Positions 1 to 64,000 of a stretch of 64,000 nucleotides of DNA are shown here, piece by piece. The stretch comes from Promethearchaeota archaeon. GTDB taxonomy: Archaea > Asgardarchaeota > Lokiarchaeia > Sigyniarchaeales > SOKP01. Under the pieces are notes generated by a model. The model had not been told where the DNA came from. It was given only the letters and a program-made list of their open reading frames with translations, and did no database searches. The stretch lies in contig JBHLOC010000006.1 in NCBI GenBank assembly GCA_048940925.1, positions 1-64,000 of the forward strand, written 5' to 3'. Within the stretch, counting starts at the first letter, position 1. Each line of letters starts with the position of its first letter. The position numbers and the translations under genes were made by a program.

Positions 1-284
1 AAAAATCCACCGATCATTACCCATGGAAATCTTCTGCCCCATTTTCTTGTGAACTTAAAGGGTCTATTTGTTAAATAACCCACTAAAGGATCATTTACAG
101 CATTCCAAATGGCATAAATAATAACTGCTAACCCAATAATCAACGATTGGACGCCTATGGTTCTCACATAGAAATAATACAGCCAAGCGGTAAAAGCCAT
201 CTCTAAAAATTCAGTCAGGAATTTCCCAAACCCATAAGACACCATATTAAGGTTTGAATGTGTAAGTTCAATTTCTTCTTCCAT
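1..284 (-). CDS. MFS transporter, GPH/MelB family (N-terminal part; runs off window edge)
   Basis: Hand translation from ATG at 284: MEEEIELTHSNLNMVSYGFGKF...WNAVNDPLVGYL...KWGRRFPW; the NDP..G and GRR.PW motifs are typical of glycoside-pentoside-hexuronide symporters. Confidence 0.85.
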   Translation of the reverse strand, partial: MEEEIELTHSNLNMVSYGFGKFLTEFLEMAFTAWLYYFYVRTIGVQSLIIGLAVIIYAIWNAVNDPLVGYLTNRPFKFTRKWGRRFPWVMIGGF

Positions 285-417
285 AAATTTTCACTAAGTT
301 TTGAAAATTAAAAACATAAATAAGAATTAGATATACTTGTTTATATATCTAAATATTTATTAAAGATTATCTCTCTGTCATATAATTCAAAAAGAAGTCC
401 TAAATCCTGCTAAAGTA

Positions 418-774
418 TTAAGGATATATGTCAGGAAATTTTCTATGAGCACCCTCATAGCAAGGAACACAGCGCCATTGGTGTCTATTAGGATTCCACA
501 CTAAATTCTCCATTCGATCCCCGCAAACACTACAATTTATTGGATATCTCGATTTTAACATATCCAATCGTTCAATCTCTTTGTTTTTTTCCTTGTATTT
601 CTCAAACCTTTGCTTATAAGTTAATGTCTCGTCTTTAACAATATCCTCCCACTCTTTGGTCAATAAAGCACGACGTTTTTCATACTCCAACCGGAGTAAA
701 GTCCTCAATTCATACCTTATCTTCCGTAACAAAGGATCTTTTAGATTTTGAACGATCTTTTTATTCCTTTTCAT
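418..774 (-). CDS. hypothetical protein, charged helical N-terminus plus C-terminal CxxC...CxxC zinc ribbon
   Basis: CSVC and CVPC motifs in the ORF translation. Confidence 0.6.
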   Translation of the reverse strand: MKRNKKIVQNLKDPLLRKIRYELRTLLRLEYEKRRALLTKEWEDIVKDETLTYKQRFEKYKEKNKEIERLDMLKSRYPINCSVCGDRMENLVWNPNRHQWRCVPCYEGAHRKFPDIYP

Positions 775-852
775 TTTTTAAATTTATCTTTTCGTATAGA
801 ATAAATATATACTCACAAATTTAAATCATTAGGGAGAATAAAATTATTTAAT

Positions 853-1251
853 TTATTCTAAATCAAATGCCGCTTTAATCAAATATATATGCCAAATATA
901 GGCAAGTTCACCAGCAGAAGGTTCTCCTCCACTCCTTCCCGCAAACACTCCTTCAGTACTAAGCCTACAGAATGCTGTTGTACATGTGATTGCTTTTTCT
1001 TGTAACCTTTCTTTTGTACTTGGATATAAAGCCGTCAAAAGCTCAATATACGGATCTCTTCCTTCTTTATTAGCATCTCTGAATATTTTTACCTTATCAT
1101 TTATGCAATCCAATTTATCTTGAAGACTGCTCTCTGTAAAGATATCACTCTATGGATAAAATAACGAGCCTTTAAACTTATCTCCATTTCTAAATTCAAC
1201 CTGAAATTCAAGTTTATCTGTAAAAAGCGCTCTGAAATCATCTTCTGTGAT
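853..1251 (-). pseudogene. probable disrupted hypothetical gene (ATC start, in-frame TAG at 1152-1150)
   Basis: The frame of ORF 853..1113 continues upstream through a single TAG to an ATC at 1251, with an AAGGTGA RBS upstream. Confidence 0.45.
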
Positions 1252-1343
1252 TTAATTATCACCTTGAATCAAAATTTCATCCTTTTTAAATTAGTTAAAA
1301 ATTAGATGTCTCAATTTTTATATCTAATGGTTTTTTCACAAAA

Positions 1344-1490
1344 TTATTTGTGAATCTCTTTTTTAACAAAGGATCTTTTTGAAGAGCGACATTTTGGACA
1401 CCTCCAAGAATTCTGTAGTTTTTCAAACTTTACTTCTTGCTCTTCATCGATATATAGGTAATTACATTTTTTACATCTATGTATAATCAT
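1344..1490 (-). CDS. rubredoxin (48 aa, not in ORF track)
   Basis: MIIHRCKKCNYLYIDEEQEVKFEKLQNSWRCPKCRSSKRSFVKKEIHK: CxxC-x-Y-x-Y...F..L...W.CPxC...K..F pattern; lies directly downstream of the rubredoxin reductase. Confidence 0.85.
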   Translation of the reverse strand: MIIHRCKKCNYLYIDEEQEVKFEKLQNSWRCPKCRSSKRSFVKKEIHK

Positions 1491-1536
1491 TTAATCATCT
1501 CATTTTTATGTTAAAAAGTTTAATAGACGTGAATTT

Positions 1537-2880
1537 TCATTCTATTTTTTTATATTTACTTTTCAAGGCACCACATTTACATTTCCAGTCATCAGGTAAA
1601 TCCTTAAACAATTTTTCCTCTAAAGTTTCATCATATTCAGTTCCACAATTTTCACATTTGTATATATATAATTTTAATAATTTTTTAAGTTCTTCCTTAG
1701 AAACATTTTGTTCCATTTTATTGTAGACATAAGAGAGTGCATTTGATTCTCCAAATAATATTGCTCCTTTAAGGTTATTATCTTTTAACACTATTTTTTG
1801 ATAACAACAATCTTTTTTATCAGCTTTTCTAAGAATTTCCCACCCTCCTCCTGCTTCTTTAGATGGATCTATTATTCCAATCGATGTTAAATCTAAACCC
1901 ATTATCTTAAGAGTATTTTTGGGTGTTGTTCCGCCATATTTAACTTTTTTTTTCCCCAATGTAGAAGAGGCTACGATTTTTGATTGTTCCATGCATGCTG
2001 GAATAATACCCCATATTTTATTATTATATTCTATACAATCTCCAACAGCATATATATCATTTTTGCTTGTTTCTAAGAATTCATTTACCACAATCCCTTT
2101 ATTAGTTTTAATATCTGCCTCTTTAGCCAAATCTATTGTGGGGTTAATTCCTGCTTGGATTAAAATAACGTCTGCATTGAATTGTTTGTCCCCTTTTAAT
2201 TTAATTCCAGTTACTCTCCCATTTCCAAGAATTTCCTCTGTTACAGCATTTAAAATTACATTAATTCCACGCCCTTCAATTTCTTCTTTTAACATAATAC
2301 CACATTCTTCATCTAATTGTCTTGGTAAAAGTTGAGGGAAGAATTCGACCACTGTGGTTTCTAAATTGCAATTGTTAATTTGATTAGCGAGTTCTAAACC
2401 AAGTAATCCTCCTCCTATAACAATAGCTTTCTTTACATCAGGTTTATCTATATAATTTTTAATTTCTAAAGCATTATCTATATTTCTAAGAGTAAATACA
2501 CCTTTTTTATCATTTCTCATTTCTACAGCGTTTTTAATAGGAGGAATATTTGGAGTGCTTCCTAAAGCAAGAACTAACTTGTCATATGAAATAAGTTTAC
2601 TTTCTCCTTCAATATAAATAATTTTATTTTGCGGATGAATTTTATTTACTTTCTTACTTAAGTGTAATTTTATATTCTTAGACTCATACCATTCATCCTT
2701 GAAGACAATCAAATCATCAATAGAGACCCTTCCAGAAATCAATTCAGGTAATTTGATTCTTGAATAATATGGGTATTTTTCTTGAGAATAAATTTCAATT
2801 TCTACATCTTTATTAAGATTTCTAATATTTTGAGCAGAAAATGTTCCAGCCACATTGTTACCGATTATTACTATTTTCAT
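1537..2880 (-). CDS. NAD(P)H:rubredoxin oxidoreductase-like FAD-dependent oxidoreductase with fused C-terminal rubredoxin domain
   Basis: N-terminal FAD Rossmann fold, IGGGLLGLE NAD motif, TS..DIYAVGD; C-terminal YKCENCG...FKDLPDDWKCKCGALK. Confidence 0.85.
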   Translation of the reverse strand: MKIVIIGNNVAGTFSAQNIRNLNKDVEIEIYSQEKYPYYSRIKLPELISGRVSIDDLIVFKDEWYESKNIKLHLSKKVNKIHPQNKIIYIEGESKLISYDKLVLALGSTPNIPPIKNAVEMRNDKKGVFTLRNIDNALEIKNYIDKPDVKKAIVIGGGLLGLELANQINNCNLETTVVEFFPQLLPRQLDEECGIMLKEEIEGRGINVILNAVTEEILGNGRVTGIKLKGDKQFNADVILIQAGINPTIDLAKEADIKTNKGIVVNEFLETSKNDIYAVGDCIEYNNKIWGIIPACMEQSKIVASSTLGKKKVKYGGTTPKNTLKIMGLDLTSIGIIDPSKEAGGGWEILRKADKKDCCYQKIVLKDNNLKGAILFGESNALSYVYNKMEQNVSKEELKKLLKLYIYKCENCGTEYDETLEEKLFKDLPDDWKCKCGALKSKYKKIE

Positions 2881-2957
2881 ATGGTAAAAGTTTTTTCATT
2901 TTATTTTAAAGTTTTTATTATGAATTCTAAAATTTAACAATTTAAGCTAAAGAGAAC

Positions 2958-3788
2958 ATGTTCGAAATCAAAAATATATACTTATCTCCATTTGATTCAA
3001 CTATGACTGAAGTAGAATTACGTAATAAAGTTAACAGAAAAATAATAAAGATTGATGAAGATCTTTGCACGGGATGTGGAAACTGTGTTGTAGCTTGTGC
3101 TGAAGGTGCTTTACAAGTTATTGATGGAAAAGCAAGAGTAGTAAATGACATTTTTTGTGATGGACTTGGTGCTTGTATAGGTGAATGTCCTGAAGGAGCA
3201 CTTGAAATAATAGAAAGAGAGGCATTAGAATTTGATGAAGAAGCTGTAGAGGTACATTTAGAATCATTAAAAAATAATGAAAAAACTATTAGACCTCAAG
3301 AAAAAAATATCCTTACTGAAAATATTATGCCATGCGGTTGTCCATCTGCTAATACGATGGTTTTTGATGATTATCAAGAAAAAATTGATGTTCCTGGTAA
3401 AATTTCTTCAACCTTACGACAATGGCCAGTCCAAATGCATTTAATATCCCCAACAGCACCATATTATCAAGGAGCGGATCTATTGCTCTCTGCGGATTGT
3501 GTCGCATACTCTTACGGTGATTTTCATAGAGATTTTTTAAAACACAAATTTATCGCTATTGCTTGTCCTAAACTTGATCAAGGTCGAGATATTTACATTG
3601 AAAAAATTAGATCTTTGATTGATGATGCTAAGATTAATACTTTGACTGTTGTGACTATGGAAGTTCCCTGCTGTTCAGGTTTATTAGCATTAACACAAGA
3701 AGCAACAAAAAGAACGAATCGTAAAGTTCCGATAAAAAATATTGTCGTAAGTTTGCAAGGCGACATTTTAAAAGAAGAATGGATATAA
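2958..3788 (+). CDS. 2x[4Fe-4S] ferredoxin-domain protein with Cys-rich C-terminal domain
   Basis: CTGCGNCVVAC and CDGLGACIGECP; GCP, QWPVQ, ADC, ACPKLD, MEVPCC motifs; true start probably at MTEVEL. Confidence 0.8.
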   Translation: MFEIKNIYLSPFDSTMTEVELRNKVNRKIIKIDEDLCTGCGNCVVACAEGALQVIDGKARVVNDIFCDGLGACIGECPEGALEIIEREALEFDEEAVEVHLESLKNNEKTIRPQEKNILTENIMPCGCPSANTMVFDDYQEKIDVPGKISSTLRQWPVQMHLISPTAPYYQGADLLLSADCVAYSYGDFHRDFLKHKFIAIACPKLDQGRDIYIEKIRSLIDDAKINTLTVVTMEVPCCSGLLALTQEATKRTNRKVPIKNIVVSLQGDILKEEWI

Positions 3789-3892
3789 ATTTTAAAATTC
3801 TATTTTTTATATTTTTATTATATCAAAACATAATAGTCATAAATTATCTGATTAGATAGATTCCTAAAATAAAGGTTTTAAGTTATTTGGAT

Positions 3893-3988
3893 ATGGCCCA
3901 ACTGATAACAACTCTCGATACAGATGATCTAAAAGAAGGTGTATCTACCTTTTTTTAAAAACGACAAGTAAAATATAAAGGAAATTAA
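3893..3988 (+). pseudogene. remnant resembling the C-terminus of an enoyl-CoA hydratase/crotonase
   Basis: MAQLITTLDTDDLKEGVSTFF*KRQVKYKGN* resembles the crotonase terminal motif TxDxxEGxxAFxEKRxPxFxG, with an internal TAA. Confidence 0.5.
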
Positions 3989-4020
3989 TACAGAGTATCT
4001 TTACTTCGAAATTGAATAAT

Positions 4021-4674
4021 TTATGATTTTAAAACTATCTTTTTTTTTATTATTTTTCTTAACATTACTGATAATGCTGATTTTGATTTCCCTAATTTAT
4101 TTGCTAACTCTTCAAGTGAAATAATTCTAGGGACTTCAAAAAACCCAAGATTTATTGCTTTATCTAAAACATTTAATTCTTCTAGACTTAATTTGGATTT
4201 TTCTTCATCTATATCATAAGGGGAATTACCAATTCTAAGTAATTTGAAGTTAATATTGTTATTTTCAAAAAGAGTTAATAGTCTATCTATTCTCTCTCTT
4301 GAAGACACCAATCGCCAATATGCATATCCTTCTCTCACACTGACAGGGAAATTTACTAGAACACCACACTTTATAACTCCATACAATAAGTAGGGATCCT
4401 TGGTTTTCACATTAAAGGTAACCTTATTCTCTTTTCTATCTATTACACTCAATTCAAAGACAGAGGGATGATTTTTAATTACTTGTAATACAGAGTTTAA
4501 ATCGTAGTGAAGAATTTCTATAACTGCATTTCCAATTGATTTTTCAAGGTCATAAGGTAAAAAGTTAATAATCTCCATTCTAATATCATTGAATCTTTTA
4601 AAAATCTCTGAAATCCATAGTTGATCCGGAAATTTAATTTTTATACGTGCTAAACTTGATTTATTTGATACCAT
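4021..4674 (-). CDS. bacterio-opsin-activator (HTH_10)-type transcriptional regulator
   Basis: C-terminal L..A...GFFEVPR.ISLEELA..LG.SKS.LS..LR. Confidence 0.8.
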   Translation of the reverse strand: MVSNKSSLARIKIKFPDQLWISEIFKRFNDIRMEIINFLPYDLEKSIGNAVIEILHYDLNSVLQVIKNHPSVFELSVIDRKENKVTFNVKTKDPYLLYGVIKCGVLVNFPVSVREGYAYWRLVSSRERIDRLLTLFENNNINFKLLRIGNSPYDIDEEKSKLSLEELNVLDKAINLGFFEVPRIISLEELANKLGKSKSALSVMLRKIIKKKIVLKS

Positions 4675-4760
4675 GTTTAAATATTAGAAAATCATAATTT
4701 GTTACCTTATTTTGTACGATAATGATTAATTATTAATAAAAACAAGTTAAATACATTATT

Positions 4761-5360
4761 ATGGTAGAAAAGATGAATTTATTACTTGGAATAAGTGGAA
4801 GTCCAAGAAATCAGGGAACTGAATATGCTGTTCAATATGCCTTAAAATATGCTTCTGAAAAATTTGGATTTGATACAGACTTTTGGACTGTTAGAAATAA
4901 AAAAATAAATTTCTGTATTCATTGTGATTACTGTATTCGAGAAAAAAAGGGCTGTATCAATAAAGATGACATGCAAATTCTTTATGATAAATTAGAACAA
5001 GCTAAATTTCTCCTTTTAGGCACTCCTGTGTTCCAAGGTAATTTATCAGGTCAATTAAAGACAGTTATGGATCGCTGCCGTGCTATGGTGGCAAAAAACC
5101 CTAATGTATTTAAAAATAAAATTGGTGGAGCATTAGCGATAGGTGGTGATAGAAATGGCGGACAGGAAATCGCTATAAGAAGTATTTTAGATTTCTTTCA
5201 ACAAAATCATATTTTAGTCGTATCTGGTGGTGCTTTTGGAGCAAATTTAGGGGCAAGTTTATGGAGTAAAGATTTAGGGTTGAAAGGTATTGAATCTGAT
5301 AATGAGGGCTTAAAATCAATTAGAAAAGTTATCAAAAGAATGGCAGAATTTAAGGACTAA
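4761..5360 (+). CDS. iron-sulfur flavoprotein (Isf)/flavodoxin family
   Basis: ISGSPR, CIHCDYC-x6-C, GTPVF, GG.RNGGQE. Confidence 0.85.
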   Translation: MVEKMNLLLGISGSPRNQGTEYAVQYALKYASEKFGFDTDFWTVRNKKINFCIHCDYCIREKKGCINKDDMQILYDKLEQAKFLLLGTPVFQGNLSGQLKTVMDRCRAMVAKNPNVFKNKIGGALAIGGDRNGGQEIAIRSILDFFQQNHILVVSGGAFGANLGASLWSKDLGLKGIESDNEGLKSIRKVIKRMAEFKD

Positions 5361-5467
5361 TATTTCACAAAATTGAATTTTTTAAAAAAAAAATTAGTAA
5401 AATTAAAGAACTTCTTATTATTTCTTAGGAAAAATTAAAACTTTATTGAAAAATTAAAGAATATCAA

Positions 5468-6046
5468 ATGAATGATCCAAAAATTGCTTTTAAAAAAGCT
5501 ATAATCATATCGATTCTATTACTATCTATAGGAATCGCTCAGTTAGTGTTTGTTATTTCAGTACGATCAAAATTGATTTGGAGACAAAAAGGTGGACCAG
5601 TATCAGGGAATGTTATTATAAATGTACCCCCCAATTATTTATTACCAAATAGATATGTAATCTTAGTAATAGGATATTTTCCATCTATTTTTTATGAAGA
5701 TGTTGTTGGTAATGTTACTTTCACACATCAAAATTCAGGAAAAAACTACACCTATGATTATAGAATTGTTGGATATATGATGTATAAAAAAATGATATTT
5801 GAAGCAAAGTCTTGGGTTATGAAACCTGGTAAATATAATATTTCATGGGATAATAATGATAAGCGATATGAGTATTATTTCACGACACATGGATTATTTA
5901 ATTTTTTTCCAAAAGATGATAAGTATCCTAGTAATATGGAAACAATAGTATTAGTTATTTCTTCTTTCGCATTAATAGCATTGATAATTGCTTCAATAAA
6001 AAAATACATGAGAGCAAAACGTGACTATTCATATTACAAAGCTTAA
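5468..6046 (+). CDS. hypothetical membrane protein (two terminal TM helices)
   Basis: Hydrophobic N- and C-terminal segments flanking a beta-rich domain. Confidence 0.6.
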   Translation: MNDPKIAFKKAIIISILLLSIGIAQLVFVISVRSKLIWRQKGGPVSGNVIINVPPNYLLPNRYVILVIGYFPSIFYEDVVGNVTFTHQNSGKNYTYDYRIVGYMMYKKMIFEAKSWVMKPGKYNISWDNNDKRYEYYFTTHGLFNFFPKDDKYPSNMETIVLVISSFALIALIIASIKKYMRAKRDYSYYKA

Positions 6047-6112
6047 GAATTATTAAATTATAAATAAATATTTGATGTAAAAAAAAATATCAATTTTATT
6101 TTTAAAGGAGAA

Positions 6113-6409
6113 TTATTTTTTAACATCAAATAATTTCTTCGCTTCCTTGATTCTTAATCCGCTTACACCCCAGAGTTCTTTAAACCAATACTTACCTTTA
6201 TATAAAACTGCGGGAGTATTAACGATACAACCATCTGCGTCACAAAATGTTTTTAGAAAATTTATATCTTCTAATAATTCATGAACAAATTCCTCGTCAT
6301 TAATATCTCTTTCTACATAATGGATTTCGTTCTCCTTTAGCCATTTTTTTAATTCTTGACATCGATGACAACCCTCTTTAGTAATTACTATTGGAGTTTT
6401 TGATTCCAT
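6113..6409 (-). CDS. glutaredoxin-like protein
   Basis: TKEGCHRC active site, K.WL....I.Y.E.DI, NTP cis-Pro loop; extra FCDADGC. Confidence 0.75.
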   Translation of the reverse strand: MESKTPIVITKEGCHRCQELKKWLKENEIHYVERDINDEEFVHELLEDINFLKTFCDADGCIVNTPAVLYKGKYWFKELWGVSGLRIKEAKKLFDVKK

Positions 6410-6638
6410 AGTAAAATGATATACTTAAATTGTAAAAAAACTTTATCTTCTAATTTATAAGTTTTAATGAGTTGTAAAGGGAAATCAATAAAAATTTGGA
6501 TGATAAAATTATATTTTTTGTAAACTATAAAAATAAAAAAAAGAAACTTTTTCCCTTTTCATTTAATCTAATTTTTGGCAATTTTTAATAAATTATTATG
6601 ATCAGATTCTTATTTCTTATGCTTATTCTTTTCTTAAG

Positions 6639-7088
6639 ATGGATCACAAAACACGAAATGAGGCATTTAATAGAAATGTAAAAGCCTTATTTGATAGCTC
6701 GAATTGGAAGGACAGGGCAATCGCTGCACAAAAACTCGGACAATTAAAAGAAGCTAGAGCAACAAATATTTTGACTAGAGCATTAAAGTCTGAAGGAGAT
6801 GCAGCGGTTATAAATAGAATTATTGAAGCTATGGGTGAGATTAGAGATCCTAAAGCTACAATGCTTATTATTGATTTCTTAAAAGAGGAGTTAAAAAAAC
6901 CTGAAGAAGATCAAGATAAGACGAGATTATTCATAATCATTGAGAGTCTTATGAAAATTGGAGATAAGAGAGCTCTTGAACATTTAGGTATATTATTAGA
7001 GTCTTGCCACAATGACATTAGAAAACTCACTGAGGAAGCATTTGAGTGTATCGATCCAAATTGGAAAATGAATGTTAAGACTTCATGA
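6639..7088 (+). CDS. HEAT/PBS-lyase repeat protein
   Basis: Repeated R..AA..LG / I.EAMG.I.D..A / I.ESL..IGD.RA units. Confidence 0.8.
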   Translation: MDHKTRNEAFNRNVKALFDSSNWKDRAIAAQKLGQLKEARATNILTRALKSEGDAAVINRIIEAMGEIRDPKATMLIIDFLKEELKKPEEDQDKTRLFIIIESLMKIGDKRALEHLGILLESCHNDIRKLTEEAFECIDPNWKMNVKTS

Positions 7089-7126
7089 ATCAAAAAATTA
7101 TTTAAAAATAGGGAGTAAATTATATT

Positions 7127-7438
7127 ATGTCTGAAGTTATTGATAAATTAGCAAAAATTGTTGAAGGTTCCAATAAAAACAGAGATGTTACGATCTTGAC
7201 CTTGTCAACATGTATGTGGTGCAAAAAATGTAAGACTTGGTTAAATGATCGAGAAGTACAATATAAATATGTAGATGTAGATAAAATAGAGGGTGAAGAT
7301 AAATCAAAAATTCTTGCTTATTTGAGGGAAAAGTATCAATCGAGAATCTCTTATCCATTTATGATCTGTGGTGATGATTTTGTAGTTGGTTACAATCCTG
7401 GCAAATACGAGGAATTAATGAAATCTGGAGGTAATTAA
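7127..7438 (+). CDS. glutaredoxin (NrdH-like)
   Basis: TLSTCMWCKK, SYP, VVGYNP. Confidence 0.85.
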   Translation: MSEVIDKLAKIVEGSNKNRDVTILTLSTCMWCKKCKTWLNDREVQYKYVDVDKIEGEDKSKILAYLREKYQSRISYPFMICGDDFVVGYNPGKYEELMKSGGN

Positions 7439-7439
7439 A

Positions 7440-7805
7440 ATGGATATGGAAACTAAGGAAGGTATGATCAAATATGTTGAACAGGTAAGCAAGACAAATA
7501 ATTGGCTTTTAAATATGGACAGTAATACGTTTAACGATTTAATTGATGGATTAGTTGATAATAAGAGAAACTTGGGATATCAATCATGTCCATGCCGTTT
7601 GGCTTCAGGAATTCGAGAATTAGACAGAGATTTAATTTGTCCATGTGAATATGCCCATCCTGATGTAAAAGAATATGGTGCTTGTTATTGTAATTTATAT
7701 ATGCGTGAAGATTTTTATGAAACAATTAAGAAAGATTATGTTATTGTTCCAGAGCGTAGACCTATAGAAAAGGAAAAAGCTGTTTTAGAGTATTTTGATA
7801 AATAA
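7440..7805 (+). CDS. ferredoxin:thioredoxin reductase catalytic subunit-like protein
   Basis: CPCR, ICPC and GACYC motifs, PERR tail; adjacent to glutaredoxin. Confidence 0.9.
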   Translation: MDMETKEGMIKYVEQVSKTNNWLLNMDSNTFNDLIDGLVDNKRNLGYQSCPCRLASGIRELDRDLICPCEYAHPDVKEYGACYCNLYMREDFYETIKKDYVIVPERRPIEKEKAVLEYFDK

Positions 7806-7885
7806 TTTTATTTCTCTTTTTTCTATATCCTAGTTTTTTATCTATAAATAAAATCCTTAAATATTAGAGACTCTCATTTTTAAAT

Positions 7886-8041
7886 ATGCCAGACAAAGAA
7901 ATGACTGATGATGAATTAGAAGAGGAATTGGATAAAGCATTTAAGGAAAGTGAAAGGTTGAAAGATCACTGCGGAACTCCCTTACCAAGTAATAAGGAAG
8001 TAGGGATTCAAAGAACGAATATCAAACTTAAAAAAGACTAA
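7886..8041 (+). CDS. small hypothetical protein (51 aa, not in ORF track)
   Basis: MPDKEMTDDELEEELDKAFKESERLKDHCGTPLPSNKEVGIQRTNIKLKKD; ATG start, protein-like composition, followed by a T-rich tract. Confidence 0.55.
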   Translation: MPDKEMTDDELEEELDKAFKESERLKDHCGTPLPSNKEVGIQRTNIKLKKD

Positions 8042-8130
8042 ATTATCTCTTTTTTTCTTTTTCAGTAAATCTAAAAAGTTAAAATATATAAGCCCTAAAG
8101 AATGCTTTTAATAAATAAATTCAACTCTTT

Positions 8131-9132
8131 TTGATTGAGTTCATTATGAAAGAAAGAATCAAAGGAAGAAAAAATTTTCCCACTGATGAAGTTGATCCAG
8201 ATAATTTCCTCACTGATGAAGAAGTTAAGGAATTAATTATTAATAAAGATAAAATTAGATTTACTCAAGAATTTTATAAAAAACTCTACAATTGTGTTCA
8301 TTGTGGAGAATGTGAAACTGAACCTGAAAGATTTCTTCTAAAGCAAAAATTTATTGAAGATGGTAACACTTTTAGTGAAAAAGATGAAATGATCGAATAT
8401 TTTGAAAAATATCGGACACCTTATCCAACTAATAAAATGCGAATCAAGATACCAAAAGATATTCCAGATGAATCAGAAACACTTTTTTTTATGGGATGTC
8501 TTTCTACGATCCGCATTCCGAAATATACTGAACACGCATTACAATACCTTTTAGATCAAAACATTGATTTCACAATTTTAGAGACTGAAATCTGTTGTGG
8601 ATGGCATTTACAAGCAAGTGGTTTGAAATCTGAATTTGAAATATGCATTAAAGAAAATGTAGAGATTTTCAACAATTTTAAGAAAATAATTTGCTTATGT
8701 CCGGCATGTTATTATCTTTTTAATAAGTATTTAAAAGCGGAATTACATAAAGATTTAGAAATTAAGTATATCTCTGAATACATTAAACCCTCTACATCAT
8801 TAAAAACTGGAAAAGTTGGAGTTCAACATCTTTGTCAATTAATGAATAGAGGGAGGGAGGGAGTTGATAAATTGATAGATAATATTCTCGAAAAAAGCGG
8901 ATATGAAGTAATTGATATACCTCATTGGTGCTGCGGGGGAGGAACTGGATGGATGGGACGAACTGATATAATTGAAGCCATTGCTCGTAAAAGGATGGCT
9001 GATTTTAATAGAGAAGATATTGACTATGCTACAACATATTGTCCTTCTTGTTGGTGGATTCTACGCAGGTTTAGTAAATTATGTAAAATTCACCCCAAAG
9101 CAAAAGATTTATTTGAACTTTTATTAGAGTAG
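8131..9132 (+). CDS. Fe-S oxidoreductase, HdrD/GlpC-like with CCG domains
   Basis: CVHCGEC, FMGC, EICCG, CPAC, WCCGGG, YCPSC. Confidence 0.8.
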   Translation: MIEFIMKERIKGRKNFPTDEVDPDNFLTDEEVKELIINKDKIRFTQEFYKKLYNCVHCGECETEPERFLLKQKFIEDGNTFSEKDEMIEYFEKYRTPYPTNKMRIKIPKDIPDESETLFFMGCLSTIRIPKYTEHALQYLLDQNIDFTILETEICCGWHLQASGLKSEFEICIKENVEIFNNFKKIICLCPACYYLFNKYLKAELHKDLEIKYISEYIKPSTSLKTGKVGVQHLCQLMNRGREGVDKLIDNILEKSGYEVIDIPHWCCGGGTGWMGRTDIIEAIARKRMADFNREDIDYATTYCPSCWWILRRFSKLCKIHPKAKDLFELLLE

Positions 9133-9147
9133 AACTCAATACAATTA

Positions 9148-10782
9148 CTATTTAGGTATTAAGAAAGTAAAATTACTTCCTTTAGTATAATCTTCTTTTA
9201 TACGATTTTCTACCCAGATTTTTCCATTATAACTATTAATGATTTTTTTTACTAAAGATAAACCTATCCCCATCCCTCTTACGTGAGTATCCTTTTTATA
9301 TCCTTTTTGAAATATTAATTTTTTGTTTTTGTTAAGAATTCCTATCCCATTATCTAAAATTTCAACCTTATAATTAAATATCCCATTAGTTTTCGCTTTT
9401 GAAATATTAACTTGTATTTTTACTACTGAATTTTTATTATACTTTATTGCATTATAGAGCAAATTTTCAAATACATCTAACAATAATTCATTTGCATTTA
9501 CAAACACTTTTTCATTCAATTTTTTTATTTTTATATCTAATTTCTTATTTCGGACACTTTTTCGTGCAAATAAGATTGCTTCATCTATCATATCATACAG
9601 ATCAACTTTTTGTAATGAAACTTCTGATTCCTCAAGTTTAGACAACTTTCTTACATTGTCTATTAATTTTGATCCTCTACTAATTTGGTTTTTAATTATG
9701 TTAAAAATATCGTCAGATTCCTCTAATTTACTATCATCATTTCTCAACATTGATAATAGTTCAGCTGAAAACTGAATATTATGAAAGATATTATTCATAT
9801 CATGCGTGAAAATATCTTTATAAAAATTAGCACGCGTAAAAGCTTCACGGTACATATGTTCTGATTTTTTTAACTCTTGTTCAGCATGTTGATGTTCAGT
9901 TACATCTCTAAAACTCCATAGACGCCCTATTATTTTACCATTGCGAGTTATTGGACAGGAATATTGATCAAAAATTCGTCCATCCTTGAATATTAGCATA
10001 TCAAAAACATTTCTGGATGTTTTTATTAAGTTATCAATTTTTTCCTTAAAAAGTTCAGGATCTTTAAGTTGGTTAACAATATTATCAATTAATAAACAAA
10101 AATCCATTTTCTCAACAACCGCGTCAGGAACTCGCCACATATAGATGAATCTAGCATTTATTTGAGTTATATGCCCATCGTTATCAATAGCTACAATACC
10201 TTCAGCAATTGCTTCAAAAATCGCCCTCAGTAATTCTTGATTTTCTCGTAAAGCATTTTCTGCTTCTATTCGATCAAAAGTATTTTCCAGGATTTCTGAA
10301 AAAATCCTTAATATTGCAAAATCTTTACCCATCCATTGTATCCTTTCTGAAATCTTGCTAAAACACACAAATCCAGTTAATTTCAGTTTTTGATAGATTG
10401 GAAATCCTAAAAAGCATTTTATATCTTGAAATTCCATAAAATTTTTTGTGAGGGTTGCATAGATAGGTAATTTCGAAACATCTCTTATGTGAATAAAACT
10501 CAATTTTTCAATTTGATTAATCCACCATTTAATTGTATTAATGTCAACTTTTCTAAGATTTTGTATTTGAGAATTAATTCCTTCATTACACCACTCATGT
10601 GTGTTTATTAAAAAGTCATGATTTTTATTAAGGAGGAACATAGAAACTCTATCTGCTCTAGATAAATTACCTAAATCACGAAGAGATGAGTTTATTGCTT
10701 CATCAAGATCAATTTTGCCCACAAATCTGGAAGAAATTGCTGAAATTACTTTTTCAAAATTTAATCTTTTCTCTAATGACAA
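9148..10782 (-). CDS. GAF-PAS sensor histidine kinase
   Basis: THEWC GAF, PAS ending SFRDVTE, H-box FTHDMNN, N-box ENLLYNAIKY, DNGIG, GMGIGL. Confidence 0.9.
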   Translation of the reverse strand: MSLEKRLNFEKVISAISSRFVGKIDLDEAINSSLRDLGNLSRADRVSMFLLNKNHDFLINTHEWCNEGINSQIQNLRKVDINTIKWWINQIEKLSFIHIRDVSKLPIYATLTKNFMEFQDIKCFLGFPIYQKLKLTGFVCFSKISERIQWMGKDFAILRIFSEILENTFDRIEAENALRENQELLRAIFEAIAEGIVAIDNDGHITQINARFIYMWRVPDAVVEKMDFCLLIDNIVNQLKDPELFKEKIDNLIKTSRNVFDMLIFKDGRIFDQYSCPITRNGKIIGRLWSFRDVTEHQHAEQELKKSEHMYREAFTRANFYKDIFTHDMNNIFHNIQFSAELLSMLRNDDSKLEESDDIFNIIKNQISRGSKLIDNVRKLSKLEESEVSLQKVDLYDMIDEAILFARKSVRNKKLDIKIKKLNEKVFVNANELLLDVFENLLYNAIKYNKNSVVKIQVNISKAKTNGIFNYKVEILDNGIGILNKNKKLIFQKGYKKDTHVRGMGIGLSLVKKIINSYNGKIWVENRIKEDYTKGSNFTFLIPK

Positions 10783-11048
10783 TTTGATATCCTTATGTAA
10801 AAATTTAAATTATGTACCCTATTTAGGATTAAATCTTACTTTCTTTGGGTTTTATCAGGTAATTTTTGTTCTGAAATTAAGATTAATTTTATTAATTTAA
10901 ATTTTTGCAAATCGTTAATATATTATAGAAAAGCTACACATCTTAATTTTAATTTTTTCTAATAGAATTTTTTTTTTAAATTGCGAATTTGCTTAAATGT
11001 TATTTGAAAAATTTATTATTTTTAAAAATCATTAATATTTGATTAAAC

Positions 11049-12209
11049 TTGGACTCAATGGAAGAGTTAACTAAAAAACAAACTGAAAAAGGCATTAAAA
11101 AATTCACTTTACAAGAATTTGGAGGTGCTTTTGGAGATTGGGGAACCTTAATTCCATTTGTTATTGGATATATCTCAATTGTGGGTTTAAGTCCAGCAGG
11201 TATTTTTCTCACTTTAGGTATTACTAACATCATATTAGGGATCAAATTTAATTTACCTTTACCAGTGCAACCGCAGAAAACAATTGGAACAGTGGCAATA
11301 TCGGAGAAATGGAAACCTAATATGGTAATTTCTACTGGTTTTGGAACAGGAATAGTATGGTTACTTCTTGGTTTTTCCAAAAAACTTAATTATATAGTGA
11401 GTAAAATTCCTATTATTGCGGTAAAGGGAATACAAATGGGTTTAGCATTAATCCTAGGATGGGCAGGAATTTTATTGTTTGGTGAGAATTTAGCCTTAGG
11501 ATTTATCTCAATATTGATTATAATAATTTTAATAAAAAATAAACCAATTCCATCTGCAATTATCCTTACATTCACCGGAATTTTCATCACATTTTTTACT
11601 GGCGTTATTAATATTTCAGAATTGAAATTTGGGATACCAAAGTTAGCATTTCAAGTACCTACATGGGAGAACTTTTTATTAGGTATGCTTTATGCAGGAA
11701 TTGCTCAATTATTTTTAACTTTAACAAATGTGATGGTTGCTACTATTGTTTTAATCAAAGAACTATTCCCCGATAGAAAAGGAATTGATGCAAATACTTT
11801 AGCTTTTAATATGGGTGCTATGAATTTAATTAATCCTTTTTTTGTTGGTATGCCTTTATGTCATGGATCGGGAGGATTAATGGCACAATATGCTTTTGGA
11901 GCCAGGACAGGTGGTTCTATGATATTAGAAGGTATAATGGAATTAATACTTGGTTTATTTTTTTCTCAGACTCTATTTCTACTTTTTACAGAGTTTCCAA
12001 TGGCAATACTAGGTGCGATGCTTATTTATATTGCATTTTTATTAGGAAAAATAGCTTTGAAAGATTTTAATATAAAATCATTTCCAATAATATTAATTTC
12101 CGCAATTACATGCTATTTTATAAATATAGCATTGGGTTTCTTAATCGGGTTAATATTATATATAATTTTTAAGAAATTAATTGATAAACCTAAAAATCAA
12201 ACCCTATAA
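11049..12209 (+). CDS. molybdate/sulfate transporter, MOT1 family
   Basis: EFGGAFGD.GT.IP, LP.PVQP.K.I, GMP.CHGSGGL.AQY.FGART. Confidence 0.85.
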   Translation: MDSMEELTKKQTEKGIKKFTLQEFGGAFGDWGTLIPFVIGYISIVGLSPAGIFLTLGITNIILGIKFNLPLPVQPQKTIGTVAISEKWKPNMVISTGFGTGIVWLLLGFSKKLNYIVSKIPIIAVKGIQMGLALILGWAGILLFGENLALGFISILIIIILIKNKPIPSAIILTFTGIFITFFTGVINISELKFGIPKLAFQVPTWENFLLGMLYAGIAQLFLTLTNVMVATIVLIKELFPDRKGIDANTLAFNMGAMNLINPFFVGMPLCHGSGGLMAQYAFGARTGGSMILEGIMELILGLFFSQTLFLLFTEFPMAILGAMLIYIAFLLGKIALKDFNIKSFPIILISAITCYFINIALGFLIGLILYIIFKKLIDKPKNQTL

Positions 12210-12333
12210 ACTTATTTTTTAAATTATTAATTGAATTTTATGTGATTTTATCTAATTACTATTTAAATAGAGTTTTTTTTATAATTTAAACGAAAAATTC
12301 TTTTAAGTATGAAAGCAAATATTCATATTAGAT

Positions 12334-13044
12334 TTGATCATGGGTGATTTTATGTTATTTTCACAAAATGAAATGGAGAATTTAAAAAGAGAAATGAGTA
12401 AATTAAAAGAAAAAGTCATACTTAAACTTTTTACTGATTATAAAATACAAACAGATGGGACAAAAGTAAGAAGATGTATGGCTTGTGAAGGAACATATGA
12501 ATTACTTAAAACTCTAGAAAATGTAGCTGAAGGAAATCTAAAAATTGAAGAAATTTCTACAGAAGAAAATGAAGACGAAGCTAAAAGATTTAATGTAGCT
12601 AAAGTACCTGCCATATTATTTGTAGATGAAAATAATCGAGAAATCATTCGATATTTAGCATATCCAACTGGATCCGAATTTGTACCTTTTCTTAATAGTA
12701 TACAATATTTTTCAGGAGTAAGACCATTTTATACAGATCAAATCGTTAGTCATCTTAAAAAGATAGAGAAGTCAAACATGAAAATCTTTATAACTCCTAC
12801 ATGTCCATATTGTCCAGCAACAGTTCCAGTTTTAACACTATTCGCGATTGTTTCCAAAGGTAAGATTAAAGCTGAAATAATTGATGTTAATTTAAATCCA
12901 GATATTGGAATGAAATACCAAGTTCAAAGCGTTCCTCACACAGTTATTAATGAAAAAGATCATATTTATGGAATGTTCACTCCTCAAGATTTGCTGGATA
13001 AGCTTACTAAAGGAAAAAGAGATTTTGGAGGTATGTATGCATAA
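12334..13044 (+). CDS. protein disulfide oxidoreductase (PDO, two thioredoxin folds)
   Basis: CMAC and TPTCPYCP active sites, VP cis-Pro loops. Confidence 0.85.
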   Translation: MIMGDFMLFSQNEMENLKREMSKLKEKVILKLFTDYKIQTDGTKVRRCMACEGTYELLKTLENVAEGNLKIEEISTEENEDEAKRFNVAKVPAILFVDENNREIIRYLAYPTGSEFVPFLNSIQYFSGVRPFYTDQIVSHLKKIEKSNMKIFITPTCPYCPATVPVLTLFAIVSKGKIKAEIIDVNLNPDIGMKYQVQSVPHTVINEKDHIYGMFTPQDLLDKLTKGKRDFGGMYA

Positions 13045-13067
13045 GTATTATAAGGTGATATTAAATT

Positions 13068-13751
13068 ATGTCTCAAGATGATAAATATCGAGAAATAATA
13101 AAAAGGGAGATGGCAAAACTAAAGAAACCTGTTAAATTGAAGGTGTTTACTTGTAAAGAAAAACAACCAAATGGAAGTCAGATAAGGGAGTGTATGGATT
13201 GTAATCAATTTATGGAGTTTCTAAGGATCTATGAAGAAAATTCTAATGGAATGTTAACAATTGAAGAATTATGTATTGATGAAAACCCGGAATTTGCGAA
13301 AAGGTATGATATTTCAAGAGTACCTACCATCCTATTTGTCGATGATCAAGGAAGAGAAATCATACGCTATTTAGCAGCACCACAGGGTGGTGAGATTCAA
13401 CCTTTCATACAAGCATTATTTACTTTTGCTGGAGCTCCTAATTATTATGAAGCAACGATAAAGCAAAACTTAAACAGAATTTCTCCTTCTACAATAAAGG
13501 TCATGATGACACAAACTTGTCCATATTGTCCCCAGGTGATTTCAACCTGTAACTCGTTTGCTCTTGCATCTGGGGGGAAAATTAGAAACGTAGTGATTGA
13601 CATTCAAGCAAATCCTGATATTGGACAATATTATGATGCTGCTGGTGTTCCCTATACTATTATAAATGATCAAAAGACATTAGTTGGAATGGTTGGACCA
13701 AATGAAATATTAAGAGCTTTAATTGGGGGAAATATACGTGTTCAATATTGA
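13068..13751 (+). CDS. protein disulfide oxidoreductase (PDO), tandem paralog
   Basis: CMDC and TCPYCP; strong similarity to upstream gene (VP.ILFVD...REIIRYLA.P.G.E). Confidence 0.85.
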   Translation: MSQDDKYREIIKREMAKLKKPVKLKVFTCKEKQPNGSQIRECMDCNQFMEFLRIYEENSNGMLTIEELCIDENPEFAKRYDISRVPTILFVDDQGREIIRYLAAPQGGEIQPFIQALFTFAGAPNYYEATIKQNLNRISPSTIKVMMTQTCPYCPQVISTCNSFALASGGKIRNVVIDIQANPDIGQYYDAAGVPYTIINDQKTLVGMVGPNEILRALIGGNIRVQY

Positions 13752-13752
13752 T

Positions 13753-14682
13753 ATGGAAGGTTTAGATTTAGAAAAAATTTATGATCTTATCATTTTGGGA
13801 GGAGGTCCTACTGCAATCGGTTGTGCAATTTATGCAGCGCGATTTGCAATGGATGTATTAATTATTGGTAAAACATTTGGAGGTTTGATTGCCACAACTC
13901 ATATTGTTGAGAATTATCCTGCGATTACATCCATAAGTGGCCAAGGTTTAATGGATATGTTTAAGGATCATATGGATTCGCTTAACATCCCATATATTTC
14001 AGATGAGATTAGGAGTATTGAAAAAGTAGATGATCACTTTGAATTACGTTCTTTTTTTCAAAATTTTAAAGCTTTTTCAATATGTATAGCAACAGGTTCA
14101 GAAAGGAGGAAACTAGGTATTAAAGGCGAAGAAGAATTTGCTGGGAGAGGTGTATCTTATTGTGCAACCTGTGATGGCCCATTTTATAAAGATAAAGTTG
14201 TTTGTGTTATTGGTGGGAGTGATTCTGCTGCTAAAGAAGCATTGTTCTTAGCTCAAAACACTCAAAAGGTCTACATTATTTATCGTGGAAGCGAAATACG
14301 CGCTGAACCAATAAACAAGAAAAGAGTTTACGAAAATGATAAAATAGAAATAATATATAATACAAATATTGTCGAAATCAAGGGTGATAATACAGTACAA
14401 TCTGTTATTTTTGATAATGGAGAAAAATTGAAAGTAGATGGAGTATTTATTGAAATAGGGTCAAATCCTAATTCTAAACTAGCAAAACGTATTGGGGTTA
14501 AAGTAAATGAAAAAGAGGAAATTATAATTAATCGTAAATCAGAAACAAGCATTCCAGGTATATTCGCAGCAGGTGATGTTGCAGATGCGCCATTTAAGCA
14601 AGCAATAACCGGAGTTTCAGAAGGAGTTATTGCTGCCTATTCTGCATTTGATTATGTTAAGGAAATGAATATAGAATATTAA
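13753..14682 (+). CDS. trxB: thioredoxin reductase
   Basis: GGGP, VENYP, GRGVSYCATCDG, IGGSDSA, GIFAAGD; probable start ATG 13753, just after the PDO stop. Confidence 0.92.
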   Translation: MEGLDLEKIYDLIILGGGPTAIGCAIYAARFAMDVLIIGKTFGGLIATTHIVENYPAITSISGQGLMDMFKDHMDSLNIPYISDEIRSIEKVDDHFELRSFFQNFKAFSICIATGSERRKLGIKGEEEFAGRGVSYCATCDGPFYKDKVVCVIGGSDSAAKEALFLAQNTQKVYIIYRGSEIRAEPINKKRVYENDKIEIIYNTNIVEIKGDNTVQSVIFDNGEKLKVDGVFIEIGSNPNSKLAKRIGVKVNEKEEIIINRKSETSIPGIFAAGDVADAPFKQAITGVSEGVIAAYSAFDYVKEMNIEY

Positions 14683-14727
14683 TAAGATTTAATTTACAAA
14701 AAATTAAAATAGAAATAAAAAAATAAT

Positions 14728-15036
14728 TTATTCGATATTTACTTCTACACTATGAAACTCGGGTTCTTGAAAAGGAACTTCAACTTTTAAGAGTCCATTT
14801 TTATATGAAGCTTTTGCTTCTTCAGGTTTTATAGGACAGCACACCGCATATGTTCCTATATAAATTGTATCCTCAGTCTCTCCTTTAATGAAGAAACTAT
14901 CATCGTGCATTTTGAGTTTAATTGTATCCTTTTCAACCCCAGGTAATTGAATTTCAATTTTATATGTACTATGTTCATCATCAGCCCAAGCACACATTTC
15001 TGGGGATGTTAATAACTTATCTTCTTCTTTAGTCAT
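14728..15036 (-). CDS. small heat-shock protein (Hsp20/alpha-crystallin)
   Basis: LPGVEK..I.L and A.Y.NGLL.V.VP motifs. Confidence 0.85.
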   Translation of the reverse strand: MTKEEDKLLTSPEMCAWADDEHSTYKIEIQLPGVEKDTIKLKMHDDSFFIKGETEDTIYIGTYAVCCPIKPEEAKASYKNGLLKVEVPFQEPEFHSVEVNIE

Positions 15037-15227
15037 ATTAATTCACTTTTAAAATATTTTTATGAATTTATATCATCTATCTTTAAAGAGTAAAGTTGTT
15101 GATTTAAAAGTTCTTTCTATAGATTATTAAAGAAATTAAATTTTCTTACTTATTTACTAGAACAAAAAAAAGATTCATTTTTAATTTATAAAATTCTTTA
15201 GTTTTGATAAAGGAATTCTAAAGAGTC

Positions 15228-16142
15228 CTATTGAATATAGTATAAAAGTGAGTCAGTAGATAATATGTCTAGTATCTTTTCCCAATATTCTTTTATTTCC
15301 CAATCTTGTTTATCTTTAATTTTTTCCGAAATCTCTTTCATTATTTGCTTAATTTTGAGTGAATTAAAATAAGTTAAATTTGAAGAGATTACAGATAACA
15401 TATATTGCTTTTCACCATATCTTTCATTTTCCTCTGGATACGAATCAAAATATATATACCCTTTTTCATCGATGTTTTCAATATTCAATAAGAAACCTTG
15501 AGCTTTGGTAATTTTATCATGTCCATAAATAGAAGTTACTGCCTGGAATAATTGCATGCCTAATATATCTATTGAAATAGTAAAATTTTCATCAGAAGGA
15601 AAATATTTATTTATTACTGGCCCCATAACATCATCCCAATACACATATAGTAAATAAAGGTTTCGTTGATCTTTATCTGGAGTAGAAGATTGCATTTCAA
15701 TCTGGAGGGAGGATAATTGTTGTGTAAATTCCCTATCAATAAGATTAGCTTTTTGATAACGAGCAATTTTACCTGAGATAATTGCCATTAAATCTTCTTT
15801 TTTAAAGGGTTTTGTTATATAATCATCAACACCTAACATTTTCCCTAATCGAATATCATCAGGAGTAGATTTTGCAGTTAAAAATAAAAAGGGGATTCGA
15901 CTGGATTTAGGATCATTGGAAAGAGCTTTAAAAAATTCATAACCGTCCATTCTTGGCATCATTATGTCGCTAATGATTAAATCAGGAAGTTTTTCTAATT
16001 CTGACATAATTTTTAATGCTTCTTTACCATTTAGTGCAGTTAATACTTTATATCCATTACTTTCCAATAGGAATCTTAAATGAAATAATATATCTTCATT
16101 ATCATCAACTATGAGTATCACTGATTGAGATACATTTTGCAT
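15228..16142 (-). CDS. response regulator: receiver domain plus C-terminal longin/uDENN-like domain
   Basis: Receiver ILIVDD, DLIISDIMMP (phospho-Asp), LTAK, DDYITKPF; C-terminal LLYVYWDDVMGPVI...ERYG...YMLSVI suggests a longin fold (inferred). Confidence 0.85.
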   Translation of the reverse strand: MQNVSQSVILIVDDNEDILFHLRFLLESNGYKVLTALNGKEALKIMSELEKLPDLIISDIMMPRMDGYEFFKALSNDPKSSRIPFLFLTAKSTPDDIRLGKMLGVDDYITKPFKKEDLMAIISGKIARYQKANLIDREFTQQLSSLQIEMQSSTPDKDQRNLYLLYVYWDDVMGPVINKYFPSDENFTISIDILGMQLFQAVTSIYGHDKITKAQGFLLNIENIDEKGYIYFDSYPEENERYGEKQYMLSVISSNLTYFNSLKIKQIMKEISEKIKDKQDWEIKEYWEKILDILSTDSLLYYIQ

Positions 16143-16203
16143 GCTATTACTCTAAGAAATCTTATTTGGAAAATATCAAATAAAATTATATTTAAATTTC
16201 GTT

Positions 16204-18381
16204 TTAAATATTATCTATTCTTGGAAAAAATATCGAAAATGTAGTGCTTTTCCCTAATTCACTTTCAACATAGATTTCACCTTTATGAAGATGGATAATT
16301 TCTTTCGCAATTGATAAACCTAGTCCAGTTCCAGAAATTTCTCCTGCATTAGAAGCTCGATAAAATCTTTCAAAAAGATGAAGAAGATCTTCTTTACTAA
16401 TTCCTATTCCATGATTTTTAAATTGAAATAAATTCCCATTTTTTCCTTTAGGATTAAATCTTCCTTGGTAATTTTCAATCACATTTATCTTGATAATTGT
16501 ATTTTCATGTGAATATTTTATTGCATTATCAAGAAGAATTCGAAAAACTTGATCAATCCTTTTAATGTCCCCTTTCATATTGATATTTTTATTACTATCA
16601 ATTTGAAAAGTAAGGTTTTTTTCTTGAGCAAAAGGAGTAAAGAATAATTCCATATCTTGTAATAGTTTTAAAGGATTAAAGTTTTCTAAATTAAGCTCAA
16701 TCTTTTTTTCATCAATTTGAGAGAGCATGAGAATATCTTCTGATAAGTCTTTAAGAATTGAAATGTTCCTTTCTTCTATCTCAATAATATTGTTTTGTAG
16801 TTCAGGGGTTAGTGAATCTTGCTTTTGCTTGAATACATCTAAAGACATCATTAGAACAGTTATAGGTGTTCTCAATTCATGAGAAACTGTCGATACTAAG
16901 TTTTTAATTCTTCTTTCTGCTAAAATTCTTTCTGTGATATTAAGACCATATATATTAAGATATTGTTTTTCAGTTATAGGTGTTATAGTAAACGAGTAAA
17001 ATTGATTATTTAGTTCAAGCTCAAATTGTTGAATTATTTGAGTATGAAAGACTTCTTCTACTACATTTTCTAAACTAAGTGGTATATTATTCCCAATCTC
17101 AATATTAAACAATTTTTGACCAGCATCATTTATATATAGGACAATTTCATTACTAACTCTCAATATTGGATTTGGATTCTCCGAAGGAAACTTTGCTAGA
17201 CTCCTAATTTCTTCTTCTGCTTTTTTACGTTCAGTAATATTTCGACCAACTGCAACTATATAATTAATATCTTCTTGATCATTCGTAATAACTGATCCTA
17301 AATATTCAAAAGGTATCTTTTTTCCATCCTTCGTAATTAAGTCCATTTGAACTGTAGTATTACCAGTTTCGAATGCATTACGTATAGCCTCTTGAGCTTT
17401 TATTAAATCTTCTTGACTGTAATAAGAATCAGGTGCTTTCATAGATAATATCTCCTCATCACTATACTCGCTGATCTCATTAAAAGCTTTATTCCATCTT
17501 ATCGCTTTACCGTTTTTTGGATCAAACACGAAGAAAGTATCCATTTGAGTATTTAATGCAGTTGTCGTAAATTGCTCACTCTCTTTTAGTCTTGTGAATA
17601 ATATATTTAAGGGATCTTCAAGTCCCTTTTTGATAATTGCTAAATAAATGAGATAAAAAGAGGTTATCTTAAAGAGATGACCTATTATAATAGATAGGTC
17701 ATAAACACCGACATAGAGAGTAAAAGCTAACTCCGCTGCCATAATTAATAAAATTGAAAACATTTTCAGATAGAACGTTGTTAAATTGAGCTCTTTTCTA
17801 TTTTTATATAATATTATCATAGATACGGCTAAAATTCCAATAATTATATATTCGCTGATTATCTTAAACTCGGTAAGACCAATCCCTTCAACATAACAAA
17901 CTGGAAAAAGCCTTGCGAAAATTAATATCACCAAAAATGTAGTAACTACTGTATATCCAATTACCAGGTGATTTGGATTAACTTTTTTATGCATTAAAAG
18001 AAATGCCATGAGAAATGAGCCTGCTTGAAGATATCTAGCAGCGATCCATAATTGAGTTGGTAAATTTGCGTCATATCCTACAAATATAGTTATCCCACTA
18101 TATGCTAATGTATGGATTAGATCAATTGAGCCAATATACAATAAACTAACCCCCAGAACTAAAAATATTGAGCTCTCTATATTTTTTCGAGTATTCCAGC
18201 CAATTACGAAAATTCCAAATGCTATAACAATACTAAATAATTCAGCAATTGTATGAAATAGAAGAAAACTATAGAAGTTTGTTAGGTAAATAAAAAATAA
18301 TATTAAAGTAAAAACAATTATAGATGATTTAATTTTGTATCGCCTTGGAATTTCTTTTTCTGCTTCTTGCGACACAAGCAT
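16204..18381 (-). CDS. MASE3-PAS sensor histidine kinase
   Basis: N-terminal multi-TM LFHTIAELFSI...D..HTLAY.G...QLWIAAR (MASE3), PAS domains, SHELRTP H-box, LLDNAIKY, FERFYR, GTGLGL. Confidence 0.9.
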   Translation of the reverse strand: MLVSQEAEKEIPRRYKIKSSIIVFTLILFFIYLTNFYSFLLFHTIAELFSIVIAFGIFVIGWNTRKNIESSIFLVLGVSLLYIGSIDLIHTLAYSGITIFVGYDANLPTQLWIAARYLQAGSFLMAFLLMHKKVNPNHLVIGYTVVTTFLVILIFARLFPVCYVEGIGLTEFKIISEYIIIGILAVSMIILYKNRKELNLTTFYLKMFSILLIMAAELAFTLYVGVYDLSIIIGHLFKITSFYLIYLAIIKKGLEDPLNILFTRLKESEQFTTTALNTQMDTFFVFDPKNGKAIRWNKAFNEISEYSDEEILSMKAPDSYYSQEDLIKAQEAIRNAFETGNTTVQMDLITKDGKKIPFEYLGSVITNDQEDINYIVAVGRNITERKKAEEEIRSLAKFPSENPNPILRVSNEIVLYINDAGQKLFNIEIGNNIPLSLENVVEEVFHTQIIQQFELELNNQFYSFTITPITEKQYLNIYGLNITERILAERRIKNLVSTVSHELRTPITVLMMSLDVFKQKQDSLTPELQNNIIEIEERNISILKDLSEDILMLSQIDEKKIELNLENFNPLKLLQDMELFFTPFAQEKNLTFQIDSNKNINMKGDIKRIDQVFRILLDNAIKYSHENTIIKINVIENYQGRFNPKGKNGNLFQFKNHGIGISKEDLLHLFERFYRASNAGEISGTGLGLSIAKEIIHLHKGEIYVESELGKSTTFSIFFPRIDNI

Positions 18382-18492
18382 CTTATTTGAATTTGAAATT
18401 TTATTATTCTTAAATTATATTTAATATTTTTTCTATAATATTAAAAAATTCTTACATATTAAAAAAAGTTGAAATTTATTACTGAAAATAAT

Positions 18493-19041
18493 TCAACTAA
18501 TTGTAAATTTTTCAAAAATAGCGTATATTGCTGTTTTATGAATCGAATAAATAAATTCTGGAGGAATAGTCTCTTTTAATTTTTTTATAAAATCATTAAT
18601 AACTTTTTCATTAAACTCATCATCGTATTCCAAATCGGGGTCAAATTTGTGTAGAAAAATAGAAAATTCGATGTTATTCTTTTTGTTAATTGAATTTATC
18701 ACTTTATTCAGATATGTAAGTGCGAGTTGATAACGCTTGACGTTTTGTATATCAATTACATATATGATTTTATTCGTACCCTTTACAAGACTTTTAAAAT
18801 CATTAAAGTAATCATCAAGATAAGCTTGCTGGCCACCAAGATCCCAAATCGTATATTTTGAATTTAAAGCTTCAAAATTTTGGATATCAAGACCTCTCGT
18901 GGGTTTTGGAGAATTAAATGCAGAAATACGCTTAATTCCTTTCAGACAGCTTAAAATTGAAGTTTTTCCGCTATTATCTAATCCTATCAATAAAATTTTT
19001 ATGGATTCTTCTTCAGAACCATTGGTATTTAAATTCTTCAT
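18493..19041 (-). CDS. Arf/Rag-like small GTPase (eukaryotic signature protein)
   Basis: G1 GLDNSGKT, G2 PTRG, G3 WDLGGQ, G4 HKFD, G5-like TAIY. Confidence 0.9.
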   Translation of the reverse strand: MKNLNTNGSEEESIKILLIGLDNSGKTSILSCLKGIKRISAFNSPKPTRGLDIQNFEALNSKYTIWDLGGQQAYLDDYFNDFKSLVKGTNKIIYVIDIQNVKRYQLALTYLNKVINSINKKNNIEFSIFLHKFDPDLEYDDEFNEKVINDFIKKLKETIPPEFIYSIHKTAIYAIFEKFTIS

Positions 19042-19084
19042 ACTTAGTTGAAAAGAACTTTAAATAGTTAAATTTTCCAATGAG

Positions 19085-19420
19085 CTAAGATAATGTATCA
19101 TGAACGTCAACATCTCTAATATCCTTAAACTTTTCTTTATAAATATTTCCTACTATTGAATTAATATCAGAGAGTAGAGTAAAAATATCAGTATTTTTTA
19201 TTTTATAATATTTGATATTAGCTCTTTTCTCATAATCTATTAGATTGTTTTCAAAAAGCATATTAAGATGTTTAGAAACTGTTGATTGAGAGATTCTTAA
19301 TAATTTTTGAATTTCTGATGAATTCTTCTTACTGTTTTTTAATAAATCCAAAATTTTTAGTCTAGTTGGATGTATCAGTACCTTTAAGAACTCAATAGTA
19401 TATTTTCTTAATTCACTCAT
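19085..19420 (-). CDS. ArsR/SmtB family transcriptional regulator
   Basis: LKVL.HPTRL.IL..L, ISQSTVS.HL..L winged HTH. Confidence 0.88.
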   Translation of the reverse strand: MSELRKYTIEFLKVLIHPTRLKILDLLKNSKKNSSEIQKLLRISQSTVSKHLNMLFENNLIDYEKRANIKYYKIKNTDIFTLLSDINSIVGNIYKEKFKDIRDVDVHDTLS

Positions 19421-19531
19421 TGATTTATTAGAAGATTCTTTTTACTAGTTTTTAAAGCTTTTTTTAATGGTTTATTAATGTTAATTTAATAATAGAAGAA
19501 GATAAAAAGATTTAAATATGATGGTATCGTA

Positions 19532-19567
19532 ATATTCATATATCGAGGTATCGCGATTAGTGAATAT
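19532..19567. promoter_or_regulatory. inverted repeat ATATTCA-N22-TGAATAT, candidate operator between divergent arsR and lrp
   Basis: Seen in sequence; GGTATCG also occurs twice within 19523-19553. Confidence 0.4.
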
Positions 19568-19620
19568 CTCCCAATTAATAATTATACAATTTAAATAGAA
19601 TAGGAGTTAGCTGAGAACAA

Positions 19621-20133
19621 ATGATAAGTGAAAAAATCGGAATTGATGATATTGATTGTAAAATAATGGAATTAATTCAAAAAGAACCAAACTTAACTCA
19701 TACTGAAATTGCAAGTTATGTAAATCGTAGTCAACCTACTGTAGGAATGCGTATTAAAAAACTTGAAAACTTAGGTGTCTTAAAATATCAGGCTGGTATA
19801 AACATTAAAGTGGCAGATCTCTGCTTTGCTCGGGTAGAACTTCAAACAAAGAATCCAAAAAAGGTTATTAACATAGTAAAAAATTGCCCATTTATGTTGA
19901 ATGCCTTTAGATTAAGTGGTGATTCAAATATGTGTATTCTAATTGTAGGTTTACATTTTAAAGATTTAGATCACATTGTTAATTATCATTTTCGAAATGA
20001 TCCTGACGTTATTGATGCGCGTATTGACATTATCTCTGAGGTTATAGAAGATTTTGTTCTACCAATACATTTAAATTTTGAATTTGGAGAATTAAATATA
20101 CAGAACCATTGTTGTGAAAAATGTACTTGTTAA
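19621..20133 (+). CDS. Lrp/AsnC family regulator with Cys-rich tail
   Basis: D.ID..I...IQ..P...H.EIA....RSQP.V..RIKKLE HTH, RAM domain; tail HCCEKCTC. Confidence 0.88.
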   Translation: MISEKIGIDDIDCKIMELIQKEPNLTHTEIASYVNRSQPTVGMRIKKLENLGVLKYQAGINIKVADLCFARVELQTKNPKKVINIVKNCPFMLNAFRLSGDSNMCILIVGLHFKDLDHIVNYHFRNDPDVIDARIDIISEVIEDFVLPIHLNFEFGELNIQNHCCEKCTC

Positions 20134-20164
20134 TTTCCTTCTATTTTTTTAAGACTTTTTTTAT

Positions 20165-20407
20165 TTAATCTATAGTTATTGCTTTACTTTTACAAGCTGT
20201 AGTGCAAATATGGCATTTTACACAGTGTTCTTCTCGATCTTTTACCACAGTACATTTAGGTTTAGAATTTTTATTTATTACTTTATAAATTCCCCTAAAG
20301 CAGGCTTCTTCACAAGAAAAATTTTTACATTCAGAGCATTTTAAAGTATCGATATGATGAAATTTGTAACTTTCAATAGTAGTAAGATCACCTGCTTCAC
20401 TCATCAT
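20165..20407 (-). CDS. 4Fe-4S ferredoxin
   Basis: CSECKNFSCEEAC and CVKCHICTTAC. Confidence 0.8.
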   Translation of the reverse strand: MMSEAGDLTTIESYKFHHIDTLKCSECKNFSCEEACFRGIYKVINKNSKPKCTVVKDREEHCVKCHICTTACKSKAITID

Positions 20408-20526
20408 GATTATTCAAATAAAATACTCTTTTTATCTATTAAGGTTATATTCTATAACAAAATCTCTTAATTTTGAATGGATATTTGATATTAATATAAT
20501 CGATTTATAGTTATAAACCATGTTTT

Positions 20527-21195
20527 ATGAGTCATACTAAGACACCTCTTTTTAACATTCCGAATTTAATGAAAGGTGAATTTATAGCACGACCAAATAG
20601 ATTTACTGGAGAAATCAAGTTCAAAGGAAGCATTGAAACAGCTCATATTCATGATCCTGGTAGGTTAAAAGAATTACTTATTGAGGGGGCCGAAGTACTA
20701 TTCACGTATTCGAAAGGGAAATTAAAATATTATATTAAAGCAGTAAAGACAGATATTGAATGGGTACTAATTGACACAGCACTTCATTCTAGAATCGCTC
20801 AAAAGGTATTTAATTTTTTACCTGAATTTTCAGAAGTAAAAGAAATTAAGAAAGAAGTGAAAATAGGCAAAAGTCGTATTGATTTTCTTTTAGATGATGT
20901 CCCCTTGGAAGTAAAGGGAGTCACATTGGTGAAGGATGGGATTGCATTATTTCCCGATGCTCCAACTGAACGAGGAGCTCGACATGTAGAGGAAATTATT
21001 AAACATAATGGTATACTTCTATTTTTAATTTTTCGGAAGGCTGAAAGTTTTGCACCAAATAAAAAAATGGATCCAAATTTTTCACAAAAATTAAGTAAAG
21101 CCAGATTGAAAAACATAAAAATTATTCCAATTCAAATTAGTTTTGATGGTAAAATGATTTTTTATAATAAACCAATACCAATATCTGACTTTTAA
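20527..21195 (+). CDS. sfsA: SfsA family DNA-binding/nuclease protein
   Basis: RPNRF, H.HDPGRL.EL, SRIDF, EVKGVTL, FPDAPT.RG.RH. Confidence 0.9.
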   Translation: MSHTKTPLFNIPNLMKGEFIARPNRFTGEIKFKGSIETAHIHDPGRLKELLIEGAEVLFTYSKGKLKYYIKAVKTDIEWVLIDTALHSRIAQKVFNFLPEFSEVKEIKKEVKIGKSRIDFLLDDVPLEVKGVTLVKDGIALFPDAPTERGARHVEEIIKHNGILLFLIFRKAESFAPNKKMDPNFSQKLSKARLKNIKIIPIQISFDGKMIFYNKPIPISDF

Positions 21196-21277
21196 TAATA
21201 GAATTGATTATTTATAAATAGATAAATTTGATAAATTATTTCTTTACATAAGGTAAATAATTTATTTTGGGATTATT

Positions 21278-21817
21278 GTGATTTCTGATAAATTAAAACT
21301 AGATGAGATTGATAGACAAATTATTTCTCTAGTACAAGAGAATCCAGCCCTTACACATACGGAGATTGCTACAAAAATAAATCGTAGTCAACCAACGGTT
21401 GGGATGCGCATTAAAAAGCTCGAAAAAAATGGTGTCTTACAATTCCAGCCAGGTATCAACTTCAAGAAAGTTGACTTATATTTAGCAACAGTAGAAATTC
21501 AAACAAAAAATCCAGAAGAAATACTTGATATGGCTCGTTTCTGTCCTTTTATGCTTAATGCATTTCGTTTAAGTGGTGATCATAATGTGTGTATATTACT
21601 TGCGAGTTCTAAACTCGATAAGTTAGATAATATTGTTAATTACCACTTTAGGAATAATCCATTGATCTCAACAGTATCTATGGAAGTAATTATTGATATA
21701 GCTAAGGATTTCATTCTGCCAATTGATTTTGATTCAGAAGACCATGACCCAACAATAGAAGAAGGTTGTGGTCCTAAATGTAAATTTAAAATAGCTAAAG
21801 CTCAGGGTTTAGTTTAA
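21278..21817 (+). CDS. Lrp/AsnC family regulator with Cys-containing tail
   Basis: Close paralog of 19621..20133; tail GCGPKC. Confidence 0.88.
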   Translation: MISDKLKLDEIDRQIISLVQENPALTHTEIATKINRSQPTVGMRIKKLEKNGVLQFQPGINFKKVDLYLATVEIQTKNPEEILDMARFCPFMLNAFRLSGDHNVCILLASSKLDKLDNIVNYHFRNNPLISTVSMEVIIDIAKDFILPIDFDSEDHDPTIEEGCGPKCKFKIAKAQGLV

Positions 21818-21900
21818 TATATTCATATATGAATTTCCCTTGTATATTGAAATATGTTTCTCGTAGAATAAGAATTGTAAAATAAAAGTATATGATTTAC

Positions 21901-22467
21901 TTATTCCTCAATTTGCTGATCAAATTTAAATTTAGGTAGATCATCCCTCATATTACACTCTGGACCACAATACCTCCCATCAAAATTTTCGATTTGAAAA
22001 TCAATTGGGACAACAAAATCATGAATCGATTCGATTAAGATATTAGTTTTGACATTAATAACATTATCATCGCGCCTAAAACATAAATCTACTAATTTTT
22101 CAATTGTTTGAAGATTCGAGGCTGCAATAAAGCAAAGGACATTAAATTCACCAGAGATTTTAAAGGCATGATTAACAAATGGACATTTTTCAACTTTATT
22201 AACAATATTTTCAACATCTTTAGTAGAAATAAATACAATCGCAACTTTAATATCAACTTTTTTAATATTAAAGCCCACTTGTTTAGTAAGTAAATGTTTT
22301 CGTTCTAACTTGATGATTCGGGCACCTACAGCAGGCTGAGACTTTTCTATCTCCTTAGCGATATCACTATGAGTGATATCGGGATTTTTTTCAATCATTT
22401 CGATGATTTTTTTATCATCGTTATCAATTGATAATAATTCATTAAAACTTTTTTTCTTCATTTCCAT
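21901..22467 (-). CDS. Lrp/AsnC family regulator with Cys-containing tail
   Basis: HS.IA..I.KSQPAVGARI.KLE, CPFV..AF.ISG; tail CGPEC. Confidence 0.85.
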   Translation of the reverse strand: MEMKKKSFNELLSIDNDDKKIIEMIEKNPDITHSDIAKEIEKSQPAVGARIIKLERKHLLTKQVGFNIKKVDIKVAIVFISTKDVENIVNKVEKCPFVNHAFKISGEFNVLCFIAASNLQTIEKLVDLCFRRDDNVINVKTNILIESIHDFVVPIDFQIENFDGRYCGPECNMRDDLPKFKFDQQIEE

Positions 22468-22865
22468 TTTATTTCATAACTCCACTTTAATTTAAACTTA
22501 GTTTTAATGAATTTAAATCTTTTTAAGGAGGGACATAGTGAAAAATAAGAGTATTTAACTTAAGGCTTTTAAGTTATAAATTAAAAAAAATATTTTTGAA
22601 AATTTATATAATTTATAAGACATTTGTAAAAATATTAATAATTATTACTAAAACAGAGAATCCAACTAAACCAATTTCTCATAATAATCTGCGATAAAAA
22701 TTAAAACACCAAAAATAAGACTGAGAATTGCAACTATTATTAAATTAACACTCATTAATATTGAAATTAGGTTTAAAATTTAATAAAGTTGTAGTAATAA
22801 ACTAAATTATAAAATTCATGTTGGTTTTGATAAAAATATAGGCAATAAAGTCTCATAGGTGAAAT

Positions 22866-23744
22866 ATGATTCAGTTTCTAATCATAACATCATCCGAAGA
22901 TAAAGCTTCAATGAATATAAGGGAAAGATTTTTAAATTCAAAAGTTTTCAAGTTCGTAGAGACAAATTTCATATGGTATGAACATCCTGTGTTTAAACTA
23001 AAGGGAAATTTTAATGATAATGAAATATTCATTGGTTTAACAAAAGAACCTTTAATTTTTTTAAATGCCCTAAAATTAGATGAATCAGGGTTAAATCCAG
23101 ATTTACTTATTTTTGCTAGTCGCCATACATCAAAATCAACTAAACCTGCATTTTTAGTCCATACAACCGGAAATTGGACAAATAATGTGGATTTTGGTGG
23201 TGATCCTCAGCAATTATCAAAAACAAGTGCTATACTTCTTAAATCAGGATTTCTTTCCTTGATTGAACAAGAATTCCCACCTTTATTATCAAATTTTTCA
23301 CTCGATATAGAAGTAACTCACCATGGTCCTACAAAATTAGAAAAACCTTTAATATTCATGGAATTAGGGAGCAGCAAAGAAGAATGGGTTAATGGTATTG
23401 CTGGCGAACTACTAGCCAAAGCAATAATTGTCACAATCTTCAAATATTTAGAATTTAATGGAAATAGGAGTGATTTAGTAGGTTTAGGATTTGGAGGAAC
23501 TCATTATGCTCCAAATTTTCATAGGTTAATCAGAAATAAGAATGTAGCAATGTCTTTTATCTGCCCTAAATATTATGTTCAGCAATTAAATAAAGATTTA
23601 ATCAGTAAAATGATTAAAAATACTCAAGAAAAAGTTGACTTTTTCATTGTTGATTGGAAAGGAACAAATTCTGAGGATAAAAAGCATCTGATTCCTCTTT
23701 TGGAAGAATTTGAAATCCCAATAAAGAAGACAAAAGAGTTTTAG
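22866..23744 (+). CDS. dtdA: D-aminoacyl-tRNA deacylase (archaeal DTD2)
   Basis: D.AS.NI, FASRH.S, VH.TGN, E.THHGPT, FMELGS, GFGGTHYAP. Confidence 0.92.
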   Translation: MIQFLIITSSEDKASMNIRERFLNSKVFKFVETNFIWYEHPVFKLKGNFNDNEIFIGLTKEPLIFLNALKLDESGLNPDLLIFASRHTSKSTKPAFLVHTTGNWTNNVDFGGDPQQLSKTSAILLKSGFLSLIEQEFPPLLSNFSLDIEVTHHGPTKLEKPLIFMELGSSKEEWVNGIAGELLAKAIIVTIFKYLEFNGNRSDLVGLGFGGTHYAPNFHRLIRNKNVAMSFICPKYYVQQLNKDLISKMIKNTQEKVDFFIVDWKGTNSEDKKHLIPLLEEFEIPIKKTKEF

Positions 23745-23774
23745 ATTTAAAGAAGTTAAAATGTTTTATTGAAT

Positions 23775-24644
23775 CTATTTAGATTCATCCTTTATTTTTT
23801 CATAATATTTTACTAAATTTTTAAAAACATAATGAGTTGGAGAAAATCCTTGAGTAGCAGATTTGATTAGAACTTTAAGTAGGAAATCATTGAAGGGAAT
23901 TATTTCTTTAGGAGTAACGTTTAATTCTCTAATATTATAGAAACTTCTCCAAAATAATGTAGGCCAATCTATTAAAGGTGCTAATAAAGTTTTATATTGT
24001 AGTTGTCCTTCTTTAGACAATTCTAATTCTTTCTTTAATTCGTAAAAGTTAGCTTTTCCCTTTTTCTTAATTTCTATTATGCCATCTGTTTTAATTTCTT
24101 CCATTATTTTATTTAAACTTGTTAAATCTATATCTGTAATATTTAATTTTTCTAGATTATCCAAAATTTCTTGGTCTGATTGACCTTTTAATTTTATTGT
24201 AATATAATTCCTTGCTAATATATTATATTTTATTGGGACTGATTCATGATCCATTTTGTTATATTGTATTAAATTTCCTAAAATTTCTTTAGCTACCAAA
24301 TATTTCAAAATTACCTGATCCTCCTCAGAAAAATTTTCTTTAAAAAGCTCAGAATCAAAGTAATGGTCATATAATGTCTTTAATAAGGACTTTATAGCAT
24401 GAAAGCCATCAGCTATAGATTGTGCAACGTTTTTTAATACTTGAATTCTATAGTCAATGTCATTTAAGAATTTATCTTTAACTACAGGTATTTCACGAAC
24501 TAGATGAGGTTTCTCATTTAATGGTTTTAGATATTCATCCCATTTTGTCTTAAAGCGATAAGTTTGTGTTTTTGCAATACTTGAAAGTTTATATACAACT
24601 TCCAAAAGTTTGTTTAAGAATTCTTCTTCAGAAACTTCAGTCAT
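23775..24644 (-). CDS. hypothetical protein (possible internal winged-helix)
   Basis: 289-aa ORF; no family recognised. Confidence 0.6.
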   Translation of the reverse strand: MTEVSEEEFLNKLLEVVYKLSSIAKTQTYRFKTKWDEYLKPLNEKPHLVREIPVVKDKFLNDIDYRIQVLKNVAQSIADGFHAIKSLLKTLYDHYFDSELFKENFSEEDQVILKYLVAKEILGNLIQYNKMDHESVPIKYNILARNYITIKLKGQSDQEILDNLEKLNITDIDLTSLNKIMEEIKTDGIIEIKKKGKANFYELKKELELSKEGQLQYKTLLAPLIDWPTLFWRSFYNIRELNVTPKEIIPFNDFLLKVLIKSATQGFSPTHYVFKNLVKYYEKIKDESK

Positions 24645-24831
24645 CCACTAAATACCTTAACCTTATTGTATTTAATTTTTTTTTCCCTAATATATATATA
24701 AAAATCTTAAAATTTTTAAATTTAAACAAAATTTCGAGACAAAATAATAGGTTCTTAATAATTGACTAAACACTTAAATGAATAAATATTAGTTCATCGT
24801 ATATATAAATACATTATTTGAGAAGGGAAAG

Positions 24832-25230
24832 ATGATTGAAAAAGAAATAGAGCACATTGCAATTGCTTCAAATACAGAAGATGATTCTGATAAATTCTTT
24901 ATTGAATTACTTGGTTTGATAAAAACAAGATCATTTGATTTATCTGCGGATCTGATACAAAAATTTTTTGGGGGCAATAAAACCCAAAAGATTGTAAGAT
25001 ATGAAAAAGATTCTCTAAGTTTTGAAGTAATTATTACTAATGATGGAAGTAAAGCAAAAGATATTTTTTCTCATACATGTCTATTAATAAAAGATAGAGA
25101 TAAATTTTTAAATAAAGCATTATCTATGGGTTTTTTAACAATTAAGGTTCCTAGAATAGATGGAAATGGATATTATCTTTTTATAAAAGATGGATACCAA
25201 AATCTCTATGAAATAAAGGAAAAAATATAA
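24832..25230 (+). CDS. VOC/glyoxalase family protein
   Basis: IEHIAI...FF..LLGL, H.C, FIKD...NL.E. Confidence 0.75.
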   Translation: MIEKEIEHIAIASNTEDDSDKFFIELLGLIKTRSFDLSADLIQKFFGGNKTQKIVRYEKDSLSFEVIITNDGSKAKDIFSHTCLLIKDRDKFLNKALSMGFLTIKVPRIDGNGYYLFIKDGYQNLYEIKEKI

Positions 25231-25235
25231 TAATG

Positions 25236-25664
25236 TTAATCTTTATAATCTAAGATCCCTGAACTTTTAATAATGTCCATATGATCAAAAGCTAATTCTT
25301 TCGATAAAATTTCTGATAATGGTACTATTTCTAATGATGCAGCATCATCTAACGCTTTTGGTTTCTCTTTTCTAGATAGGGGTTCACATAAAAAAGCAAT
25401 ACTAACAGTATGACCTCTAGGGTCTCGATTTGGCTCAGAGAATACATCTATAAGTTTAACAATCTTTATATCAATATTTGTCTCCTCTTTTGCTTCACGG
25501 ATACACGCGGATTCTACAGTTTCTCCCACATCCACAAAACCACCAGGTAATGCTAGCTGCCCCTTAAATGGGGGATTTTTTCGACGAATTAGTACTAAAG
25601 CTTTTTTATTATTTAATAATATTACTGCATCTACAGTTAGTAAAGGTGTAACCGGTTTTGACAT
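25236..25664 (-). CDS. NUDIX hydrolase (ADP-ribose pyrophosphatase-like)
   Basis: LPGGFVDVGETVESACIREAKEET Nudix box, RDPRGH, LAFDH. Confidence 0.92.
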   Translation of the reverse strand: MSKPVTPLLTVDAVILLNNKKALVLIRRKNPPFKGQLALPGGFVDVGETVESACIREAKEETNIDIKIVKLIDVFSEPNRDPRGHTVSIAFLCEPLSRKEKPKALDDAASLEIVPLSEILSKELAFDHMDIIKSSGILDYKD

Positions 25665-25721
25665 AATTAATTTTTTTTTTTTTTTTAGGATGAATTATAT
25701 TATTCTCTTTTGATTTTTGTT

Positions 25722-26543
25722 TTATTCATCCCATACTGGTGATGAGAGTAGATGTTCAATTCTAGTTTTCCTAGGTCTTCTAAATTCTGTATGATTTGCC
25801 TTACGCTCCAATAATAAAGCTTTCTCAAGATTAATCGAATTGACCATGAATACTTCTAAATCACCCTCATTAAGATAAATATGATTGAAACAAGGTTTAT
25901 CATCAGCACGAACTTTATTAGAGGATGAAGTACCGCTGTAAAGAAACGTTGTATTCGTTGAATTCTTCCAAGAGATTACATAGGCATGAGGAACATGACG
26001 ATGACCCATTAAAACCAAATCAATTTCAAATATCTCTGCAAATTCTAATATTTCTCCGGCATCTCGAACAGTAGTAAATTTTTGCCCTGACATTGGAATA
26101 GGAATTAAATGATGATGTAGAGCGATTACTCGATTTTCTAAAGTTCTATTAAAACACCTTCCAACAAAATCTAGCTGCTCGTCACCAATCTCGCCGTACG
26201 CGATATCATCTCTCGCAGAGCATATTCCAACGATAATAGTATCTTTATCTTCTAAAATTAACCTTGACCTCCTTGGACCTATAAGTTTTTCAAAAAATAT
26301 CAAGCCTGAATTTTTGGCATCATGATTACCTGGAACTGCTAAAAACTTAGTGACTTTTCTTATTTGTTCTATATAAGGCAGGACATTTTTAAATTGTATG
26401 ACTCTTCCTTTATGAACAATATCTCCAGTACAAATTACTACATCAGGTTTGGAATCTTTAATATACGAAATTATATTTTCCATGTAATCTGGAACAAATT
26501 CCGATCCATAATGAAGATCACTTATATGAATGATTTCAACCAT
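25722..26543 (-). CDS. metallophosphoesterase (Icc/CpdA-like)
   Basis: SDLH, TGD, PGNHD, LHHH, GHRH. Confidence 0.9.
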   Translation of the reverse strand: MVEIIHISDLHYGSEFVPDYMENIISYIKDSKPDVVICTGDIVHKGRVIQFKNVLPYIEQIRKVTKFLAVPGNHDAKNSGLIFFEKLIGPRRSRLILEDKDTIIVGICSARDDIAYGEIGDEQLDFVGRCFNRTLENRVIALHHHLIPIPMSGQKFTTVRDAGEILEFAEIFEIDLVLMGHRHVPHAYVISWKNSTNTTFLYSGTSSSNKVRADDKPCFNHIYLNEGDLEVFMVNSINLEKALLLERKANHTEFRRPRKTRIEHLLSSPVWDE

Positions 26544-26822
26544 ATAATCCCACCAATATTAACTGAAAAAAATGTTCTTATGTTAATTTATTCTTAGATA
26601 AAATATAAATTTCTATAGTTTTTTCAAATCATCAGATATATTATTATATTATTTCAGAGTAAAAACTTAAGAAAACATATATTGTTTATTATCTTAAAGA
26701 AGTCTTATTGGATTAAAAGAGAATTTCTATTACCTTGTTATTATTTTTTATTACTTATAAAATAATTTAAACAAATAATTAAAAGAAAGAGAGTACAATT
26801 AAAGAACACTAAAAAAAAGTAG

Positions 26823-26969
26823 CTAGATAGCTAGAAGCATATTTTTACGTTCACGAATTATTTGTTCTAACTCATTTTCGGTATTGCAGCTAGAACAGAT
26901 ACCATCAACGTAAATATAGCGAATTTGTCCACACTGTGGACAATGAAATTCTTCATATTTTGGTTTCAT
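26823..26969 (-). CDS. small CPxCG zinc-finger protein (48 aa, not in ORF track)
   Basis: MKPKYEEFHCPQCGQIRYIYVDGICSSCNTENELEQIIRERKNMLLAI; GAGGTGA RBS upstream. Confidence 0.75.
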   Translation of the reverse strand: MKPKYEEFHCPQCGQIRYIYVDGICSSCNTENELEQIIRERKNMLLAI

Positions 26970-27023
26970 ACTTCATTTTCACCTCATTTTTATTAAATAT
27001 TTAATAGGTAATATTTGTTTTTT

Positions 27024-27167
27024 CTAAACATATTCAAGTTGATTTAATTTGATAATCTTTTCAATATCTTGGTCAATTCTCTCAATAATGCTTTCAATTG
27101 ATTTTTCAAGCGGAGTTTGATACACTTTTCTCTTTAATTTTAAATATTCTTCTTTTTGTTGCGACAA
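27024..27167 (-). CDS. small helical hypothetical protein (47 aa, TTG start, not in ORF track)
   Basis: MSQQKEEYLKLKRKVYQTPLEKSIESIIERIDQDIEKIIKLNQLEYV; co-oriented with the CPxCG gene. Confidence 0.5.
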   Translation of the reverse strand: MSQQKEEYLKLKRKVYQTPLEKSIESIIERIDQDIEKIIKLNQLEYV

Positions 27168-27460
27168 AGTTAATAAATACCAATTAAACATATATATAGT
27201 TTCTCTTACTATTCTTATTAATTATAAAGAAATATATAATTTTAAGTGCTTTCGCCATAATATATAAAGACTATATATTCTATATAGAAGATCTTTTTAT
27301 TAAAAAAAAGAAAATTAAAGGATTTGGTATAAATAGCAAAAATTTTTGTATAATTTGAAATCTACGCTAAATCTACGCTTAATTTATTTACATTAAATAA
27401 TAAATTCTTAGACTCTATCAAAGATATAAGAAGGGATTTACTATTAAGTGGATTAATAAT

Positions 27461-30400
27461 TTACTTTTTTTTTTTCTTTTTATATTTTCTTTTAATATAT
27501 TCATCAAAATTTTTTTTAAAATAATTTGCTACAGAGGAGGTATTTCCTTTTTCATTACTTACATATCCAGATACATAGGTATCTTTTCCGCCACCTCTAA
27601 ATTTATAATCTTTTAGTTCTTCCCTGATAAAGTTATTTAAACTAATATCAGTAGTTTTAGCTATTTCTGGAGACATCATTCCAGTAACATATGTCCCTTT
27701 TCCAATTTCATCAAAAAACCAATTTATAGAATTATTCACATACCTTTGGACATTTGAACTTATATTTTTTAAATCATTTTGATCAATACCTCTGAATGTA
27801 TGATAAATCAAAGTAAATGGTGTATATTGTTCAGCATTATTATATAAACTCTCGGCAAATGATTTACTTAGAAAAATCCCAATATCTTTCTTTTCCAATT
27901 TGTTTTTATTATCTTTCCATTCCTCTAACAATTTTTGAACTTTCGAACTTACATTCACTTTTTTAGTTCCAAGTATTTGAGAAATCTCGGATAACACATC
28001 ACCTTCAAATTTTTCACTAGAAGTTAAATGGAAATCATTTTCATCCACATCACCAGATTTAAGAGCTTTATTCACATTTTTCCATTTTTCAAGTAACTCT
28101 TTTACACGACCTACTAGTTGAATACGTTCAACATGTAAAATAGCTTTCAGTTCATCAAGAATTCTTTTATGTTTTTCTTTTAACTTGTTTGTAGCTTCTC
28201 CTGCTACAAATGTAAGTCTAACAATACCATCTTGTATTTTCTGAGATTTTGTGATATGAATACTTCCTGCTTCCGAAGTATTATTCAAATGTGTACCACC
28301 ACAAGCTTCGACATCTACTCCAGGAATTTCAACTATTCTTAAATATTTCCCAGGTACTGCACCACCTTGATATATAGTCATACCATATTTTTTTTCTGCC
28401 TCTGACCGGGGAATGAAACTAAGATTAAGATCAATTCCTTTTTTTACTATCTCGTTTGCTTTTTCTTCAATTTCTATTAATTTATCCCTAGGAATTTGCT
28501 CATAATGTGTAATATCAAGATGGGAGTTTTTAAGCGTTTTTTTTGCACCTGCTTGGTTAATATGACTACCTAAAACATCTCGGGCAGCAGCATTTACAAT
28601 ATGAGTAGCAGTATGATGTTGCGAGAGTTGCTTTCTCCATTCTTTGTCAACTTCTATTTTTACAACATCACCCTCCTTGAATTTTGGTTTATCATCGAGA
28701 ACGTGAACAATATAGTTACCCTGTTTGAATACGTCATTGAATATTTGACCATTTATCTGCCCTATATCATGCATTTGACCTCCAGAGGTAGGATATGCAA
28801 CAGATCTATCTAAAATAACCATATTATCAATAATCTTTAGAACTTTCGCTTCATTAGAAGTCTCAATATAGTCATAATAGTAAAGAGATTTTGTTTCAGG
28901 AATATCTTCTAGATTTAGTTCGATTTCTTTTACTGTAGCGTGGATTTGTTCGGTTTTTTCATGTCTTTCTACTACTAATTTATAAAAATCATCTGGAATC
29001 TTTACTTTCAAACCTAATTTTTTAGCTACTACTTTAACCATATCAGGACTTATGCCATTAGAATCGTATAATTCAATGAGGGTGTCAGTGGAAATATCCC
29101 CTTTTTTTAATTCTTTTTCCAATATCTTCCCAGCTTTTTTCTTTGTTGCGTAATATTTTTTCTTTTCAACTTCGAGGATCTCTCTAATCTCACCTAAATG
29201 ATCTGACACTTCTGGAAATAAAGCTTTTAATTCTTCTGCATGCCATTCACATACATCAGCTATATCAATGTTCCAATTGAAAAGGTCAATAAAGCTGATG
29301 GCACGTCTAAAAATTACTCTTAAGTTATAGCCACCTCCTACATTAGAAGGTAATTTGCCATCATTTATAGCAAATAATAATGCTCTAGCGTGATCAGCAA
29401 TCGAATAAAGTCCAGTCATAGGTAATATTTTATCTTTAAGTTCCTTTACTCCAATAGTTAATTCATCTGCAACCTGTTGCCATGCTTCGTCTATATCATC
29501 GACTTCATCCATATTTAAGTAAGCAGAATACTGAGAAAATCGATTATATAAATCCAAATCTAATTTAATCTTAGTAATCTTTCTCAATTTTGAGAGAACA
29601 AAAGGAAAAACTGCCTCATAGATATTTGGAGTTCCTTGAGAAAACCATGCCACCCGTCCATGCCCAAGACCCATATCTAAAACTTTTAATTTTAAATCTC
29701 TTGGACCATCAGATGTTTGTTCGAACATTGTATAGACTTGATTAAATAATTCCACACCTCTACTGAAGAATTCAAGACAACATCCAAATGAACCCCCTCC
29801 AACCCAAGAGTCTTCATGTATTGTTATTTCTTCTTTTGGTAAACCTACACCTTTATGAATAAAATCATGTATATCCATAAAAAGTTCTCCCTGATTCCAT
29901 TCTTCAGGGGAAACAAATGAATGTTGTCCTATCATTACAAAACCTGTGAAATGCGAAGATGTCACACCTACATTTTCGATATCATTAAATCTCAAACAAA
30001 ATTGAGGAATAACAAGTTTTTTTGCAGGAGGTTCAACTTCACCTGTGATAACATACGGTTGGAAAGCAGATATAGAAGCTATTGTAAATTCTAAGGTAGG
30101 GTTCCATCTCGCCACGCAAGGGTATCTTTTAATAGGTACGTAACCTCTTGGCTCCAAAATTTCAACAATCTTCTTCCATACTCCTATAAACGAAAGTTTC
30201 ACTTTCGAAGGATTGTTTACTGTAACTTGAAATCCCCCAGAACATATCGGATCTCCACATACTTTTCGATCTTTAACTACCGTCCAAAAGAAAGTTCCAC
30301 AGTGCTCACAATGTTTCCTTAAATATCCAAGTTTTTTTAGCTCTTTAGTAGGAAAATATTTATCTGGATCTTCTGATGCAATCTTTTTAAAAACTACTTT

Positions 30401-30466
30401 TAATTCCTTATCTGTGTGAGCATCCTTTAATTTTATTTTTTCTTTTTCAGAGAGCACTTTAATCAA
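27461..30466 (-). CDS. alaS: alanine--tRNA ligase (archaeal type)
   Basis: C..CG..FW, RYPCVARW, FTIASI..FQP, WVGGG, ADH.R, editing HHTATH and EACGGTH. Confidence 0.95.
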   Translation of the reverse strand: MIKVLSEKEKIKLKDAHTDKELKVVFKKIASEDPDKYFPTKELKKLGYLRKHCEHCGTFFWTVVKDRKVCGDPICSGGFQVTVNNPSKVKLSFIGVWKKIVEILEPRGYVPIKRYPCVARWNPTLEFTIASISAFQPYVITGEVEPPAKKLVIPQFCLRFNDIENVGVTSSHFTGFVMIGQHSFVSPEEWNQGELFMDIHDFIHKGVGLPKEEITIHEDSWVGGGSFGCCLEFFSRGVELFNQVYTMFEQTSDGPRDLKLKVLDMGLGHGRVAWFSQGTPNIYEAVFPFVLSKLRKITKIKLDLDLYNRFSQYSAYLNMDEVDDIDEAWQQVADELTIGVKELKDKILPMTGLYSIADHARALLFAINDGKLPSNVGGGYNLRVIFRRAISFIDLFNWNIDIADVCEWHAEELKALFPEVSDHLGEIREILEVEKKKYYATKKKAGKILEKELKKGDISTDTLIELYDSNGISPDMVKVVAKKLGLKVKIPDDFYKLVVERHEKTEQIHATVKEIELNLEDIPETKSLYYYDYIETSNEAKVLKIIDNMVILDRSVAYPTSGGQMHDIGQINGQIFNDVFKQGNYIVHVLDDKPKFKEGDVVKIEVDKEWRKQLSQHHTATHIVNAAARDVLGSHINQAGAKKTLKNSHLDITHYEQIPRDKLIEIEEKANEIVKKGIDLNLSFIPRSEAEKKYGMTIYQGGAVPGKYLRIVEIPGVDVEACGGTHLNNTSEAGSIHITKSQKIQDGIVRLTFVAGEATNKLKEKHKRILDELKAILHVERIQLVGRVKELLEKWKNVNKALKSGDVDENDFHLTSSEKFEGDVLSEISQILGTKKVNVSSKVQKLLEEWKDNKNKLEKKDIGIFLSKSFAESLYNNAEQYTPFTLIYHTFRGIDQNDLKNISSNVQRYVNNSINWFFDEIGKGTYVTGMMSPEIAKTTDISLNNFIREELKDYKFRGGGKDTYVSGYVSNEKGNTSSVANYFKKNFDEYIKRKYKKKKKK

Positions 30467-30807
30467 ATTAAGATAATCTAGTCAAATTTATTAAATAACT
30501 CAAAGAATTTTGATTCTCTAATATTAATTCAATTAATATATTATTTCTTAACAATTTTATTTTAGGTTTTCTTAATTTACCTTCTAATAAAAGTTAGTTG
30601 TATTGTCAACTCTATTGGTCAGAAAAAACTTTTAAACAATATAAATAATTTCTACTTGCAAAAAATGTCAATTTAGAATTTTAAAGTGAGGTAGAAATAG
30701 AATAGTTCATATGTTAGTTACAGCATGGTACCTCCAAATAAGGGACAAGATTTAGTGAAAGTGTATATGTCAAAAGATAAATATTACTTTATATCAGGTG
30801 TACCTAT

Positions 30808-31755
30808 TTGTATGAGGTAGTAAAATTAAATTATTCACAAATTAATTATAAGAGAATTCTCAACAATCTCAGAGAATCTTTAACTAAATATTTCCAAGAG
30901 ACTGTTCAACATGAAAATATAAAAGAAGCAGAATCTTGGTATGAACGGATTGAAAACATTATTAAATCTAAAAATGAAGATTTTACATGTTTTGAAGTCA
31001 GAAAAGAAGATGATATTATAGGTTTCTTAATTTTTAGACATATAAATGAAAATTTCGTTTTGATTAGGCATTTTTTTATATTAGATACTGTTAAGAGAGA
31101 AGAAGTTGCATTTATTCTATTAAAGGAATCCATTGAAAAGTTAAAAATTGCTAATGAGAGTATTAAAATTGATAATGCTGCATTTACATTTCCAGAAGAC
31201 TACTTAGTTGGTCCATTAAAAAAACTTGGATACAGTATAATAAAAAGACATAATATGACATTGAACTTAGATTCGTTTGATAAAACTTATGAGTTGTTAC
31301 CTGAATACTCCTTTGCTCCTTTTATTGAAAATGACTTTTCAGAAATAGCAGAACTATGTGTTGATGCATTTAAAAATCATCCCGATACAACTTTTTGGGA
31401 AGATGTGACTTCAGTTCCTAGTTACTTAGAATATTTGAAAAATAGTATGACGACCTACATGTTAAAAGAATGTTCATTTGTTGTAAAAGATAAAAATGGC
31501 CAGATCGTTGGAATATGTCTAATTGAAAATGGAGACAAAGAAGGTGAATTTATCATTCAAAACATTGTAGTCAACAAAACACTCCAAAGTAGAGGAATTG
31601 GATCGGCTCTTCTTTCAAAAAGCTTGAATAATATTCGAAAAAAAGGTTATCGAAAAGCAATTCTTACAGTTACAGAAGGGAACCCAGCTCAAAAGATATA
31701 TGAACGCTTCGGATTTAAGATATATAATTCATTTAATATATTATTGAACCAATAA
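30808..31755 (+). CDS. GNAT acetyltransferase (tandem GNAT)
   Basis: QSRGIGSALL, N.PA..IYERFGF. Confidence 0.85.
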   Translation: MYEVVKLNYSQINYKRILNNLRESLTKYFQETVQHENIKEAESWYERIENIIKSKNEDFTCFEVRKEDDIIGFLIFRHINENFVLIRHFFILDTVKREEVAFILLKESIEKLKIANESIKIDNAAFTFPEDYLVGPLKKLGYSIIKRHNMTLNLDSFDKTYELLPEYSFAPFIENDFSEIAELCVDAFKNHPDTTFWEDVTSVPSYLEYLKNSMTTYMLKECSFVVKDKNGQIVGICLIENGDKEGEFIIQNIVVNKTLQSRGIGSALLSKSLNNIRKKGYRKAILTVTEGNPAQKIYERFGFKIYNSFNILLNQ

Positions 31756-31794
31756 AAACAGTATATTAATTTTAAGTAAGTCTATATTTATCTA

Positions 31795-32241
31795 TTATAG
31801 TTCTAAAACTTGAAGTCTCGAATATCCTTCTTTTAGAAAATCATAATCAAGAAGTTCAATTTTTTCAGGTATAATTTTCAGTATAAGCTTTCTTCTTCCA
31901 CGTACAATTTTTTGTGCTTTTTTAAATTCATCATCTCCTTCTTTTAAAAAGATCAACCTATCTTTACTTGTGGCTGTAATTTGCATACCTTGTATTTTTC
32001 CTTCAGATAAAGGCGTATAGATTCCAATACTAACAGTTGGATTCGCTTCAATATTTTTTACCTTCCTTCCTAGAGCTGGACCTACATAAATATTAAAACT
32101 ATCTTTTTCTACATAAAAATCCATGGGTGTTGCGCGAGGAACATTATTACTACATGTACAGAGAACTAATACTTTTCTTTCACCTAAAAATTTACGAATT
32201 TCACTTTTAAGTTCTTCTTTAGGCATTACTTGATTATCCAT
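31795..32241 (-). CDS. pyridoxamine 5'-phosphate oxidase-like split-barrel flavin/F420-binding protein
   Basis: VL.T....PRATP, K..NI.ANP.VS, G.QI. Confidence 0.75.
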   Translation of the reverse strand: MDNQVMPKEELKSEIRKFLGERKVLVLCTCSNNVPRATPMDFYVEKDSFNIYVGPALGRKVKNIEANPTVSIGIYTPLSEGKIQGMQITATSKDRLIFLKEGDDEFKKAQKIVRGRRKLILKIIPEKIELLDYDFLKEGYSRLQVLEL

Positions 32242-32478
32242 TTTTATAATCTCAAAATAAATCTAATTTAGATTAGTATTTTGAATGAAAATATATAGTT
32301 AAATCTTTAAGAAATATTGAAATAAGATTTGATATTTGTTGACATTAAACTTTTACCAGAATTATCAGAAATGTGACACTTGCCCAACAAATAATCCATT
32401 TATAGTTTTGTGATAAAATTAACAAAATTTCTGAATCTTAACGATACTTTTTAAAACAAAAATAATTTTTTATATTGA

Positions 32479-33774
32479 ATGAATTTAGCCGCAATTTTGT
32501 TGAACTTGATTTTATTTGCCATATTAATGGCTTTTTTTTCTCAAGATAAGATCGATTTTTTCCCTATTGCTTTAATCATTGGAACTATTTCTGTAATTTC
32601 AATGCTTACAGTTTTTAACGTTGAAGAGGGAGAAATTCTTGGATTTATCGATTTCAGCACATTAATCTTTATATTTGCAATACAGATAATTATATTTTTT
32701 ACGACTCAGAACCGTGTTTTAGAGTACACCGCACTCAAGTTGATTCATATTACGAAAGGGAATAACCGATTATTCTTTTATATGATTTGCCTTTTTACAG
32801 GCATTATAGTAGCCTTTATCGAGGATTTAACCCTCTCTTTAATTTTAATTCCACTGATTTATAGGACATGTCGTGTTTTAGACATACCTGCTGGCACCTA
32901 TATGATGGGAATGACCATTACTATAAACATAGGCGCAATACTCACACCTATCTCAAGTTTAAAAAATTTGATAATTGGTAAGGAATTTGGGTGGAATTTT
33001 GCTGATTATCTTGCCAATATGAGTATTTTATTTATAATTACGTTAATATCCACTATTTTTTTAATAGATTGGTTTATATTGAAAAAAGAACAGAAACCAA
33101 CTGAAGAGAACAAGAAAATCCTATTATCAATACTCGAACCAAGAATAGTGATTCAAAATAAGAAGTTCTTCTATATGACAATCATTATAGTTTTAGCAAC
33201 GTTCTTATTCATGATTCTAGGATTCAAACCTGCTCTAGTCGCAATCATTTCTGCAGCTATACTTCTTTTAGTTCATTATAAGAATACTCATTTCTCAGAT
33301 CTTAAGAGTGAGATCTCATGGAGAATCATCATTACATTTGCAATTTTGTTTATTCTTTCGAATTCTTTATCATATTTTGGTTTTTCAGACCTAATTTCAA
33401 CAGCTTTGCTAAAATTGATAAATAATAATATCTTTCTCGCTGTATTGATGACATTGAGTATCTCTTCTCTCTTGTCAGCATTTCTAGCAGGTACACCAGT
33501 TACTATTATCCTTCTCCCGATCTTTTCATCAATTATTGGACATGGATTCTTTCCTAATCCCATAATCATTGCATTTATAAGCGGCGTTAACTTAGCAGGA
33601 AATTTTTTACCACAAGGTTCTGCATGTGATCTTTTCACCCTATCTCTAGCAAAAAAATATAATGTTGTGAATTTGGATTATAATCGCTTGTTAAAAAATG
33701 GTGCACTCTTCGCATCATTTCATTTTTTAATTGTATTGGGGTATACAATGATTTATACTTTAATTTTAAGTTAA
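32479..33774 (+). CDS. ArsB/NhaD/SLC13 (ion transporter superfamily) permease
   Basis: About 11-12 TM helices, NIGA.LTPI...NL.I, NLAGN.LP.GSA. Confidence 0.8.
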   Translation: MNLAAILLNLILFAILMAFFSQDKIDFFPIALIIGTISVISMLTVFNVEEGEILGFIDFSTLIFIFAIQIIIFFTTQNRVLEYTALKLIHITKGNNRLFFYMICLFTGIIVAFIEDLTLSLILIPLIYRTCRVLDIPAGTYMMGMTITINIGAILTPISSLKNLIIGKEFGWNFADYLANMSILFIITLISTIFLIDWFILKKEQKPTEENKKILLSILEPRIVIQNKKFFYMTIIIVLATFLFMILGFKPALVAIISAAILLLVHYKNTHFSDLKSEISWRIIITFAILFILSNSLSYFGFSDLISTALLKLINNNIFLAVLMTLSISSLLSAFLAGTPVTIILLPIFSSIIGHGFFPNPIIIAFISGVNLAGNFLPQGSACDLFTLSLAKKYNVVNLDYNRLLKNGALFASFHFLIVLGYTMIYTLILS

Positions 33775-33831
33775 AAGATTTAATCTTCCTCTTTCATCCC
33801 TATATAAGTATAAGGTATTGTAAATTCAGTT

Positions 33832-34980
33832 CTAAAATCCAACAATATTAGATTGGGAAATATTATTATCTGAATCTACAGCAGCTCGTACATATGGAGA
33901 TATAGGCCCATTAGCTAAGACCATTATTTTTACCTTGGACCCCATATCTGGTTTATTTTGAACACCAAACTTTAATTGAGCTTCTTCTGGAATTCCATCT
34001 GTAATGGTAGAGATTATTTTATCTACTTTAGACAAAGGTAACGTATGATCACCTGTAACTGACACTATACAACGCTGAACTTGACTAGTGTCTGGTTTTA
34101 AGAGAGGATTATTCAATGCTAATTTTGATTTTTCTACTAAGTCTAAATCATTTCCTACTGATTCTGCAATGCCTACTAAACCTGTTGGATAATTTTCTCG
34201 TTTTACGAATATTCTTTTTACATCAGCAAAGTCAATGTTAACTAAACCACAATTATTAATTAAATTTACTACTTCTCCGATATTTCTAATTAAAACTTCG
34301 TCCATTATTTTAAATCCTGTTATCATTGGAATTTTACCAACAATTTCCAAAAGATTATCATTAGGAATGGGTATGAGAAAATCAGAATAATTTGCAAGAT
34401 GTCTAAGACCTTCACTTGCTCTGGCAGCTCGTTGAGTTCCTTCCGATTTAAAAGGAAGAGAACAAAAAGTAACAACAATAGCATTATTATTTTTTGCTTC
34501 TTCAGCGATGATTGGCGCCGCTCCAGTTCCAGTGCCTCCGCCTAGACCACATGTTAAAAAGATTATATCGGCACTTAAAATTTCTGCTAATCTTTCTTTA
34601 TCTTCTAAAGCGGCTTCTGCACCCACACTAGGGTCATTTCCAGAACCTAATCCATTACATCTCTTTTTCCCAATTAAGATTTTATGTTTTGCATTCGAAT
34701 AGTATAAATCATGGGCATCGGTATTTATATTTACAGTTTCAGCATCATTTATGCCCATATCTTCTAATCTTGATATAGTGTTATTACCAGCCCCTCCAAC
34801 TCCTACCACCAAAGATCTTATTTTTAATGCTTTTAATAAATCTGCGAGATAGTCATCATCATCGCATTTTGGATTTGAATTGGGGTTTCGGTTGGCCTTT
34901 GCTATTTCATTGAATCTTTCTCTTACAGAAGATCGATTTTTAGCTAATTCTGCTAAATCAAAAATTTCGTCAACACTCAT
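33832..34980 (-). CDS. ftsZ: cell division protein FtsZ
   Basis: VGVGGAGNN, INTD, GLGGGTGTGAAP signature, PF..EG, PND.L, T7 loop NIDFADV. Confidence 0.93.
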   Translation of the reverse strand: MSVDEIFDLAELAKNRSSVRERFNEIAKANRNPNSNPKCDDDDYLADLLKALKIRSLVVGVGGAGNNTISRLEDMGINDAETVNINTDAHDLYYSNAKHKILIGKKRCNGLGSGNDPSVGAEAALEDKERLAEILSADIIFLTCGLGGGTGTGAAPIIAEEAKNNNAIVVTFCSLPFKSEGTQRAARASEGLRHLANYSDFLIPIPNDNLLEIVGKIPMITGFKIMDEVLIRNIGEVVNLINNCGLVNIDFADVKRIFVKRENYPTGLVGIAESVGNDLDLVEKSKLALNNPLLKPDTSQVQRCIVSVTGDHTLPLSKVDKIISTITDGIPEEAQLKFGVQNKPDMGSKVKIMVLANGPISPYVRAAVDSDNNISQSNIVGF

Positions 34981-35282
34981 GAGAGACTTCTAATAAAATA
35001 AAGTTTTTATAATACGAGAACGATATCAGAATAATATATGGAAGTAATATGGGTGTAATATCTTCATAATTAAATAAGCACTTCTTAAAAATATAATCAA
35101 ATACTCCTGAATTTCTATATATCCTTATTTAAAATAAAAAGTTAAATAAAATTCGATTGATTAAATACGGTAATGTGATTCTTATATCATATTTTATTAC
35201 TATATCAATTTTTTCGTCTGAAATAAAGGATAAATCAATTGAAAAAAAAGTTTATATACATAAATTTCCATGATCATCATGC

Positions 35283-35537
35283 TTGGGGTTATTATTTATG
35301 GAAATCGATAATACTCAAAAGAACAGCAAAAAATCGGTAAGCATGTCAGAAAGTAGCGACATGATTAAAGTCAGAGCCATCATCAGCTGTTCAAATTGCA
35401 ATTACAAGAAGAAGTTCAGAAATCAATTTCATAGAAAAGATCTCGAGCTGCTTACGGTAGCTGTAAAAGTTTTTGATTGGTTAACTTGTAACAAATGTGG
35501 TGATCTCTTAAAGTTAGATTTAGAGTTTAATGTTTAA
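35283..35537 (+). CDS. small zinc-ribbon protein
   Basis: CSNC and CNKCG; likely start at MEIDN. Confidence 0.65.
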   Translation: MGLLFMEIDNTQKNSKKSVSMSESSDMIKVRAIISCSNCNYKKKFRNQFHRKDLELLTVAVKVFDWLTCNKCGDLLKLDLEFNV

Positions 35538-35609
35538 ATTAAATTTTATATATTAGAGATATTAAAAACATTTTAATTTTTAATTGAAATTTTAATTTAT
35601 CTATTCAAG

Positions 35610-36038
35610 TTAATATAATTCATATTTATATCTTATTACTCGATTAAATTCTTTAAATCCACACTTTTTATAAACCTGTCTTGCAGGTGCATTGAAATCG
35701 TCAGTACTCACATAAATGCATGAAAAACCTTTGTTTTTTGCATCATTAATAGCAAATTCTGTAATTAAAGTACCTACTCCTCGATTTTGAAATTCGGGTT
35801 TTATATGGAGTTCACGAATTTCTGCCCAATTCATGAGATCATCATCAAAGTATGCTGATTCTTGTCCCTTCATTATAGCAATATATCCAACTATTTCTTT
35901 ATACACTGCTACATAAATCCAGCAATATTTTTTACAATCTTCCTGAACTAAATTGAAATCTTTATCAAATTTCTCAATCTGTTCAAAATCTTTTTCATGA
36001 AACTCTCTAATTATAGGTTTAAAATTTAGATTAACCAT
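35610..36038 (-). CDS. GNAT acetyltransferase
   Basis: P.FQNRGVGT, N.PA...Y.KCGF. Confidence 0.85.
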   Translation of the reverse strand: MVNLNFKPIIREFHEKDFEQIEKFDKDFNLVQEDCKKYCWIYVAVYKEIVGYIAIMKGQESAYFDDDLMNWAEIRELHIKPEFQNRGVGTLITEFAINDAKNKGFSCIYVSTDDFNAPARQVYKKCGFKEFNRVIRYKYELY

Positions 36039-36119
36039 TGTTAAATTATAAAAAATAATTAATATTTCGATGTATAATTAAAGTACTATTATTTCTTAAG
36101 AGAAAAAAGTATTGGCCCT

Positions 36120-37430
36120 TTATATATCAAGAATTATTTGACCATAATTTCCTCCTCCTCCAGGAGTATACTTTATTTCATTATTCCTGACTGCTTTTAT
36201 GACTGATGCTATATCTGGATTAAAATTTTGAATTTTATTAAAAGGAATATCAATAAGTATTTCAAATTCATTTCCAAGTTCTCTAATTATCTTTTCATAT
36301 TCATTTTGGACAGACTTACTTGTTTTACTTTTTATTCTTTTCACTGAACGTATTATATCTATTAGAGGGACTGCATTAGTATAAGGTGGTCTATGATTTG
36401 GATGCTTAGGATTCTCATATTGCGAAATCATTTCAATTCTTTCGCTTACACCCAATTTAATTTTAAAATTTTTATTTTTTTCTTCTTTACAGGCGGGACA
36501 ATTAATCTTATTTTGAGAAACTTGTTGTAAATATTTCAATCTTGAAGATTCGAGATTATTAGTATAAAAAACAATAAAATTTTCTGTAATTTTATATTGG
36601 TTAAAGATTGTGTTTATTTCTTTTTTTGCTTTCCTAAAAAGTATCCTTCTTCTGCATTTATTACAAAACATATTATAATACTTCCCAAGCTTAGGATGAA
36701 GACCAGTATTAAGGAGTATCTTTCTCCCATCTTTTCTAGATAATGCTAATAGAATTTCTTTAAAAGAGGGATTATCAATATCGAACCGATTAAATTCCCG
36801 ACCTAAAGATCGAGGATCTTGAGAGTGAGCATCACTATTACTCAAAAATGATACATCTTTTAGGCATTCAAGCCTATCTGCTAGATCAGTATTGGCAGAT
36901 AACCCTAATTCTAAAAAATACACATTTTTTGTTGCGTCTTGATAACACTGTTTTAAAGTTTCGAATTTTCCTTGACGAAATATTGCTTTAAAAGGAGTAA
37001 ATGCATGAGCAGGACCAATAATACCCCCAGAATTTGATACAATATCGACTACTTCAGGCGGTGATAAATTTACTCTCGGTCTCCCGCCCCATTGATCTAA
37101 AATATTTTTTGAATGTGATTTTAAACTTTTTTGTATTTCTTTTACTGAATCAAAATCTGGAAATAATATTACATGATGGATACTTTCAATATCTTCTATT
37201 TCTGTCTGGAGGATAAAAAAAACATCTTTATACGAAAATGATCCATCTGTCTCCTTTGTCAGATTATTTTCCATGTATTTGAGCCATTCTGGCTGTAATA
37301 TATCACCAGTACCAAGAATGTTTAATCCTTTCTTCTTACAAGTTTCTAACATAGTATCTAAATTTAATGATTTCGATACTGCTATTGAATGGGGACTATG
37401 TATATGGAGATCGGCGTTAAATATATCCAT
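36120..37430 (-). CDS. endonuclease Q family / PHP-domain protein
   Basis: ADLHIHS.HS, GTGD, PAHAFTP, ELGLSA, NSDAHS, LGREFN, GKY, GV.ERI, RPPY, PGGGG.YG. Confidence 0.88.
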   Translation of the reverse strand: MDIFNADLHIHSPHSIAVSKSLNLDTMLETCKKKGLNILGTGDILQPEWLKYMENNLTKETDGSFSYKDVFFILQTEIEDIESIHHVILFPDFDSVKEIQKSLKSHSKNILDQWGGRPRVNLSPPEVVDIVSNSGGIIGPAHAFTPFKAIFRQGKFETLKQCYQDATKNVYFLELGLSANTDLADRLECLKDVSFLSNSDAHSQDPRSLGREFNRFDIDNPSFKEILLALSRKDGRKILLNTGLHPKLGKYYNMFCNKCRRRILFRKAKKEINTIFNQYKITENFIVFYTNNLESSRLKYLQQVSQNKINCPACKEEKNKNFKIKLGVSERIEMISQYENPKHPNHRPPYTNAVPLIDIIRSVKRIKSKTSKSVQNEYEKIIRELGNEFEILIDIPFNKIQNFNPDIASVIKAVRNNEIKYTPGGGGNYGQIILDI

Positions 37431-37489
37431 CAGTTATTAAAACCTTTACTACAATAAAAAAATTTTAATAATGTATTAATTATTTGAGT

Positions 37490-38539
37490 TTATTTCATAA
37501 TAATCATTTTATCTTTAATTTGATCAGTTAATAAGATTCTAAAATATTCTAATTCCTTCTTGAAAACAACTTTTTCTAATTTTCCCTCAACTATAACTGT
37601 TTCTCCTTCTTTAGCATGTTCACAAAAACGTGCTCGAAAAGAATTTATTTCTAAAATATCTTCCAGATTTACTCTCTTTAAGTTTGACTCTTTTTCTAGG
37701 ATTTTTATAGCTTTAATATTATATGAGCAAGGTGTAAATATTGAATACTTAGAGTCGGTAATTAATACTTTAGTTTTAATTCTACCATAGTTTTTATATT
37801 GATAATCATTAAATTCTCCTTTCCAATCATTAGGGCTTTTAATATATCTTATAAAGAAATCTTTTCCATAGAATTTACCTTGGTGTAGTTTCTGCTGTTC
37901 ACTCTTCATAAATTCCTTAAATGATATGTTTGATCCGCCAACTCTCCAAGTATAATGTTTTTTATACTCCTCTTGATTGTACATTCTAATTTGATTGGAT
38001 TCAGCCAATAAATCTATTAATTTTTCTTGAAATTTAAGTGAAGTCTCTGTACCATAGATGATTATGTCAATATCTGAATCTTCTTTATTCATACCAACCA
38101 TAACAGAACCTGTAATTCCTATTGAATCTCTAGAAATATTTCCTTTACTTATAAATAATTCACACAAATCTTTAGAATATTTTTCTGTTTTAGAGAGATT
38201 CTCTTTTTCATTTAAAGCTCGTAAACAGTCCTGGGGAGTGTAAATTTTTTTAATATCGTTATTAAAGACACCTTGTATCTCCGTATCAAGCTCTTTAGAA
38301 TAAAATATATATTCAGGATATGAATTTCTTAAAAGTGAATAGCGTTCTTCTAAATTGTATACTTTTTTATATTTTGTACCTTTTTTTATTCGGTCTCCCT
38401 CTGGATGTGGATAGAACCTTAAAAAACAAATTTTTCTTTGATTGGGGTGAAGTAAGCCCTTAACATCAAAAAATAAGTTGGATTTTTTGGTTTCAATATA
38501 ATCTCCTTCAATTCCCTCAGGAATCTTCATAACTCTCAT
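37490..38539 (-). CDS. archaeal nucleotidyltransferase-domain protein
   Basis: GITGS...G.....SDIDIIIYG, F.VKG..HP, C-terminal OB-like GE.V.V.GKLE. Confidence 0.75.
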   Translation of the reverse strand: MRVMKIPEGIEGDYIETKKSNLFFDVKGLLHPNQRKICFLRFYPHPEGDRIKKGTKYKKVYNLEERYSLLRNSYPEYIFYSKELDTEIQGVFNNDIKKIYTPQDCLRALNEKENLSKTEKYSKDLCELFISKGNISRDSIGITGSVMVGMNKEDSDIDIIIYGTETSLKFQEKLIDLLAESNQIRMYNQEEYKKHYTWRVGGSNISFKEFMKSEQQKLHQGKFYGKDFFIRYIKSPNDWKGEFNDYQYKNYGRIKTKVLITDSKYSIFTPCSYNIKAIKILEKESNLKRVNLEDILEINSFRARFCEHAKEGETVIVEGKLEKVVFKKELEYFRILLTDQIKDKMIIMK

Positions 38540-38550
38540 AGTTTTGAAAG

Positions 38551-39687
38551 TTAATATTTGGAAGGAGTTTTAGTTTTAATTTGTGAAGGATATTTTGTTT
38601 TAATCTTTCTCAAATCTCTCTCAATTTTTCTTTTTTCATTTAGAAATCTTTGTTTATCCTTTTCTAATTTTTCTCTTTCACGTTTAATGAGATTCTTTTC
38701 ATTATCTAATTTATCCTTTTCTTTTCCTAGTTTTCTATAGTCATTATTTAATCTATTAAATTTTTCCTCTAAATTTGGAATTTTGTGATTTAAGGAGTTA
38801 TATTTACTTTCTAATGAAGGAATCTTCTTTTCTAATTCTTTTAATCTCGATTCATGTTGTCTTCTTCTTTTTTCTGAATCTTTTACTTCTTTATCAACCT
38901 TATCTCTAGTTTTTTTAAGATCTATTTTTTTTTTTTCAATCTCACGTGCTTTTAGATCAAGATCTTGCTTCTTATACCGCGTTTTTTCTCTTTCTTCTTT
39001 TAGTTTTCTTTTTTCATCAGAAATTCGGTTTTTCTCATCAGTGATTTCCCTTTTTAGGTCATTAATCTCTCTATTTAAATTATCTCTTTCTTTAGTTAAA
39101 TCTTTAGTTTCATTTCTTAAATCCATTAACTTATTTTCCAAATCATCAATAGTTCTGTTTAGGGCTTCTTCTCTTCTTTCCATTCCCGGAAGTTTTGTTT
39201 TAATTTGTTTGATGCGATCTTCTGTTCTTATCTTTTCCTTATTGAGCAATTGTTTCTCATTCCCAATCTCCTCTCTGATTTCTTCTAATTTCTCTTGAAA
39301 TTTTACTAATTCAGCATTTTTTTGATTTAATTCATCATTCTTCTTTCTGATCTTATCTCTGAATTGTCGTTCTTTAGTAGCAAGTTGATTTTTTTGTTGT
39401 TCAATTTGATTTTCAACTATTTTTAATTCATCATGTAAGATATCCCTTTTTTCAAGAAGATTTTTAACTTCAAGTTCTTTATCTTTCCTTTTTTTTTCAA
39501 GATCTTCGATATTATCTTTGTAATCTTGAATTTGTTTAATAATTCTTTCCCATTCACTCTTTTCTCTATCTAATTTAATTCTTTCTTTTTTTATTTTTTT
39601 TAATAACTTTTTATTAGAAAGGGGTTCAATTACCTCGCCAGGTGTTTTCTCTTGTATTTGATACTTGGGAATAGGTTCATCATTCAT
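38551..39687 (-). CDS. long K/E/R-rich coiled-coil protein
   Basis: About 330 aa of heptad-like charged helix, no globular domain recognised. Confidence 0.75.
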   Translation of the reverse strand: MNDEPIPKYQIQEKTPGEVIEPLSNKKLLKKIKKERIKLDREKSEWERIIKQIQDYKDNIEDLEKKRKDKELEVKNLLEKRDILHDELKIVENQIEQQKNQLATKERQFRDKIRKKNDELNQKNAELVKFQEKLEEIREEIGNEKQLLNKEKIRTEDRIKQIKTKLPGMERREEALNRTIDDLENKLMDLRNETKDLTKERDNLNREINDLKREITDEKNRISDEKRKLKEEREKTRYKKQDLDLKAREIEKKKIDLKKTRDKVDKEVKDSEKRRRQHESRLKELEKKIPSLESKYNSLNHKIPNLEEKFNRLNNDYRKLGKEKDKLDNEKNLIKREREKLEKDKQRFLNEKRKIERDLRKIKTKYPSQIKTKTPSKY

Positions 39688-39904
39688 GATATTTCTACAA
39701 TTTAAATTATCTTTTAATAAAATTATATAATTATTAGCTCTAAAGTGTTTGCTATTTGAAATTATCTTATTTAAATTTTTCTATGTGTTTATTCGATTTA
39801 TATATTAATTATAATTTCTATAATTTTTATAAAGAAAATATAAATAAACTATATATATAATTTCTATAATTATTTATTTCAATAGGAATGTAGGTGTTGA
39901 ATGT

Positions 39905-40294
39905 ATGGGTTTTGATGATAAGTTTGATGAGGAATTTGATGAAGAATTTGATGAAGAATTAGACGAAGATTTAGAGGAACCTTCTTCAAAGACTCCAGAA
40001 GAAATAGTTGAATCTAAAACTCCAACCACTAGAGTAGTGACTGAGGGGAAAAAGATTTCATTATACTTTATGTCAACCATTGGACCAGGTGAAAAAAAAC
40101 AAAAATTAAATGTAAATACAGGTAATAACGTGGGAGACATTAAAGAAACGGTAGCAAATTTATTTGGATTAGATCCTGCTGATTTTCATTTGTCATCAGG
40201 TGGAGTTACAATGGATGAGAGCTCAGTTTTAAAAGATTATGATATAAGTGATGGTGACGATATACTTTTAATTCCAGCAAGTACAGCGGGTTAA
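39905..40294 (+). CDS. ubiquitin-like protein 1 (acidic N-terminal extension, C-terminus ...LIPASTAG)
   Basis: beta-grasp pattern V.DIKE.V....GL.P.DF.L...G..M.....L.DY.I..GD.I.LI. Confidence 0.88.
   Translation: MGFDDKFDEEFDEEFDEELDEDLEEPSSKTPEEIVESKTPTTRVVTEGKKISLYFMSTIGPGEKKQKLNVNTGNNVGDIKETVANLFGLDPADFHLSSGGVTMDESSVLKDYDISDGDDILLIPASTAG
39911..39970 (+). repeat. 12-bp in-frame tandem repeat (tttgatga[g/a]gaa) encoding FDEE units
   Basis: tttgatgataag tttgatgaggaa tttgatgaagaa tttgatgaagaa ttagacgaagat. Confidence 0.8.
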
Positions 40295-40343
40295 ATTCTT
40301 TTTTCGGACAAAAGAAACTATAATAATACTACTTTAGCTTTAT

Positions 40344-41138
40344 TTAGTTTTTTTCTTTCCTTGAGGGAATTAAGGCAATTTCATCATCATCATCAATATT
40401 AAAGTCTTTAATCTGAGAATGTTCATTTAATAATATCCCTCCAGAAGAAAGTAGAAAAGTCTCTAGATTATAATCAAATAATCTTCCTATTCTCTCTTTG
40501 ATATGACCTATTAGTTCACTAGTATCAATTATTATTATTTTTGTTATATCACCAGACTCAACTAATGATCTGATATAAACACGGATTTGATCTTTAATTT
40601 CAATAGCGTTTACAGGAGGTGTATAAGTAATTTCATCATTAGATTTATCTCTATTTCTTAACATATTTTTGATTAACACTTTTCTCTCATTTGAATCAAA
40701 GTAAAGCATTTCCCGGATAAATAAAATCTTATCCATCTTTGATAAATCTAGTAGGTGTATTTTATTTATTTCATCTTGACTAAAAACAGAAAATATATAT
40801 TTATCAATTATAGGCATATCTTTATAGGACTCATCAGATTCAACATAATCTTCAATTAAGGGTATAGCGTCAATATATTCTTCAATTATATCAGGTGGTT
40901 TCATATTAATTGATTTTAACTCAGGTAAGTATTTCTTTTTCTTTATTTTCTCATCCCAACTGCTTTTAGAACGTATAACTGTATATACTGTACTTGTGGA
41001 TAATATCGCAACACTACCTATGGTTAGAATGAGAAATAAGGAATAATTTTCTATTCGAAATAGGAAAAAAAAGGCATAAAGCACTATACAAACAGTATAA
41101 AGAATAATAACGCTTAAAATTCTATTTTTTTTCCTCAT
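40344..41138 (-). CDS. membrane-anchored protein with C-terminal ubiquitin-like domain lacking a terminal Gly
   Basis: Two N-terminal TM helices; C-terminal IG.IKE....LF......F.LSSGG..L.E.S..KD..I.D.D.I.LIPSRKEKN aligns with the flanking Ubls. Confidence 0.8.
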   Translation of the reverse strand: MRKKNRILSVIILYTVCIVLYAFFFLFRIENYSLFLILTIGSVAILSTSTVYTVIRSKSSWDEKIKKKKYLPELKSINMKPPDIIEEYIDAIPLIEDYVESDESYKDMPIIDKYIFSVFSQDEINKIHLLDLSKMDKILFIREMLYFDSNERKVLIKNMLRNRDKSNDEITYTPPVNAIEIKDQIRVYIRSLVESGDITKIIIIDTSELIGHIKERIGRLFDYNLETFLLSSGGILLNEHSQIKDFNIDDDDEIALIPSRKEKN

Positions 41139-41223
41139 GATTTTTTAATTAGATTATGTTCTGAATTTAAAATATATAATTTAAAATTTAAATGAGATTG
41201 GAATAAAATTGAAGTTTTTATTT

Positions 41224-41895
41224 TTATACACCTTGAATTAATTGGCTAATCTTTCTATAATTCTTTATGTTAAATTTGAATAACTTTCTTTTATTATCTT
41301 TCTCAATATTCACTAATTTCAGATCTTTTAAGATATTTAAATACTTTTTAATTGTATTATGATTTTTTTTTAATCCAGATGCTATTTCTGTAATCATTAG
41401 TGCTCTGTTTTCTTGATGCATAAAACTAATTATTTTTTGAAGAATTTCTTTCTTTAAATAATAATATAATTTATCATATTTAGGATTTGAATCAAATTTA
41501 AAAAAAATTCTATGATTGTTAATTTGTTTTGATCTCACAAATTGAAATTTTTCTAAACAAGATAAGTGCCATAAAGCTTGATTACTTCCAATATGTAGAG
41601 CTTTCATTATTTCATTAATATTTGATGGGCTTTTTTTAATATAATTAAAGATCTCATTTCTTTTTGGATGTTCAATAATATTATTTTTCATTAATCTTGT
41701 GCCTGGTAAAATAACTCTTTGTTTGATTAAATTCTTTAAAATTAACTCTATTCTATTCTCATTTATATTAGGATTGTACCTAACCCTATTATTAATGAAG
41801 GATACAATTTCTCTTAAAGAAAAAAAGGTTTTTTTTGCTAAATACTCTTCTACTAATTCAAGAACAACTGATTTTGCATTATTCAGAGAACTCAT
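41224..41895 (-). CDS. multi-winged-helix DNA-binding protein
   Basis: R.EIF.YI...P..I.EI...L.I......WHL..LE and ITEIA..L.....TI..YL..L..L.LV. Confidence 0.75.
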   Translation of the reverse strand: MSSLNNAKSVVLELVEEYLAKKTFFSLREIVSFINNRVRYNPNINENRIELILKNLIKQRVILPGTRLMKNNIIEHPKRNEIFNYIKKSPSNINEIMKALHIGSNQALWHLSCLEKFQFVRSKQINNHRIFFKFDSNPKYDKLYYYLKKEILQKIISFMHQENRALMITEIASGLKKNHNTIKKYLNILKDLKLVNIEKDNKRKLFKFNIKNYRKISQLIQGV

Positions 41896-42166
41896 AAGCC
41901 TATACTTTTATTCCATTGAAAATGTTAGTCTTGTAAGTTTGTATTCTCTCTAAAACAACATTTTATTAAATATATATAATAATAGGCATTCATACAATTT
42001 ATAATATAATTTCTTATAAGCCCTAATTTGTTGTTTCTCATTTTTAGTATAACAACAAAAAACTTCAAAATCATTCCAATGGGTTTTATAATATCTTTTT
42101 AATGCGATCTTATTAAGTTTAAAAAAAATTACAAAATATAAAATGATAAAAAAGGAAGTGTTTTGA

Positions 42167-42499
42167 ATGAGTTTTGATGAATTTGATGAGGATTTAGGTG
42201 AGGAGGAACCTTTAAAATCTAAAACTCCCGCCACTAAGACCCCTTCCGCAGGAAAAAAACTTACATTATATTTCATGTCAACGATTGGTCCTGGTGAAAA
42301 AAAGGAAAAGTTAACTGTAAATGACAGTAATCAAGTAAGAGATATTAAACGAACTTTAGGTAATTTATATGGACTTGATCCTAATGACTTTCATTTATCT
42401 TCTGGTGGAGTTACAATGGATGAAAATAGTTCTTTAAGAGACTATAATGTAAATGATGGCGATGATATTCTTTTGATCCCTGCGAGTACTGCTGGGTAA
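42167..42499 (+). CDS. ubiquitin-like protein 2 (C-terminus ...LIPASTAG)
   Basis: Close paralog of Ubl1 (LYFMSTIGPGEKK, DFHLSSGGVTMDE, GDDILLIPASTAG); directly upstream of E1. Confidence 0.9.
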   Translation: MSFDEFDEDLGEEEPLKSKTPATKTPSAGKKLTLYFMSTIGPGEKKEKLTVNDSNQVRDIKRTLGNLYGLDPNDFHLSSGGVTMDENSSLRDYNVNDGDDILLIPASTAG

Positions 42500-42532
42500 A
42501 CTTATATAAGTTTCTTCATAAAATATAATATT

Positions 42533-42569
42533 AGGGCTTTAAGCCCTTCAATTTTTTTATTTTTTTTTT
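42533..42569 (+). terminator. hairpin plus T-tract after Ubl2
   Basis: AGGGCT-TTA-AGCCCT followed by a long T run. Confidence 0.55.
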
Positions 42570-42577
42570 ATTTATTA

Positions 42578-43813
42578 TTGGTGATAATATTGAAAAAGAG
42601 TTCAGATTTTTTTAGTAAAGACCTAACATCGGAAGAAAGAAATTTATATGACCGACAATTTAGACTCGAAGGGTGGTCACAGAAATTAGTAAAAAACTCT
42701 CGAGTGTTAATGGCTGGTGTAGGGGGATTAGGTTGTGAAATTGCAAAAAACCTGGCAATGTTGGGTGTAGGTCATATAGACCTAGTAGATTTAGATATCA
42801 TAGAGCATTCCAATTTAAATCGTCAAATTTTGTTTGCAGGTGCTAAATTAGGAGAACCTAAAGCTGTTGTAGCAGCAAAAAAATTAACTGAAATTAATCC
42901 TAACATAATTATCAATGGATATCATACTTCGTTAGAAAGATTGGATCCAGCATTATATCAAGCTGCTGATGTCGTTGTGGGGGGTCTAGACTCCATGAAT
43001 GCTCGGTTGAATTTAAATGCTCAATGTATAAGATTTAGAAAACCTTTAGTGGATGGAGGTGTTTCAGGTTATCATGGTCATGTTTATACTGTTTTTCCAT
43101 ACAAAAATGCATGTTATGAATGTAATCCACTCCCCGTAGGAGAAAGTGATGAGATGGCGGCATGTACAGTAGTAGGAGTGCCAAGAAAAAGAATCCATTG
43201 TGTTTTCAAAGGAGATATGGCCTTTAAGGAAGAATTTGACAGGGATCCTAATCCAAAGAACATAGATGACATAAAATATATTCAAAAAATTGCTAATGAA
43301 CTAGTAAATAAACATAACTTCCCCCCAGAGTATACTGAAGATGATATAGTCAAAATTATTGATAGGCATGATCCAGGAATTATCACCATCAATGCTGTTA
43401 TTTCAGCATTACAGTCGCATGAAGTCGTAAAAATTCTTCATTGGAATAAAGGTCATAAGGGTATCGGTAAACCTATTAAATCTTATGTTATTTTCAATGC
43501 TATGACAATGATGTTTTACCATATTGAAAAGAAAAGAAATCCAGAATGTTCTCAATGTGGAAAAAATGTTCGAAGATTCGTAGTGAAATTAAAAGAAAAC
43601 TCTCCATGTATTAATATAATCAAAACATTAGAAAAACATGGTTTTAAGTTAGATCCTGATCTCGAACCTGTTATAACATTACTAGATTTTAATGACGTCA
43701 AAATAATAGATTTAGAACAAAATCCAATTAAAAATGGTTTAAGAAATTATGAATTTATGACAGTTGCCGGGTTTATTGATGGAGAAATTTTTGTAACCTT
43801 AAAATTAAAATAA
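42578..43813 (+). CDS. E1 ubiquitin-activating enzyme (ThiF/Uba3-like)
   Basis: YDRQ, GVGGLGCEIAKNL, DLD.IE.SNLNRQ.LF, CYEC, catalytic ACT...PR...HC, RNPECSQC; start probably TTG at 42590 after GGTGA. Confidence 0.93.
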   Translation: MVIILKKSSDFFSKDLTSEERNLYDRQFRLEGWSQKLVKNSRVLMAGVGGLGCEIAKNLAMLGVGHIDLVDLDIIEHSNLNRQILFAGAKLGEPKAVVAAKKLTEINPNIIINGYHTSLERLDPALYQAADVVVGGLDSMNARLNLNAQCIRFRKPLVDGGVSGYHGHVYTVFPYKNACYECNPLPVGESDEMAACTVVGVPRKRIHCVFKGDMAFKEEFDRDPNPKNIDDIKYIQKIANELVNKHNFPPEYTEDDIVKIIDRHDPGIITINAVISALQSHEVVKILHWNKGHKGIGKPIKSYVIFNAMTMMFYHIEKKRNPECSQCGKNVRRFVVKLKENSPCINIIKTLEKHGFKLDPDLEPVITLLDFNDVKIIDLEQNPIKNGLRNYEFMTVAGFIDGEIFVTLKLK

Positions 43814-43923
43814 TAATTTAGTCAAAAAATATTTTTTAAAAAAATTTTATAGAATACTTAAAAATTTAACTATTAATTTTGTTATTAAAAATATAGAATA
43901 ATAAATAGTAAAGGATTGAGAAT

Positions 43924-44451
43924 ATGAGTATAAGAAGTAGTCGAATCTCACAAGATTTTGCAGGATTAAAAAAATTATATAAACAAGGAACAATTGTTCA
44001 GTTAAAACCATTTAATCCCAATAGAAAGAGTATTGATCATTTAGCAATAACTATTAAAGGTCCTAAAGGTACTGCTTATGCGGGTGGTCTTTTTAAATTA
44101 GAAATGAAATTTCCTGCTCAGTATCCTAGGCAACCACCTTTTGTTAGATTACATACTCCAATTTGGCATCCAAATTTTTGGGCAAAACCGAGTGAGTATA
44201 CAGGTCAGAGGAATATTTGCTTAGCACTTGTAGATCCATCTTTAGTTGGAAAAAAAGGGGGGTGGAGCCCATCAAAAACAGCTGTTACCGTAGTTCAGGC
44301 TATAACTGCGATGTTAAATACACGAGGTAAGTATGTAAATCCAACTGATGTTTTTAACAAGAAAGCTGCAATAGAAATGATGAAAAATCAGAAGTTTTTT
44401 GAGAAAAAAGTCAAAAACCTTGTTAAAAAGTATGCTAATAAGAAATGGTGA
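43924..44451 (+). CDS. E2 ubiquitin-conjugating enzyme
   Basis: I.GP.GT.Y.GG.F.L...FP..YP..PP, WHPN, catalytic NICL, W.P. Confidence 0.93.
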   Translation: MSIRSSRISQDFAGLKKLYKQGTIVQLKPFNPNRKSIDHLAITIKGPKGTAYAGGLFKLEMKFPAQYPRQPPFVRLHTPIWHPNFWAKPSEYTGQRNICLALVDPSLVGKKGGWSPSKTAVTVVQAITAMLNTRGKYVNPTDVFNKKAAIEMMKNQKFFEKKVKNLVKKYANKKW

Positions 44452-45278
44452 AATTTAAAATGGGAGAAAGAGATTCACATATAGATTCCATTAAAAAAAC
44501 AATAAAATTGAAGATAAAAGATATAATTAAGAAGGAATTGCTGGAAGAAATCTTTGAAGAATTAAAATTGGAAGAGAAAGAATTAGTTAATGAAATTAGT
44601 TCGATGATTTCTAAAAAACCTCCTGAAAAGCAAATAATAAAACATTCAACTACTACACCTATCAAATCAAAAACAATAAAAGAAGAGAAAAAATATACAG
44701 ATGAAGATAAAATAGAAAAAGAAGTGTATATTTCGGTTAAAGCAATTCTAAAAGTAGCAAGTCATGCCCTAAAGTATGCGAATTCTAAAATTCCTAGACA
44801 AAATTGGGTAGAAGTAATAGGATTACTCGCAGGTAAAGTAGAAAATAACCGTAACATCTTACATATTGAAGATTACTATCCTATGGGTCATGGAACAGCT
44901 GTTTATGCTGAAATAAAAAATTATAAAAACTATGCTAGAGCTTTTCGAGATATTAAAAAGCAAAAGTTATTTATCTGTGGTTGGGCACATAGTCATCCTT
45001 CTTACGGATGTTTTATGTCTAATGAAGATATTGGTACTCAAACAAGATACCAAAAACTTTGGAATAAAGCTGTTGCCCTTGTAATCGATCCTTATCTTAT
45101 TGATGGAACTTCAGCTGGTTTTGAAATATATCGTGCAGATTTAACCACAAAAACTTGGTATCCTTTGGTTTATGGTATTAAAGGGTCATTAGATATTCGC
45201 ATGCTACCAGAAATACTAAATTTTATGAATCCGATAATTGAAGGGAAAGCAGTTTATCTCGAATATGATGAAAATTGA
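44445..45278 (+). CDS. JAMM/MPN+ metallo-isopeptidase (Rpn11/CSN5-like)
   Basis: EVIGLL.G, GW.HSHPSYGCFMS.EDI.TQ..YQ......VALVIDP. Confidence 0.92.
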   Translation: MVKFKMGERDSHIDSIKKTIKLKIKDIIKKELLEEIFEELKLEEKELVNEISSMISKKPPEKQIIKHSTTTPIKSKTIKEEKKYTDEDKIEKEVYISVKAILKVASHALKYANSKIPRQNWVEVIGLLAGKVENNRNILHIEDYYPMGHGTAVYAEIKNYKNYARAFRDIKKQKLFICGWAHSHPSYGCFMSNEDIGTQTRYQKLWNKAVALVIDPYLIDGTSAGFEIYRADLTTKTWYPLVYGIKGSLDIRMLPEILNFMNPIIEGKAVYLEYDEN

Positions 45279-46453
45279 AACAGATAAATTTTGGTGATTT
45301 TAGAACTGTGGCTAAAATTAAATCTGTGGCAATTGTTCTGGGGATATTTCTATTAATAGCTATAATACATGGTATTATATCAGATTCATTCAATGTATTT
45401 GTAAGTTGGATACTAATCGGAATATGGCTAATTTATTCTTTTAAAGTCTTAAAAAATATAAAACAATATCGAGAATTTAATTCTCCTCATAATACTGCTT
45501 TTTTTACCATTGGACCTGTATTTATTGGGATCTTTTATTCAACTTGGGGAAATTTTACTGGCATATTAGGCGAGAATCTCCTCGAGGGAACGGGATTATA
45601 TTTAAGTTGGTGGGGTATATTATTCGGCTTTCCTTATTTAGTATACGGATCTTATTCTTTATATCGGTGTTTCAAAAAATATAATGTAATATATTTTGGT
45701 ACGAAAGCGATAAATGCTCGTACAATTGGTTATTTACTATCTTTAATAGTTATTTTTTACATTATTTTTTATTGGATAATATTTTATGCTGTTATTGATT
45801 TTTATGATTCTATCTTAATCCCTGTTAATTTTTATGCAGATCTTAATCTTATACTCATACTTATTAGTACAATTTTAATTTTTATTATTTCTGGTATTTT
45901 TGGCACACAAAGAAGATTGCCCCCATTAACGAGAGATTATATTGCAAGACGTAGAAATAGATTAAATCATTTGACTTCTCCTCAGAGAAATTCAAATTCT
46001 AGAAAAAATAGTATAATCACAAATGGAACAACCAGATCATCTAGAATTACACCCACTACTCAAAGAAGATCAACTCAAACGAGTATAAAAACAACCTCTC
46101 GAACTGTAAGTAGAAAGAAAACATCAAAGCCTAGTATAATTCCCCACAGGACCATAAGCTCAAGGGACTTTAATAAGTACAAACCAAGAGCGGGGCTTCT
46201 TTCGGTAGAGGATTTTAAATGCATTTTTTGTTTTCATTTACCAAAATTGCCAGAAGATAAGGGTAGAGGAATAGTTTTATGTCCAAAATGTAGATATCCT
46301 GCTCATGCAGATGAATTTAAAGATTGGATGCAAAATTCAAATCTATGCTCAAGATGTAATGCGATAATTCCATCAAACTATAGAAGAAATCCTAAGATAA
46401 TCAGTATAAAAAACTATATTATTATCTATAAAAGTTTATTAAAAAAAAAATAA
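45275..46453 (+). CDS. multi-pass membrane protein with C-terminal RING-like finger (putative E3 ligase)
   Basis: About 6 TM helices, S/T/R-rich linker, CIFC-x16-CPKC-x4-H..E...W.....CSRC; overlaps the JAMM stop codon. Confidence 0.75.
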   Translation: MKQINFGDFRTVAKIKSVAIVLGIFLLIAIIHGIISDSFNVFVSWILIGIWLIYSFKVLKNIKQYREFNSPHNTAFFTIGPVFIGIFYSTWGNFTGILGENLLEGTGLYLSWWGILFGFPYLVYGSYSLYRCFKKYNVIYFGTKAINARTIGYLLSLIVIFYIIFYWIIFYAVIDFYDSILIPVNFYADLNLILILISTILIFIISGIFGTQRRLPPLTRDYIARRRNRLNHLTSPQRNSNSRKNSIITNGTTRSSRITPTTQRRSTQTSIKTTSRTVSRKKTSKPSIIPHRTISSRDFNKYKPRAGLLSVEDFKCIFCFHLPKLPEDKGRGIVLCPKCRYPAHADEFKDWMQNSNLCSRCNAIIPSNYRRNPKIISIKNYIIIYKSLLKKK

Positions 46454-46472
46454 AGAAATTTTGTTAAAAAAA

Positions 46473-47426
46473 TTAAGCACCAATTCTTTTTTTCAATTCT
46501 CCAATCGTAGTTTTTAATTCAGAATATACATTATGAGGATGTATTGATTCAAAACTCTCAATTTTAAAAACAACCTTGAATTTATCTTCTAAATTAGGAA
46601 ATCTCCTTTTTATAAAATTCCTTGCCATTTCCCTTATGACATCTTCTGCAAATAAAGGTTTTAAGTGAGCACTTCTGACAAGCTTAGCTTCATCAGGTCT
46701 CTTTAAAACAGATTGCATTTTTCCACTCATACTATCTTCAATTATTTCAATTATATCTAAAACATCAATTTTATGATTATTTAGATCTTTAATTTGAACC
46801 ATTATTGTGCCTATTGAACGTTGATTATGAGAGCTAAAGGGTAATATATTAAGAAGTGTCTTAACCGAATCATCAGAGATCTTAAGATCTTGTCTATTTT
46901 TAATCACACTTGCTGCATATTCTTGACTCATTTCTTTAGCACAGGGACAAACAGTCATACCTACTGCACTTGCTCCGATATAATAATTAAAATCTATTTC
47001 TCCAGATTTGCTCTTTTTTACTTTTACTAAAGAACTGATATCATATGCTTTCTGAATAGATCTTTGTTGATCATCCTTAGCTTGGACAATAATTTTGCCT
47101 TCAAGTTTCACATTTACTTTTTCTGTGTATGGATGTCTTTCTAACAATTTTCTTGCTATTCTGTCCCCAACCACTTCTACTGAGGGTGTAGGTTTGAATA
47201 TTACCTCGTTAATTATTTCTTCTATAGTTTCACTTGTTCGAGACATATGTATTCCTCTTTTATGTCCAGGTAATGAAATTAAAGCTGAAATCTTTGGATA
47301 AAAAGAATACTTTTTGTCTTCTTGGATTATTTCAACTTTTTTTTCCACTCCAACTATTCCAACTTTATCTATAGGCAGCGCATATCCTGGAGAGTCATCC
47401 TGTAAATCTTTTTTAAATTGTGGAAT
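46473..47426 (-). CDS. mptA: GTP cyclohydrolase MptA/FolE2 (probable ATT start at 47426)
   Basis: DLQ...PIDKVG, RGIHMSR, GMTVCPCA, SHNQRS, LKRPDE, P.FAED..R, ESIH.H. Confidence 0.9.
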   Translation of the reverse strand: MPQFKKDLQDDSPGYALPIDKVGIVGVEKKVEIIQEDKKYSFYPKISALISLPGHKRGIHMSRTSETIEEIINEVIFKPTPSVEVVGDRIARKLLERHPYTEKVNVKLEGKIIVQAKDDQQRSIQKAYDISSLVKVKKSKSGEIDFNYYIGASAVGMTVCPCAKEMSQEYAASVIKNRQDLKISDDSVKTLLNILPFSSHNQRSIGTIMVQIKDLNNHKIDVLDIIEIIEDSMSGKMQSVLKRPDEAKLVRSAHLKPLFAEDVIREMARNFIKRRFPNLEDKFKVVFKIESFESIHPHNVYSELKTTIGELKKRIGA

Positions 47427-47536
47427 TCAAAATCACCGATTTTTAACATCTTTATTTAAAAGATGTTCCAAATTTAATAATATATATTCAATTATATTAT
47501 TTTTTGATATTTTACTAAAATACTCTTTAGAAAATT

Positions 47537-48706
47537 ATGTCAAATAAACAATTTTTCAGTGATTTTGGACTTATTGGAGATAATTTAGAGTTGAAGAAAA
47601 ATATCAATATTGAAATAAATAATGAGGGAAGAATTGTTGAAATTTCTTATGATGATTTAGGGGATAATGATATTCTTTCTATTGAAGAGAAAAAATCTTT
47701 AATGATGCCAGGATTCATAAATTCTCATGTTCATATTGGAGATAGTTTTGCGAAAGAAGCGGGTATAAATATGAATCTGGATGATGTTGTTGCACCTCCA
47801 AACGGTCTGAAACACAGGCTTCTTGGGTTGATACCAGAGGCGATTAAGATAAAGGGTATGATAAACGCTGTTTTAGAAATGTTATCAAATGGTATAACTT
47901 TCTTCATAGATTTTCGAGAAAATGGATTACATGGAATAAATCTTTTAAAAAAAGCTTTAAAAGATTTTACTATAAATTATCAGGTCTTAGGAAGATTTAA
48001 GACTTTCAATGAAGTTAAACCTGTATATAAGATTGCAGATGGTATCGGGTTACCGAGTTATTCACATATATCCCCTAATGTTAAAGAGCTTTTGAGAAAA
48101 TTAATCAGTAAAAAAAAAAAGATAATAGCATGTCATGATTCTGAATTAGTAAGAAATGATACTATACTTGATGATATAATTCAAGATGATCTTGTTAAAA
48201 TTATTATCCATGGCACTCAATATTTGAATGAAGATTTAAAAATAATTAAAGAAAAAAAGCTTTCATTAGTATTATGTCCAAGAAGTAATGGTTATTTTGG
48301 AGTTGGATTTCCACCTATAGACAATATAGTAAAATTAGATATCCCAATAAGTTTAGGAACAGATAATGTAATGGTAAATAGTCTTGATTTGTTTGAGGAA
48401 ATGCGATATTTATATTTTATTTTCCGAGTTTTAAGTAAAGATAATTTAGAATCAAGGCTTTCTTCAAAAGAATTACTTAAGATGGTAACTGTAAATGCAG
48501 CAAAAAATTTTGAGTTAGAAAGCAAGTACGGTTCAATATCAAAAGATAAATTTGCTGATTTTTTTATAATTGATTTAAATGCACCTAATTTTTACTTTCA
48601 TAAATTAGAAAATAAGAATATTTTTCAAATTATAGTTCAAAGAACTAAATCAGAAAATATTAAGAGGACTTATATCAGAGGAGAACTTGTTTTTGAAAGG
48701 AAATAA
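47537..48706 (+). CDS. amidohydrolase (cytosine deaminase-like metal-dependent hydrolase)
   Basis: PGFINSHVHIGD, VAPP.GLKH, CPRSN, LGTDN. Confidence 0.85.
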   Translation: MSNKQFFSDFGLIGDNLELKKNINIEINNEGRIVEISYDDLGDNDILSIEEKKSLMMPGFINSHVHIGDSFAKEAGINMNLDDVVAPPNGLKHRLLGLIPEAIKIKGMINAVLEMLSNGITFFIDFRENGLHGINLLKKALKDFTINYQVLGRFKTFNEVKPVYKIADGIGLPSYSHISPNVKELLRKLISKKKKIIACHDSELVRNDTILDDIIQDDLVKIIIHGTQYLNEDLKIIKEKKLSLVLCPRSNGYFGVGFPPIDNIVKLDIPISLGTDNVMVNSLDLFEEMRYLYFIFRVLSKDNLESRLSSKELLKMVTVNAAKNFELESKYGSISKDKFADFFIIDLNAPNFYFHKLENKNIFQIIVQRTKSENIKRTYIRGELVFERK

Positions 48707-49358
48707 AAGACCTTATGTAATATTAAGCGCAGCGATGACAATCGATGGAAAAATTGCATCTAAATCAGGAGATCCTGATATATCTGATGAAGAGGATTGG
48801 AGAGAGGTACATAAACTTAGAACTCAAGTAGATGCAATAATGGTAGGGAAAGGTACAATTTTAAAAGACAACCCAAAACTTCATATTAAATATTATAAAC
48901 ATAAAGGATATAAAAGAATAGTTGTGGATAGTAATCTTTCAATTCCTCTTGATTCCAAAATAATTACTTTTCAACCAAAATTATATCCTACAATAATATG
49001 TACTACTAAAAATTTACCTTTGAAAAAAATTAAAGATTTTGAATCAAAAGGAGTAAGAATTTTGCAATCTAAAGGTGAAAAGAAAGTAGATATTTTAAAA
49101 TTACTGCCTATACTTTATGATTTAGGTGTGCGAAAACTCTTATTAGAAGGAGGAAGTACCTTAAACTGGAGTTTTTTAAAAGAAGATTTAATAGATGAGA
49201 TAAGATTAACCATTGGTCCTTGGATGGTGGGTGGTAAAGACGCGATTAGTTTAGTTGGAGGAGAAGGGTTTGATAAAATGTTAGAAGCACCAAGATTCAG
49301 CTTACAACAAGTTATTAAAAGAGAAAATTATGCGGTTTTAAGATATATTAGGGGCTAA
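48687..49358 (+). CDS. arfC: 2,5-diamino-6-ribosylamino-4(3H)-pyrimidinone 5'-phosphate reductase (RibD C-terminal/ArfC)
   Basis: RPYV....A.T.DGKIA, H.LR...DAI.VG.GT...DNP.L, LLEGG..LN. Confidence 0.88.
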   Translation: MFLKGNKRPYVILSAAMTIDGKIASKSGDPDISDEEDWREVHKLRTQVDAIMVGKGTILKDNPKLHIKYYKHKGYKRIVVDSNLSIPLDSKIITFQPKLYPTIICTTKNLPLKKIKDFESKGVRILQSKGEKKVDILKLLPILYDLGVRKLLLEGGSTLNWSFLKEDLIDEIRLTIGPWMVGGKDAISLVGGEGFDKMLEAPRFSLQQVIKRENYAVLRYIRG

Positions 49359-49360
49359 GA

Positions 49361-50476
49361 ATGAATAAGTCAAATGACCATGATAAGTTTAAAAAATTTT
49401 CTCTAAAGCAATTAATAACTAAAGTTAAAGATATTAAAGCTCAATTACCTATAGAAGAAAGGTACACAATTACTTATTCAAGAAATTTCACATTATCACT
49501 TTCAAATTATTGTATTAATCAGTGTGGTTATTGTTTCTATAATTATAAAATACCAAAAATAAATAGTGATGGAAATGTTATTTTGCTTAGTCGTGAGAAG
49601 ATTTTAACCTTAATTCAAAAAGGTTTAGACTTTAATTGTAAAGAAGTACTGTTAATGTCCGGAGAAAGTCCTGATACATTCGTAGAAGTAAAAGCAGAAT
49701 TAGAAAGTAGAAATTATTGTGATTTTTTTGATTATGTTAAACAAATTTGTATAGATTTATTAGATTTCAATTTATTGCCACATACTAATATTGGTCTACT
49801 CACTTATGATGAAATAAAGGAGCTAAAAAGGTATAATGCCAGTATGGGATTAATGTTGGAAAGCACTAATATGAAACTTTTTGAAAAAGGGAGTGTACAT
49901 GAGCACTCACCAAGTAAATTACCCCGAAAAAGAATAAAACACATCATTAATGCAGGAAAATTAAAAATACCTTTTACTACTGGGTTGTTGTTAGGTATAG
50001 GAGAAACTTTTGAAGATAGGATCAATGATTTATATTTAATCAAAGAAATTCATAAAAAATATGGTCATATCCAAGAGGTTATACTTCAGAATTTCATAAA
50101 TAAGAAAGGAGTACCATATCAACCCAAAAATCCGATTTCAATAGAAAAAATTCTTAGGATTGTAGGAATTGCGAAAATAATATTAGAGAACGATATTGCA
50201 CTACAAGTTCCACCAAACTTAATAAACGGTTTTGAAAAGGAATTTATAGATATGGGAATTGATGATTTTGGTGGAATATCGCCATTTACATTAGATTATA
50301 TAAATCCTGAAAGGGAATGGCCCCAAATTGATAAATTAACCCAAATATGTGAAAACAAGGGATATAAACTTAAAGAAAGACTTCCAATTTATGAAAAATT
50401 TATAAATAAAAGTGAATTTTGTGATGAAAATATTAAAAAAACAATAGACAATATTAATTTAAATGGAGACAACTGA
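49361..50476 (+). CDS. cofG: 7,8-didemethyl-8-hydroxy-5-deazariboflavin (FO) synthase subunit CofG
   Basis: ITYSRN, CINQCGYC, LLPHTN.G, SMGLMLE, IPFTTG.L.GIGE, GHIQEVI.QNF, QVPPNL, D.GGISP.T.D..NPE..WP. Confidence 0.93.
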   Translation: MNKSNDHDKFKKFSLKQLITKVKDIKAQLPIEERYTITYSRNFTLSLSNYCINQCGYCFYNYKIPKINSDGNVILLSREKILTLIQKGLDFNCKEVLLMSGESPDTFVEVKAELESRNYCDFFDYVKQICIDLLDFNLLPHTNIGLLTYDEIKELKRYNASMGLMLESTNMKLFEKGSVHEHSPSKLPRKRIKHIINAGKLKIPFTTGLLLGIGETFEDRINDLYLIKEIHKKYGHIQEVILQNFINKKGVPYQPKNPISIEKILRIVGIAKIILENDIALQVPPNLINGFEKEFIDMGIDDFGGISPFTLDYINPEREWPQIDKLTQICENKGYKLKERLPIYEKFINKSEFCDENIKKTIDNINLNGDN

Positions 50477-51593
50477 AGTTTTTAATCATATAAAGAATGA
50501 TATAAAAGTTATATTAAAAAAAGCATTAATTTCTGAAGAAATCAGTGCTGAAGAAGCATTGAAATTACTTAAAGTAACTGGTAAGGAATTTTTCGCTCTT
50601 CAGAATGTAGCAGATAAATTGTGCTTTATAAAAAAAGATAATGTTGTAACATTTATTATAAATAGGAATATAAATTTTACAAACATTTGCTTTCAAAAAT
50701 GTAAATTCTGCTCCTTTAGTGTTCCACAAGATCATAAAGACGCGTTTTTATTGTCTATTGAAGACATAAGAGAGAAGGTTGTAGAAGCAAAAAGGATCGG
50801 CTGCACTGAAGTGTGTATTCAAGGAGGAATAAATCCAAAATTGAAATTCGAATTCTATTTAAAAATTCTCAAAACTGTTAAAGAAATTGAACCTAAAATA
50901 CATATACATGCCTTCTCTCCTCAGGAAATATTTTTTATGTCAAAATTATACGATAATTCCATTGAAAATACTTTAAAAGAATTAAGGAAAGCAGGTCTTG
51001 ATTCAATTCCTGGAACAGCTGCAGAAATATTAGTTGATAATATTAGAAAGATTATTTGTCCTAATAAAGTTTCAACTTCTCAATGGATAGATATTATTAC
51101 TAAAGCCCATAGTTTAGGTATTCCAACAACTTCTACGATTATGTATGGACATATTGAAAGATTGACTGATATAATTAGACATTTAGAGGTTTTAAGAAAT
51201 ATACAAAAAGAAACTAATGGTTTTACAGAGTTTGTCTCCCTACCTTTTGTAAAAGAAAAACCAATTCTATCAAAATTAAAAAATTATCCATTAAGAGCTA
51301 GTTATGGAATGGATGATTTAAAGTTATTTTGTGTGGCACGAATATTCTTTAATAATTTTATCGATAATATCCAATGCAGTTGGGTAAAATTAGGACCGAA
51401 ATTTGCTCAAATTTCTTTAAATTTTGGTGTTAATGACTTTTCTGGAACTTTAATGGAAGAAAATATTTCAAGAAGTGCTGGTGCTGAGTTTGGTCAATAT
51501 TTACCACCAGAAGAAATAGTACAGATCATTAAGGCAGCCGGAAAGAAACCAGCTCAGAGAGATACCCTTTATAATATATTGAAATATTACTAA
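50463..51593 (+). CDS. cofH: FO synthase subunit CofH
   Basis: NRNINFTNIC...CKFC, HIHAFSP.E, PGTAAEIL, T.MYGH.E, NIQ.SWVKLG, GTLMEE.IS..AG. Confidence 0.93.
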   Translation: METTEVFNHIKNDIKVILKKALISEEISAEEALKLLKVTGKEFFALQNVADKLCFIKKDNVVTFIINRNINFTNICFQKCKFCSFSVPQDHKDAFLLSIEDIREKVVEAKRIGCTEVCIQGGINPKLKFEFYLKILKTVKEIEPKIHIHAFSPQEIFFMSKLYDNSIENTLKELRKAGLDSIPGTAAEILVDNIRKIICPNKVSTSQWIDIITKAHSLGIPTTSTIMYGHIERLTDIIRHLEVLRNIQKETNGFTEFVSLPFVKEKPILSKLKNYPLRASYGMDDLKLFCVARIFFNNFIDNIQCSWVKLGPKFAQISLNFGVNDFSGTLMEENISRSAGAEFGQYLPPEEIVQIIKAAGKKPAQRDTLYNILKYY

Positions 51594-51596
51594 GTG

Positions 51597-53453
51597 TTAT
51601 TCCATCTGTAAATATTCTAGAAAATATCGCTGAGCTAAAAGATCTGAATTAACCATACCTAGAACTTTTCCTTGATCCACTACCGGCATTGCAGAAATCT
51701 GATATTGTTCAAGCTCACGAACAATATCTAATAGAGAAAAATCTGGGAATGCTGTAATAACATTTTGAGTCATTATTTTCTCAATATGGACATCACAACT
51801 ATTAGAAGCTACCGCTGCTGTTATATCCCAATCTGTCACAACTCCTACTAGTTTATTCTTAGAAAGTACTGCTATAATTCCACTTTCTTTCTCAATCATT
51901 AAGGCAGCAGCTTCTTGTATACTTTTGTTAACATTAATAGTCGGAATTGAAATCATAATATCTTTTGCTGTACGTTCACTTTCTTTTGCAGTTAAACGCT
52001 GGAGGCTGATGAGTTCAGCGGCAGTACTAGGAAGCATATCAGGATTTCCGGCTAACAAATCGATTAATTCAATCATGTTATGAGGAATAACTTTTTCTCT
52101 ATATTCTATTCCCGCTTTAAGTCGTGCTTTTGAGAGATCAGCAAATTCATTTGAATGTTCTTTTAACCATTTTTCTACTGATTCACGATTACCTAACATC
52201 TCTTCTGGAATTTGTAAATGATCTGGAGTTTTTATAATATGCTCTTGAGCTGCAAATATCACACCTCCTGAATTAACTAAATAATCATTTGCAATCATAA
52301 CTCCCTTTTCTCTATATACAATTTGTTCCATCCGTATTCGAGCTGCTTTTCTATTAGGATCTGGACTATAAGTATTTGCACCTTCTATTATTAATGACCA
52401 TTTACCCATTCGATCAACGAGCATCGAAGGATTTTCAGAGCTTCTAACACCTAAATAATTAAAAATTGGAGCTGCAGGAATCATACAAAAAGCATTTTCA
52501 AGAAGCAAATTATTTGCGTTTGTAGAAAATTTAGTTGGATGTTTATACCCTTCTGAAATTATTTGATTTTTAAAATATAGGTTAGAAACTAATTTTTTTT
52601 CTCTCCAGAGTTTAAATAATTCTCCAATAGGTAATCCAGTTTCATTATATAAATATCCTTCCAAATCACTAACACCTACTACTTTTGCTTCAGGTAATCG
52701 TTCTTGTAATGCACGAGCAGCATGAGCTCCTACTGCTCCAAAACCTTGAATTAATATTTTGAGATCATTTGCATAAGGAATTTCCAAATTAGCGAATTGA
52801 GTAAGGACTCTTAACCTGGGCATTATTTCCAATAAAGTTTGTAACGCAATTATCACTCCTTCACCAGCAGCTCCAAGTTCATCAATACGATTCCCTCCCA
52901 TATCAACAGGCTTAGAGAGAGCATTATCTATCCCATTTTCAATTGCAATAGTCTTCATATCAATATCATTAGTCCCAACATCAGGTCCTGGTAGGTATAT
53001 GTCTACATATCTACGGATTAATTGAGCAAAACCACGAACTATATTCATATGTTCTTCATCGGTGAGTCCCGTTTCTGCTACAATTCCTGCTTTTCCACCC
53101 CCATAGGGAAGATTAGCTGCAGCATTTTTTAAAGTCATACCTCTCGCTAAATTATGAATATCGGCAGGTGTTATATTGGGTAACATTCTTATGCCTCCCA
53201 TACTCGGTTTTCCCATACTTAGATTATCAATAACAAGATAACCACCTATTTCTAATTGAGATTCTTCATCCCAAACACATGCTACTAGATGAGGACCTAA
53301 CTTATCAGAGACAATGCCAAGTTGAGATAACAAATGCTCATCTAAATTACTAAATTCTAAATAGCACCTTCCTTTATCTTTTTTAAGTCGAGTTTTGAGA
53401 GTTGCACTTGGTAATTTTTCTTTAAGAAAGACCTCCATTTTCTTTGGAATCAT
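51597..53453 (-). CDS. Glu/Leu/Phe/Val dehydrogenase with C-terminal CBS pair
   Basis: GGIRM, LARGMT.K, LP.GGGK, PGPDVGT, IQGFGAVG, EGAN, NSGGV; CBS repeats at the C-terminus. Confidence 0.88.
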   Translation of the reverse strand: MIPKKMEVFLKEKLPSATLKTRLKKDKGRCYLEFSNLDEHLLSQLGIVSDKLGPHLVACVWDEESQLEIGGYLVIDNLSMGKPSMGGIRMLPNITPADIHNLARGMTLKNAAANLPYGGGKAGIVAETGLTDEEHMNIVRGFAQLIRRYVDIYLPGPDVGTNDIDMKTIAIENGIDNALSKPVDMGGNRIDELGAAGEGVIIALQTLLEIMPRLRVLTQFANLEIPYANDLKILIQGFGAVGAHAARALQERLPEAKVVGVSDLEGYLYNETGLPIGELFKLWREKKLVSNLYFKNQIISEGYKHPTKFSTNANNLLLENAFCMIPAAPIFNYLGVRSSENPSMLVDRMGKWSLIIEGANTYSPDPNRKAARIRMEQIVYREKGVMIANDYLVNSGGVIFAAQEHIIKTPDHLQIPEEMLGNRESVEKWLKEHSNEFADLSKARLKAGIEYREKVIPHNMIELIDLLAGNPDMLPSTAAELISLQRLTAKESERTAKDIMISIPTINVNKSIQEAAALMIEKESGIIAVLSKNKLVGVVTDWDITAAVASNSCDVHIEKIMTQNVITAFPDFSLLDIVRELEQYQISAMPVVDQGKVLGMVNSDLLAQRYFLEYLQME

Positions 53454-53609
53454 AACTAATGCCCTTTTAAAATTCGGATTATTTTTATTTAAGTATGTTT
53501 ACTATAATGAGTCTTTCTAATTTAAAATGTCTGGTTTAATACTTTTTAATCACTTGGATTACTTCTATCTAAAAATAATTAATTAAAACTATAATGAATA
53601 AAACTATAT

Positions 53610-53828
53610 ATGGAAATTCGTACTAAGAAGCTTCTATTAATTGGAATAGAACAAGCAATACCTTATCTCATTAATAAGTTTTATCAAGAGGATTTAATCC
53701 CAAATATAGGGCATTTAATTGAGAATGGGGTCATAGTTGAAGCATATCCATTAGCTCATTTGTTGCAAATTCCAAAGTCTAAAAACTCACATGGTAAAAT
53801 TCTACAAGAGTTTTTTTATAATAATTAA
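53610..53828 (+). CDS. small hypothetical protein or gene fragment
   Basis: 72-aa ATG ORF, no motif recognised. Confidence 0.3.
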   Translation: MEIRTKKLLLIGIEQAIPYLINKFYQEDLIPNIGHLIENGVIVEAYPLAHLLQIPKSKNSHGKILQEFFYNN

Positions 53829-53949
53829 GTCTCATTATGAGAAAATTTATTTTTTCATACTCGATCTAATTTTTTTTAAAGTTTTAATCATTTTTATTAT
53901 AAATTGATTTAAACCTAATTTTTATTCTTTTAAAGAAAAATAAAAATTC

Positions 53950-54249
53950 TTGGTGATTATTATTACAATAAGTATTATCGCAACTGTCCATGTTAGAGAA
54001 GGCAAAATGGAAGAAGCAAAAGAAGTTCTAAAGAAAATAGTTCCTAAAATAAAAGAATCTGAGCCAGGAACTTTAGAATATATTCCTCATTCAGTAAAAC
54101 AAGATCCAAATGCAATTATTTTTTATGAAAAATATGCTGATGACGATGCTATGAAAACACATACGAAAAATTTAGGGAAAAATATGGCAGAATTAGGACC
54201 ATTATTGGAACCGGGAACGGATATCAAAAATCTTAAGGAAATTCTATAA
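53950..54249 (+). CDS. antibiotic biosynthesis monooxygenase (ABM)/putative quinol monooxygenase
   Basis: EPGTL.Y, FYEKY.D..A...H. Confidence 0.85.
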   Translation: MVIIITISIIATVHVREGKMEEAKEVLKKIVPKIKESEPGTLEYIPHSVKQDPNAIIFYEKYADDDAMKTHTKNLGKNMAELGPLLEPGTDIKNLKEIL

Positions 54250-54420
54250 ATCAAATCTCTTTTTTTTATTTTATCATCTTGAACATATAGGTTGCCAATT
54301 TGAAAAAATATATCTACATATTTTAATTCTCAACCAACATAATTTTAGTGTTAAATATCTTTTTATTTTACCTTATGAACTTTAAGATAAATTCTATTAA
54401 AAAGAAATTAATTTTTTTAT

Positions 54421-55992
54421 TCATACATCTTGTATATAAGGTTTACCTGAGTGTATTGAGAATTCTGCCTTATTTAATTCTCGACCTAAATAGTTTAAGT
54501 GATAAACATCTTTTGTTAAATTTAGTTGAATAATTTTCTTACTCAATGCTTCAGCATTATCTCCTATTAATGTATTTTGAAGTTCATCGTCATTTGAAAA
54601 AAATAAGACATATATTTTTTTAGAATAGTGGTTAATATATATTCTAAAATACCCGTTCTTATCAGGAATATAAGTAGGATTTTGAGTATTTACTAGGATT
54701 GCATTTTTTTCATCAATTTCAGGTACACCTTGACTTGTTTTTCCTTTTGCTTTAAAAACTGATATTCCTTGATTAATAGGGGGCGTTCTATTGTATTTTG
54801 ATATATAATTTAATTTAACACATTCATTTAACTCTGCAATACCACCTATTAGTTTTGTACTATGCTCAACTGTGAATAAAATACCTATATCTAATTCAAT
54901 TGCTATGCTAGCTAGTAATCCATTGATTCCAACAGAATCTATGTCCATTAACTCAACCACATTTGAAATTCCAAAGAATAAAGGTAACTCTAAATGCATG
55001 TTTTCAGGTTTGGACACAATTTTTCTATATAAGAAATAAGTTTGTAAAGAATTGCAAATTCCAGGGGATATAGGTGTTTCTAATAGAGGATCAGCGATTA
55101 ATTTTGTAAATCCATAGTTTTGCATTTCTTTAGTTAAAGAAAGGAGATTTTTGACCCTAGAATTAGGATCTTTTGGGAAAACTCCTTTATTTATTATTGA
55201 CGGTAACAATACAATTGGAATATCTTTTGGGATATTTAAAAATTTACGATAATTTCCAAGGTCAAAACTCAAAACCAAATCAATATCTTTTTTAATGGCA
55301 GTGAAAATTTCATCTTTATGCATTGAATCAATACTAACTAATATATTAAAATTATTTCGAATTAAGTTAATTACTTCCTTAACTCTTTTCGGGTCTGGTT
55401 TATTGGCTATACAGCCAATATCTATTATATCTGCTCCCGATTGAATATAGTGAGAAACTTTTTTAATGATATCTTTATCAGATTTTTTAGTACAATTAAC
55501 AATTTCTGCTATAATAGGTGGTGCAATTCCGTGTCCAATTATTATATCTGAGGATTTTTCATTAAGATAAAAAGTGTGCTGGCAGATATTTTTCTTTGCT
55601 ATTTTAATGTTTTTTAATAATACTTCCTTAAATAACTCATCTCCAGATGTTTCCATTAATTTATTAGCTGGAATTGAATTAGATAATTTAATTTTATGTA
55701 AATTTTCTAAAATGATAGGGATATCTGATGCAAATTCGGGACCTTTTTTAATGTTAGCAGAAAACTGTCTTTCTAAATCTTTTGTATCCCATTGAACGAA
55801 ACCAGGGATTAAAATTAAATCATATTTTGATAATGTTATTAATTTTAAGATTTTTTTTGTTATATTTTGAGTGAGAAAAGCTGAAATCGAGATTGGTGCT
55901 TTATAAACTTCTATATTATGTTTTATAATTGGTTGAACAATTTTTGTAATTGATGGATAACTCTGTTGACCAGTAATGATGAGAATTTTAAT
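54421..55992 (-). CDS. dihydropteroate synthase-related protein (archaeal, methanopterin-linked; probable ATT start at 55992)
   Basis: Frame open from (I)KILIITG...LILIPG...KGP through IIAEI, GADIIDIG, SIDS, ADP.L, G..NV.EL.D.DS.G.N, YLGREL.KA. Confidence 0.85.
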   Translation of the reverse strand: MKILIITGQQSYPSITKIVQPIIKHNIEVYKAPISISAFLTQNITKKILKLITLSKYDLILIPGFVQWDTKDLERQFSANIKKGPEFASDIPIILENLHKIKLSNSIPANKLMETSGDELFKEVLLKNIKIAKKNICQHTFYLNEKSSDIIIGHGIAPPIIAEIVNCTKKSDKDIIKKVSHYIQSGADIIDIGCIANKPDPKRVKEVINLIRNNFNILVSIDSMHKDEIFTAIKKDIDLVLSFDLGNYRKFLNIPKDIPIVLLPSIINKGVFPKDPNSRVKNLLSLTKEMQNYGFTKLIADPLLETPISPGICNSLQTYFLYRKIVSKPENMHLELPLFFGISNVVELMDIDSVGINGLLASIAIELDIGILFTVEHSTKLIGGIAELNECVKLNYISKYNRTPPINQGISVFKAKGKTSQGVPEIDEKNAILVNTQNPTYIPDKNGYFRIYINHYSKKIYVLFFSNDDELQNTLIGDNAEALSKKIIQLNLTKDVYHLNYLGRELNKAEFSIHSGKPYIQDV

Positions 55993-57079
55993 TTAAATCA
56001 CTTATCAACTTATCTTTTTCAAATGGAATAAAAATATCATCCAAAATAGAGCCGCTGGCATCCTTAATTTTTAAATTGTTAATGATGGGCTCAAATTCAC
56101 CCCCAAGAATTCCATTCGCTATGAAAGCAGCACCTTGAGCAGCGCGTTTTGCTATTTGACTATATGATTTCATTATTCTTACGGGAGCAACATCAGATAA
56201 CCCATTAGTAATTTTGTTTTTAAAATAATTGAGATTAGCACCCCTTCCAGCCAATAATATTTCACTAATTTTATTTTTACGAGAAAAGGAGGATGAAATT
56301 CCAAAAACTGCCTTTTTTACGCTTGACAAATAAGCTTTTAGAGCCATTTTTGTCTGTTCATCTTTTTCAGCCAAAATAGTTATTTCTTTTAGACTTAAAT
56401 CAGAATACCCTGAGATAAAGGCAACACCGCCTTTATATATATTCTTTTTATGGATATTTTTAATAAGGTAAGCAAGTTCGCCATCAAGAGAACCACTCGC
56501 TCTGAATCCAAGAATGTTTGAACCACCTATCCCATCTACAACTTGACCATTTTCAATTGCTAACACAGCAGTAAATCCATAACCTATTTCAACCATTATA
56601 AAGTTAGTGTATTTAGGAGATACACCAAATCTTTCACTCTGATCTCTAATTCCTGTTACTGTAGTACATATTTTATCAGCAGTACCCATATCAATTTTGT
56701 TGATTTTTCGATATCTGGGGACCGTGGGTAAATGCTTAACACCAGGAACTATTATTCCAGGTATATTTTGAGCTTTAATTAACCTTAATATTTTACCAAG
56801 TCCTACAAGTTTATTTTTCTCATGTTCTTCAAATTTTAATAATGTGAAGAATATATCCTTTTCTGTTAAATCTTTCACTTTTTTTAATGGAAGTCCAAAT
56901 CCACTTGGAGCAACCATTAAATCAATGTTATCAACAGATTTTATTATTGTTATTACTTTTTGAGGATTCTGGATTAACTCTTTTGTAGGAATTGATGTGT
57001 CTAATATTATTTTATTATTATCTAACCCGAAGAAATCCCATGATTTACTACCAGGGTCGATTCCAATTACTCTTACCAC
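55988..57079 (-). CDS. DUF1464 family (butyrate kinase-like/ASKHA fold) protein
   Basis: GIDPG.KS.D, APSG.G.P, PGV.HLPTVP.YRK.N.IDMGTADK, DG.GG, G.LDGE. Confidence 0.8.
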   Translation of the reverse strand: MVRVIGIDPGSKSWDFFGLDNNKIILDTSIPTKELIQNPQKVITIIKSVDNIDLMVAPSGFGLPLKKVKDLTEKDIFFTLLKFEEHEKNKLVGLGKILRLIKAQNIPGIIVPGVKHLPTVPRYRKINKIDMGTADKICTTVTGIRDQSERFGVSPKYTNFIMVEIGYGFTAVLAIENGQVVDGIGGSNILGFRASGSLDGELAYLIKNIHKKNIYKGGVAFISGYSDLSLKEITILAEKDEQTKMALKAYLSSVKKAVFGISSSFSRKNKISEILLAGRGANLNYFKNKITNGLSDVAPVRIMKSYSQIAKRAAQGAAFIANGILGGEFEPIINNLKIKDASGSILDDIFIPFEKDKLISDLN

Positions 57080-57272
57080 AAAAACTCAATATTAAATTGA
57101 AATTTTTATTAATTAGTCAAATTTTTTATTTGTTTTAATAGTTAGCTTCAATAAAAAAAGAATCTGTTTATACTTTTTAGGAAGTCTTTTTAAATTAAAC
57201 CAAAGATTTTAGATAAAAAACATAAATTATAATTAAATTTCAAAAGTTTAATAAAAATAAGAGTAAATTTAG

Positions 57273-57815
57273 GTGAATAATATTCCTCTAGTAAAAGTAT
57301 TTGTTTGTAAGATTTGTGGAGAAGCATATATAGGAGAGAAAGAACCTTCACGTTGTCCATTTTGCGGAGCGTATGAAAAATTTTTTGTTGAATCAACAAA
57401 GTATGATGATTCAGGAGCTTGGGATGTTGATTTAAATGAAAAGGATAAAACTAATGCTGAAAAAGCTTTAGAAGTAGAAATATCGAATAATATTTTTTAT
57501 AAATGTGCAAGTGAGAAAACACCTGAATTAGATGGAAAAAAGATTTTTAAAATTCTAGCAAAAGTAGAAGCAGAACACGCTTCAGTTTGGAAGAAAATTC
57601 TCAAATTGGACAAGGTAGAATTTCCTAAATATGATAAGTGTGCCGCAGAATACAAACCAAACCTTGAAGAATCCCATGCAAGGGAAGATAGAGCAATAAA
57701 ATTCTATAGTCAAGCTGCGGCTGATGCCGAAAATCCACGTGTAAAGGAAATTTTTGAAGCGTTTGTGGATGTGGAAAGAGATCATCTTCACTTGTCAGAA
57801 AAAAGATTGAAATAA
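57273..57815 (+). CDS. reverse rubrerythrin-like protein (rubredoxin-like plus ferritin-like domain)
   Basis: CKICG...P..CPFCGA; E.....FY, EAEH, E..AI.FY, E..H diiron motifs. Confidence 0.85.
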   Translation: MNNIPLVKVFVCKICGEAYIGEKEPSRCPFCGAYEKFFVESTKYDDSGAWDVDLNEKDKTNAEKALEVEISNNIFYKCASEKTPELDGKKIFKILAKVEAEHASVWKKILKLDKVEFPKYDKCAAEYKPNLEESHAREDRAIKFYSQAAADAENPRVKEIFEAFVDVERDHLHLSEKRLK

Positions 57816-57970
57816 AATATTTAATTAATTATTTTTTATTTTTTCTTTAAAAGAGATTTTTTTATAACTGATAAGAGAAGAAATGCAAGATGATATAGTA
57901 TTTTTAGAGTCTTGCAGAATGTAAATTTTATTTTCTTTTTTGTATTTTTTTTAATTGGTGAATATTTTTA

Positions 57971-58942
57971 TTGATTGATTCAGTTGAAGGATTCATTTTT
58001 GAAATACAAAAGATGTCAACTGAAGATGGCCCAGGTATTAGAACAACGGTATTTTTTAAACAATGTCCTTTAAGATGCAAATGGTGTCATAACCCAGAAT
58101 CACTTTTTAAACACCCACAGTTAGAATGGTTTAAACATAAATGTATTGGATGTAAAACATGTATAGAAATTTGCGAAGAGCAGGCATTATTTTTTAATGA
58201 GGAAGGATTACTAATTGATAGACAAAAATGCGTAAATTGCGGAAGATGTGCAGAAGAATGTCCGAGTACAGCATTGCATATGATTGGCGAATACTGGGAT
58301 TTAGATAATTTATTTCGAGAGATAGAAAAAGATAAAGTATATTATACAGAATCTAATGGGGGAATTACAATATCAGGTGGAGAGCCAACGGTTCAATCTG
58401 AGTTCACTCTCCACTTTTTAAAAAAATGTAAAGATAATGGCATATCAACAGCGTTAGATACTTGTGGATATGCATCAAAGAAAATTTTCGAGAAGTTATT
58501 ACCACATGTTGATTTAGTTCTTTTAGATATTAAAGAAATTGATAAAAAAAAACATAAAGCATATACAGGAGTTACAAATGATTTAATACTGGAAAATGCC
58601 ATTTGGATTTCTAAATATGTTCAAAAAAATAATAAAGAAATTTGGATAAGAACACCAATTATACCAAAATACACTGGAACTGATGAAAATATTAAGGGTA
58701 TTGGAGAATTTATAGTCAACCAACTAAATAACATTCCTGAACGCTGGGATTTATTGGCTTTTAATAACTTGTGTAGTGCAAAATATGAAAGATTAGATAT
58801 GGATTGGGCCTTAAAAGGTTTTTCAGTGATATCGAGGAATGAAATTGAGCATTTCTGTAAGATTGCAAAATCAACTGGTGTAAAAAATGTGCGATGGTCA
58901 GGTTTAGTAAAAAGAGAGGAAAATAGTTATAAAAATGAATAA
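57971..58942 (+). CDS. glycyl-radical enzyme activating enzyme (radical SAM with ferredoxin insert)
   Basis: DGPGIRT.VF.K.CPL.C.WCHNPE, two CxxCxxCxxxC, GG.T.SGGEP, DTCG. Confidence 0.92.
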   Translation: MIDSVEGFIFEIQKMSTEDGPGIRTTVFFKQCPLRCKWCHNPESLFKHPQLEWFKHKCIGCKTCIEICEEQALFFNEEGLLIDRQKCVNCGRCAEECPSTALHMIGEYWDLDNLFREIEKDKVYYTESNGGITISGGEPTVQSEFTLHFLKKCKDNGISTALDTCGYASKKIFEKLLPHVDLVLLDIKEIDKKKHKAYTGVTNDLILENAIWISKYVQKNNKEIWIRTPIIPKYTGTDENIKGIGEFIVNQLNNIPERWDLLAFNNLCSAKYERLDMDWALKGFSVISRNEIEHFCKIAKSTGVKNVRWSGLVKREENSYKNE

Positions 58943-58964
58943 TTAGATTGATAAAAATATAATC

Positions 58965-59678
58965 TTGATGCTTCTTATGAGTTTTAAACCAGAATATTTT
59001 GGGCTTAAAAGAGATTGTTTATATGAAATAATAGCGACAACTTATTCTATTACTGATAATGAAAAGGCTATTCACCCTAATGCTTCTTGTATGGGGATAA
59101 GATTGATTGATAATAACAATTTACAGATCATTCCTTTTTATACTACATCTACCTACAAAAATCTAAAAGCCAATAATATAATTGCTATTAATTTTATTGA
59201 CGATATATACTTATATGCTCTTGCTGCATTAAAAGATCCACATTCTTCTATAGGTTTAATTGAATTCCCCTCAAAATATTATTCATACAAATATTTTGAT
59301 TTTCTCGTGAGTGATATACCATACATAAAGAAAGCATGGGGTTTATTATTGGGTAGAGTCCTACAAGAATTCCAAAAAACTAAAAAAGATGAATTAGGAG
59401 ATATTAACGTGCCAGTGTTTAAGTTAGATGTTATTTTTAACAAAAAATTTCATGAGTCTTATAAATTATTCAATAGAGCAGAAAACTTAACCTTGGAAAC
59501 AATAATTTTAGCAACTCGCTTAAAAATTGCTAAGAAACAAAAAAATCAATATCTGTTTTCTAAACTCTATGAAAAAATGAGAGATCATATAGAGAATATT
59601 GAAAGGTTTGGAAAAAATAAAAAAGTATTAAAAACTATTGAATTGGTAAGTAGTTATATGAAAAAATTGATGGAGTAA
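58965..59678 (+). CDS. DUF447 family protein
   Basis: YE.I.TT, PNA..MG, T..NL, FNRA....LE..I.ATR. Confidence 0.75.
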   Translation: MMLLMSFKPEYFGLKRDCLYEIIATTYSITDNEKAIHPNASCMGIRLIDNNNLQIIPFYTTSTYKNLKANNIIAINFIDDIYLYALAALKDPHSSIGLIEFPSKYYSYKYFDFLVSDIPYIKKAWGLLLGRVLQEFQKTKKDELGDINVPVFKLDVIFNKKFHESYKLFNRAENLTLETIILATRLKIAKKQKNQYLFSKLYEKMRDHIENIERFGKNKKVLKTIELVSSYMKKLME

Positions 59679-60071
59679 TTATTTTTCTTTAATTTTTTCG
59701 ATAAACATTAATGGATATTCTAATTCATCAATCCATTCGACTTTTGCTACCAAAAAAATAGATTCATACTCAACAATTAATTCTGCTTTGATCATATTCC
59801 TTGTAATCTCATCATAATCAAATTCAGTCCTCTTTGTTCCTGATATTTTTTCCCGATTTAATTGAATTTCTACGGATTTTACATAGGGCTGACATGAAAT
59901 AGCCGATTCTATGCCTCTTTCTATGGCACTTATAATTTTTTCGTCATTCTTAATAGGAATTCCGCTAAGAATGTGATATAATGCACCTAGTTTAATACCT
60001 GTTTCAAAACAAGCTCTTTCTCTCTTACTGAGATCAGGTGAAAAATAAATTCTCGTATTATTTATAGGCAT
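59679..60071 (-). CDS. mptD: archaeal dihydroneopterin aldolase
   Basis: RERA.FE.GIKLGALYH...G.P, IE.AI..QPYV, L.YPLM. Confidence 0.88.
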   Translation of the reverse strand: MPINNTRIYFSPDLSKRERACFETGIKLGALYHILSGIPIKNDEKIISAIERGIESAISCQPYVKSVEIQLNREKISGTKRTEFDYDEITRNMIKAELIVEYESIFLVAKVEWIDELEYPLMFIEKIKEK

Positions 60072-60077
60072 TTAAAT

Positions 60078-61088
60078 TCAATCTAAATAATCTATTTTAG
60101 CTCCTATATTATTAGGTTTACAAATATAAATATGACCTCCTCCATTTTTTTGATTCTTTTGAACACTCTTTAATAAATCTACTGCTTCTGATTCAGATTC
60201 AACAATTCCAAAAACACTAGGACCAAAAGATGACATTCCATATGCCTTTAGTCCGTATTCTTCAAAGAATAATAATAAGTCTTTTACTATCTGGTGTTGT
60301 AAACTAATCTCAATGCTTTTAAAGCCAATAGATTGAATTCGTTTTAAACCTTCCCCAAAACCATTTAAATCATTTTTAATTAATGAAGGAATAATTTTCA
60401 TAATAATTTGATGAGATACTTCATTTACTTCATTTTTTGGAATTGGGGAATAATTTTGAAACACCCTAACTTCTTCATCACCATAGGCTCCTTTCTTTAT
60501 ACTAGGAATTACTAGTACAAATCTCCAATTCTCAGGGATATCATGTCTGAAAATCGTCAATGCTGGATCGGCTAATTTTGATGCTGATGAAGGTAAATAT
60601 GTTTCTTTTTCTTTACCTTTTCCAAAATCATGTCCACCATCTAAAATGAAACCTCCAGTTTCAAAACCCCTCCAACCTATTCCAGAGGTACCACCCCTTT
60701 CTACTAGTTTAGTTAATTGGTTAGTAGATAAATTAGTAATATTCTTCAATTTCGTTATAGCAGTGGCAATAGCTAAAGATAATTGAGTTTTTGAACCTAA
60801 ACCGACATGTGAAGGAAAATATCTTTTAAGATTGAAATGAAAGTTTTTATTACTAATATTAAAAGTTTTAAATACCTTGGAAGCTATTTCATTTATAACT
60901 TCAATTGATTCTCGATAATATTTATGAGCCTCGATCTTAAATTCTTTAGCATTATTAGAGGCTTCAAATATAACATTAGGACGGTCTAACATAAGACCAA
61001 TACCGCCATCAACTCTTCCAGTATATCCATTCTCGTCTATTAGTGAAAGGTGAATCCTACAAGGAGTTGTTATTCTTAAAGAAGTCAT
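60078..61088 (-). CDS. mptG: beta-ribofuranosylaminobenzene 5'-phosphate (beta-RFAP) synthase
   Basis: P.RIH..LID.NG..GR.DGG.G, H.GLGS.TQ, RG.TSGIG...F..GGFI.DGGH, GMSSFGP. Confidence 0.9.
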   Translation of the reverse strand: MTSLRITTPCRIHLSLIDENGYTGRVDGGIGLMLDRPNVIFEASNNAKEFKIEAHKYYRESIEVINEIASKVFKTFNISNKNFHFNLKRYFPSHVGLGSKTQLSLAIATAITKLKNITNLSTNQLTKLVERGGTSGIGWRGFETGGFILDGGHDFGKGKEKETYLPSSASKLADPALTIFRHDIPENWRFVLVIPSIKKGAYGDEEVRVFQNYSPIPKNEVNEVSHQIIMKIIPSLIKNDLNGFGEGLKRIQSIGFKSIEISLQHQIVKDLLLFFEEYGLKAYGMSSFGPSVFGIVESESEAVDLLKSVQKNQKNGGGHIYICKPNNIGAKIDYLD

Positions 61089-61193
61089 ATTTTTTTTTTT
61101 TAAAAAAGAACTTTCAGCTATAAATAGAAATTTTCAAAATAATTTAAATGTATTATATACTTTTATTGATAGATTTTAGTGATTTAGAAGGAT

Positions 61194-61553
61194 TTGAGCG
61201 ATATGAGTTATTTAGAAGGATTAACAAGAAATTTAATAAAGAAGGGTTATTCTAAAAAGCAAATTCTTGAAAGATTAGTACAAGAATATAAAGATTTTAA
61301 AACTATAAATCAAACCTCTGCATTTAAGTTGGCTAAAGGGATATTAAAGGAATGTCAAAGAATTGATATAAATGTGATACATGATCTTTTCATTAAGATT
61401 TTATTAGATGTAAATAAAGCTAATGTATCAGTTGGGAAATAATGTGTAGGGTGTAGAGGTGAAGGAGATTTCTTTGTACATAAATTATTAGCTGAATTAT
61501 CAGAGACTAAAACTAATAATTTTCTCCAACTATCACTTTTCAATTATTTTTGA
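61194..61553 (+). pseudogene. truncated AIR synthase (PurM/HypE-like) related gene with internal TAA
   Basis: LEG..R.L... then VSVGK*CVGCRGEGDFFVH continues in frame across the TAA; resembles the G..GVG.RG.GDF.VH motif of this archaeal family; rest of gene absent. Confidence 0.6.
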
Positions 61554-62009
61554 CTTTTTGACTGCCCTGGCACTCATGACGCTTTATCTTGCAGTTAACT
61601 GATTTAGCTTGATAATAAACGATTTAGTTATTCTAAATTATAAGAATTCTTATAAAGATTTCTCAAATAAACTGCAGGAAAGTGAGGTTAAATTGCTCAT
61701 ATTTGAGAACTATAAGACTAAAGATATTATTCCAAAACACCATGGCAGAGATATGAACAATAAAGATGGTAATTTAGATTGTTGGAATAATATTTTAAGT
61801 AGTGAAGAAATGGAAACTTTTGATGAGGAATTATTACTTCACGGTCCCTATTGTCAAGCAGAATTAGAATTAAAGTAAAAATATCTCAAAATAACATTAC
61901 ATTTATGGTGAATTATGATTATATTGAAAAAAAGGTGAATAATTTTAAATTTAAATATGTTCAATATTAAATGAGAAAAAAATAAATTTACTTTCAAAGA
62001 TGAATTGAA

Positions 62010-62462
62010 ATGGGTATTATTAAAGAAAGATCTTGGTTTATCCTATTAGGATCTGGAATTCTAACTATCGTAGCAATGTTCATACCTTCAATCCAACTTC
62101 TAACAAATTATGAATTTTATTCGTGGGTATGCGGATTATATTATAGTACAGAGACAGGACTCGGTTTCGGTGGCATAGGATTTATAACCATTTTAGTTCC
62201 ATTAAGTGCAGTATTATTATTACTCGCAGGATTAAAAAATAAAAAGACAAATACTCACAATTTAGATATCTTGGGATTGATTGGAGGAGTAACTCTTATA
62301 TTTGTAGCGATCTGGCGTTTTATTGCCGTTATCAGTTATAGGATAACAGTTATCGATATCCCGATATATGTTATTCTTATTGCGGGAGTACTAGGAATGT
62401 TAGTAGGATTAATAGGTTTTAAGGAAAAATCCTTTAAGGTGGAAGTGCTACAATCGGATTAA
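62010..62462 (+). CDS. hypothetical 4-TM membrane protein
   Basis: Four hydrophobic segments. Confidence 0.65.
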   Translation: MGIIKERSWFILLGSGILTIVAMFIPSIQLLTNYEFYSWVCGLYYSTETGLGFGGIGFITILVPLSAVLLLLAGLKNKKTNTHNLDILGLIGGVTLIFVAIWRFIAVISYRITVIDIPIYVILIAGVLGMLVGLIGFKEKSFKVEVLQSD

Positions 62463-62867
62463 TTTTTTTCTTGTAGGGTATTAAGACCATCATAGTAATC
62501 TATCTAATATCTTTTTTTCTTTTTCTTATCATACTCAAACTAAGACTAGTTTGAATTGGAAAATAAGGCTATAAACACCCACCATCTCCCAGAAAGCCTT
62601 TTCTCCCTTATAAAATTAAAAAAAATCACTATGATTGAATCATTTCCTGAAAAATAGCTTGGATATCATCTTATGTTTATTCAACTTAAGTTCATTGTCA
62701 AGATTATCAGATCCATAAAAAAAGGGGTCACTAATCTTAATTATGAATGAGTGTGACCTGCATAGCATTGGAACTTCAAAATATTTTAAGTAGTGTAAAT
62801 TTAGAAACGCGCAATGAAGAACTACTTTATTATTGCCCAAAATAATTTTTTCGATGATTATTAGATG

Positions 62868-63704
62868 TTATTCTTCTCTAAAGTTTGGAATATCCTTTTG
62901 ATAGAATATTTGAGCAATCCAATCCCTATAATGGATAAATTTTCCAGTTCCTTTGAAGTTTACTAATGGTTGATGCATTCTGTCAAATTTAACATAATTA
63001 GAAAAGACAGGGGTAAGGTTATTACAGTCTTCACAAAAGGGTATAATTACTGATTCTACTCCTTTTATTATAGTTTCCGACTGTCCTGGTGCTGTAGCAC
63101 CGTCTGATTCTGTAAACCTATGGCTAAATTTGGTTGCTAATAAATTTTTTCTTGAACCGCATCTTAAACACTTTAATAATTTCATTTTTTCAATTGAGTC
63201 ATAATCAATACGTAAAAAGAAATCTGATGCTTTTCTAATTGCTCTAATTAATCGTTCATATTCACTCCTTAATTCATTATTCTGAGAATCAAGATTAATC
63301 GCCTCTCCATAATATTTTAACGCTTTTTCCATTTCTCCTCTTTTTATACATAAAATTCCTACTTCCTGAAGTGCATCTGGTGCATTAGGATTATATCTTA
63401 ACCCTTTTTCAATATTTTTAATTGCTTTATTGACTTTTCCTTGTTCAGCATTATTCATCCCTATGATATAATATTTTTCAAATTTTTCCATGTTAACTTT
63501 TTTCCGTATTTTCTTTGAATAAATTTTAAAATAATAATATACCAATGAAGGCACAAGGATAATTGAAATAATAACTATCCAAGCTATTGCGGGACCTAAA
63601 TTGTTCCATATAACCCAAATTATCCCCAATATAACAGTAAAAATCACAATTCCCCCACAGGTAATTAAGCTTTGCTCTAAAGGTGTACGGTATTTCTTTG
63701 GCAT
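62868..63704 (-). CDS. membrane-anchored TPR protein with C-terminal CxxC...CxxC zinc site
   Basis: Two TM helices, TPR-like A....G.....G...KA..YY..AI.LD, CLRC and CEDC. Confidence 0.75.
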   Translation of the reverse strand: MPKKYRTPLEQSLITCGGIVIFTVILGIIWVIWNNLGPAIAWIVIISIILVPSLVYYYFKIYSKKIRKKVNMEKFEKYYIIGMNNAEQGKVNKAIKNIEKGLRYNPNAPDALQEVGILCIKRGEMEKALKYYGEAINLDSQNNELRSEYERLIRAIRKASDFFLRIDYDSIEKMKLLKCLRCGSRKNLLATKFSHRFTESDGATAPGQSETIIKGVESVIIPFCEDCNNLTPVFSNYVKFDRMHQPLVNFKGTGKFIHYRDWIAQIFYQKDIPNFREE

Positions 63705-64000
63705 TTCTTAATTTATTACCTCTAAAATTATTGTCTACTATATTAAATTCTGTTTTTAAATATTAAAATATTATTAAAATAATGAGCCTTTTATATTTCC
63801 CTTAACATTAAGAGAAATTAAGTTATAGTAAATTAAATAGATCTTATATTAGTAGCTTTGATTTTTGAGTTTTAAAGTTTATTTATTAATTTTTTACCAC
63901 ATTTTTCACATATATATAAGTTCTTATCTTGAATATGATTACATTTATTACAAACAGTTTCAGGATTTTGTGAAAATAAATCTCTTATCTTTAAAAAAAG

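Follow-up and report, generated by a model that had tools for sequence, protein, structure and literature searches.

When a response regulator ends in a eukaryote-type longin domain and its gene lies beside those of a small GTPase and a sensor kinase, does the two-component system control the GTPase? The question is raised by a locus of a Lokiarchaeal (Asgard) member of the Promethearchaeota (contig JBHLOC010000006.1), of which we analysed positions 1 to 64,000 (the window, 64,000 nucleotides). Asgard GTPase genes and the genes of their regulators generally do not share an operon (Tran et al. 2024, PMC10933270), and it is therefore hard to pair the two; in the literature searched we found neither an Asgard longin with shown GAP activity or an assigned GTPase nor biochemical data on any Asgard longin GAP. 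A search that largely covered sources other than subscription journals, and that took in papers on LokiRagO and LokiRagM, also gave no description of the four-gene cassette considered here or of its GTPase partner.

Organization and conservation of the cassette

As the initial annotation had it, four co-oriented genes with short gaps (43, 111 and 61 bp) occupy positions 15228-19420, all of them on the minus strand. A fifth gene travels with them, and in most full cassettes its orientation is divergent from that of ArsR.

19621..20133, plus strand: divergent Lrp/AsnC-family regulator (Pfam HTH_AsnC-type)
19085..19420, minus strand: ArsR/SmtB-type winged-helix transcription factor (111 aa; Pfam HTH_5 E 2.5e-13; NF033788)
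18493..19041, minus strand: tail-less Rag-like small GTPase (182 aa; Pfam Arf E 1.5e-20, Gtr1_RagA 4.6e-19)
16204..18381, minus strand: MASE3-PAS membrane sensor histidine kinase (725 aa; Pfam/NCBIfam, MASE3 1e-78)
15228..16142, minus strand: response regulator, a receiver-longin fusion (304 aa; Response_reg plus longin fold)

The gene order, which the initial annotation had proposed to compare across Asgard genomes, is well conserved: ArsR – GTPase – kinase – regulator is found in 46 of 58 named Promethearchaeota-type loci and in 28 of the 36 informative best-hit loci, although these counts come from related genomes and are not statistically independent. The other 12 named loci comprise two with GTPase – kinase – regulator and 10 that break off at a contig edge, and no informative locus conflicts with the order. 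The gap between kinase and regulator is 45-90 bp in most of 42 loci. Within this genome 17% of the genes have some GTPase gene no more than 4.5 kb away, and 0.35% have one of this particular subfamily; considering this low background and the constant order in the 46 loci, the arrangement is not due to chance.

The receiver-longin regulator

The regulator's features are:

15777..16142, minus strand: receiver domain (residues 1-122; Pfam Response_reg E 6.9e-28 over residues 9-122)
15968-15966, minus strand: codon of the phospho-acceptor Asp59 (D59 in 59/59 homologues)
15228..15680, minus strand: longin domain of the folliculin/NPRL2/SMCR8/C9orf72 type, the only output (residues 155-304; AlphaFold, Foldseek, VIA-align, profile match)
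15618..15638, minus strand: W169-D170...G174-P175 loop (wide-family conservation)
15420..15422, minus strand: Arg241, putative arginine finger on the loop joining strands 4 and 5 (profile alignment)

The receiver has the acidic pocket (D13, D14), the phospho-acceptor D59, the Thr/Ser position (T89) and the lysine (K111), all of them conserved; T/S89 is as invariant as D59 among the 59 homologues and K111 is present in 58. Pfam matched no family to the C-terminal part. The AlphaFold model of residues 155-304 (pLDDT 88.9) is a longin fold, which rules out a DNA-binding or GGDEF output and agrees with the earlier description of an intact receiver that lacks DNA-binding output. Its succession of two strands, a helix, three strands and two helices is exactly the layout that had been read from the sequence alone. 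When compared with the PDB by Foldseek and VIA-align, the model gave Z scores of 14.2 to 8YQG, 12.8 to 6NZD_H (rmsd 2.4 over 130 aligned residues) and 11.3-11.6 to 7O2W, the matches at Z 11-14 being folliculin, C9orf72 and a Loki longin. With a GP motif also present, the original assignment to longins of the NPRL2/folliculin/SMCR8 type was well founded. The fold, with its best matches among GAP-type longins, argues for a GAP function. On the other side stand a sequence identity to eukaryotic GAP longins of only 8-13% and the high VIA-align ranks of non-catalytic longins (Lst4, TRAPP, DENN); the top VIA-align match, 8YQG, itself lacks the arginine.

The conserved residues of the domain point the same way as its fold. 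In the wide regulator family (n=118), W169 is kept in 114 members, G174 in 111 and P175 in 109, and the spacing of the W-D and G-P pairs is identical to that of W33-D34...G38-P39 in C9orf72 (numbering of PMC12290439, according to which the GP motif occurs specifically in longins of GAP type). A direct sequence search of the longin profile against the PDB and Pfam gave no significant match, and a two-step alignment was therefore used. The profile matches Asgard longins of the Pfam Folliculin family with a probability of 96.7, GP and Arg columns aligned, and R241 falls on their invariant arginine, which in turn aligns with human folliculin R164, a proven arginine finger (PMC9473554). This correspondence, like the C9orf72 spacing, favours a GAP, although a transitive mapping through Asgard intermediates carries less than a direct superposition and tells to that extent against one. 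The regulator has no C-terminal DENN module, the protein ending with the last longin helix at residue 304, and we found no gene for a second longin subunit among those of the cassette; since the eukaryotic longin GAPs require such a subunit, this too counts against a GAP. Searches of the genome itself with Pfam NPR2 and Folliculin gave no match, but the controls likewise went unmatched. Besides the regulator, the genome yielded a single further member of its family, an arginine-less paralogue on another contig (C77). Overall, the evidence supports the longin identity, the GP motif, the conservation of gene order and an arginine of GAP type.

A tail-less Rag-like GTPase

The GTPase has a G1 motif (residues 20-27), the G2 Thr48, a G3 motif (66-71) with Gln71, a Rag-type G4 (His131-Lys-x-Asp) and a G5 (170-173). 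H131, K132 and D134 are invariant in its subfamily, and T170, I172 and Y173 are kept in at least 90% of it. Thr48 and Gln71 are likewise retained in at least 90%, a point in favour of a GAP-controlled switch. Of the original label "Arf/Rag-like", the Rag half stands: the best PDB match is LokiRagO (8YL2; sequence E 3.5e-22, 37% identity by structure), and both the His-Lys-x-Asp of G4 and the Thr-x-Ile-aromatic G5 are those of Rag/Gtr proteins, though the C-terminal roadblock for dimerisation is missing. Arf-like is not the better name; G1 and G3 motifs of the Arf type are present, as is a Pfam Arf match, but there is neither an N-terminal amphipathic helix nor a Gly2, and G4 starts with His instead of the Asn of Asn-Lys-x-Asp. 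The same His-type G4 and lack of an N-helix, together with ArfR structures scoring below LokiRagO, rule out an ArfR.

The protein stops nine residues past G5, without helix alpha5, roadblock domain or Gly2, and the whole subfamily ends alike; in the model, residues 170-182 are non-helical and residues 1-10 disordered. A frameshift or assembly error is ruled out by the same end in more than 50 homologues. Nor is ArsR a necessary supplier of the missing helix, tail-less GTPases being also found without ArsR. The missing tail does, however, raise the possibility that the longin binds the GTPase non-catalytically, as a docking platform, exchange factor or effector supplying in trans (and perhaps covering the place of alpha5) the roadblock/longin domain that full-length Asgard Rag-like GTPases hold in cis. 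Neither alpha5 nor the C-terminal domain of LokiRagO is present in our GTPase, and other tail-less GTPases are directly followed by genes of 130-147 aa (L123, L125 twice, L127, L131), without a Pfam match, whose products read by eye as plain longins lacking GP/Arg motifs. Moreover, among ESM Atlas structures the nearest one belongs to a Promethearchaeota GTPase fusion of 341 aa (TM 0.81), and most longin/roadblock dimers are GEFs or platforms (PMC10933270). Nevertheless, an exposed loop arginine at the folliculin finger position, accompanied by the GP motif, is found in 90 of the 118 divergent homologues, and we consider a purely non-catalytic longin rather unlikely.

Kinase, ArsR and candidate promoter

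The kinase comprises MASE3, PAS, a second PAS-like segment, HisKA with His501 and an intact HATPase_c, and the H, N and G boxes are conserved in the cassette kinases. By hydropathy its MASE3 has about seven hydrophobic segments, with H43, H90 and H235 conserved; the same literature search gave no description of MASE3 ligands. ArsR has the winged-helix fold (NF033788, 68.6 bits against a cut-off of 55) and a conserved acidic C-terminal extension (D105, D108, L110), but no cysteines. Its gene immediately precedes that of the GTPase in 41 loci, and 36 of these 41 orthologues lack Cys; among potential Cys/His metal ligands there is one moderately conserved His. The predicted complex of two ArsR with GTPase, GTP and Mg scored 0.24 against a mark of 0.32, which counts neither for nor against an interaction. 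The upstream region contains:

19450..19478, minus strand: candidate promoter (palindrome plus TATA-like box)
19464-19478, minus strand: inverted repeat YTAAT-N5-ATTAR, 7 bp upstream of the TATA-like box
19450-19456, minus strand: TATA-like box of the candidate promoter

The palindrome recurs in 25 of the 41 upstream regions, always 5-7 bp before a TATA-like box, as against 0.9 (maximum 5) in shuffles, and is probably an operator for ArsR or for the divergent Lrp. A sigma-70 promoter/terminator scan, ill-suited to archaea, found nothing above shuffles.

Pairing of regulator and GTPase

The regulator also accompanies a GTPase in other layouts: adjacent with no kinase in between (L077, L092, L181), convergent (L180), or first in order and next to a different short-GTPase clade (L069, L073, L074). 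In L090 and L091 one polypeptide contains GTPase, longin, PAS and kinase. Such pairing, added to the conserved order, again favours a GAP. So do two correlations, each of which rests on one to three evolutionary events. At a second locus, paralogous to the first, the kinase persists beside an intact GTPase in three genomes. In eight the GTPase lacks the G2 Thr and the G3 Gly-Gln, kinase and regulator having been shown to be absent in seven of the eight; loss of both thus accompanies degeneration of the switch residues of the GTPase, as one event in one paralogous lineage. Our genome has a degenerate GTPase paralogue on contig C82. In addition, arginine-bearing regulator homologues have a GTPase gene within 4.5 kb in 42 of 52 cases, whereas none was detected within about 16 kb of six of the eight arginine-less ones. 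The exceptions speak against a GAP: L077, where an arginine-less regulator directly adjoins an intact GTPase, about 10 arginine-bearing regulators with no GTPase nearby, and pairs of ArsR and intact GTPase lacking two-component genes (L126, L136, L137, L140, L186).

Furthermore, the genome holds about 108 GTPase-like ORFs that offer other targets. The cassette could accordingly be a co-regulated merger of an ArsR-GTPase and a kinase-regulator module, its longin a real GAP for some other GTPase. ArsR-GTPase occurs alone in at least 12 loci and kinase-regulator alone in others (L059, L078, L189), and outside this family the regulator has GTPases of a different kind, Rab-like or long, as neighbours (L061, L072, L076, L081). 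A mere merger seems unlikely, however: regulator and GTPase are still together in loci where the kinase has gone or the genes have been rearranged (L092, L180, L181), and loss of the two-component genes is accompanied by degeneration of the GTPase. Alternatively, the signal might flow in reverse, the nucleotide state of the GTPase being the input that, read via the longin, governs how the receiver or kinase is phosphorylated or where it is located. The L090 and L091 polypeptides have longin-GTPase-longin upstream of PAS-PAS-kinase, the usual position of an input domain, and none of the cassette's products is a demonstrated effector of the GTPase. Yet our longin follows an intact receiver, the standard place for an output, and the kinase is equipped with a membrane sensor of its own, which makes reverse flow very unlikely.

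Proposed mechanism

On these comparisons we lean, without great assurance, towards the receiver-longin regulator being a phosphorylation-gated GAP for the neighbouring GTPase. The MASE3-PAS kinase would sense a membrane or cytoplasmic signal and autophosphorylate at His501; given the intact motifs and fixed adjacency, the phosphate would then move to Asp59 of the regulator and, by analogy with receivers in general, could alter how available the attached longin is or what dimer state it adopts. Since the W-D face known from C9orf72 and the arginine known from folliculin and SMCR8 are united in one longin, its homodimer could perhaps do the work of two different eukaryotic longins. Transcription of the cassette is probably governed by ArsR together with the operator by the TATA box. 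A bolder version, which we think rather improbable, is that His-Asp phosphorylation dimerises this single longin, with its docking face and arginine finger, yielding a homodimeric precursor of the two-longin GAPs of eukaryotes and switching off a tail-less Rag-like GTPase that is read by the co-encoded ArsR: a complete minimal pathway.

The cassette points to a specific pair of small soluble proteins, a regulator of 304 aa and a GTPase of 182 aa. It offers a predicted catalytic residue, Asp59 as the predicted on/off switch, and natural loss-of-function variants as controls. If the GAP reading is true, the arginine-finger mechanism of folliculin, GATOR1 and C9orf72 predates eukaryotes and operated under bacterial-type two-component control.

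Comparison with known systems

FLCN-FNIP (acting on RagC/D), NPRL2-NPRL3 of GATOR1 (RagA/B) and SMCR8-C9orf72 (Arf1) share with our regulator the longin fold, the GP motif, an arginine at the finger position, W-D at the C9orf72 spacing and a client of Rag/Arf type, here a candidate one. In SMCR8 the arginine concerned, R147, points at the gamma-phosphate. They differ in having a DENN module where the regulator has a receiver, two longin subunits instead of a single chain, and the motif halves on two longins rather than both on one domain; they are controlled by lysosomal amino-acid sensing, whereas control by His-Asp phosphorylation is proposed here. LokiRagO and LokiRagM (9M28/8ZLA) are the closest solved relatives of the G domain, but have 342-385 aa and a C-terminal domain.

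The actinobacterial conservons CvnA-D (PMC13621833, PMC13343842) have a similar four-gene logic, with a sensor kinase, a small GTPase and a roadblock-superfamily GAP, and in MglA-MglB-RomR of Myxococcus a receiver protein regulates a small GTPase. Both, however, combine a Ras/MglA-like GTPase with a GAP of the roadblock (MglB) type, and the four core conservon proteins include a DUF742-type fourth protein and no receiver-GAP fusion; our cassette has a longin in place of the roadblock, ArsR in place of the fourth protein and a Rag-like GTPase. The likeness to either is one of analogy, not of system homology.

The nearest precedents are Asgard ones. Longins with GP and an arginine finger, homologous to our domain, have been described as possible GAPs (PMC12290439, Traffic 2025), though without a receiver or a named GTPase partner. 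Many fusions of Asgard NPRL2-like longins with two-component domains were reported by Liu et al. (bioRxiv 10.1101/2020.10.19.343400, Fig. 5c), who proposed the same wiring, two-component systems driving eukaryote-type regulators; the text of that preprint assigns the fusions neither to an operon nor to a cognate kinase or a target GTPase and reports no test of a catalytic residue. The initial claim that this coupling was undescribed was therefore too strong. The kind of longin-two-component fusion has already been published, and what the conserved cassette adds is a fixed GTPase partner.

Organization of the cassette

The components lie in the window as follows:

15228-16142, minus strand: regulator (304 aa), receiver (residues 1-122) and C-terminal longin (residues 155-304)
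16204-18381, minus strand: histidine kinase
18493-19041, minus strand: small GTPase (182 aa)
19085-19420, minus strand: ArsR
19464-19478: inverted repeat YTAAT-N5-ATTAR, upstream of a TATA-like box

The cassette is real, conserved and largely as the initial annotation described it: four co-oriented minus-strand ORFs with short gaps (43, 111 and 61 bp), at the positions reported there. Pfam and NCBIfam assign the first gene to ArsR, score the small GTPase nearly equally as Arf and Gtr1/RagA, divide the kinase into MASE3-PAS-HisKA-HATPase and recognize in the regulator a receiver followed by ~180 residues that match no family. The MASE3 domain has three conserved membrane histidines. Together with the thioredoxin-type genes nearby, whose position is conserved in only some members of the host genus, they are a hint that the kinase may sense redox state or a cofactor. 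Downstream (11049-15036) come one molybdate-transporter-like gene, a pair of thioredoxin-fold genes, a gene resembling thioredoxin reductase and an Hsp20; only some members of the host genus conserve this set next to the cassette. The upstream flank (19621-22467) carries a small ferredoxin, an SfsA-like gene and three Lrp/AsnC paralogues whose tails are rich in cysteine. A second histidine kinase (9148-10782; 544 aa; PAS, HisKA, HATPase_c and, by eye, a probable GAF-like N-terminus) lies on the same strand 4.4 kb downstream with no adjacent regulator; also present in several related loci, it might feed into the regulator as well. In the homologous locus L048 the MASE3 kinase gene is broken into two ORFs of 272 and 523 aa, which reflects either a frameshift or a mistake in the assembly.

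ArsR directly precedes the GTPase in 41 loci; it is cysteine-free in 36 of these, and its acidic tail is conserved. The inverted repeat, 5-7 bp upstream of a TATA-like box, occurs in 25 of the 41 upstream regions versus 0.9 in shuffles, and is a likely operator, bound either by ArsR or by the divergently encoded Lrp regulator.

A tail-less GTPase subfamily

The nearest solved relative of the GTPase, by both sequence and structure, is LokiRagO (8YL2). The earlier label "Arf/Rag-like" holds for its motifs, Arf-like in G1/G3 and Rag-type in G4/G5 with switch Thr48 and Gln71 retained, but the protein is closest to LokiRagO and not to ArfR. The absence of a roadblock domain sets it apart from canonical Rags, and the absence of an N-terminal helix from ArfR proteins. 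The chain ends nine residues past G5, and helix alpha5 is absent from the model; since more than 50 homologues share this end point, the tail-less GTPase is a subfamily and not a sequence error. Elsewhere (L125:5727-7920, L123, L127 and L131) a tail-less GTPase is followed directly by a 130-147 aa gene that reads like a stand-alone longin; in L125 this pair occurs twice in tandem, behind a ~770-aa gene.

The longin domain and its arginine

AlphaFold, given 118 homologues, models the regulator's C-terminal domain (pLDDT 88.9) as two strands followed by a helix, three further strands and a closing pair of helices. Foldseek places FLCN-FNIP2, GATOR1 and a Lokiarchaeal roadblock-longin at the top, and VIA-align gives Z scores of 14.2 (8YQG), 12.8 (6NZD_H), 12.0-12.6 (Lst4) and 11.3-11.6 (C9orf72-SMCR8), which outrank TRAPP, DENN and roadblock proteins, though without a wide margin. 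On this modelled fold the domain belongs to the GAP-type longins, as had been proposed. The GP that the initial annotation saw after a hydrophobic strand is likewise genuine: W169, G174 and P175 are each >90% conserved among the 118 homologues, and the spacing W169-D170...G174-P175 equals that of C9orf72 W33-D34...G38-P39, the residues required for Arf1 GAP activity (numbering of PMC12290439).

R241, present in 90 of the 118 homologues, was placed as follows. Asgard proteins above the Pfam Folliculin cut-off were gathered and aligned; the regulator-longin profile was compared with this profile (probability 96.7, E 3e-10; the arginine columns coincide); and the latter was searched against the PDB, where its invariant arginine aligns to human folliculin R164 (E 1.7e-4), an established arginine finger (PMC9473554). 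By this transitive profile mapping, not direct superposition, R241 is the putative equivalent of R164.

What is observed comprises the cassette's parts and their folds, catalytic motifs that are intact, the equivalence of residues, and the linkage of the genes. On this basis a mechanism may be placed in which His501 of the kinase would pass phosphate to Asp59 of the regulator, receiver phosphorylation would gate the attached longin, and the longin, possibly as a homodimer, would act as a GAP on the neighbouring GTPase. Taken jointly, we give these steps somewhat better than an even chance. That the longin serves instead as a non-catalytic platform or an exchange factor seems unlikely.

Conservation of linkage

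The longin is present in 85 of the 301 Asgard genomes searched and in 59 of the 68 within the host family, where the GTPase subfamily has a nearly identical range. Gene order is conserved: the full four-gene order occurs in 46 of 58 named loci (GTPase-kinase-regulator in two more; ten are cut by contig ends) and in 28 of 36 informative loci among the best-match loci retrieved. Because this genome has ~108 GTPase-like ORFs, the neighbourhood background matters: 17% of its genes have any GTPase-like ORF within 4.5 kb, and 0.35% a member of this subfamily. In such a genome the longin might act on another GTPase target, which we consider rather improbable.

The compared genomes are relatives, and rearranged loci therefore weigh more. 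The GTPase adjoins the regulator without an intervening kinase in L077, L092 and L181; the two are adjacent and convergent in L180; and in L069, L073 and L074 the regulator is followed by a short GTPase of a different clade. In L090:5762-9151 and L091:6290-9193 a single chain comprises a longin, an Arf-like GTPase, a GP/Arg longin, PAS-PAS and a histidine kinase, so arranged that a GTPase with a candidate GAP domain in cis would be the kinase's input. Signal flow in the reverse direction within the cassette itself appears quite improbable. A ~645-aa family from another Asgard family (L088:8225-10156, L089:7969-9885) has this longin N-terminally, followed by TPR repeats.

Natural losses

There is also a paralogous Lrp-ArsR-GTPase locus, which this genome carries on contig C82 (L002:7427-8345; C82 8426-9344). 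Three genomes have a kinase and an intact GTPase there (the regulator is visible in two); in eight, the GTPase lacks the G2 threonine and G3 Gly-Gln, and two-component genes are demonstrably absent in seven of these eight. The C82 copy, in a unit without two-component genes, keeps the P-loop and G4 but not the G2 Thr or the G3 Gly-Gln; from its motifs this type, retained intact in the eight genomes, is a candidate pseudo-GTPase. As the eight form one clade, GTPase decay with two-component loss counts as one event. ArsR-GTPase pairs with an intact GTPase also occur without two-component genes, and these count against tight coupling.

The arginine is found in 52 of 60 longin genes examined, 42 of the 52 having a GTPase gene within 4.5 kb. 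For six of the eight arginine-less longins no GTPase was detected; the seventh lies 3.6 kb from a Ras-family gene whose P-loop is unusual, and the eighth adjoins an intact GTPase. This correlation is suggestive only, since the tree needs just two changes. A paralogous receiver-longin on contig C77 (L001:9469-10344), amid oxidoreductase-like genes, has the GP motif without the arginine finger and, by analogy, could be a non-catalytic heterodimer partner like FNIP or C9orf72.

Relation to known systems

The initial annotation knew of no description of the coupling. The domain fusion and the idea of two-component wiring are already published: Liu et al. (bioRxiv 10.1101/2020.10.19.343400) describe many Asgard NPRL2-like longin/two-component fusions and suggest such wiring. 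Our literature search found no paper on this four-gene cassette. Asgard longins with GP and an arginine finger have been reported with the GTPase partner left open (PMC12290439), and Asgard GTPases seldom share operons with their regulators (Tran et al., PMC10933270). The cassette goes beyond this in ways that make it directly testable: the regulator has a fixed partner, which belongs to a tail-less GTPase subfamily; an arginine has been mapped; GTPase decay accompanies two-component loss; and there is a likely operator. In actinobacterial conservons a sensor kinase is paired with a small GTPase and a GAP of the roadblock type (PMC13621833, PMC13343842); the kinase/small GTPase pairing is common to both systems, but where the conservon has a roadblock protein the cassette has a longin.

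Follow-up and report, generated by a model that had tools for sequence, protein, structure and literature searches.

To our knowledge, the archaeal cascades reconstituted so far have paired a ubiquitin ending in Gly-Gly with a small soluble RING protein. The genes of Ca. Caldiarchaeum subterraneum form a Ub/E1/E2/srfp/Rpn11 operon (PMC5654768, PMC6043591), and Helarchaeia have a Ub-E1-E2-RING-ESCRT operon (10.1101/2023.07.25.550441). According to the passages of PMC9192718 drawn on here, the Ub genes of Loki are located away from ESCRT genes, and the modifier tested in that study, Lokiarch_37670, binds UEV; Lokiarchaeum GC14_75 also has a cluster around Lokiarch_29330, whose E2 is orthologous to the one described below.

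We analysed a locus in the window (the whole 64,000-nucleotide stretch of DNA studied) that an earlier note, made from the letters alone, had read as a complete, apparently membrane-directed ubiquitin-like (Ubl) system. The locus resembles the Caldiarchaeum operon in combining a modifier, a single-chain E1, an HPN-Cys E2, a RING protein and an Rpn11-like JAMM protease, and in the pro-form tails that follow the last Gly. It differs in the Ala-Gly end of the modifier, an acidic, motif-bearing tag tail, two E2 insertions, a linked coiled coil and regulator pair, and a C4-H-E-C2 RING carried on a six-helix membrane protein rather than a small soluble RING-H2 (C3H2C3). Like the Helarchaeia operon, it would be an Asgard cascade with a cluster-encoded substrate (UEV-Vps23 there, the coiled coil proposed here), but that operon has a di-Gly ubiquitin, a soluble RING and ESCRT genes in the cluster. 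We put at roughly 0.6 the probability that the locus encodes a dedicated, vertically inherited Asgard Ubl conjugation pathway acting on the inner side of the cell membrane, to which one family has added a regulator.

Organisation of the locus

All nine proposed genes were found as ORFs, and Pfam gives ubiquitin, ThiF, UQ_con, JAB and HTH domains among them. The features are as follows.

38551..39687, minus strand: coiled-coil protein (CC), 378 aa; only generic coiled-coil matches
39905..40294, plus strand: Ubl1, 129 aa; Pfam ubiquitin, E 3e-5
40344..41138, minus strand: TM-Ubl, 264 aa; transmembrane segments 7-25 and 33-51; AG-Ubl profile match
41224..41895, minus strand: tandem winged-helix protein (wHTH), 223 aa; HTH_5, E 3.8e-8
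41982-42015 and 42059-42097, no strand: conserved non-coding blocks between wHTH and Ubl2; genus alignment
42167..42499, plus strand: Ubl2, 110 aa, main modifier; Pfam ubiquitin, E 1.4e-6
42533..42570, plus strand: hairpin and T-run between Ubl2 and E1; sequence scan
42590..43813, plus strand: single-chain E1; ThiF, E 1.3e-58
43924..44451, plus strand: E2, 175 aa; UQ_con, E 7.5e-26
44460..45278, plus strand: Rpn11-like JAMM protease with N-terminal extension; JAB, E 6.5e-14
45308..46453, plus strand: TM-RING, six-helix membrane E3 candidate by structure model; RING at 46220-46357

Ubl2, E1, E2, JAMM and TM-RING share one strand, as the earlier note had it. The overlap it saw among the last three genes is an artefact of calling the longest ORF; later starts leave gaps of 8 nt between E2 and JAMM and 29 nt between JAMM and TM-RING. 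A GGTGA motif lies 5-11 nt upstream of the later starts of E1 (42590), JAMM (44460) and TM-RING (45308), homolog N-termini are consistent with them, and a 381-aa database protein (P0121), 100% identical to TM-RING, supports start 45308. The second Ubl, TM-Ubl, wHTH and CC genes are present upstream. The earlier note does not mention that three of them, CC, TM-Ubl and wHTH, lie on the strand opposite to the operon, so that the locus comprises at least four transcription units, not one. Gene order is identical for all nine genes in 17 of 20 genus loci, more than expected by chance; in G024, the wHTH-TM-Ubl-Ubl1-CC block is separated from Ubl2-E1.

The two conserved blocks, defined by aligning 18 genus intergenic regions, lie between the divergent wHTH and Ubl2 genes and may represent TATA-like elements with a possible operator. 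A promoter scan gave hits at chance level (54 versus 50). The hairpin and T-run 3' of Ubl2 appear terminator-like and would yield more tag than enzyme; both are kept within the genus, and the T-run alone is kept in other families.

Distribution and relation to other Ubl systems

The five-gene core (Ubl, E1, E2, JAMM and TM-RING) occurs together in 54-57 of the 57 loci with this E1 and E2, and Asgard classes beyond this one also have it, Hodarchaeales and Borrarchaeum among them. Sequence comparison indicates that this core is orthologous to the Lokiarch_29330 cluster and that it has been kept from Lokiarchaeia through to Hodarchaeales; Spang 2015 reportedly lists the cluster. The E2 shares 38 of 41 active-site residues with Lokiarch_29330, as given in the part of the Hatano 2022 supplement (PMC9192718) used here. 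The cluster itself is of a known kind, and its E2 is an ortholog of Lokiarch_29330, but the Ala-Gly tag end, the six-helix C4-H-E-C2 ligase, the [ST]-K-[TIV]-P motif described below and the wHTH + TM-Ubl add-on are undescribed in searchable papers. Specifically, the passages of PMC9192718 covered contain no description of the AG end, membrane RING, motif or wHTH/TM-Ubl pair, and the literature searched, from which subscription papers are mostly missing, has none of the membrane RING or AG tag.

The genome holds at least three E1/E2 sets. Judged by its sequences, the present system is, as proposed, complete, dedicated and separate from the others, with intact active-site motifs. Lokiarch_37670 matches the C18 gene, which ends AGG, rather than the tag of this locus; Loki 'ubiquitin' genes appear to be several separate systems. 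These relationships bear on the suggestion that the tag is a sorting signal for the ESCRT machinery. ESCRT genes are present in this genome, and Asgard Ub and ESCRT are linked in other classes (PMC9192718, in the passages used). However, the ESCRT genes lie on contigs C54 and C62, in contrast to the Asgard Ub-ESCRT cluster, the UEV-binding ubiquitin corresponds to the C18 gene (again from those passages), and the tag lacks the I44 residue; we consider ESCRT sorting very improbable.

The system is single-copy, and 47 of 54 genomes of the family have it. The E1 is 79-94% identical across the genus, and the neighbourhood is constant, between ftsZ and folE2/cofGH. The patchiness for which the earlier note proposed a check is not seen; the pattern is one of vertical inheritance, and the core looks like housekeeping, not defence. 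A defence role, with virion proteins tagged in the manner of bacterial Bil/Bub, would be in line with the use of bacterial Ubl-E1-E2-JAMM sets in defence and with the occurrence of poly-Ubl and fusion forms. Nevertheless, this system, unlike Bil/Bub and CBASS Cap2/3, is not patchy, mobile or located in defence islands, and PADLOC returns generic matches only. With its single copy, vertical inheritance and fixed housekeeping position, an antiviral role has the slimmest chance of the readings considered here.

Modifiers and enzymes

The modelled structure of Ubl2 (pLDDT 89.5) has ISG15/ubiquitin as its best folds (Z 13-14), and its terminal Gly falls at the position of ubiquitin G76, the alignment to ubiquitin 14-70 being free of gaps. 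Two [ST]-K-T-P motifs lie at K19 and K24. Ubl1 combines an acidic tail bearing two S-K-T-P motifs with a ubiquitin fold and a STAG C-terminus; it is 76% identical to Ubl2 over the domain, and this identity and a tree mark it as a family-level duplicate of that gene. The claim of AG-ending modifiers is borne out across the family: 206 of 206 free tags finish x-S-[TIVS]-A-G, C-terminal di-glycine is absent, 39 of the 206 carry 1-6 extra residues, and a three-copy tag precursor has internal STAG junctions. Proteomics based on the Gly-Gly remnant would miss such a tag. Relative to ubiquitin, the tag has Ser in place of I44 and is without K48 and K63.

The modifier family has a ubiquitin-type beta-grasp fold and matches Pfam PF00240 in 26 of 26 members. 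Having one Gly at the end of the tag, and wHTH, TM and coiled-coil genes beside it, had raised the idea of a link to UFM1, Asgard homologues of which are described in PMC12962969. We found no support for it: none of the 26 members matches the Ufm1 profile PF03671 at E 1, and the locus gives no Pfam Ufm1 match. The top 50 rows of the modifier fold search contain ubiquitin, ISG15, UBL and SUMO domains and no UFM1, which is still compatible with a distant link.

Catalytic motifs are near-invariant among homologs. The E1 (numbered on the 411-aa ORF from 42578) has GxGxxG at 47, zinc pairs at 179 and 324, and catalytic C196 in CT-x4-P-x4-HC, with the motif in 40 of 41 homologs; its best PDB matches are UBA1, UBA2 and UBA3 (E 1e-35 to 1e-38). 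The E2 has HPN at 82-84, catalytic C99 and, before and after the Cys, two insertions that are invariant by invariant-column alignment. Matches of E1 and E2 do not single out SUMO enzymes. In the JAMM protein (numbered from the start at 44445), E123, H182, H184 and D195 are intact, the motif occurs in 34 of 35 homologs, and the best PDB match is Caldiarchaeum Rpn11 (E 1.9e-14). We propose that E1 would activate the tag on C196 and hand it to C99 of E2, and that JAMM would cleave behind Ala-Gly in tags that have a tail and would also take the tag off its targets.

A membrane RING protein

In its structure model, TM-RING has six N-terminal helices, a disordered S/T/R linker and a domain of RING/U-box fold; residues 307-392 align to RING/U-box ligases with modest fold scores (Z up to 7.6). 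Its zinc ligands are C4-H-E-C2, the Glu, present in 169 of 170 sequences, replacing a zinc-binding Cys and departing from the RING consensus at ligand 6. Many RING ligases carry Arg after the last Cys; this position is Asn, Ser or Asp here. Across 68 homologs, cytoplasmic segments average 1.9-4.9 K/R and outer loops 0-0.1, a positive-inside pattern that places the RING in the cytoplasm. The proposed polytopic ligase is thus upheld as an E3 candidate with a cytoplasmic RING. Some relatives (L218, L220) encode a soluble paralog that has the RING but not the membrane part. The membrane RING would dock charged E2 and restrict transfer to proteins at the membrane; because the ligase sits in the membrane, we infer that the substrates are membrane proteins.

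The departure at ligand 6 could also mean that there is no E3 at all, the E2 reading the lysine motif directly on cytoplasmic targets, as Ubc9 does, while the membrane zinc finger acts as substrate, scaffold or sensor. The two invariant E2 insertions could read a peptide motif, but the zinc finger, which has a RING/U-box fold and the conserved Trp, varies least among the parts of the protein and comes after E2 in nearly every locus. We judge an E3-free route improbable.

Hrd1 and Doa10/MARCH6 are likewise polytopic membrane proteins with a cytoplasmic RING, and the polytopic part, linker and RING reproduce the layout of an ERAD ligase. Quality control of this kind, in which damaged or unassembled membrane proteins are tagged for extraction and proteasomal degradation, also gains from three family genomes (L176, L178 and L179) in which CC directly adjoins a gene for a proteasome subunit and a large RING gene. 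The membrane part aligns to yeast Hrd1 (VIA; membrane domain not folded alone) over 163 residues with Z 6.3, rmsd 6.8 and 5% identity, but the tool also gives such Z values to unrelated helical bundles, and designed proteins rank above this match. We found no support for Hrd1/Doa10 homology: Foldseek returned no match at E 0.001 and VIA only Z <8. No profile match to the membrane domain was found among PDB sequences, and no usable feature match to residues 1-225 in Atlas; an Atlas shape search recovered only the protein's own Promethearchaeota clusters. None of these results makes the fold new. The modifier also differs from that of Hrd1 and Doa10/MARCH6: with Ser at I44 and neither K48 nor K63, it would not be read by ubiquitin-type receptors. 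The linkage to proteasome and Cdc48 genes that the earlier note wished to check holds for the proteasome in those three relatives, whereas the proteasome gene of this genome is on another contig, and the locus has no Cdc48 or Hrd3-type genes. An ERAD-like role is unlikely, if the strongest competitor of the membrane conjugation pathway that we favour.

A lysine motif shared by the tags and the coiled coil

The motif [ST]-K-[TIV]-P is common to the tag tails and CC and rare in the proteome, occurring per 1000 aa 9.6-11.6 times in Ubl homologs, 7.0 times in CC homologs and 0.078 times in the proteome. Only three of about 4135 proteins have at least two copies, and these are the three AG-Ubls. 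CC has K-T-P at both ends (K14, K373), and its gene is head-to-head with a Ubl gene in several families. With the conserved gene order, these observations bear out the assignment of CC to the system, and its sequence makes it a candidate built-in substrate or scaffold. At Heimdall-side loci, no CC homolog was detected and a Lys-rich protein has 4-9 K[TIV]P copies, a count inflated by its 18-29% Lys. We rejected JAMM as a further carrier of the motif, because part of its seeming enrichment is due to a site within the folded domain and the copies in its tail are patchy (21 of 53).

SUMO has a flexible N-terminal tail in which a Lys motif is repeated, and a partner protein carries this motif too. 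The present system is similar in its motif-bearing flexible tail, the sharing of the motif with a partner and the similarity of its E1 to UBA2/UBA3, and differs in the Ala-Gly end, single-chain E1 and use of JAMM in place of a Ulp protease. From its sequence context, the motif Lys is a candidate acceptor. By this SUMO-like logic, the least certain step of our model, transfer would probably be to the Lys of hydrophobic-x-[ST]-K-[TIV]-P, giving chains via the tag's own tail and marking CC as a built-in substrate; alternatively, the motif could be a docking site. With a candidate substrate and acceptor lysine named, a direct test is possible.

The winged-helix and membrane Ubl pair

TM-Ubl consists of a two-helix membrane hairpin, a middle domain (about 60-184) and a C-terminal Ubl domain, which matches the AG-Ubl profile at 99.2% probability and derives from the local tag. 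The protein ends IPSRKEKN. The earlier note took it for a membrane-tethered modifier, but there is no Gly at the modifier's terminal position and so TM-Ubl is not a tag; we read it instead as a membrane protein that binds a regulator and is confined to one family. wHTH has further winged-helix matches at 148-206 besides HTH_5, and its gene is divergent from Ubl2-E1. The predicted wHTH + TM-Ubl complex scores 0.78, against 0.19 for the best of three controls, with at least 96% contact agreement between runs and partner pLDDT of at least 78; 58 of 80 solved complexes pass the mark used, as do 2 of 110 mismatched pairs, and this mark is roughly valid here (own alignment).

The two proteins are thus predicted to bind each other as a family-level add-on, neither enzymes nor tags, with wHTH held at the membrane via the middle domain of a TM-Ubl bearing a disabled copy of the tag. 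Anti-sigma factors and Mlc-PtsG provide examples of membrane-sequestered transcription regulators, and HERP and TMUB1 of membrane UBL proteins. As with the former, TM-Ubl sits in the membrane and is predicted to hold a protein that binds DNA; as with the latter, a membrane hairpin bears a Ubl domain that cannot be conjugated. These are likenesses with no homology shown. The disabled Ubl domain would tie the regulator to the pathway, probably through feedback on the divergent Ubl2-E1 promoter; that wHTH probably regulates the operon is suggested by gene position only, and the separated blocks of G024 count against it.

More speculatively, and doubtful as a whole, the locus may represent a second, non-GG pathway extending from Lokiarchaeia to Hodarchaeales, with a membrane E3 that attaches the tag at a short Lys motif. 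The version in this family would govern its own expression as a membrane-held transcription factor is let go or kept back. If true, a prokaryote would use Ubl-controlled signals running from the membrane to the chromosome, and both membrane E3 ligases and conjugation at a consensus site would predate eukaryotes. Hodarchaeales, a proposed sister lineage of eukaryotes, have the system, which is a compact one in which to ask whether membrane E3 ligases and motif-directed conjugation are that old.

The middle domain that is predicted to bind wHTH belongs to a Loki family without a Pfam match. Loci that lack Ubl genes also encode it next to wHTH genes, and it is found on large cell-surface proteins as well, which points to an undescribed Loki signalling module.

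A conserved variant among Asgard ubiquitin-like operons

The locus at 38551-46453 is real and belongs, as a conserved variant, to the ubiquitin-like operons of Asgard archaea. All nine ORFs that an earlier note had claimed from the sequence are present in the window, in a genome of 28% GC whose relatives are labelled Promethearchaeota/Lokiarchaeia. As that note had it, Ubl2, E1, E2, JAMM and the six-helix membrane protein with a RING-type finger (TM-RING) are co-oriented, all on the plus strand; the coiled-coil (CC), TM-Ubl and wHTH genes read the other way, on the minus strand, and a plus-strand gene, Ubl1, separates CC from TM-Ubl. The overlap described for E2, JAMM and TM-RING disappeared once starts were set behind GGTGA motifs. 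The revised starts are:

42590, plus strand: E1, GGTGA motif upstream
44460, plus strand: JAMM, GGTGA motif upstream
45308, plus strand: TM-RING, GGTGA motif upstream, confirmed by a 381-aa database protein

The gap between Ubl2 and E1 carries a hairpin and T-run that are conserved within the genus. Two further conserved genes (window:36120-38539; 436 and 349 aa), neither with a Pfam match, lie co-oriented 3' of CC in the genus; the 349-aa gene starts 11 nt past the CC stop, and hence may share its transcript.

The nine-gene order is kept in 17 of 20 loci of the genus, flanked by ftsZ and folE2/cofGH, and the five-gene core (Ubl2 to TM-RING) occurs throughout the class and in further Asgard classes as well. 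In five families, the tag, by which we mean a modifier ending Ala-Gly (AG-Ubl), is present in 47/54, 21/26, 8/10, 4/5 and 13/16 genomes; searches of two more families, with 59 and 19 genomes, did not find it. The distribution of the membrane RING mirrors that of the tag. Named E2 orthologues include ones from Hodarchaeales, Heimdallarchaeota and Borrarchaeum. The locus looks like vertically inherited housekeeping and is no defence island. Antiviral defence, one purpose proposed earlier, is unlikely.

The tag and its cascade

The modelled Ubl domain has the ubiquitin/ISG15 fold (pLDDT 89.5, Z 13-14) and can be lined up with ubiquitin 14-70 without a single gap, so that the final Gly of the tag falls at the position of ubiquitin G76. 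No Arg or Lys lies close to the end of the tag. The free C-terminus reads x-S-[TIVS]-A-G in 206 of 206 distinct copies; 39 of these extend 1-6 residues past Ala-Gly, fitting precursors cut behind the terminal Gly, as expected. Ubiquitin residues I44, K48, K63, R42, R72 and R74 are all replaced; proteins that read the tag are therefore probably specific to it. One metagenomic ORF encodes three tandem copies (L228:59-1177, P0332), in the manner of a polyubiquitin gene. The host genome also has a third, solitary AG-Ubl (contig C41:254098-254484), whose ORF, read from the first start, continues after AG into a 17-residue hydrophobic tail.

E1 is nearer to UBA1/UBA2/UBA3 than to ThiF, and retains GxGxxG, two zinc pairs and the catalytic Cys, C196, within CT-x4-P-x4-HC (40 of 41 homologues). 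HPN and C99 of E2 are retained in 35 of 35, with invariant insertions on either side of the Cys. The JAMM protein, whose nearest relative is Caldiarchaeum Rpn11, has intact metal ligands. Judged by these conserved motifs, the cascade is very probably functional (roughly 0.9).

In the model of TM-RING, six helices at the N-terminal side are followed by a disordered linker, and the C-terminal domain is folded. Charge bias across 68 homologues puts both termini, and hence the finger, on the cytoplasmic side. Both structure searches matched residues 307-392 to RING and U-box ligases, at modest scores (best Z 7.6, rmsd 4.2 over 74). The finger ligands are C4-H-E-C2, and 169 of 170 sequences have the Glu. 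For the membrane part, no relative could be established, and its match to Hrd1 (Z 6.3) is within background. As the E3 of the cascade, the membrane RING is a likely candidate. The chief rival account of what the pathway is for is ERAD-like degradation. Heimdall-side families have a RING-less six-helix paralogue (~195 aa) right behind or near the TM-RING gene (L163-L173). A soluble paralogue, consisting of linker and RING with no membrane domain (L218:8634-9302, L220:2712-3401), adjoins an AG-Ubl and a wHTH/TM-Ubl pair.

Other ubiquitin-like genes and ESCRT

Elsewhere, the host genome encodes:

C41:100351-102685: separate set of a GG-ending Ubl, a dedicated E2, an E1 (294 aa) and a small JAMM, adjoining genes that resemble longin/roadblock-GTPase proteins
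C87: further E1/E2 pair
C18: AGG-ending Ubl
C5:41942-46989: cluster of three JAMM-domain genes (319-494 aa)

Sorting through ESCRT is an unlikely purpose. The ESCRT genes are on contigs C54 and C62. Comparison with the PMC9192718 supplement shows the locus E2 to be the orthologue of Lokiarch_29330 and the C87 E2 to be Lokiarch_10330; Lokiarch_37670, the ubiquitin that was assayed with ESCRT-I, corresponds to the C18 gene and is not one of the locus tags. The cluster thus belongs to a known kind, but is distinct from the one linked to ESCRT.

The coiled coil and a lysine motif

The coiled coil, which the earlier note listed with the system, does belong to it: in several families it is arranged head-to-head with a gene for a tag, and its homologues are rich in a motif. 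The motif, [ST]-K-[TIV]-P, occurs in the proteome at chance level (107 versus 99 shuffled), and only three of ~4135 proteins, the three AG tags, carry two or more copies. Its density in CC homologues is 7.0 per 1000 aa, versus 0.078 in the proteome, with copies clustered at both ends. The usual context is hydrophobic-x-[ST]-K-[TIV]-P. The motif Lys are K14 and K373 in the coiled-coil protein and K19 and K24 in Ubl2. In Heimdall-side loci, CC is replaced by a protein that is rich in Lys and contains K[TIV]P 4-9 times. The Thr is interchangeable with Ile or Val, which speaks against a phosphosite. The Lys is a candidate acceptor, and we rate direction of conjugation by the motif just short of an even bet.

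The wHTH/TM-Ubl pair

TM-Ubl is restricted to one family, with 98 of 134 matches there, some being other proteins with its middle domain; outside that family, one weak match was found among 19 genomes. The Ubl domain of this membrane-tethered paralogue traces back, along a long branch, to the local tag, and as a tag it is disabled: the terminal position has no Gly, and two of 18 relatives end RG one residue later. The middle domain also forms the C-terminal end of large cell-surface proteins (WD40, beta-helix), whose genes adjoin a wHTH gene of this type where no Ubl genes are present; the pair is thus an existing Loki membrane-regulator module to which a disabled tag was added. Such surface proteins (L210-L217) have WD40 or beta-helix outside, one TM and a TM-Ubl-type cytoplasmic domain, and with their wHTH are a Loki transmembrane signalling module that has no Pfam name.

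Complex prediction for wHTH and TM-Ubl scored 0.78 versus 0.19 for the best of three controls; the mark for this score, reached by 58/80 solved complexes and 2/110 mismatched pairs, is only roughly valid here because our own alignments were used. Contact agreement between runs was at least 96% and partner pLDDT at least 78. On the TM-Ubl side, the predicted interface involves residues 85-184 and excludes the Ubl domain; on the wHTH side, it takes in residues 12-129, helix 103-118 among them, and does not occupy the third wHTH. The prediction supports binding of the two proteins. The pair and Ubl2 have a common, conserved divergent intergenic region at 41896-42166. TM-Ubl may sequester the wHTH regulator, or else tether DNA to the membrane; feedback through wHTH is a tentative idea, with the odds somewhat against it.

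Tag fusions and neighbours in relatives

Directly 3' of TM-RING, two loci encode ~585-aa vWA-domain proteins with a C-terminal AG-Ubl carrying STAG and a tail (L053:9691-11448, L064:2213-3964); possibly, these are conjugatable as tags whole. A HerA/DUF87-type ATPase with a C-terminal AG-Ubl fusion (L160:12072-13814, L161:1910-3718) adjoins a coiled-coil gene. Proteins of 277-307 aa have a C-terminal Ubl ending SSTAG (L048:323-1156, L176:12770-13660, L177:9583-10506), two of the three with an N-terminal CxxC; fusions of this type were numerous in the representative search. A proteasome subunit gene followed by one for a 685-aa C-terminal RING protein adjoins CC in three genomes (L176:2605-5372, L178:11432-14241, L179:11612-14397), and in the host genome lies on another contig (C67:14639-17428).

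What the first reader, a model, noticed from the sequence alone, without database searches (positions are those of the whole stretch)
39905..42499. Two paralogous Ubls both end in -STAG, not -GG
Both genes end in Ala-Gly-stop using different codons (GCG GGT TAA vs GCT GGG TAA), so the AG end looks selected rather than a sequencing error. They need no C-terminal maturation, so the JAMM would be purely a deconjugase. There is no Lys/Arg near the C-terminus, so standard diGly-remnant proteomics would miss these conjugates. Single-Gly ends are known for UFM1/ATG8-type modifiers.
Basis: partly seen in the sequence, partly recalled or inferred. Interest (0 to 1): 0.7.

Follow-up and report, generated by a model that had tools for sequence, protein, structure and literature searches.

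The report
Asgard ubiquitin-like modifier ending Ala-Gly
Two ubiquitin-like genes beside a full E1-E2-JAMM-RING operon in a Lokiarchaeia-type Asgard archaeon end in Ala-Gly instead of ubiquitin's Gly-Gly; this ending is invariant in every relative sampled from several Asgard lineages, so it is a selected variant of the ubiquitin tail and the usual di-glycine detection methods would miss it.

Summary
Ubl1 (39905-40294) and Ubl2 (42167-42499) are 67% identical, and both end ...IPASTAG-stop with different Ala and Gly codons.

The AG end is a family trait:
- All 127 genes in 80 species-level loci have it, with all four Ala and all four Gly codons in use.
- About 45 cluster representatives, down to roughly 40% identity, have it.
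- Loci from two other Asgard families have it.
- No GG end was found in any of these sets.

By sequence and fold the proteins are ubiquitin-type, with Ala at the Gly75 position. They are not UFM1-like. The Ubl-E1-E2-JAMM-TM-RING operon is conserved with them, and its catalytic motifs are intact.

About 10% of genes carry short extensions after AG. A third paralog in this genome has 17 extra residues. Tandem poly-Ubl genes have unit borders exactly after AG.

The same genome also encodes two GG-type Ubls. One of them is the ortholog of the "Lokiarchaeal ubiquitin" used in published work.

No paper I could search mentions the AG end. The scan had already noted this stretch in an overlapping window.

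Verdict: a real, new variant of a known kind. Conjugation and E1 specificity are untested.

The parts
39905..40294 (+). Ubl1: 129-aa ubiquitin-family modifier with an acidic N-terminal leader and a beta-grasp domain. The tail ends Ala(40286-40288)-Gly(40289-40291)-TAA.
   Evidence: ORF and DNA. PF00240 at E = 3e-5. 67% identical to Ubl2. An ortholog sits at the same operon position in 47 of 80 loci.
40344..41138 (-). Membrane-anchored protein (two N-terminal hydrophobic helices) with a C-terminal Ubl domain of the same family. The domain lacks the AG end: after the conserved IPS it continues with basic residues.
   Evidence: ORF. PF00240 at E = 3.5e-4 on residues 203-256. Matched by the Ubl query in the own genome at E = 4.5e-11. 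Conserved in 48 of 80 loci. Homologs P0257 and P0263 have the same non-AG end. The transmembrane helices were read by eye, not computed.
41224..41895 (-). Double winged-helix (ArsR/HTH_5-type) putative regulator lying between the two Ubl genes.
   Evidence: Pfam HTH_5 at E = 3.8e-8 and HrcA_DNA-bdg at E = 8.7e-7. Conserved in 49 of 80 loci.
42167..42499 (+). Ubl2: 110-aa ubiquitin-family modifier. The tail ends Ala(42491-42493)-Gly(42494-42496)-TAA. It is the first gene of the E1-E2-JAMM-RING operon.
   Evidence: The AF2 model has a beta-grasp at residues 31-105, a disordered 1-26, and a free 5-residue tail. The best fold matches are Caldiarchaeum ubiquitin, ubiquitin, NEDD8, SUMO and ISG15.
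42578..43813 (+). E1-like activating enzyme of 411 aa: a ThiF adenylation domain with GVGGLG, SNLNRQ, a candidate catalytic Cys in AACTV, and CxxC pairs.
   Evidence: PF00899 at E = 1.3e-58. Best solved relatives are UBA1, SAE2 and UBA3 at E = 1e-38 to 1e-35; UBA5 reaches only 1e-15. Motifs are kept in 54-55 of 55 orthologs.
43924..44451 (+). Canonical UBC-type E2 of 175 aa with an HPN motif and a catalytic Cys (NICL).
   Evidence: PF00179 at E = 7.5e-26. PDB hits are UBC13, UBE2T, UBC9 and UBE2F. HPN...C is kept in 52 of 52 orthologs, which are 85-98% identical within the lineage.
44445..45278 (+). Rpn11/CSN5-like JAMM metalloprotease of 277 aa with an intact HxHx7Sx2D motif. It is the candidate enzyme for both cutting after AG in precursors and deconjugation.
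   Evidence: PF01398 at E = 6.5e-14. Best PDB hits are Caldiarchaeum Rpn11 homolog, Rpn11 and CSN5. The motif is kept in 48 of 48 orthologs. Its role is inferred.
45275..46453 (+). Polytopic membrane protein with a C-terminal Cys/His-rich, RING-like finger: a candidate membrane-bound E3.
   Evidence: ORF. No Pfam hit. Conserved after the JAMM gene in 45 of 80 loci and in three other Asgard families. The RING assignment comes from the Cys/His spacing only and was not tested.

Best explanation
Ubl1 and Ubl2 belong to an Asgard-wide family of ubiquitin-type modifiers. Their mature, reactive C-terminus is ...IP-x-S-x-Ala-Gly, that is, ubiquitin's tail with Ala at the Gly75 position.

Proposed mechanism:
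1. The adjacent Uba1/2/3-like E1 adenylates the terminal Gly and forms a thioester on its AACTV cysteine.
2. The modifier passes to the HPN-type E2.
3. The membrane-embedded RING-like protein directs it onto lysines, probably of membrane-proximal targets.
4. The Rpn11-like JAMM cuts after Ala-Gly. This removes conjugates and also matures the minority of genes that carry C-terminal caps or tandem repeats.

Shown by sequence: the AG end and its conservation; ubiquitin-type fold and register; co-inheritance with the operon; intact catalytic motifs; existence of precursors; co-residence with GG-type Ubls.

Inferred: activation of the AG form by this E1; cleavage by this JAMM; lysine targets.

More speculative: the penultimate Ala helps keep this cascade separate from the two GG-type Ubl systems in the same cell, much as residue 72 separates ubiquitin from NEDD8.
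For: Conservation of the AG end:
- AG is invariant in 113+7 close homologs, in 127 genes of 80 species loci with all synonymous codons in use, in about 45 divergent cluster representatives, and in GTDB families f13 and f16.
- Of the 11 invariant columns in an 18-sequence alignment that reaches down to 42% identity, four lie in the last seven residues.

Ubiquitin-type identity:
- A profile search of the PDB puts ubiquitin first. The strand before the tail aligns with Ub 68-70, which places Ala at Gly75 and Gly at Gly76.
- The AF2 model is a beta-grasp with a free tail, and its best fold matches are Caldiarchaeum Ub, Ub, NEDD8 and SUMO.

Operon:
- Ubl-E1-E2-JAMM-TM-RING is kept in 45-52 of 80 loci and in three other Asgard families.
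- Catalytic motifs are intact in 48/48, 52/52 and 54-55/55 orthologs.

Processing site after AG:
- Sporadic, unconserved 1-7 residue extensions occur.
- A paralog in this genome has a 17-residue extension.
- Tandem genes P0121 (3 units) and P0122 (2 units) have each unit ending in AG, followed directly by the next acidic leader, with a final 2-residue cap.

Co-resident GG systems: contig C41 carries a Ubl ending GG+S with its own E2, E1 and JAMM. Contig C18 carries a Ubl ending GG+RFS. There is a third E1/E2 pair on contig C87.

Published benchmark: Caldiarchaeum Rpn11 cleaves a penultimate Gly-to-Ala ubiquitin much more slowly, and does not cleave Gly-to-Val at all (PMC6043591). The position therefore matters to this enzyme class.
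Against: There is no biochemical or proteomic evidence here that any member is activated, conjugated or cleaved.

The E1 tail channel and the JAMM groove were not modelled, so no compensating change in the enzymes has been shown.

Because Ala never varies within the family, no co-variation test of a specificity role is possible.

Co-residence with the C41-type GG Ubl was found in only 72 of 135 genomes of the family, against 119 of 134 for the AG family. Insulation from that system cannot therefore be the universal reason for Ala.

Pfam does not recognise the RING-like finger.
Confidence: 0.75

Rival explanations
1. Frozen accident. The modifier is conjugated as described, but the penultimate Ala has no specificity role. 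It arose once, the cognate E1 and JAMM adapted to it, and it is now kept only because reverting would lower fitness with those adapted enzymes.
For: Caldiarchaeum Rpn11 still processes a penultimate Ala, only more slowly (PMC6043591), so Ala is mechanistically tolerable in this enzyme class. Many genomes with the AG family show no C41-type GG Ubl.
Against: Ala to Gly is a single C-to-G change at the second codon position, yet none of more than 290 sampled genes has it. That argues for active selection but does not say what for. Three Ubl families and three E1/E2 pairs share this one genome, which makes cross-talk a real issue.
Confidence: 0.3
2. Not a protein modifier. The Ubls act non-covalently as adaptors or regulators of the membrane proteins encoded nearby, or as sulfur carriers, and the terminal Gly is not conjugated to lysines.
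For: No conjugates have been seen. A non-conjugatable, membrane-tethered copy of the same domain lies between the two genes, which shows the fold is also used non-covalently.
Against: The Ubls are tightly co-inherited with an E2 that has HPN and a catalytic Cys, with a JAMM, and with a RING-like protein. Sulfur-carrier systems do not need an E2. Precursor caps and tandem repeats only make sense if a free Gly carboxylate is produced. The tail is the most conserved part of the protein.
Confidence: 0.07
3. ATG8-like use. The single-Gly modifier is attached to a membrane lipid or another non-protein acceptor, directed by the membrane-embedded E3-like protein.
For: The known x-Gly modifiers include ATG8, which is lipidated (established knowledge). 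Both the E3 candidate and the tethered Ubl copy are membrane proteins.
Against: The fold and profile are ubiquitin-type, and no ATG8 or UFM1 entry appears among the matches listed (the best 60 by profile and best 50 by fold). The E1 is Uba1/2/3-like rather than ATG7-like: ATG7 scores E = 4.5e-9 against 1e-38. The E2 is a canonical UBC.
Confidence: 0.06
4. Artefact. The AG ends come from sequencing or assembly errors, or from miscalled stop codons.
For: None.
Against: The same end occurs in hundreds of independent assemblies, with TAA, TAG and TGA stops and with all synonymous Ala and Gly codons.
Confidence: 0.01

Closest known systems
Eukaryotic ubiquitin / NEDD8 / SUMO with canonical E1 (UBA1, UBA3, SAE2), UBC E2, RING E3 and Rpn11/CSN5 JAMM
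   Same: Beta-grasp fold. The tail has the same length and register. The E1, E2 and JAMM are the closest solved relatives. Precursor caps and tandem poly-modifier genes resemble polyubiquitin genes.
   Different: The penultimate residue is Ala, not Gly, and invariantly so. In yeast ubiquitin Gly75-Gly76 are among the few mutation-sensitive positions (bioRxiv 10.1101/025452). Each unit also carries a 25-45 residue acidic N-terminal leader. There is no Arg at positions 72 or 74, so trypsin leaves no di-peptide remnant.
Caldiarchaeum subterraneum ubiquitin operon (Ub, E1, E2, small RING, Rpn11; PMC5654768, PMC6043591)
   Same: A compact archaeal operon with the same five functions. The Ub is made as a precursor and cut by the Rpn11-like JAMM. 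Its Ub is the best structural match to the Ubl2 model (6fno_D).
   Different: Caldiarchaeum Ub ends Gly-Gly plus a 9-residue propeptide. Its Rpn11 handles an engineered penultimate Ala poorly. Here Ala is native, most genes need no trimming, and the E3 candidate is a polytopic membrane protein.
GG-type Asgard ubiquitins (Lokiarch_37670 and HeimAB125_14240 in PMC9192718; Helarchaeial pro-ubiquitin in bioRxiv 10.1101/2023.07.25.550441)
   Same: Same phylum and same fold family. The profile of the AG family detects them weakly, at E around 1e-6. They often carry short C-terminal caps.
   Different: They end ...GG with or without a cap. The published 'Lokiarchaeal Ub' is the ortholog of this genome's contig C18 GG-type gene, not of the window's genes. 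In this genome it has no E1 or E2 next to it, whereas the AG family sits beside the complete operon.
UFM1, ATG8, ATG12 (modifiers ending x-Gly)
   Same: A single terminal Gly preceded by a non-Gly residue (established knowledge). UFM1 also has Pro five residues before the Gly, a lead from earlier scan note e1-5591151.
   Different: None of these modifiers appears among the matches listed (best 60 by profile, best 50 by fold). Their E1s are far weaker matches (UBA5 1e-15, ATG7 4.5e-9) than UBA1/2/3. Their E2s (UFC1, ATG3, ATG10) lack the canonical HPN core (established knowledge), whereas this E2 has it.
Archaeal SAMPs / MoaD-ThiS-Urm1 sulfur-carrier-type modifiers
   Same: Beta-grasp proteins activated by ThiF-family E1s and removed by JAMM proteases.
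   Different: Those end Gly-Gly and work without an E2 or E3 (established knowledge). Here an E2 and an E3 candidate are always present.

Membership tests
Ubiquitin family (Pfam PF00240) beta-grasp modifiers | Sequence match to the ubiquitin profile above the curated threshold | tested here: met
   Ubl2 scores 28.4 bits against a 25.4 cut-off. Ubl1 scores 24.2 bits, just below it. The family profile hits single ubiquitin units in the PDB at E = 5e-9.
Ubiquitin family (Pfam PF00240) beta-grasp modifiers | Beta-grasp fold with a flexible C-terminal tail | tested here: met
   AF2 model, mean pLDDT 75.7 (84-90 over the domain). Strands and helix follow beta-grasp order over residues 31-105, with a free 5-residue tail. 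Foldseek probability is 1.00 to Caldiarchaeum Ub, Ub, NEDD8 and SUMO.
Ubiquitin-type conjugated modifiers (Ub, NEDD8, SUMO, ISG15, SAMP, Urm1) | C-terminal Gly-Gly exposed in the mature form | tested here: not met
   The end is Ala-Gly in both window genes and in every family member examined.
Ubiquitin-type conjugated modifiers | Genetic linkage to an E1 with a catalytic Cys, a UBC E2 with HPN and Cys, a RING E3, and a JAMM or other DUB | tested here: met
   The operon is at 42167-46453. It is conserved in 45-52 of 80 loci and in three other Asgard families. Motifs are intact. The RING was assigned only from Cys/His spacing.
Ubiquitin-type conjugated modifiers | Covalent attachment to substrate lysines through the terminal Gly | not testable with these tools
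   This needs biochemistry or proteomics. Indirect support comes from precursors and tandem genes whose borders fall after AG.
UFM1-type system | UFM1-like modifier with a UBA5-type E1 and a UFC1-type E2 lacking HPN | tested here: not met
   No UFM1 entry appears among the best 60 profile or best 50 fold matches. The E1 is closest to UBA1, SAE2 and UBA3 (1e-38 to 1e-35), with UBA5 at 1e-15. The E2 has HPN.
ATG8/ATG12-type system | ATG7-type E1 and ATG3/ATG10-type E2 | tested here: not met
   ATG7 scores only E = 4.5e-9 against the E1. The E2 is a canonical UBC.
Known anti-phage Ubl systems (CBASS Cap2/Cap3, Bil-type) as held in PADLOC | Match of the operon proteins to defence-system models | tested here: not met
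   Only generic ThiF-domain similarity of the E1 to E1-E2 fusion models (best E = 2.9e-16). There are no hits for the Ubl, E2, JAMM or RING-like protein. The locus is a fixed syntenic core region rather than a variable island.

The most novel reading that the evidence does not exclude
The penultimate Ala is a pathway-identity mark. Asgard cells run two or three parallel ubiquitin-like cascades: here three Ubl families and three E1/E2 pairs. Ala versus Gly at the position before the reactive Gly keeps their E1s and JAMM proteases from cross-reacting. This would be a pre-eukaryotic counterpart of the ubiquitin/NEDD8 residue-72 gate. It would also mean that the modifier served by the only complete E1-E2-JAMM-RING operon of Lokiarchaeia is not the GG 'ubiquitin' studied so far.
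Probability: 0.3. Interest if true: 0.78.

Novelty: new variant of a known kind. Interest (0 to 1): 0.62.

Why it matters
Gly-Gly is treated as nearly universal for modifiers handled by canonical E1 enzymes. Here a large, strongly conserved Asgard family breaks that rule at the penultimate position while keeping ubiquitin-type enzymes.

- **A natural test of why Gly75 is conserved.** The family offers a way to ask what E1 and JAMM enzymes must change to accept Ala.
- **Published work may have looked at a different modifier.** Work on 'Lokiarchaeal ubiquitin' used a GG-type protein (Lokiarch_37670). The modifier encoded beside the complete E1-E2-JAMM-RING operon is the AG one.
- **Detection methods need to change.** Anti-K-epsilon-GG enrichment and +114.04 Da searches cannot see these conjugates. 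Tryptic remnants are 19 residues, about 1.93-1.94 kDa. AspN leaves 11 residues (+1051.59 Da) and chymotrypsin leaves 7 residues (+597.31 Da), either of which would work.
- **Early pathway diversification.** AG and GG systems coexist in one genome, which makes early diversification of ubiquitin-like pathways directly testable.

Tried and rejected
**Explanations considered and rejected**
- UFM1-like identity, a lead from the Pro-x4-Gly spacing in scan note e1-5591151. Profile, fold, E1 and E2 are all ubiquitin-type.
- Anti-phage defence operon. PADLOC gave nothing specific and the locus is syntenic core.
- Sequencing artefact.

- The search for related loci with the 18-sequence alignment found no conserved stretch to search with. 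It was repeated with a 5-sequence alignment.
Whole-genome searches replaced it.

**Literature searches that returned nothing on point**
- Asgard or Lokiarchaeum ubiquitin combined with C-terminal glycine, Ala-Gly or single glycine.
- Ubiquitin G75A, which found only double G75A/G76A non-conjugatable controls.

**Steps deliberately not taken**
- Complex prediction was not sent. E1-Ubl and JAMM-Ubl are textbook pairs that would pass by likeness to solved complexes and could not tell AG from GG.
- No attempt was made to name compensating residues in the E1 or JAMM, because no model of the tail channel was available.
- GTDB family codes (f13, f16 and so on) could not be mapped to names.
Full report
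**1. The observation**

Ubl1 (39905-40294, +, 129 aa) and Ubl2 (42167-42499, +, 110 aa) are real ORFs. Their last codons are AGT ACA GCG GGT TAA and AGT ACT GCT GGG TAA. Both therefore end Ser-Thr-Ala-Gly-stop with different Thr, Ala and Gly codons.

The two proteins are 67% identical, E = 2e-53. Both match Pfam ubiquitin PF00240: Ubl2 is above the curated cut-off and Ubl1 is just below it.

**2. The surroundings**

On the + strand, Ubl2 is followed by four genes:
- a ThiF-family E1 (42578-43813, E = 1.3e-58);
- a UBC E2 (43924-44451, E = 7.5e-26);
- a JAB/MPN protease (44445-45278, E = 6.5e-14);
- a polytopic membrane protein with a C-terminal Cys/His finger (45275-46453, no Pfam hit).

Two genes lie on the - strand between the Ubl genes. 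One is a membrane-anchored protein whose C-terminal domain is a third copy of the same Ubl but without the AG end (40344-41138). The other is a double winged-helix regulator (41224-41895).

**3. Is the AG end selected?**

It is conserved in every sample examined:
- Of the 120 closest database proteins (85-97% identical), 113 end in AG and 7 end in AG plus 2-4 residues.
- In 80 loci from GTDB species representatives I found 127 family genes. All read IPAS[T/I/V]AG, and 113 stop right after Gly.
- In those 127 genes all four Ala codons and all four Gly codons occur, as do all three stop codons.
- Among representatives of 50%-identity clusters, about 45 family members down to roughly 40% identity keep P-x-[S/T]-x-A-G. 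None has Gly-Gly there.
- In an 18-sequence alignment reaching 42% identity, 4 of the 11 invariant columns lie in the last seven residues.
- A family profile finds the family in 199 of 400 genomes of the phylum. That is 119 of 134 in the window's own family, and most genomes in at least five further families.
- Loci sampled from two of those families read IPVSTAG or IPHSTAG.

Ala to Gly needs only one nucleotide change, so its complete absence indicates purifying selection.

**4. What kind of modifier is it?**

- A profile search of the PDB puts ubiquitin first. The last strand aligns with Ub 68-70, so the tail has ubiquitin's length, with Ala at the Gly75 position and Gly at the Gly76 position.
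- The AF2 model shows a disordered acidic leader (residues 1-26), a beta-grasp (31-105) and a free 5-residue tail.
- Its best Foldseek matches are Caldiarchaeum ubiquitin, ubiquitin variants, NEDD8, SUMO and ISG15. No UFM1 or ATG8 entry appears in the top 50.
- The E1 is closest to UBA1, SAE2 and UBA3 (E = 1e-38 to 1e-35). It is far from UBA5 (1e-15) and ATG7 (4.5e-9).
- The E2 is a canonical UBC with HPN and a catalytic Cys.
- The JAMM is closest to the Caldiarchaeum Rpn11 homolog, Rpn11 and CSN5.
- Catalytic motifs are intact in all or nearly all orthologs: JAMM HxHx7Sx2D in 48 of 48, E2 HPN...C in 52 of 52, E1 nucleotide motifs in 55 of 55, and the AACT[V/L] cysteine in 54 of 55.
- PADLOC gives nothing specific.

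The resemblance to UFM1 and ATG8 is therefore limited to the bare x-Gly end. By fold and by enzymes this is a ubiquitin-type system.

**5. Synteny**

A block of twelve genes is kept in most of the 80 loci: PHP-like protein, a 349-aa protein, a coiled-coil protein, Ubl1, TM-Ubl, HTH, Ubl2, E1, E2, JAMM, TM-RING-like, and a 291-aa protein. Within the lineage the E2 is 85-98% identical.

The core Ubl(-Ubl)-E1-E2-JAMM-TM-RING arrangement also occurs in three other Asgard families, where the E1 is 44-68% and the E2 58-74% identical. The AG tail and this enzyme set are inherited together.

**6. Maturation**

The claim that no maturation is needed holds for the two window genes but not for the family.
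- The same genome has a third paralog on contig C41 (L002 1417-1803). It continues for 17 mostly hydrophobic residues after AG.
- Across the 80 loci, unconserved 2-7 residue extensions occur in 7 of 51 Ubl2, 6 of 47 Ubl1 and 1 of 28 stand-alone copies.
- In family f16, one of two adjacent paralogs usually carries a 1-3 residue cap, often containing Tyr.
- A closed 6.0-Mb genome of the same order has a single copy capped by one residue.
- P0121 encodes three complete units and P0122 two. Each unit has its own acidic leader and ends in AG, which is followed directly by the next leader, and the gene ends with a 2-residue cap. This is the layout of eukaryotic polyubiquitin genes.

These forms need an endoprotease that cuts after Ala-Gly, and they show that the Gly carboxylate is the functional end. 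The operon's JAMM is the obvious candidate (inference). Published work on the Caldiarchaeum enzyme shows that this class cuts linear precursors. It also shows that an engineered penultimate Ala slows cleavage strongly and that Val blocks it (PMC6043591).

**7. Co-resident Gly-Gly systems**

The genome also encodes two GG-type Ubls and further enzyme pairs:
- On contig C41, an 85-aa Ubl ending GG plus Ser sits next to its own E2, E1 and a short JAMM.
- On contig C18, a 93-aa Ubl ends GG plus three residues.
- A third E1/E2 pair lies on contig C87.

The C18 protein is the ortholog of Lokiarch_37670. That is the 'Ub' used for Lokiarchaeota in the ubiquitin-ESCRT study, and it ends GG plus five residues (PMC9192718, Supplementary Data 1). 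The same paper's E2 alignment contains the ortholog of the window's E2. The Helarchaeial ubiquitin that has been reconstituted in vitro is also GG plus a four-residue cap (bioRxiv 10.1101/2023.07.25.550441).

The C41-type GG Ubl occurs in 72 of 135 genomes of the family, fewer than the AG family. The cell therefore has to keep several Ubl cascades apart. A role of the Ala in that insulation is attractive but unproven, and it cannot be the whole story where no GG partner was found.

**8. Proteomics**

The last Lys or Arg is 19 residues before the terminal Gly in both window proteins. Tryptic remnants would be 1931.90 and 1943.91 Da. Across the family the distance is 14-49 residues.

AspN would leave 11 residues (+1051.59 Da) and chymotrypsin 7 residues (+597.31 Da).

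**9. Prior knowledge**

Asgard ubiquitin operons are well known. I found no paper in the searchable library that mentions an Ala-Gly end in Asgard Ubls, but that library lacks most subscription journals. Yeast deep mutational scanning lists Gly75-Gly76 among the few sensitive ubiquitin positions.

The scan itself had already noted this same stretch in an overlapping window.

**10. Verdict**

This is a real feature conserved in every family member sampled: a ubiquitin-type modifier with a native Gly75-to-Ala tail, tied to a complete and intact E1-E2-JAMM-RING-like operon. I rate it a new variant of a known kind. Conjugation, E1 acceptance of AG, the JAMM cut and any insulation role are inferences that await the assays listed.

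**Limits**
- Lineage names rest on submitters' labels.

Noticed in passing
G000 contig C41:254098-254484 (locus L002 1417-1803): A third paralog of the AG family in the same genome reads on for 17 mostly hydrophobic residues after AG. It lies between a sulfatase-like gene and a large secreted repeat protein. Most orthologous stand-alone copies in other genomes stop at AG (27 of 28).
   Followed up: partly
window 40344-41138 (-): A membrane-tethered protein carries a C-terminal Ubl domain of the same family but lacks the AG end (basic tail instead). It is conserved in 48 of 80 loci and could act as a non-conjugatable decoy or docking site for the cascade.
   Followed up: partly
proteins P0121, P0122, P0142 (metagenomic): These are tandem poly-Ubl genes of 2-3 units. 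Each unit has its own acidic leader and KSKTP motif and ends in AG, and the gene ends with a 2-residue cap. This is a polyubiquitin-like gene layout in archaea.
   Followed up: partly
proteins P0154, P0163, P0137, P0128, P0130: Larger proteins end in an AG-type Ubl at their extreme C-terminus. By eye, the N-terminal parts look like a vWA-like domain (two separate 50%-identity clusters), a P-loop ATPase, a roadblock-like domain, and a zinc-ribbon plus coiled coil. Either whole proteins can be conjugated through their own Ubl, or some are gene-call or assembly fusions. P0123 looks chimeric.
   Followed up: no
G000 contig C41:100351-102700 (locus L023 5352-7686) and onward to about 10860: A second, GG-type Ubl system (Ubl ending GG+S, a 188-aa E2, a 294-aa E1, a 167-aa JAMM) sits next to three paralogous genes of about 300 aa that look like small GTPases with an N-terminal roadblock-like part.
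   Followed up: partly
G000 contig C87:13211-16527 (locus L022): A third E2 and a long E1 have no Ubl gene nearby. The whole-genome search reports one in-frame TAA inside the E1 match, so the E1 may be split or broken. The contig C18 GG-type Ubl, ortholog of the published Lokiarchaeal Ub, has no enzymes beside it and could be their substrate.
   Followed up: no
window 39905-40000 and 42167-42250; also 38551-38600 (-): All family members carry an acidic Phe/Asp/Glu-rich N-terminal leader followed by a K-[S/T]-K-T-P-like motif before the beta-grasp. The neighbouring coiled-coil protein ends with a similar KTP-rich tail. Function is unknown. Earlier scan notes also flagged this.
   Followed up: no
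genomes G135 and G143 (closed, 4.3-4.4 Mb, same order): The AG family was not found in two closed genomes of the same order, while a closed 6.0-Mb genome (G138) has one copy. The family has therefore been lost or is very divergent in some close lineages.
   Followed up: partly
loci L024-L103 record titles: Near-identical loci (Ubl2 83-99%, same 12-gene synteny) carry submitter labels Promethearchaeota, Hodarchaeota, Hermodarchaeota, Odinarchaeota and Thorarchaeota within one accession series. The labels are probably unreliable.
   Followed up: no

Follow-up and report, generated by a model that had tools for sequence, protein, structure and literature searches.

A membrane-anchored, non-conjugatable ubiquitin-like protein of Promethearchaeota with a predicted winged-helix partner: a putative anti-regulator in a ubiquitin-like locus

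Results

The window analyzed here is a stretch of 64,000 nucleotides from a Promethearchaeota archaeon (positions 1 to 64,000 of contig JBHLOC010000006.1, assembly GCA_048940925.1), with a G+C content of about 28%; its nearest relatives are MAGs labelled Promethearchaeota or Lokiarchaeota. Its ubiquitin-like locus (Table 1) contains genes for two free ubiquitin-like modifiers, Ubl1 and Ubl2, and between them on the minus strand, 85 nt downstream of a gene for a winged-helix (wHTH) protein, lies the gene studied here, which we call TM-Ubl. The coordinates thus bear out an earlier note on this DNA, made from the sequence by a model, which had placed the gene antisense between the two free Ubls and downstream of a wHTH gene. 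PADLOC returned generic E1 and HTH similarities at the locus and no defence-system assignment.

Table 1. Features of the TM-Ubl locus (positions are those of the window; residue numbers are those of the encoded protein)
Feature	Coordinates	Strand	Remarks
Ubl1, 129 aa, ends STAG, convergent with TM-Ubl	39905..40294	+	no 22-nt element upstream
TM-Ubl gene (P0001)	40344..41138	-	open frame, 264 aa
Basic tail RKEKN and stop codon, no terminal Gly	40344..40361	-	translated sequence
UBL beta-grasp domain, residues ~182-259	40362..40595	-	BLASTP vs Ubl1/Ubl2, AF2, Foldseek
MID, residues ~81-166, five helices	40641..40898	-	pLDDT 80-88; predicted winged-helix docking site
TM helix 2, residues ~33-55	40974..41042	-	hydropathy; AF2 helix 32-65
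TM helix 1, residues ~7-27, after MRKKNR	41058..41120	-	hydropathy 2.3-2.7; AF2 helix 2-26
TM-Ubl promoter spacer	41139..41223	-	22-nt element at 41197-41218, 3 nt on TATA-like TTTAAAT/TTATATAT
Winged-helix protein, 223 aa, predicted MID partner	41224..41895	-	ArsR-like wHTH 73-124; second wHTH 148-210
Second exact copy of the element	42059..42080	+	86 nt upstream of Ubl2; 3 nt on TTTTATAATAT
Ubl2, 110 aa, ends STAG; heads Ubl2-E1-E2-JAMM-RING operon	42167..42499	+	
E1	42578..43813	+	Pfam ThiF 198 bits
E2	43924..44451	+	Pfam UQ_con 91 bits
JAMM	44445..45278	+	Pfam JAB 52 bits
Polytopic TM protein with C-terminal RING-like finger	45275..46453	+	

As modelled, TM-Ubl consists of a hairpin anchor, a helical domain of about 85 residues (MID), and a C-terminal, non-conjugatable ubiquitin fold (UBL) that would face the cytoplasm. 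Kyte-Doolittle hydropathy located the two N-terminal TM segments that had been claimed earlier (residues about 7-27 and 33-55), separated by a loop of ~5 residues, with MRKKNR on one flank of the hairpin and a Lys-rich stretch on the other; because positive charges flank both segments, both ends of the protein should face the cytoplasm. The AlphaFold2 (AF2) model, built from 37 homologues, agreed, placing helices at 2-26 and 32-65, a five-helix domain at 81-161 (pLDDT 80-88), and a beta-grasp domain at 184-258 (pLDDT 75-89). A membrane anchor and an integral UBL on the cytoplasmic side are thus both present as predicted, from hydropathy and AF2 only. At E≤1e-3, 383 homologues were retrieved by a word-indexed search; almost all of them have 264 aa and are conserved from end to end. 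The second TM helix is rich in Ser, Thr, and Gly, with a basic stretch afterwards and eight highly conserved residues (G41, S42, V43, L46, S47, T50, Y52, and T53), and a homologous Ser-rich TM helix also precedes MID in paralogous receptors. We might speculate that a conserved helix of this composition would suit intramembrane cleavage.

The kinship of the UBL with the free modifiers, first noticed from shared motifs, held up in BLASTP: the alignment with Ubl1 spans residues 165-259 (34% identity, E 2e-16) and that with Ubl2 spans residues 173-259 (30%, E 1e-15), each with an ungapped core, and the three sequences have in common the motifs IK, LF/LY, F.LSSGG, KD(F/Y), and D..I.LIP. Between Ubl1 and Ubl2 the identity is 67%. 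The AF2 model has the beta-grasp topology bb-a-bb-3(10)-b, with strands at 184-191, 198-205, 228-232, and 252-258 and a helix at 210-221 (pLDDT 75-89), and Foldseek matched the domain to ubiquitin, NEDD8, SUMO, and Caldiarchaeum Ub with TM-scores on the target of 0.8-0.93, the last of these (6fno_D) being among the best structural matches. The ubiquitin fold, on which the earlier note depended, is therefore supported by both methods. The TM-Ubl of the window misses the gathering score of Pfam PF00240 (20.7 vs 25.4 bits), and a precomputed PF00240 match is present in many of its orthologues.

A conjugatable modifier would end in Gly (as GG, or as AG in Ubl1 and Ubl2); the C-terminus of TM-Ubl is LIPSRKEKN, as the earlier note had read it. 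Among the 120 homologues listed, the tails consist of IPSRK (DDDDEIALIPSRK) and 0-8 further residues that vary and are mostly basic, with IPSRK, IPSRKEKN, IPSRKEKNLKKKN, and IPHRL among the variants. No Gly is conserved in the last ~25 residues of the family, in which Gly occurs sporadically only, and a few orthologues end in Gly by chance. Because the tails are variable and Gly is merely sporadic, the absence of a conjugatable end is a trait of the family and not of this protein alone. Two lysines, K200 and K214, are nearly invariant, and in our own alignment L230 and I257 are the retained counterparts of the ubiquitin Ile44/Val70 patch, so that recognition by Ubl-binding partners is still plausible.

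In an unrooted maximum likelihood tree of 34 domains, the TM-UBL domains formed a single clade (support 100/99) on a long branch, and the branches within this clade were longer than those among free Ubls. Their nearest relatives in the tree were two soluble, N-terminally extended Ubls of the genus that we label g11, which end in IPSRVAG; these lie on the free-Ubl side of the long branch, unresolved, apart from the clade that the remaining free Ubls form. Given this separate, long-branched clade, the TM-UBL belongs to the same family as the free modifiers, and we reject the idea that it is a recent duplicate of Ubl1 or Ubl2.

The region between anchor and UBL, which might pass for a spacer, is an undescribed, conserved helical domain in its own right. 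MID had no match in Pfam or NCBIfam; its top hit in a PDB profile search was an unrelated protein (E 0.056), Foldseek found no PDB fold match (top E 2.9), a wide VIA-align search returned generic three-helix bundles over model residues 41-90 only (top Z 5.7), and the ESM Atlas gave no usable match. A search of 1.8 billion cluster representatives placed MID (residues ~77-166) also at the extreme C-terminus of large proteins that carry beta-helix/NosD, Ig-like, WD40/PQQ-propeller, or BNR regions and a TM helix, often together with a small Cys/His finger. MID is nearly restricted to the GTDB family of TM-Ubl, in which 109 of 134 genomes have it, plus two genomes of a neighboring family. Genera g5 and g6 encode 4-10 MID surface proteins per genome; in the genome of the window MID occurs in TM-Ubl alone, plus one weak 97-aa ORF on another contig (C35).

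These MID genes have winged-helix neighbors. For at least 15 of 20 listed MID genes, drawn from five genomes, a co-oriented paralogue of the winged-helix gene lies no more than a few kb away, in most cases immediately upstream. We inspected six such loci in detail, and in five of them a winged-helix gene of ~216-229 aa is followed by a MID-tailed protein of 614-1507 aa with a hydrophobic segment at the N-terminus, a TM helix late in the sequence, and MID at its very end. The sixth (L113) has a longer winged-helix protein (282 aa) and, in place of one large protein, several short MID proteins of 168-286 aa. Two of the inspected loci have an extra half-size winged-helix ORF after the main one. 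TM+MID tails with winged-helix paralogues are thus an expanded gene-pair family in the related genera.

The winged-helix protein encoded upstream of TM-Ubl matched Pfam HTH_5 (33.5 bits) and HrcA_DNA-bdg (29 bits), each above threshold, and, weakly, ArsR/SdpR-like NCBIfam models; its top PDB profile match was 2p4w, of the ArsR family, and at E up to 0.1 it matched none of the ESCRT-II families. We predicted its complex with TM-Ubl residues 75-264 from alignments of 20 and 37 sequences, respectively. The median ipSAE was 0.79 (runs 0.80, 0.77, and 0.79) and that of the best control 0.00; in calibration, 58 of 80 solved complexes and 2 of 110 mismatched pairs attained this mark, counts that are only a rough guide here because our own alignments were used. 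At least 92% of contacts agreed between runs, and the partner pLDDT was at least 80. The predicted interface joins residues 15-129 of the winged-helix protein (WH1 and WH2, including helix 103-118) to residues 85-181 of TM-Ubl, that is, MID and the linker, and seven of the nine invariant MID residues lie in it (Y88, P93, Y98, F116, L130, F140, and L155). The UBL takes no part. The model thus suggests that it is MID, rather than the UBL, that docks the first two winged-helix domains. We know of no solved complex resembling this pair. One mark of an anti-regulator, a cytoplasmic domain that binds the regulator, is therefore supported in silico (ipSAE 0.79).

In a comparison of the winged-helix paralogues, the candidate recognition helices of WH2 and WH3 are conserved to a like degree, for which reason we rejected the possibility that a variable WH3 helix confers specificity. 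To judge from these sequences, the pattern fits a common protein partner better than separate DNA targets, and the winged-helix protein may accordingly not be a transcription factor at all. The predicted MID interface also covers the recognition helix of WH2 (103-118), and this, together with the similar conservation of the two helices, is the chief weakness of the reading that we favor and is consistent with a non-transcriptional adaptor role, which is weighed below.

Across 72 loci the gene order is almost invariant: amidohydrolase, MptA, TM-RING, JAMM, E2, E1, and Ubl2, then wHTH and TM-Ubl, then Ubl1, and beyond it a coiled-coil protein, an NTase, PHP, and FtsZ. Much of the co-localization with the operon is thus 20 kb of conserved synteny inside one family. 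At all listed loci whose contig extends far enough, the winged-helix gene lies directly upstream of TM-Ubl on the same strand, at about 85-95 nt; an adjacent, co-oriented regulator gene conserved in relatives, another mark of an anti-regulator, is thereby present. The E1 operon is 37 kb away in one genome (G207) and 100 kb away in another (G189), and in both the wHTH, TM-Ubl, and Ubl1 genes are still together. Among the loci listed, insertions occur at the Ubl2/wHTH or TM-Ubl/Ubl1 junctions and never between wHTH and TM-Ubl, and genus g11 has a separate cassette, apart from its main operon, in which the wHTH and TM-Ubl genes diverge from a Ubl gene. From these exceptions, the stable unit is the wHTH gene, TM-Ubl, and a divergent free Ubl.

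Among 400 genomes surveyed from the phylum, TM-Ubl was matched over its full length in only four genera, all of the same GTDB family (g1 and g12, and g5 and g11 in part), and it was always accompanied by the Ubl system, in line with the co-occurrence anticipated in the earlier note. No TM-Ubl was found in genus g6, which does encode a free Ubl and an orthologue of E1 (66% identity); there the Ubl gene directly faces the coiled-coil gene. In genus g2, genomes up to 100% complete had no match to the TM-Ubl/Ubl profile, and the one g2 genome searched for E1 (G147) had no close orthologue, its best match being of partial length at 43% identity. TM-Ubl was thus found only alongside the Ubl system, and it follows that the Ubl system can operate without TM-Ubl.

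The 85-nt spacer between the wHTH and TM-Ubl genes holds the sequence AAAACTTCAATTTTATTCCAAT, with a TATA-like sequence 3 nt later, and in an alignment of 23 loci this spacer is conserved while the proteins are only 55-80% identical. Within it is a 22-nt element (AAAACTnCAAnnTnATTCCAA), of which the copy before Ubl2 has the same orientation relative to its gene and is equally conserved; overall the element is kept across 19-23 loci. Across the 4.8-Mb genome the pattern AAAACTnCAAnnTnATTCCAAn has mismatch-free copies at two places only, one preceding TM-Ubl and the other preceding Ubl2. A copy with one mismatch precedes the gene for a third Ubl (Ubl3, contig C41) by 77 nt, another such copy lies at one further site (contig C11), and a genome-wide pattern count gave no copy upstream of Ubl1. 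In genus g5 the element, with 1-3 mismatches, precedes TM-Ubl, Ubl2, and an E2-JAMM-RING sub-operon split off by an insertion; it is absent before the Ubl gene in those g6 and g11 operons that have no adjacent wHTH-TM-Ubl pair. Archaeal activators usually bind directly upstream of the TATA box. We infer that the local winged-helix protein is the binder of the element, which some other factor could bind instead.

Discussion

The reading that we favor, with moderate confidence, is that TM-Ubl is a membrane anti-regulator carrying a non-conjugatable ubiquitin-like domain in the sensor position, and that the winged-helix/TM-Ubl pair probably controls the cell's ubiquitin-like tagging genes. The hairpin would anchor the protein and MID would hold the regulator encoded upstream at the membrane; since MID is predicted in silico to dock that protein, such sequestration is its most likely task. 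Regulator that is free would act on the 22-nt element before the TATA-like boxes of TM-Ubl, the Ubl2-E1-E2-JAMM-RING operon, and Ubl3, and transcription from the element at these three places is the likely output. Such a circuit would limit itself, in the style of sigma/anti-sigma operons, because the element also stands before the gene of the tether.

In the sibling pairs the sensor is extracellular, and its place would here be taken by a cytoplasmic UBL that mimics free Ubl. This domain could serve as the input and report the state of the tagging pathway, either by being bound (by a Ubl receptor or by E1, E2, JAMM, or E3) or because the tether is turned over; competition with free Ubl, recruitment of the membrane RING ligase, and tether turnover are possible routes, and expression of the Ubl genes would thereby be coupled to pathway load. 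In a more specific form, which we put forward tentatively, TM-Ubl would be a product-mimic feedback sensor, in which pathway occupancy, acting through competition of the UBL with free Ubl for E1, E2, JAMM, or a Ubl receptor or through UBL-mediated degradation of the tether, decides whether the regulator is released to switch the Ubl genes. A decoy function of the UBL, one of the roles raised in the earlier note, is compatible with the data.

That note had drawn, as an analogy only, a comparison with eukaryotic adaptors of the HERP/TMUB type, and the part of it that stands is the membrane-anchored, non-conjugatable UBL; beyond the ubiquitin fold no homology to HERP, TMUB, or MUB was seen. TM-Ubl might nonetheless be a membrane adaptor of the tagging machinery, of the MUB/UBL3 or HERP/TMUB type, whose UBL recruits E2, E1, JAMM, or a proteasome/Cdc48-type receptor beside the polytopic RING protein, with the wHTH protein as scaffold or substrate. 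Its ubiquitin fold has the hydrophobic-patch positions and no terminal Gly, the E3 candidate of the operon is likewise polytopic, TM-Ubl occurs solely in genomes that have a Ubl system, and the UBL makes no wHTH contact in the model and would be free for another partner. An adaptor role would, however, leave unexplained both the common promoter element and the recurrence of the MID-wHTH pairing with receptors that have no UBL, and the g6 operon operates without any TM-Ubl; we consider it unlikely. It is the predicted MID-wHTH contact, together with the expanded family of TM+MID/winged-helix pairs, that shifts the likeliest role from an ERAD-like adaptor to an anti-regulator.

That pairing could also be explained if the winged-helix proteins were not transcriptional at all and linked the tails of surface proteins to sorting or the cytoskeleton, as ESCRT-II or cullin winged helices do, with TM-Ubl as a mimic of ubiquitylated cargo. 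The partners of the paralogues are indeed large surface proteins (beta-helix, propeller, and Ig), some with a cytoplasmic Zn finger, and the conservation of the WH2 and WH3 helices across paralogues and the position of the WH2 recognition helix in the predicted interface would suit this explanation. The domains themselves match DNA-binding families of the ArsR/HTH_5 and HrcA type and not ESCRT-II (E up to 0.1), and an element specific to promoters of Ubl genes suggests a dedicated transcription factor, for which the wHTH gene, as the sole regulator gene of the cassette, is the candidate. A non-transcriptional role is thus, in our estimate, decidedly improbable. Least probable by far is that TM-Ubl is a precursor that JAMM trims, a membrane protein then being attached to targets, or an acceptor or primer for Ubl chains. 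Rpn11 of Caldiarchaeum is reported to process a Ub precursor (PMC6043591), K200 and K214 are nearly invariant, and a few orthologues happen to end in Gly. Against this, the last ~25 residues contain no conserved Gly, the tail varies in length and sequence, and C-terminal conjugation of an integral membrane protein is implausible. We found no evidence for the acceptor/primer role suggested earlier, and we reject a conjugatable or precursor form because no Gly is conserved.

The locus is of interest because an Asgard protein here combines a ubiquitin fold with a membrane anchor and a module predicted to dock a regulator, within a full Ubl-E1-E2-JAMM-RING locus. To our knowledge, non-conjugated UBL proteins are considered inventions of eukaryotes, as are membrane-tethered transcription factors under ubiquitin control, and the literature that we searched describes neither a membrane-tethered UBL nor MID/winged-helix pairs in Asgard archaea. 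If the anti-regulator reading is true, it would mean that an archaeal ubiquitin-like system has its own regulatory circuit, give an integral UBL domain in archaea its first proposed function, and add a new receptor-to-regulator module (a MID tail with a tandem winged-helix protein) that is expanded on surface proteins of sister genera. If the feedback sensor is also true, a membrane-tethered transcription switch under the control of a ubiquitin pathway would exist in a close prokaryotic relative of eukaryotes, as part of a wider, undescribed family of archaeal transmembrane receptors that use a MID tail to signal to their cognate winged-helix proteins. Because the parts, save for the anchor, are small and soluble, the central claims are open to direct testing in vitro.

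Several known systems share individual features with TM-Ubl. The Ub-E1-E2-RING-Rpn11 operon of Caldiarchaeum subterraneum (PMC5654768, PMC6043591) is the same kind of archaeal ubiquitin-like operon as that of the window, and its modifier ends in Gly-Gly once processed, whereas TM-Ubl has no terminal Gly. We know of no membrane-tethered UBL or paired winged-helix gene in the Caldiarchaeum operon. Eukaryotic MUB/UBL3 proteins likewise present a non-conjugatable ubiquitin fold on the cytoplasmic face of a membrane. MUBs are anchored through C-terminal prenylation and, unlike TM-Ubl, have no TM hairpin, MID, or paired regulator, so that the fold alone is in common; Pfam and NCBIfam searches of TM-Ubl matched only the ubiquitin family, with no CAAX box or HERP/TMUB signature, and there is no C-terminal Cys. 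HERP, TMUB1, and TMUB2 of ERAD also combine TM segments with an integral, non-conjugated UBL beside a polytopic RING ligase. The UBL of HERP is N-terminal, whereas that of TM-Ubl is C-terminal, and HERP and TMUB have no counterpart of MID or of its winged-helix partner.

In its gene organization the pair is more like the membrane anti-sigma systems. RseA-sigmaE, RsgI-SigI, and Bacillus subtilis SdpI-SdpR are likewise encoded by adjacent genes for a regulator and a membrane protein; in them, too, a cytoplasmic domain acts on the regulator (here a prediction) and paralogous pairs vary their sensors on a constant docking module, and, as in anti-sigma operons, the tether gene TM-Ubl carries the promoter element of the regulon. 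SdpR, which is held by a membrane protein, belongs like the regulator studied here to the ArsR-type winged-helix proteins. The differences are that MID has no similarity in sequence or fold to anti-sigma domains or SdpI, that the partner of TM-Ubl is a tandem winged-helix, ArsR-like protein and not a sigma factor as in anti-sigma/ECF pairs, and that a cytoplasmic ubiquitin-like domain occupies the place of the sensor; that the regulator is released is, in our case, a proposal. Among eukaryotes, yeast Spt23/Mga2 and mammalian Nrf1 are membrane-held transcription regulators whose release is coupled to ubiquitin and the proteasome, and the targets of Nrf1 are genes of the pathway. In these a single protein is at once factor and membrane protein and is freed by processing, whereas here tether and factor are separate proteins, but it is their logic that the proposed TM-Ubl circuit resembles.

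Rearranged operons and the promoter element

In one genome (G189), the full E1 gene lies 100 kb from a Ubl2-wHTH-TM-Ubl cluster that keeps an E1 fragment, a configuration that stems from a rearrangement passing through the E1 gene or else is an artefact of the assembly. In genus g5, E1 and E2 are split apart by an insertion of ∼1.1 kb, leaving a detached E2-JAMM-RING part that has gained a 22-nt promoter element of its own. The element is also present, with one mismatch, at the third free Ubl. The divergent Ubl2/wHTH intergenic region (window 41896-42166) contains more conserved blocks in addition to the element, including ACTTAATAAAATCGCATTAAAA and AAGAAATTATATTATAAATTGTATGAA, close to the wHTH start.

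Features located in the window's own genome and in related genomes
Feature	Location	Strand	Remarks
E1 fragment	G189:C1:671919-672206		residues 2-97, 79% identity; adjoins Ubl2-wHTH-TM-Ubl cluster
22-nt element copy	L117:4323-4343	-	one mismatch; 62 nt upstream of E2
Soluble 260-aa protein	L074:8619-9401	-	C-terminal Ubl ending IPSRVAG
Protein of same kind	L075 around 4187-4468	-	Ubl ending IPSRVAG
Third free Ubl, 128 aa	G000:C41:254000-254481 (L114:5099-5485)
NosD/beta-helix/Ig protein, 861 aa	L114:5717-8302		comes after third free Ubl
Half-size winged-helix ORF	L109:1368-1790	+	extra; matches regulator positions ~12-130
Half-size winged-helix ORF	L110:4079-4483	-	extra; matches regulator positions ~12-130
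Cys/His finger	C-terminal ~150 aa of proteins P0154, P0160, P0161, P0165, P0170, P0174, P0175

Relatives of the membrane-tethered Ubl

The Ubl of the 260-aa IPSRVAG protein, which follows a long N-terminal extension, is the closest to the TM-UBL clade in the Ubl-domain tree (45% identity), and the two have in common the 'SR' after IP. Protein P0140 resembles the 260-aa protein in layout and has a weak Roadblock/LC7 match.

Sequence and labelling oddities

The winged-helix orthologue at L012:9241-9909 carries a single in-frame stop codon and could be a pseudogene or contain a sequencing error. Lokiarchaeia-type synteny was also seen on contigs deposited under other names (loci L035, DATKTW010000117.1; L002; L009; L017; and L043), which across the five are Nanopelagicaceae bacterium, Hodarchaeota, Hermodarchaeota, Thorarchaeota, and Odinarchaeota; loose labelling or binning contamination is the probable cause.

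Winged-helix/MID gene pairs in sister genera

Sister genera carry an expanded family of gene pairs, found at L077:5147-7828 (-) and at loci L109 to L113. The first member is a tandem winged-helix protein, ∼216-229 aa long (282 aa in L113). At five of six loci a surface protein of 614-1507 aa comes next; it has a hydrophobic segment at its N-terminus, contains beta-helix, propeller or Ig domains and a single TM helix, and ends in a MID tail. At the exception, L113, the place of the large surface protein is taken by several short MID proteins, 168-286 aa in length. In some pairs the full winged-helix gene is separated from the MID receptor by an extra half-size winged-helix ORF (135-141 aa).

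In many MID-tail proteins, the stretch from the TM helix to MID contains a Cys/His finger with eight ligands (CxxH...CxxC...CxxC...CWxC). This finger had no RING match in Pfam but could represent a zinc ribbon or a ligase-like module. A similar finger in protein P0177 is C-terminal to MID, at the end of the protein. The winged-helix/MID pairs themselves look like an archaeal receptor-regulator module that has not been described previously.
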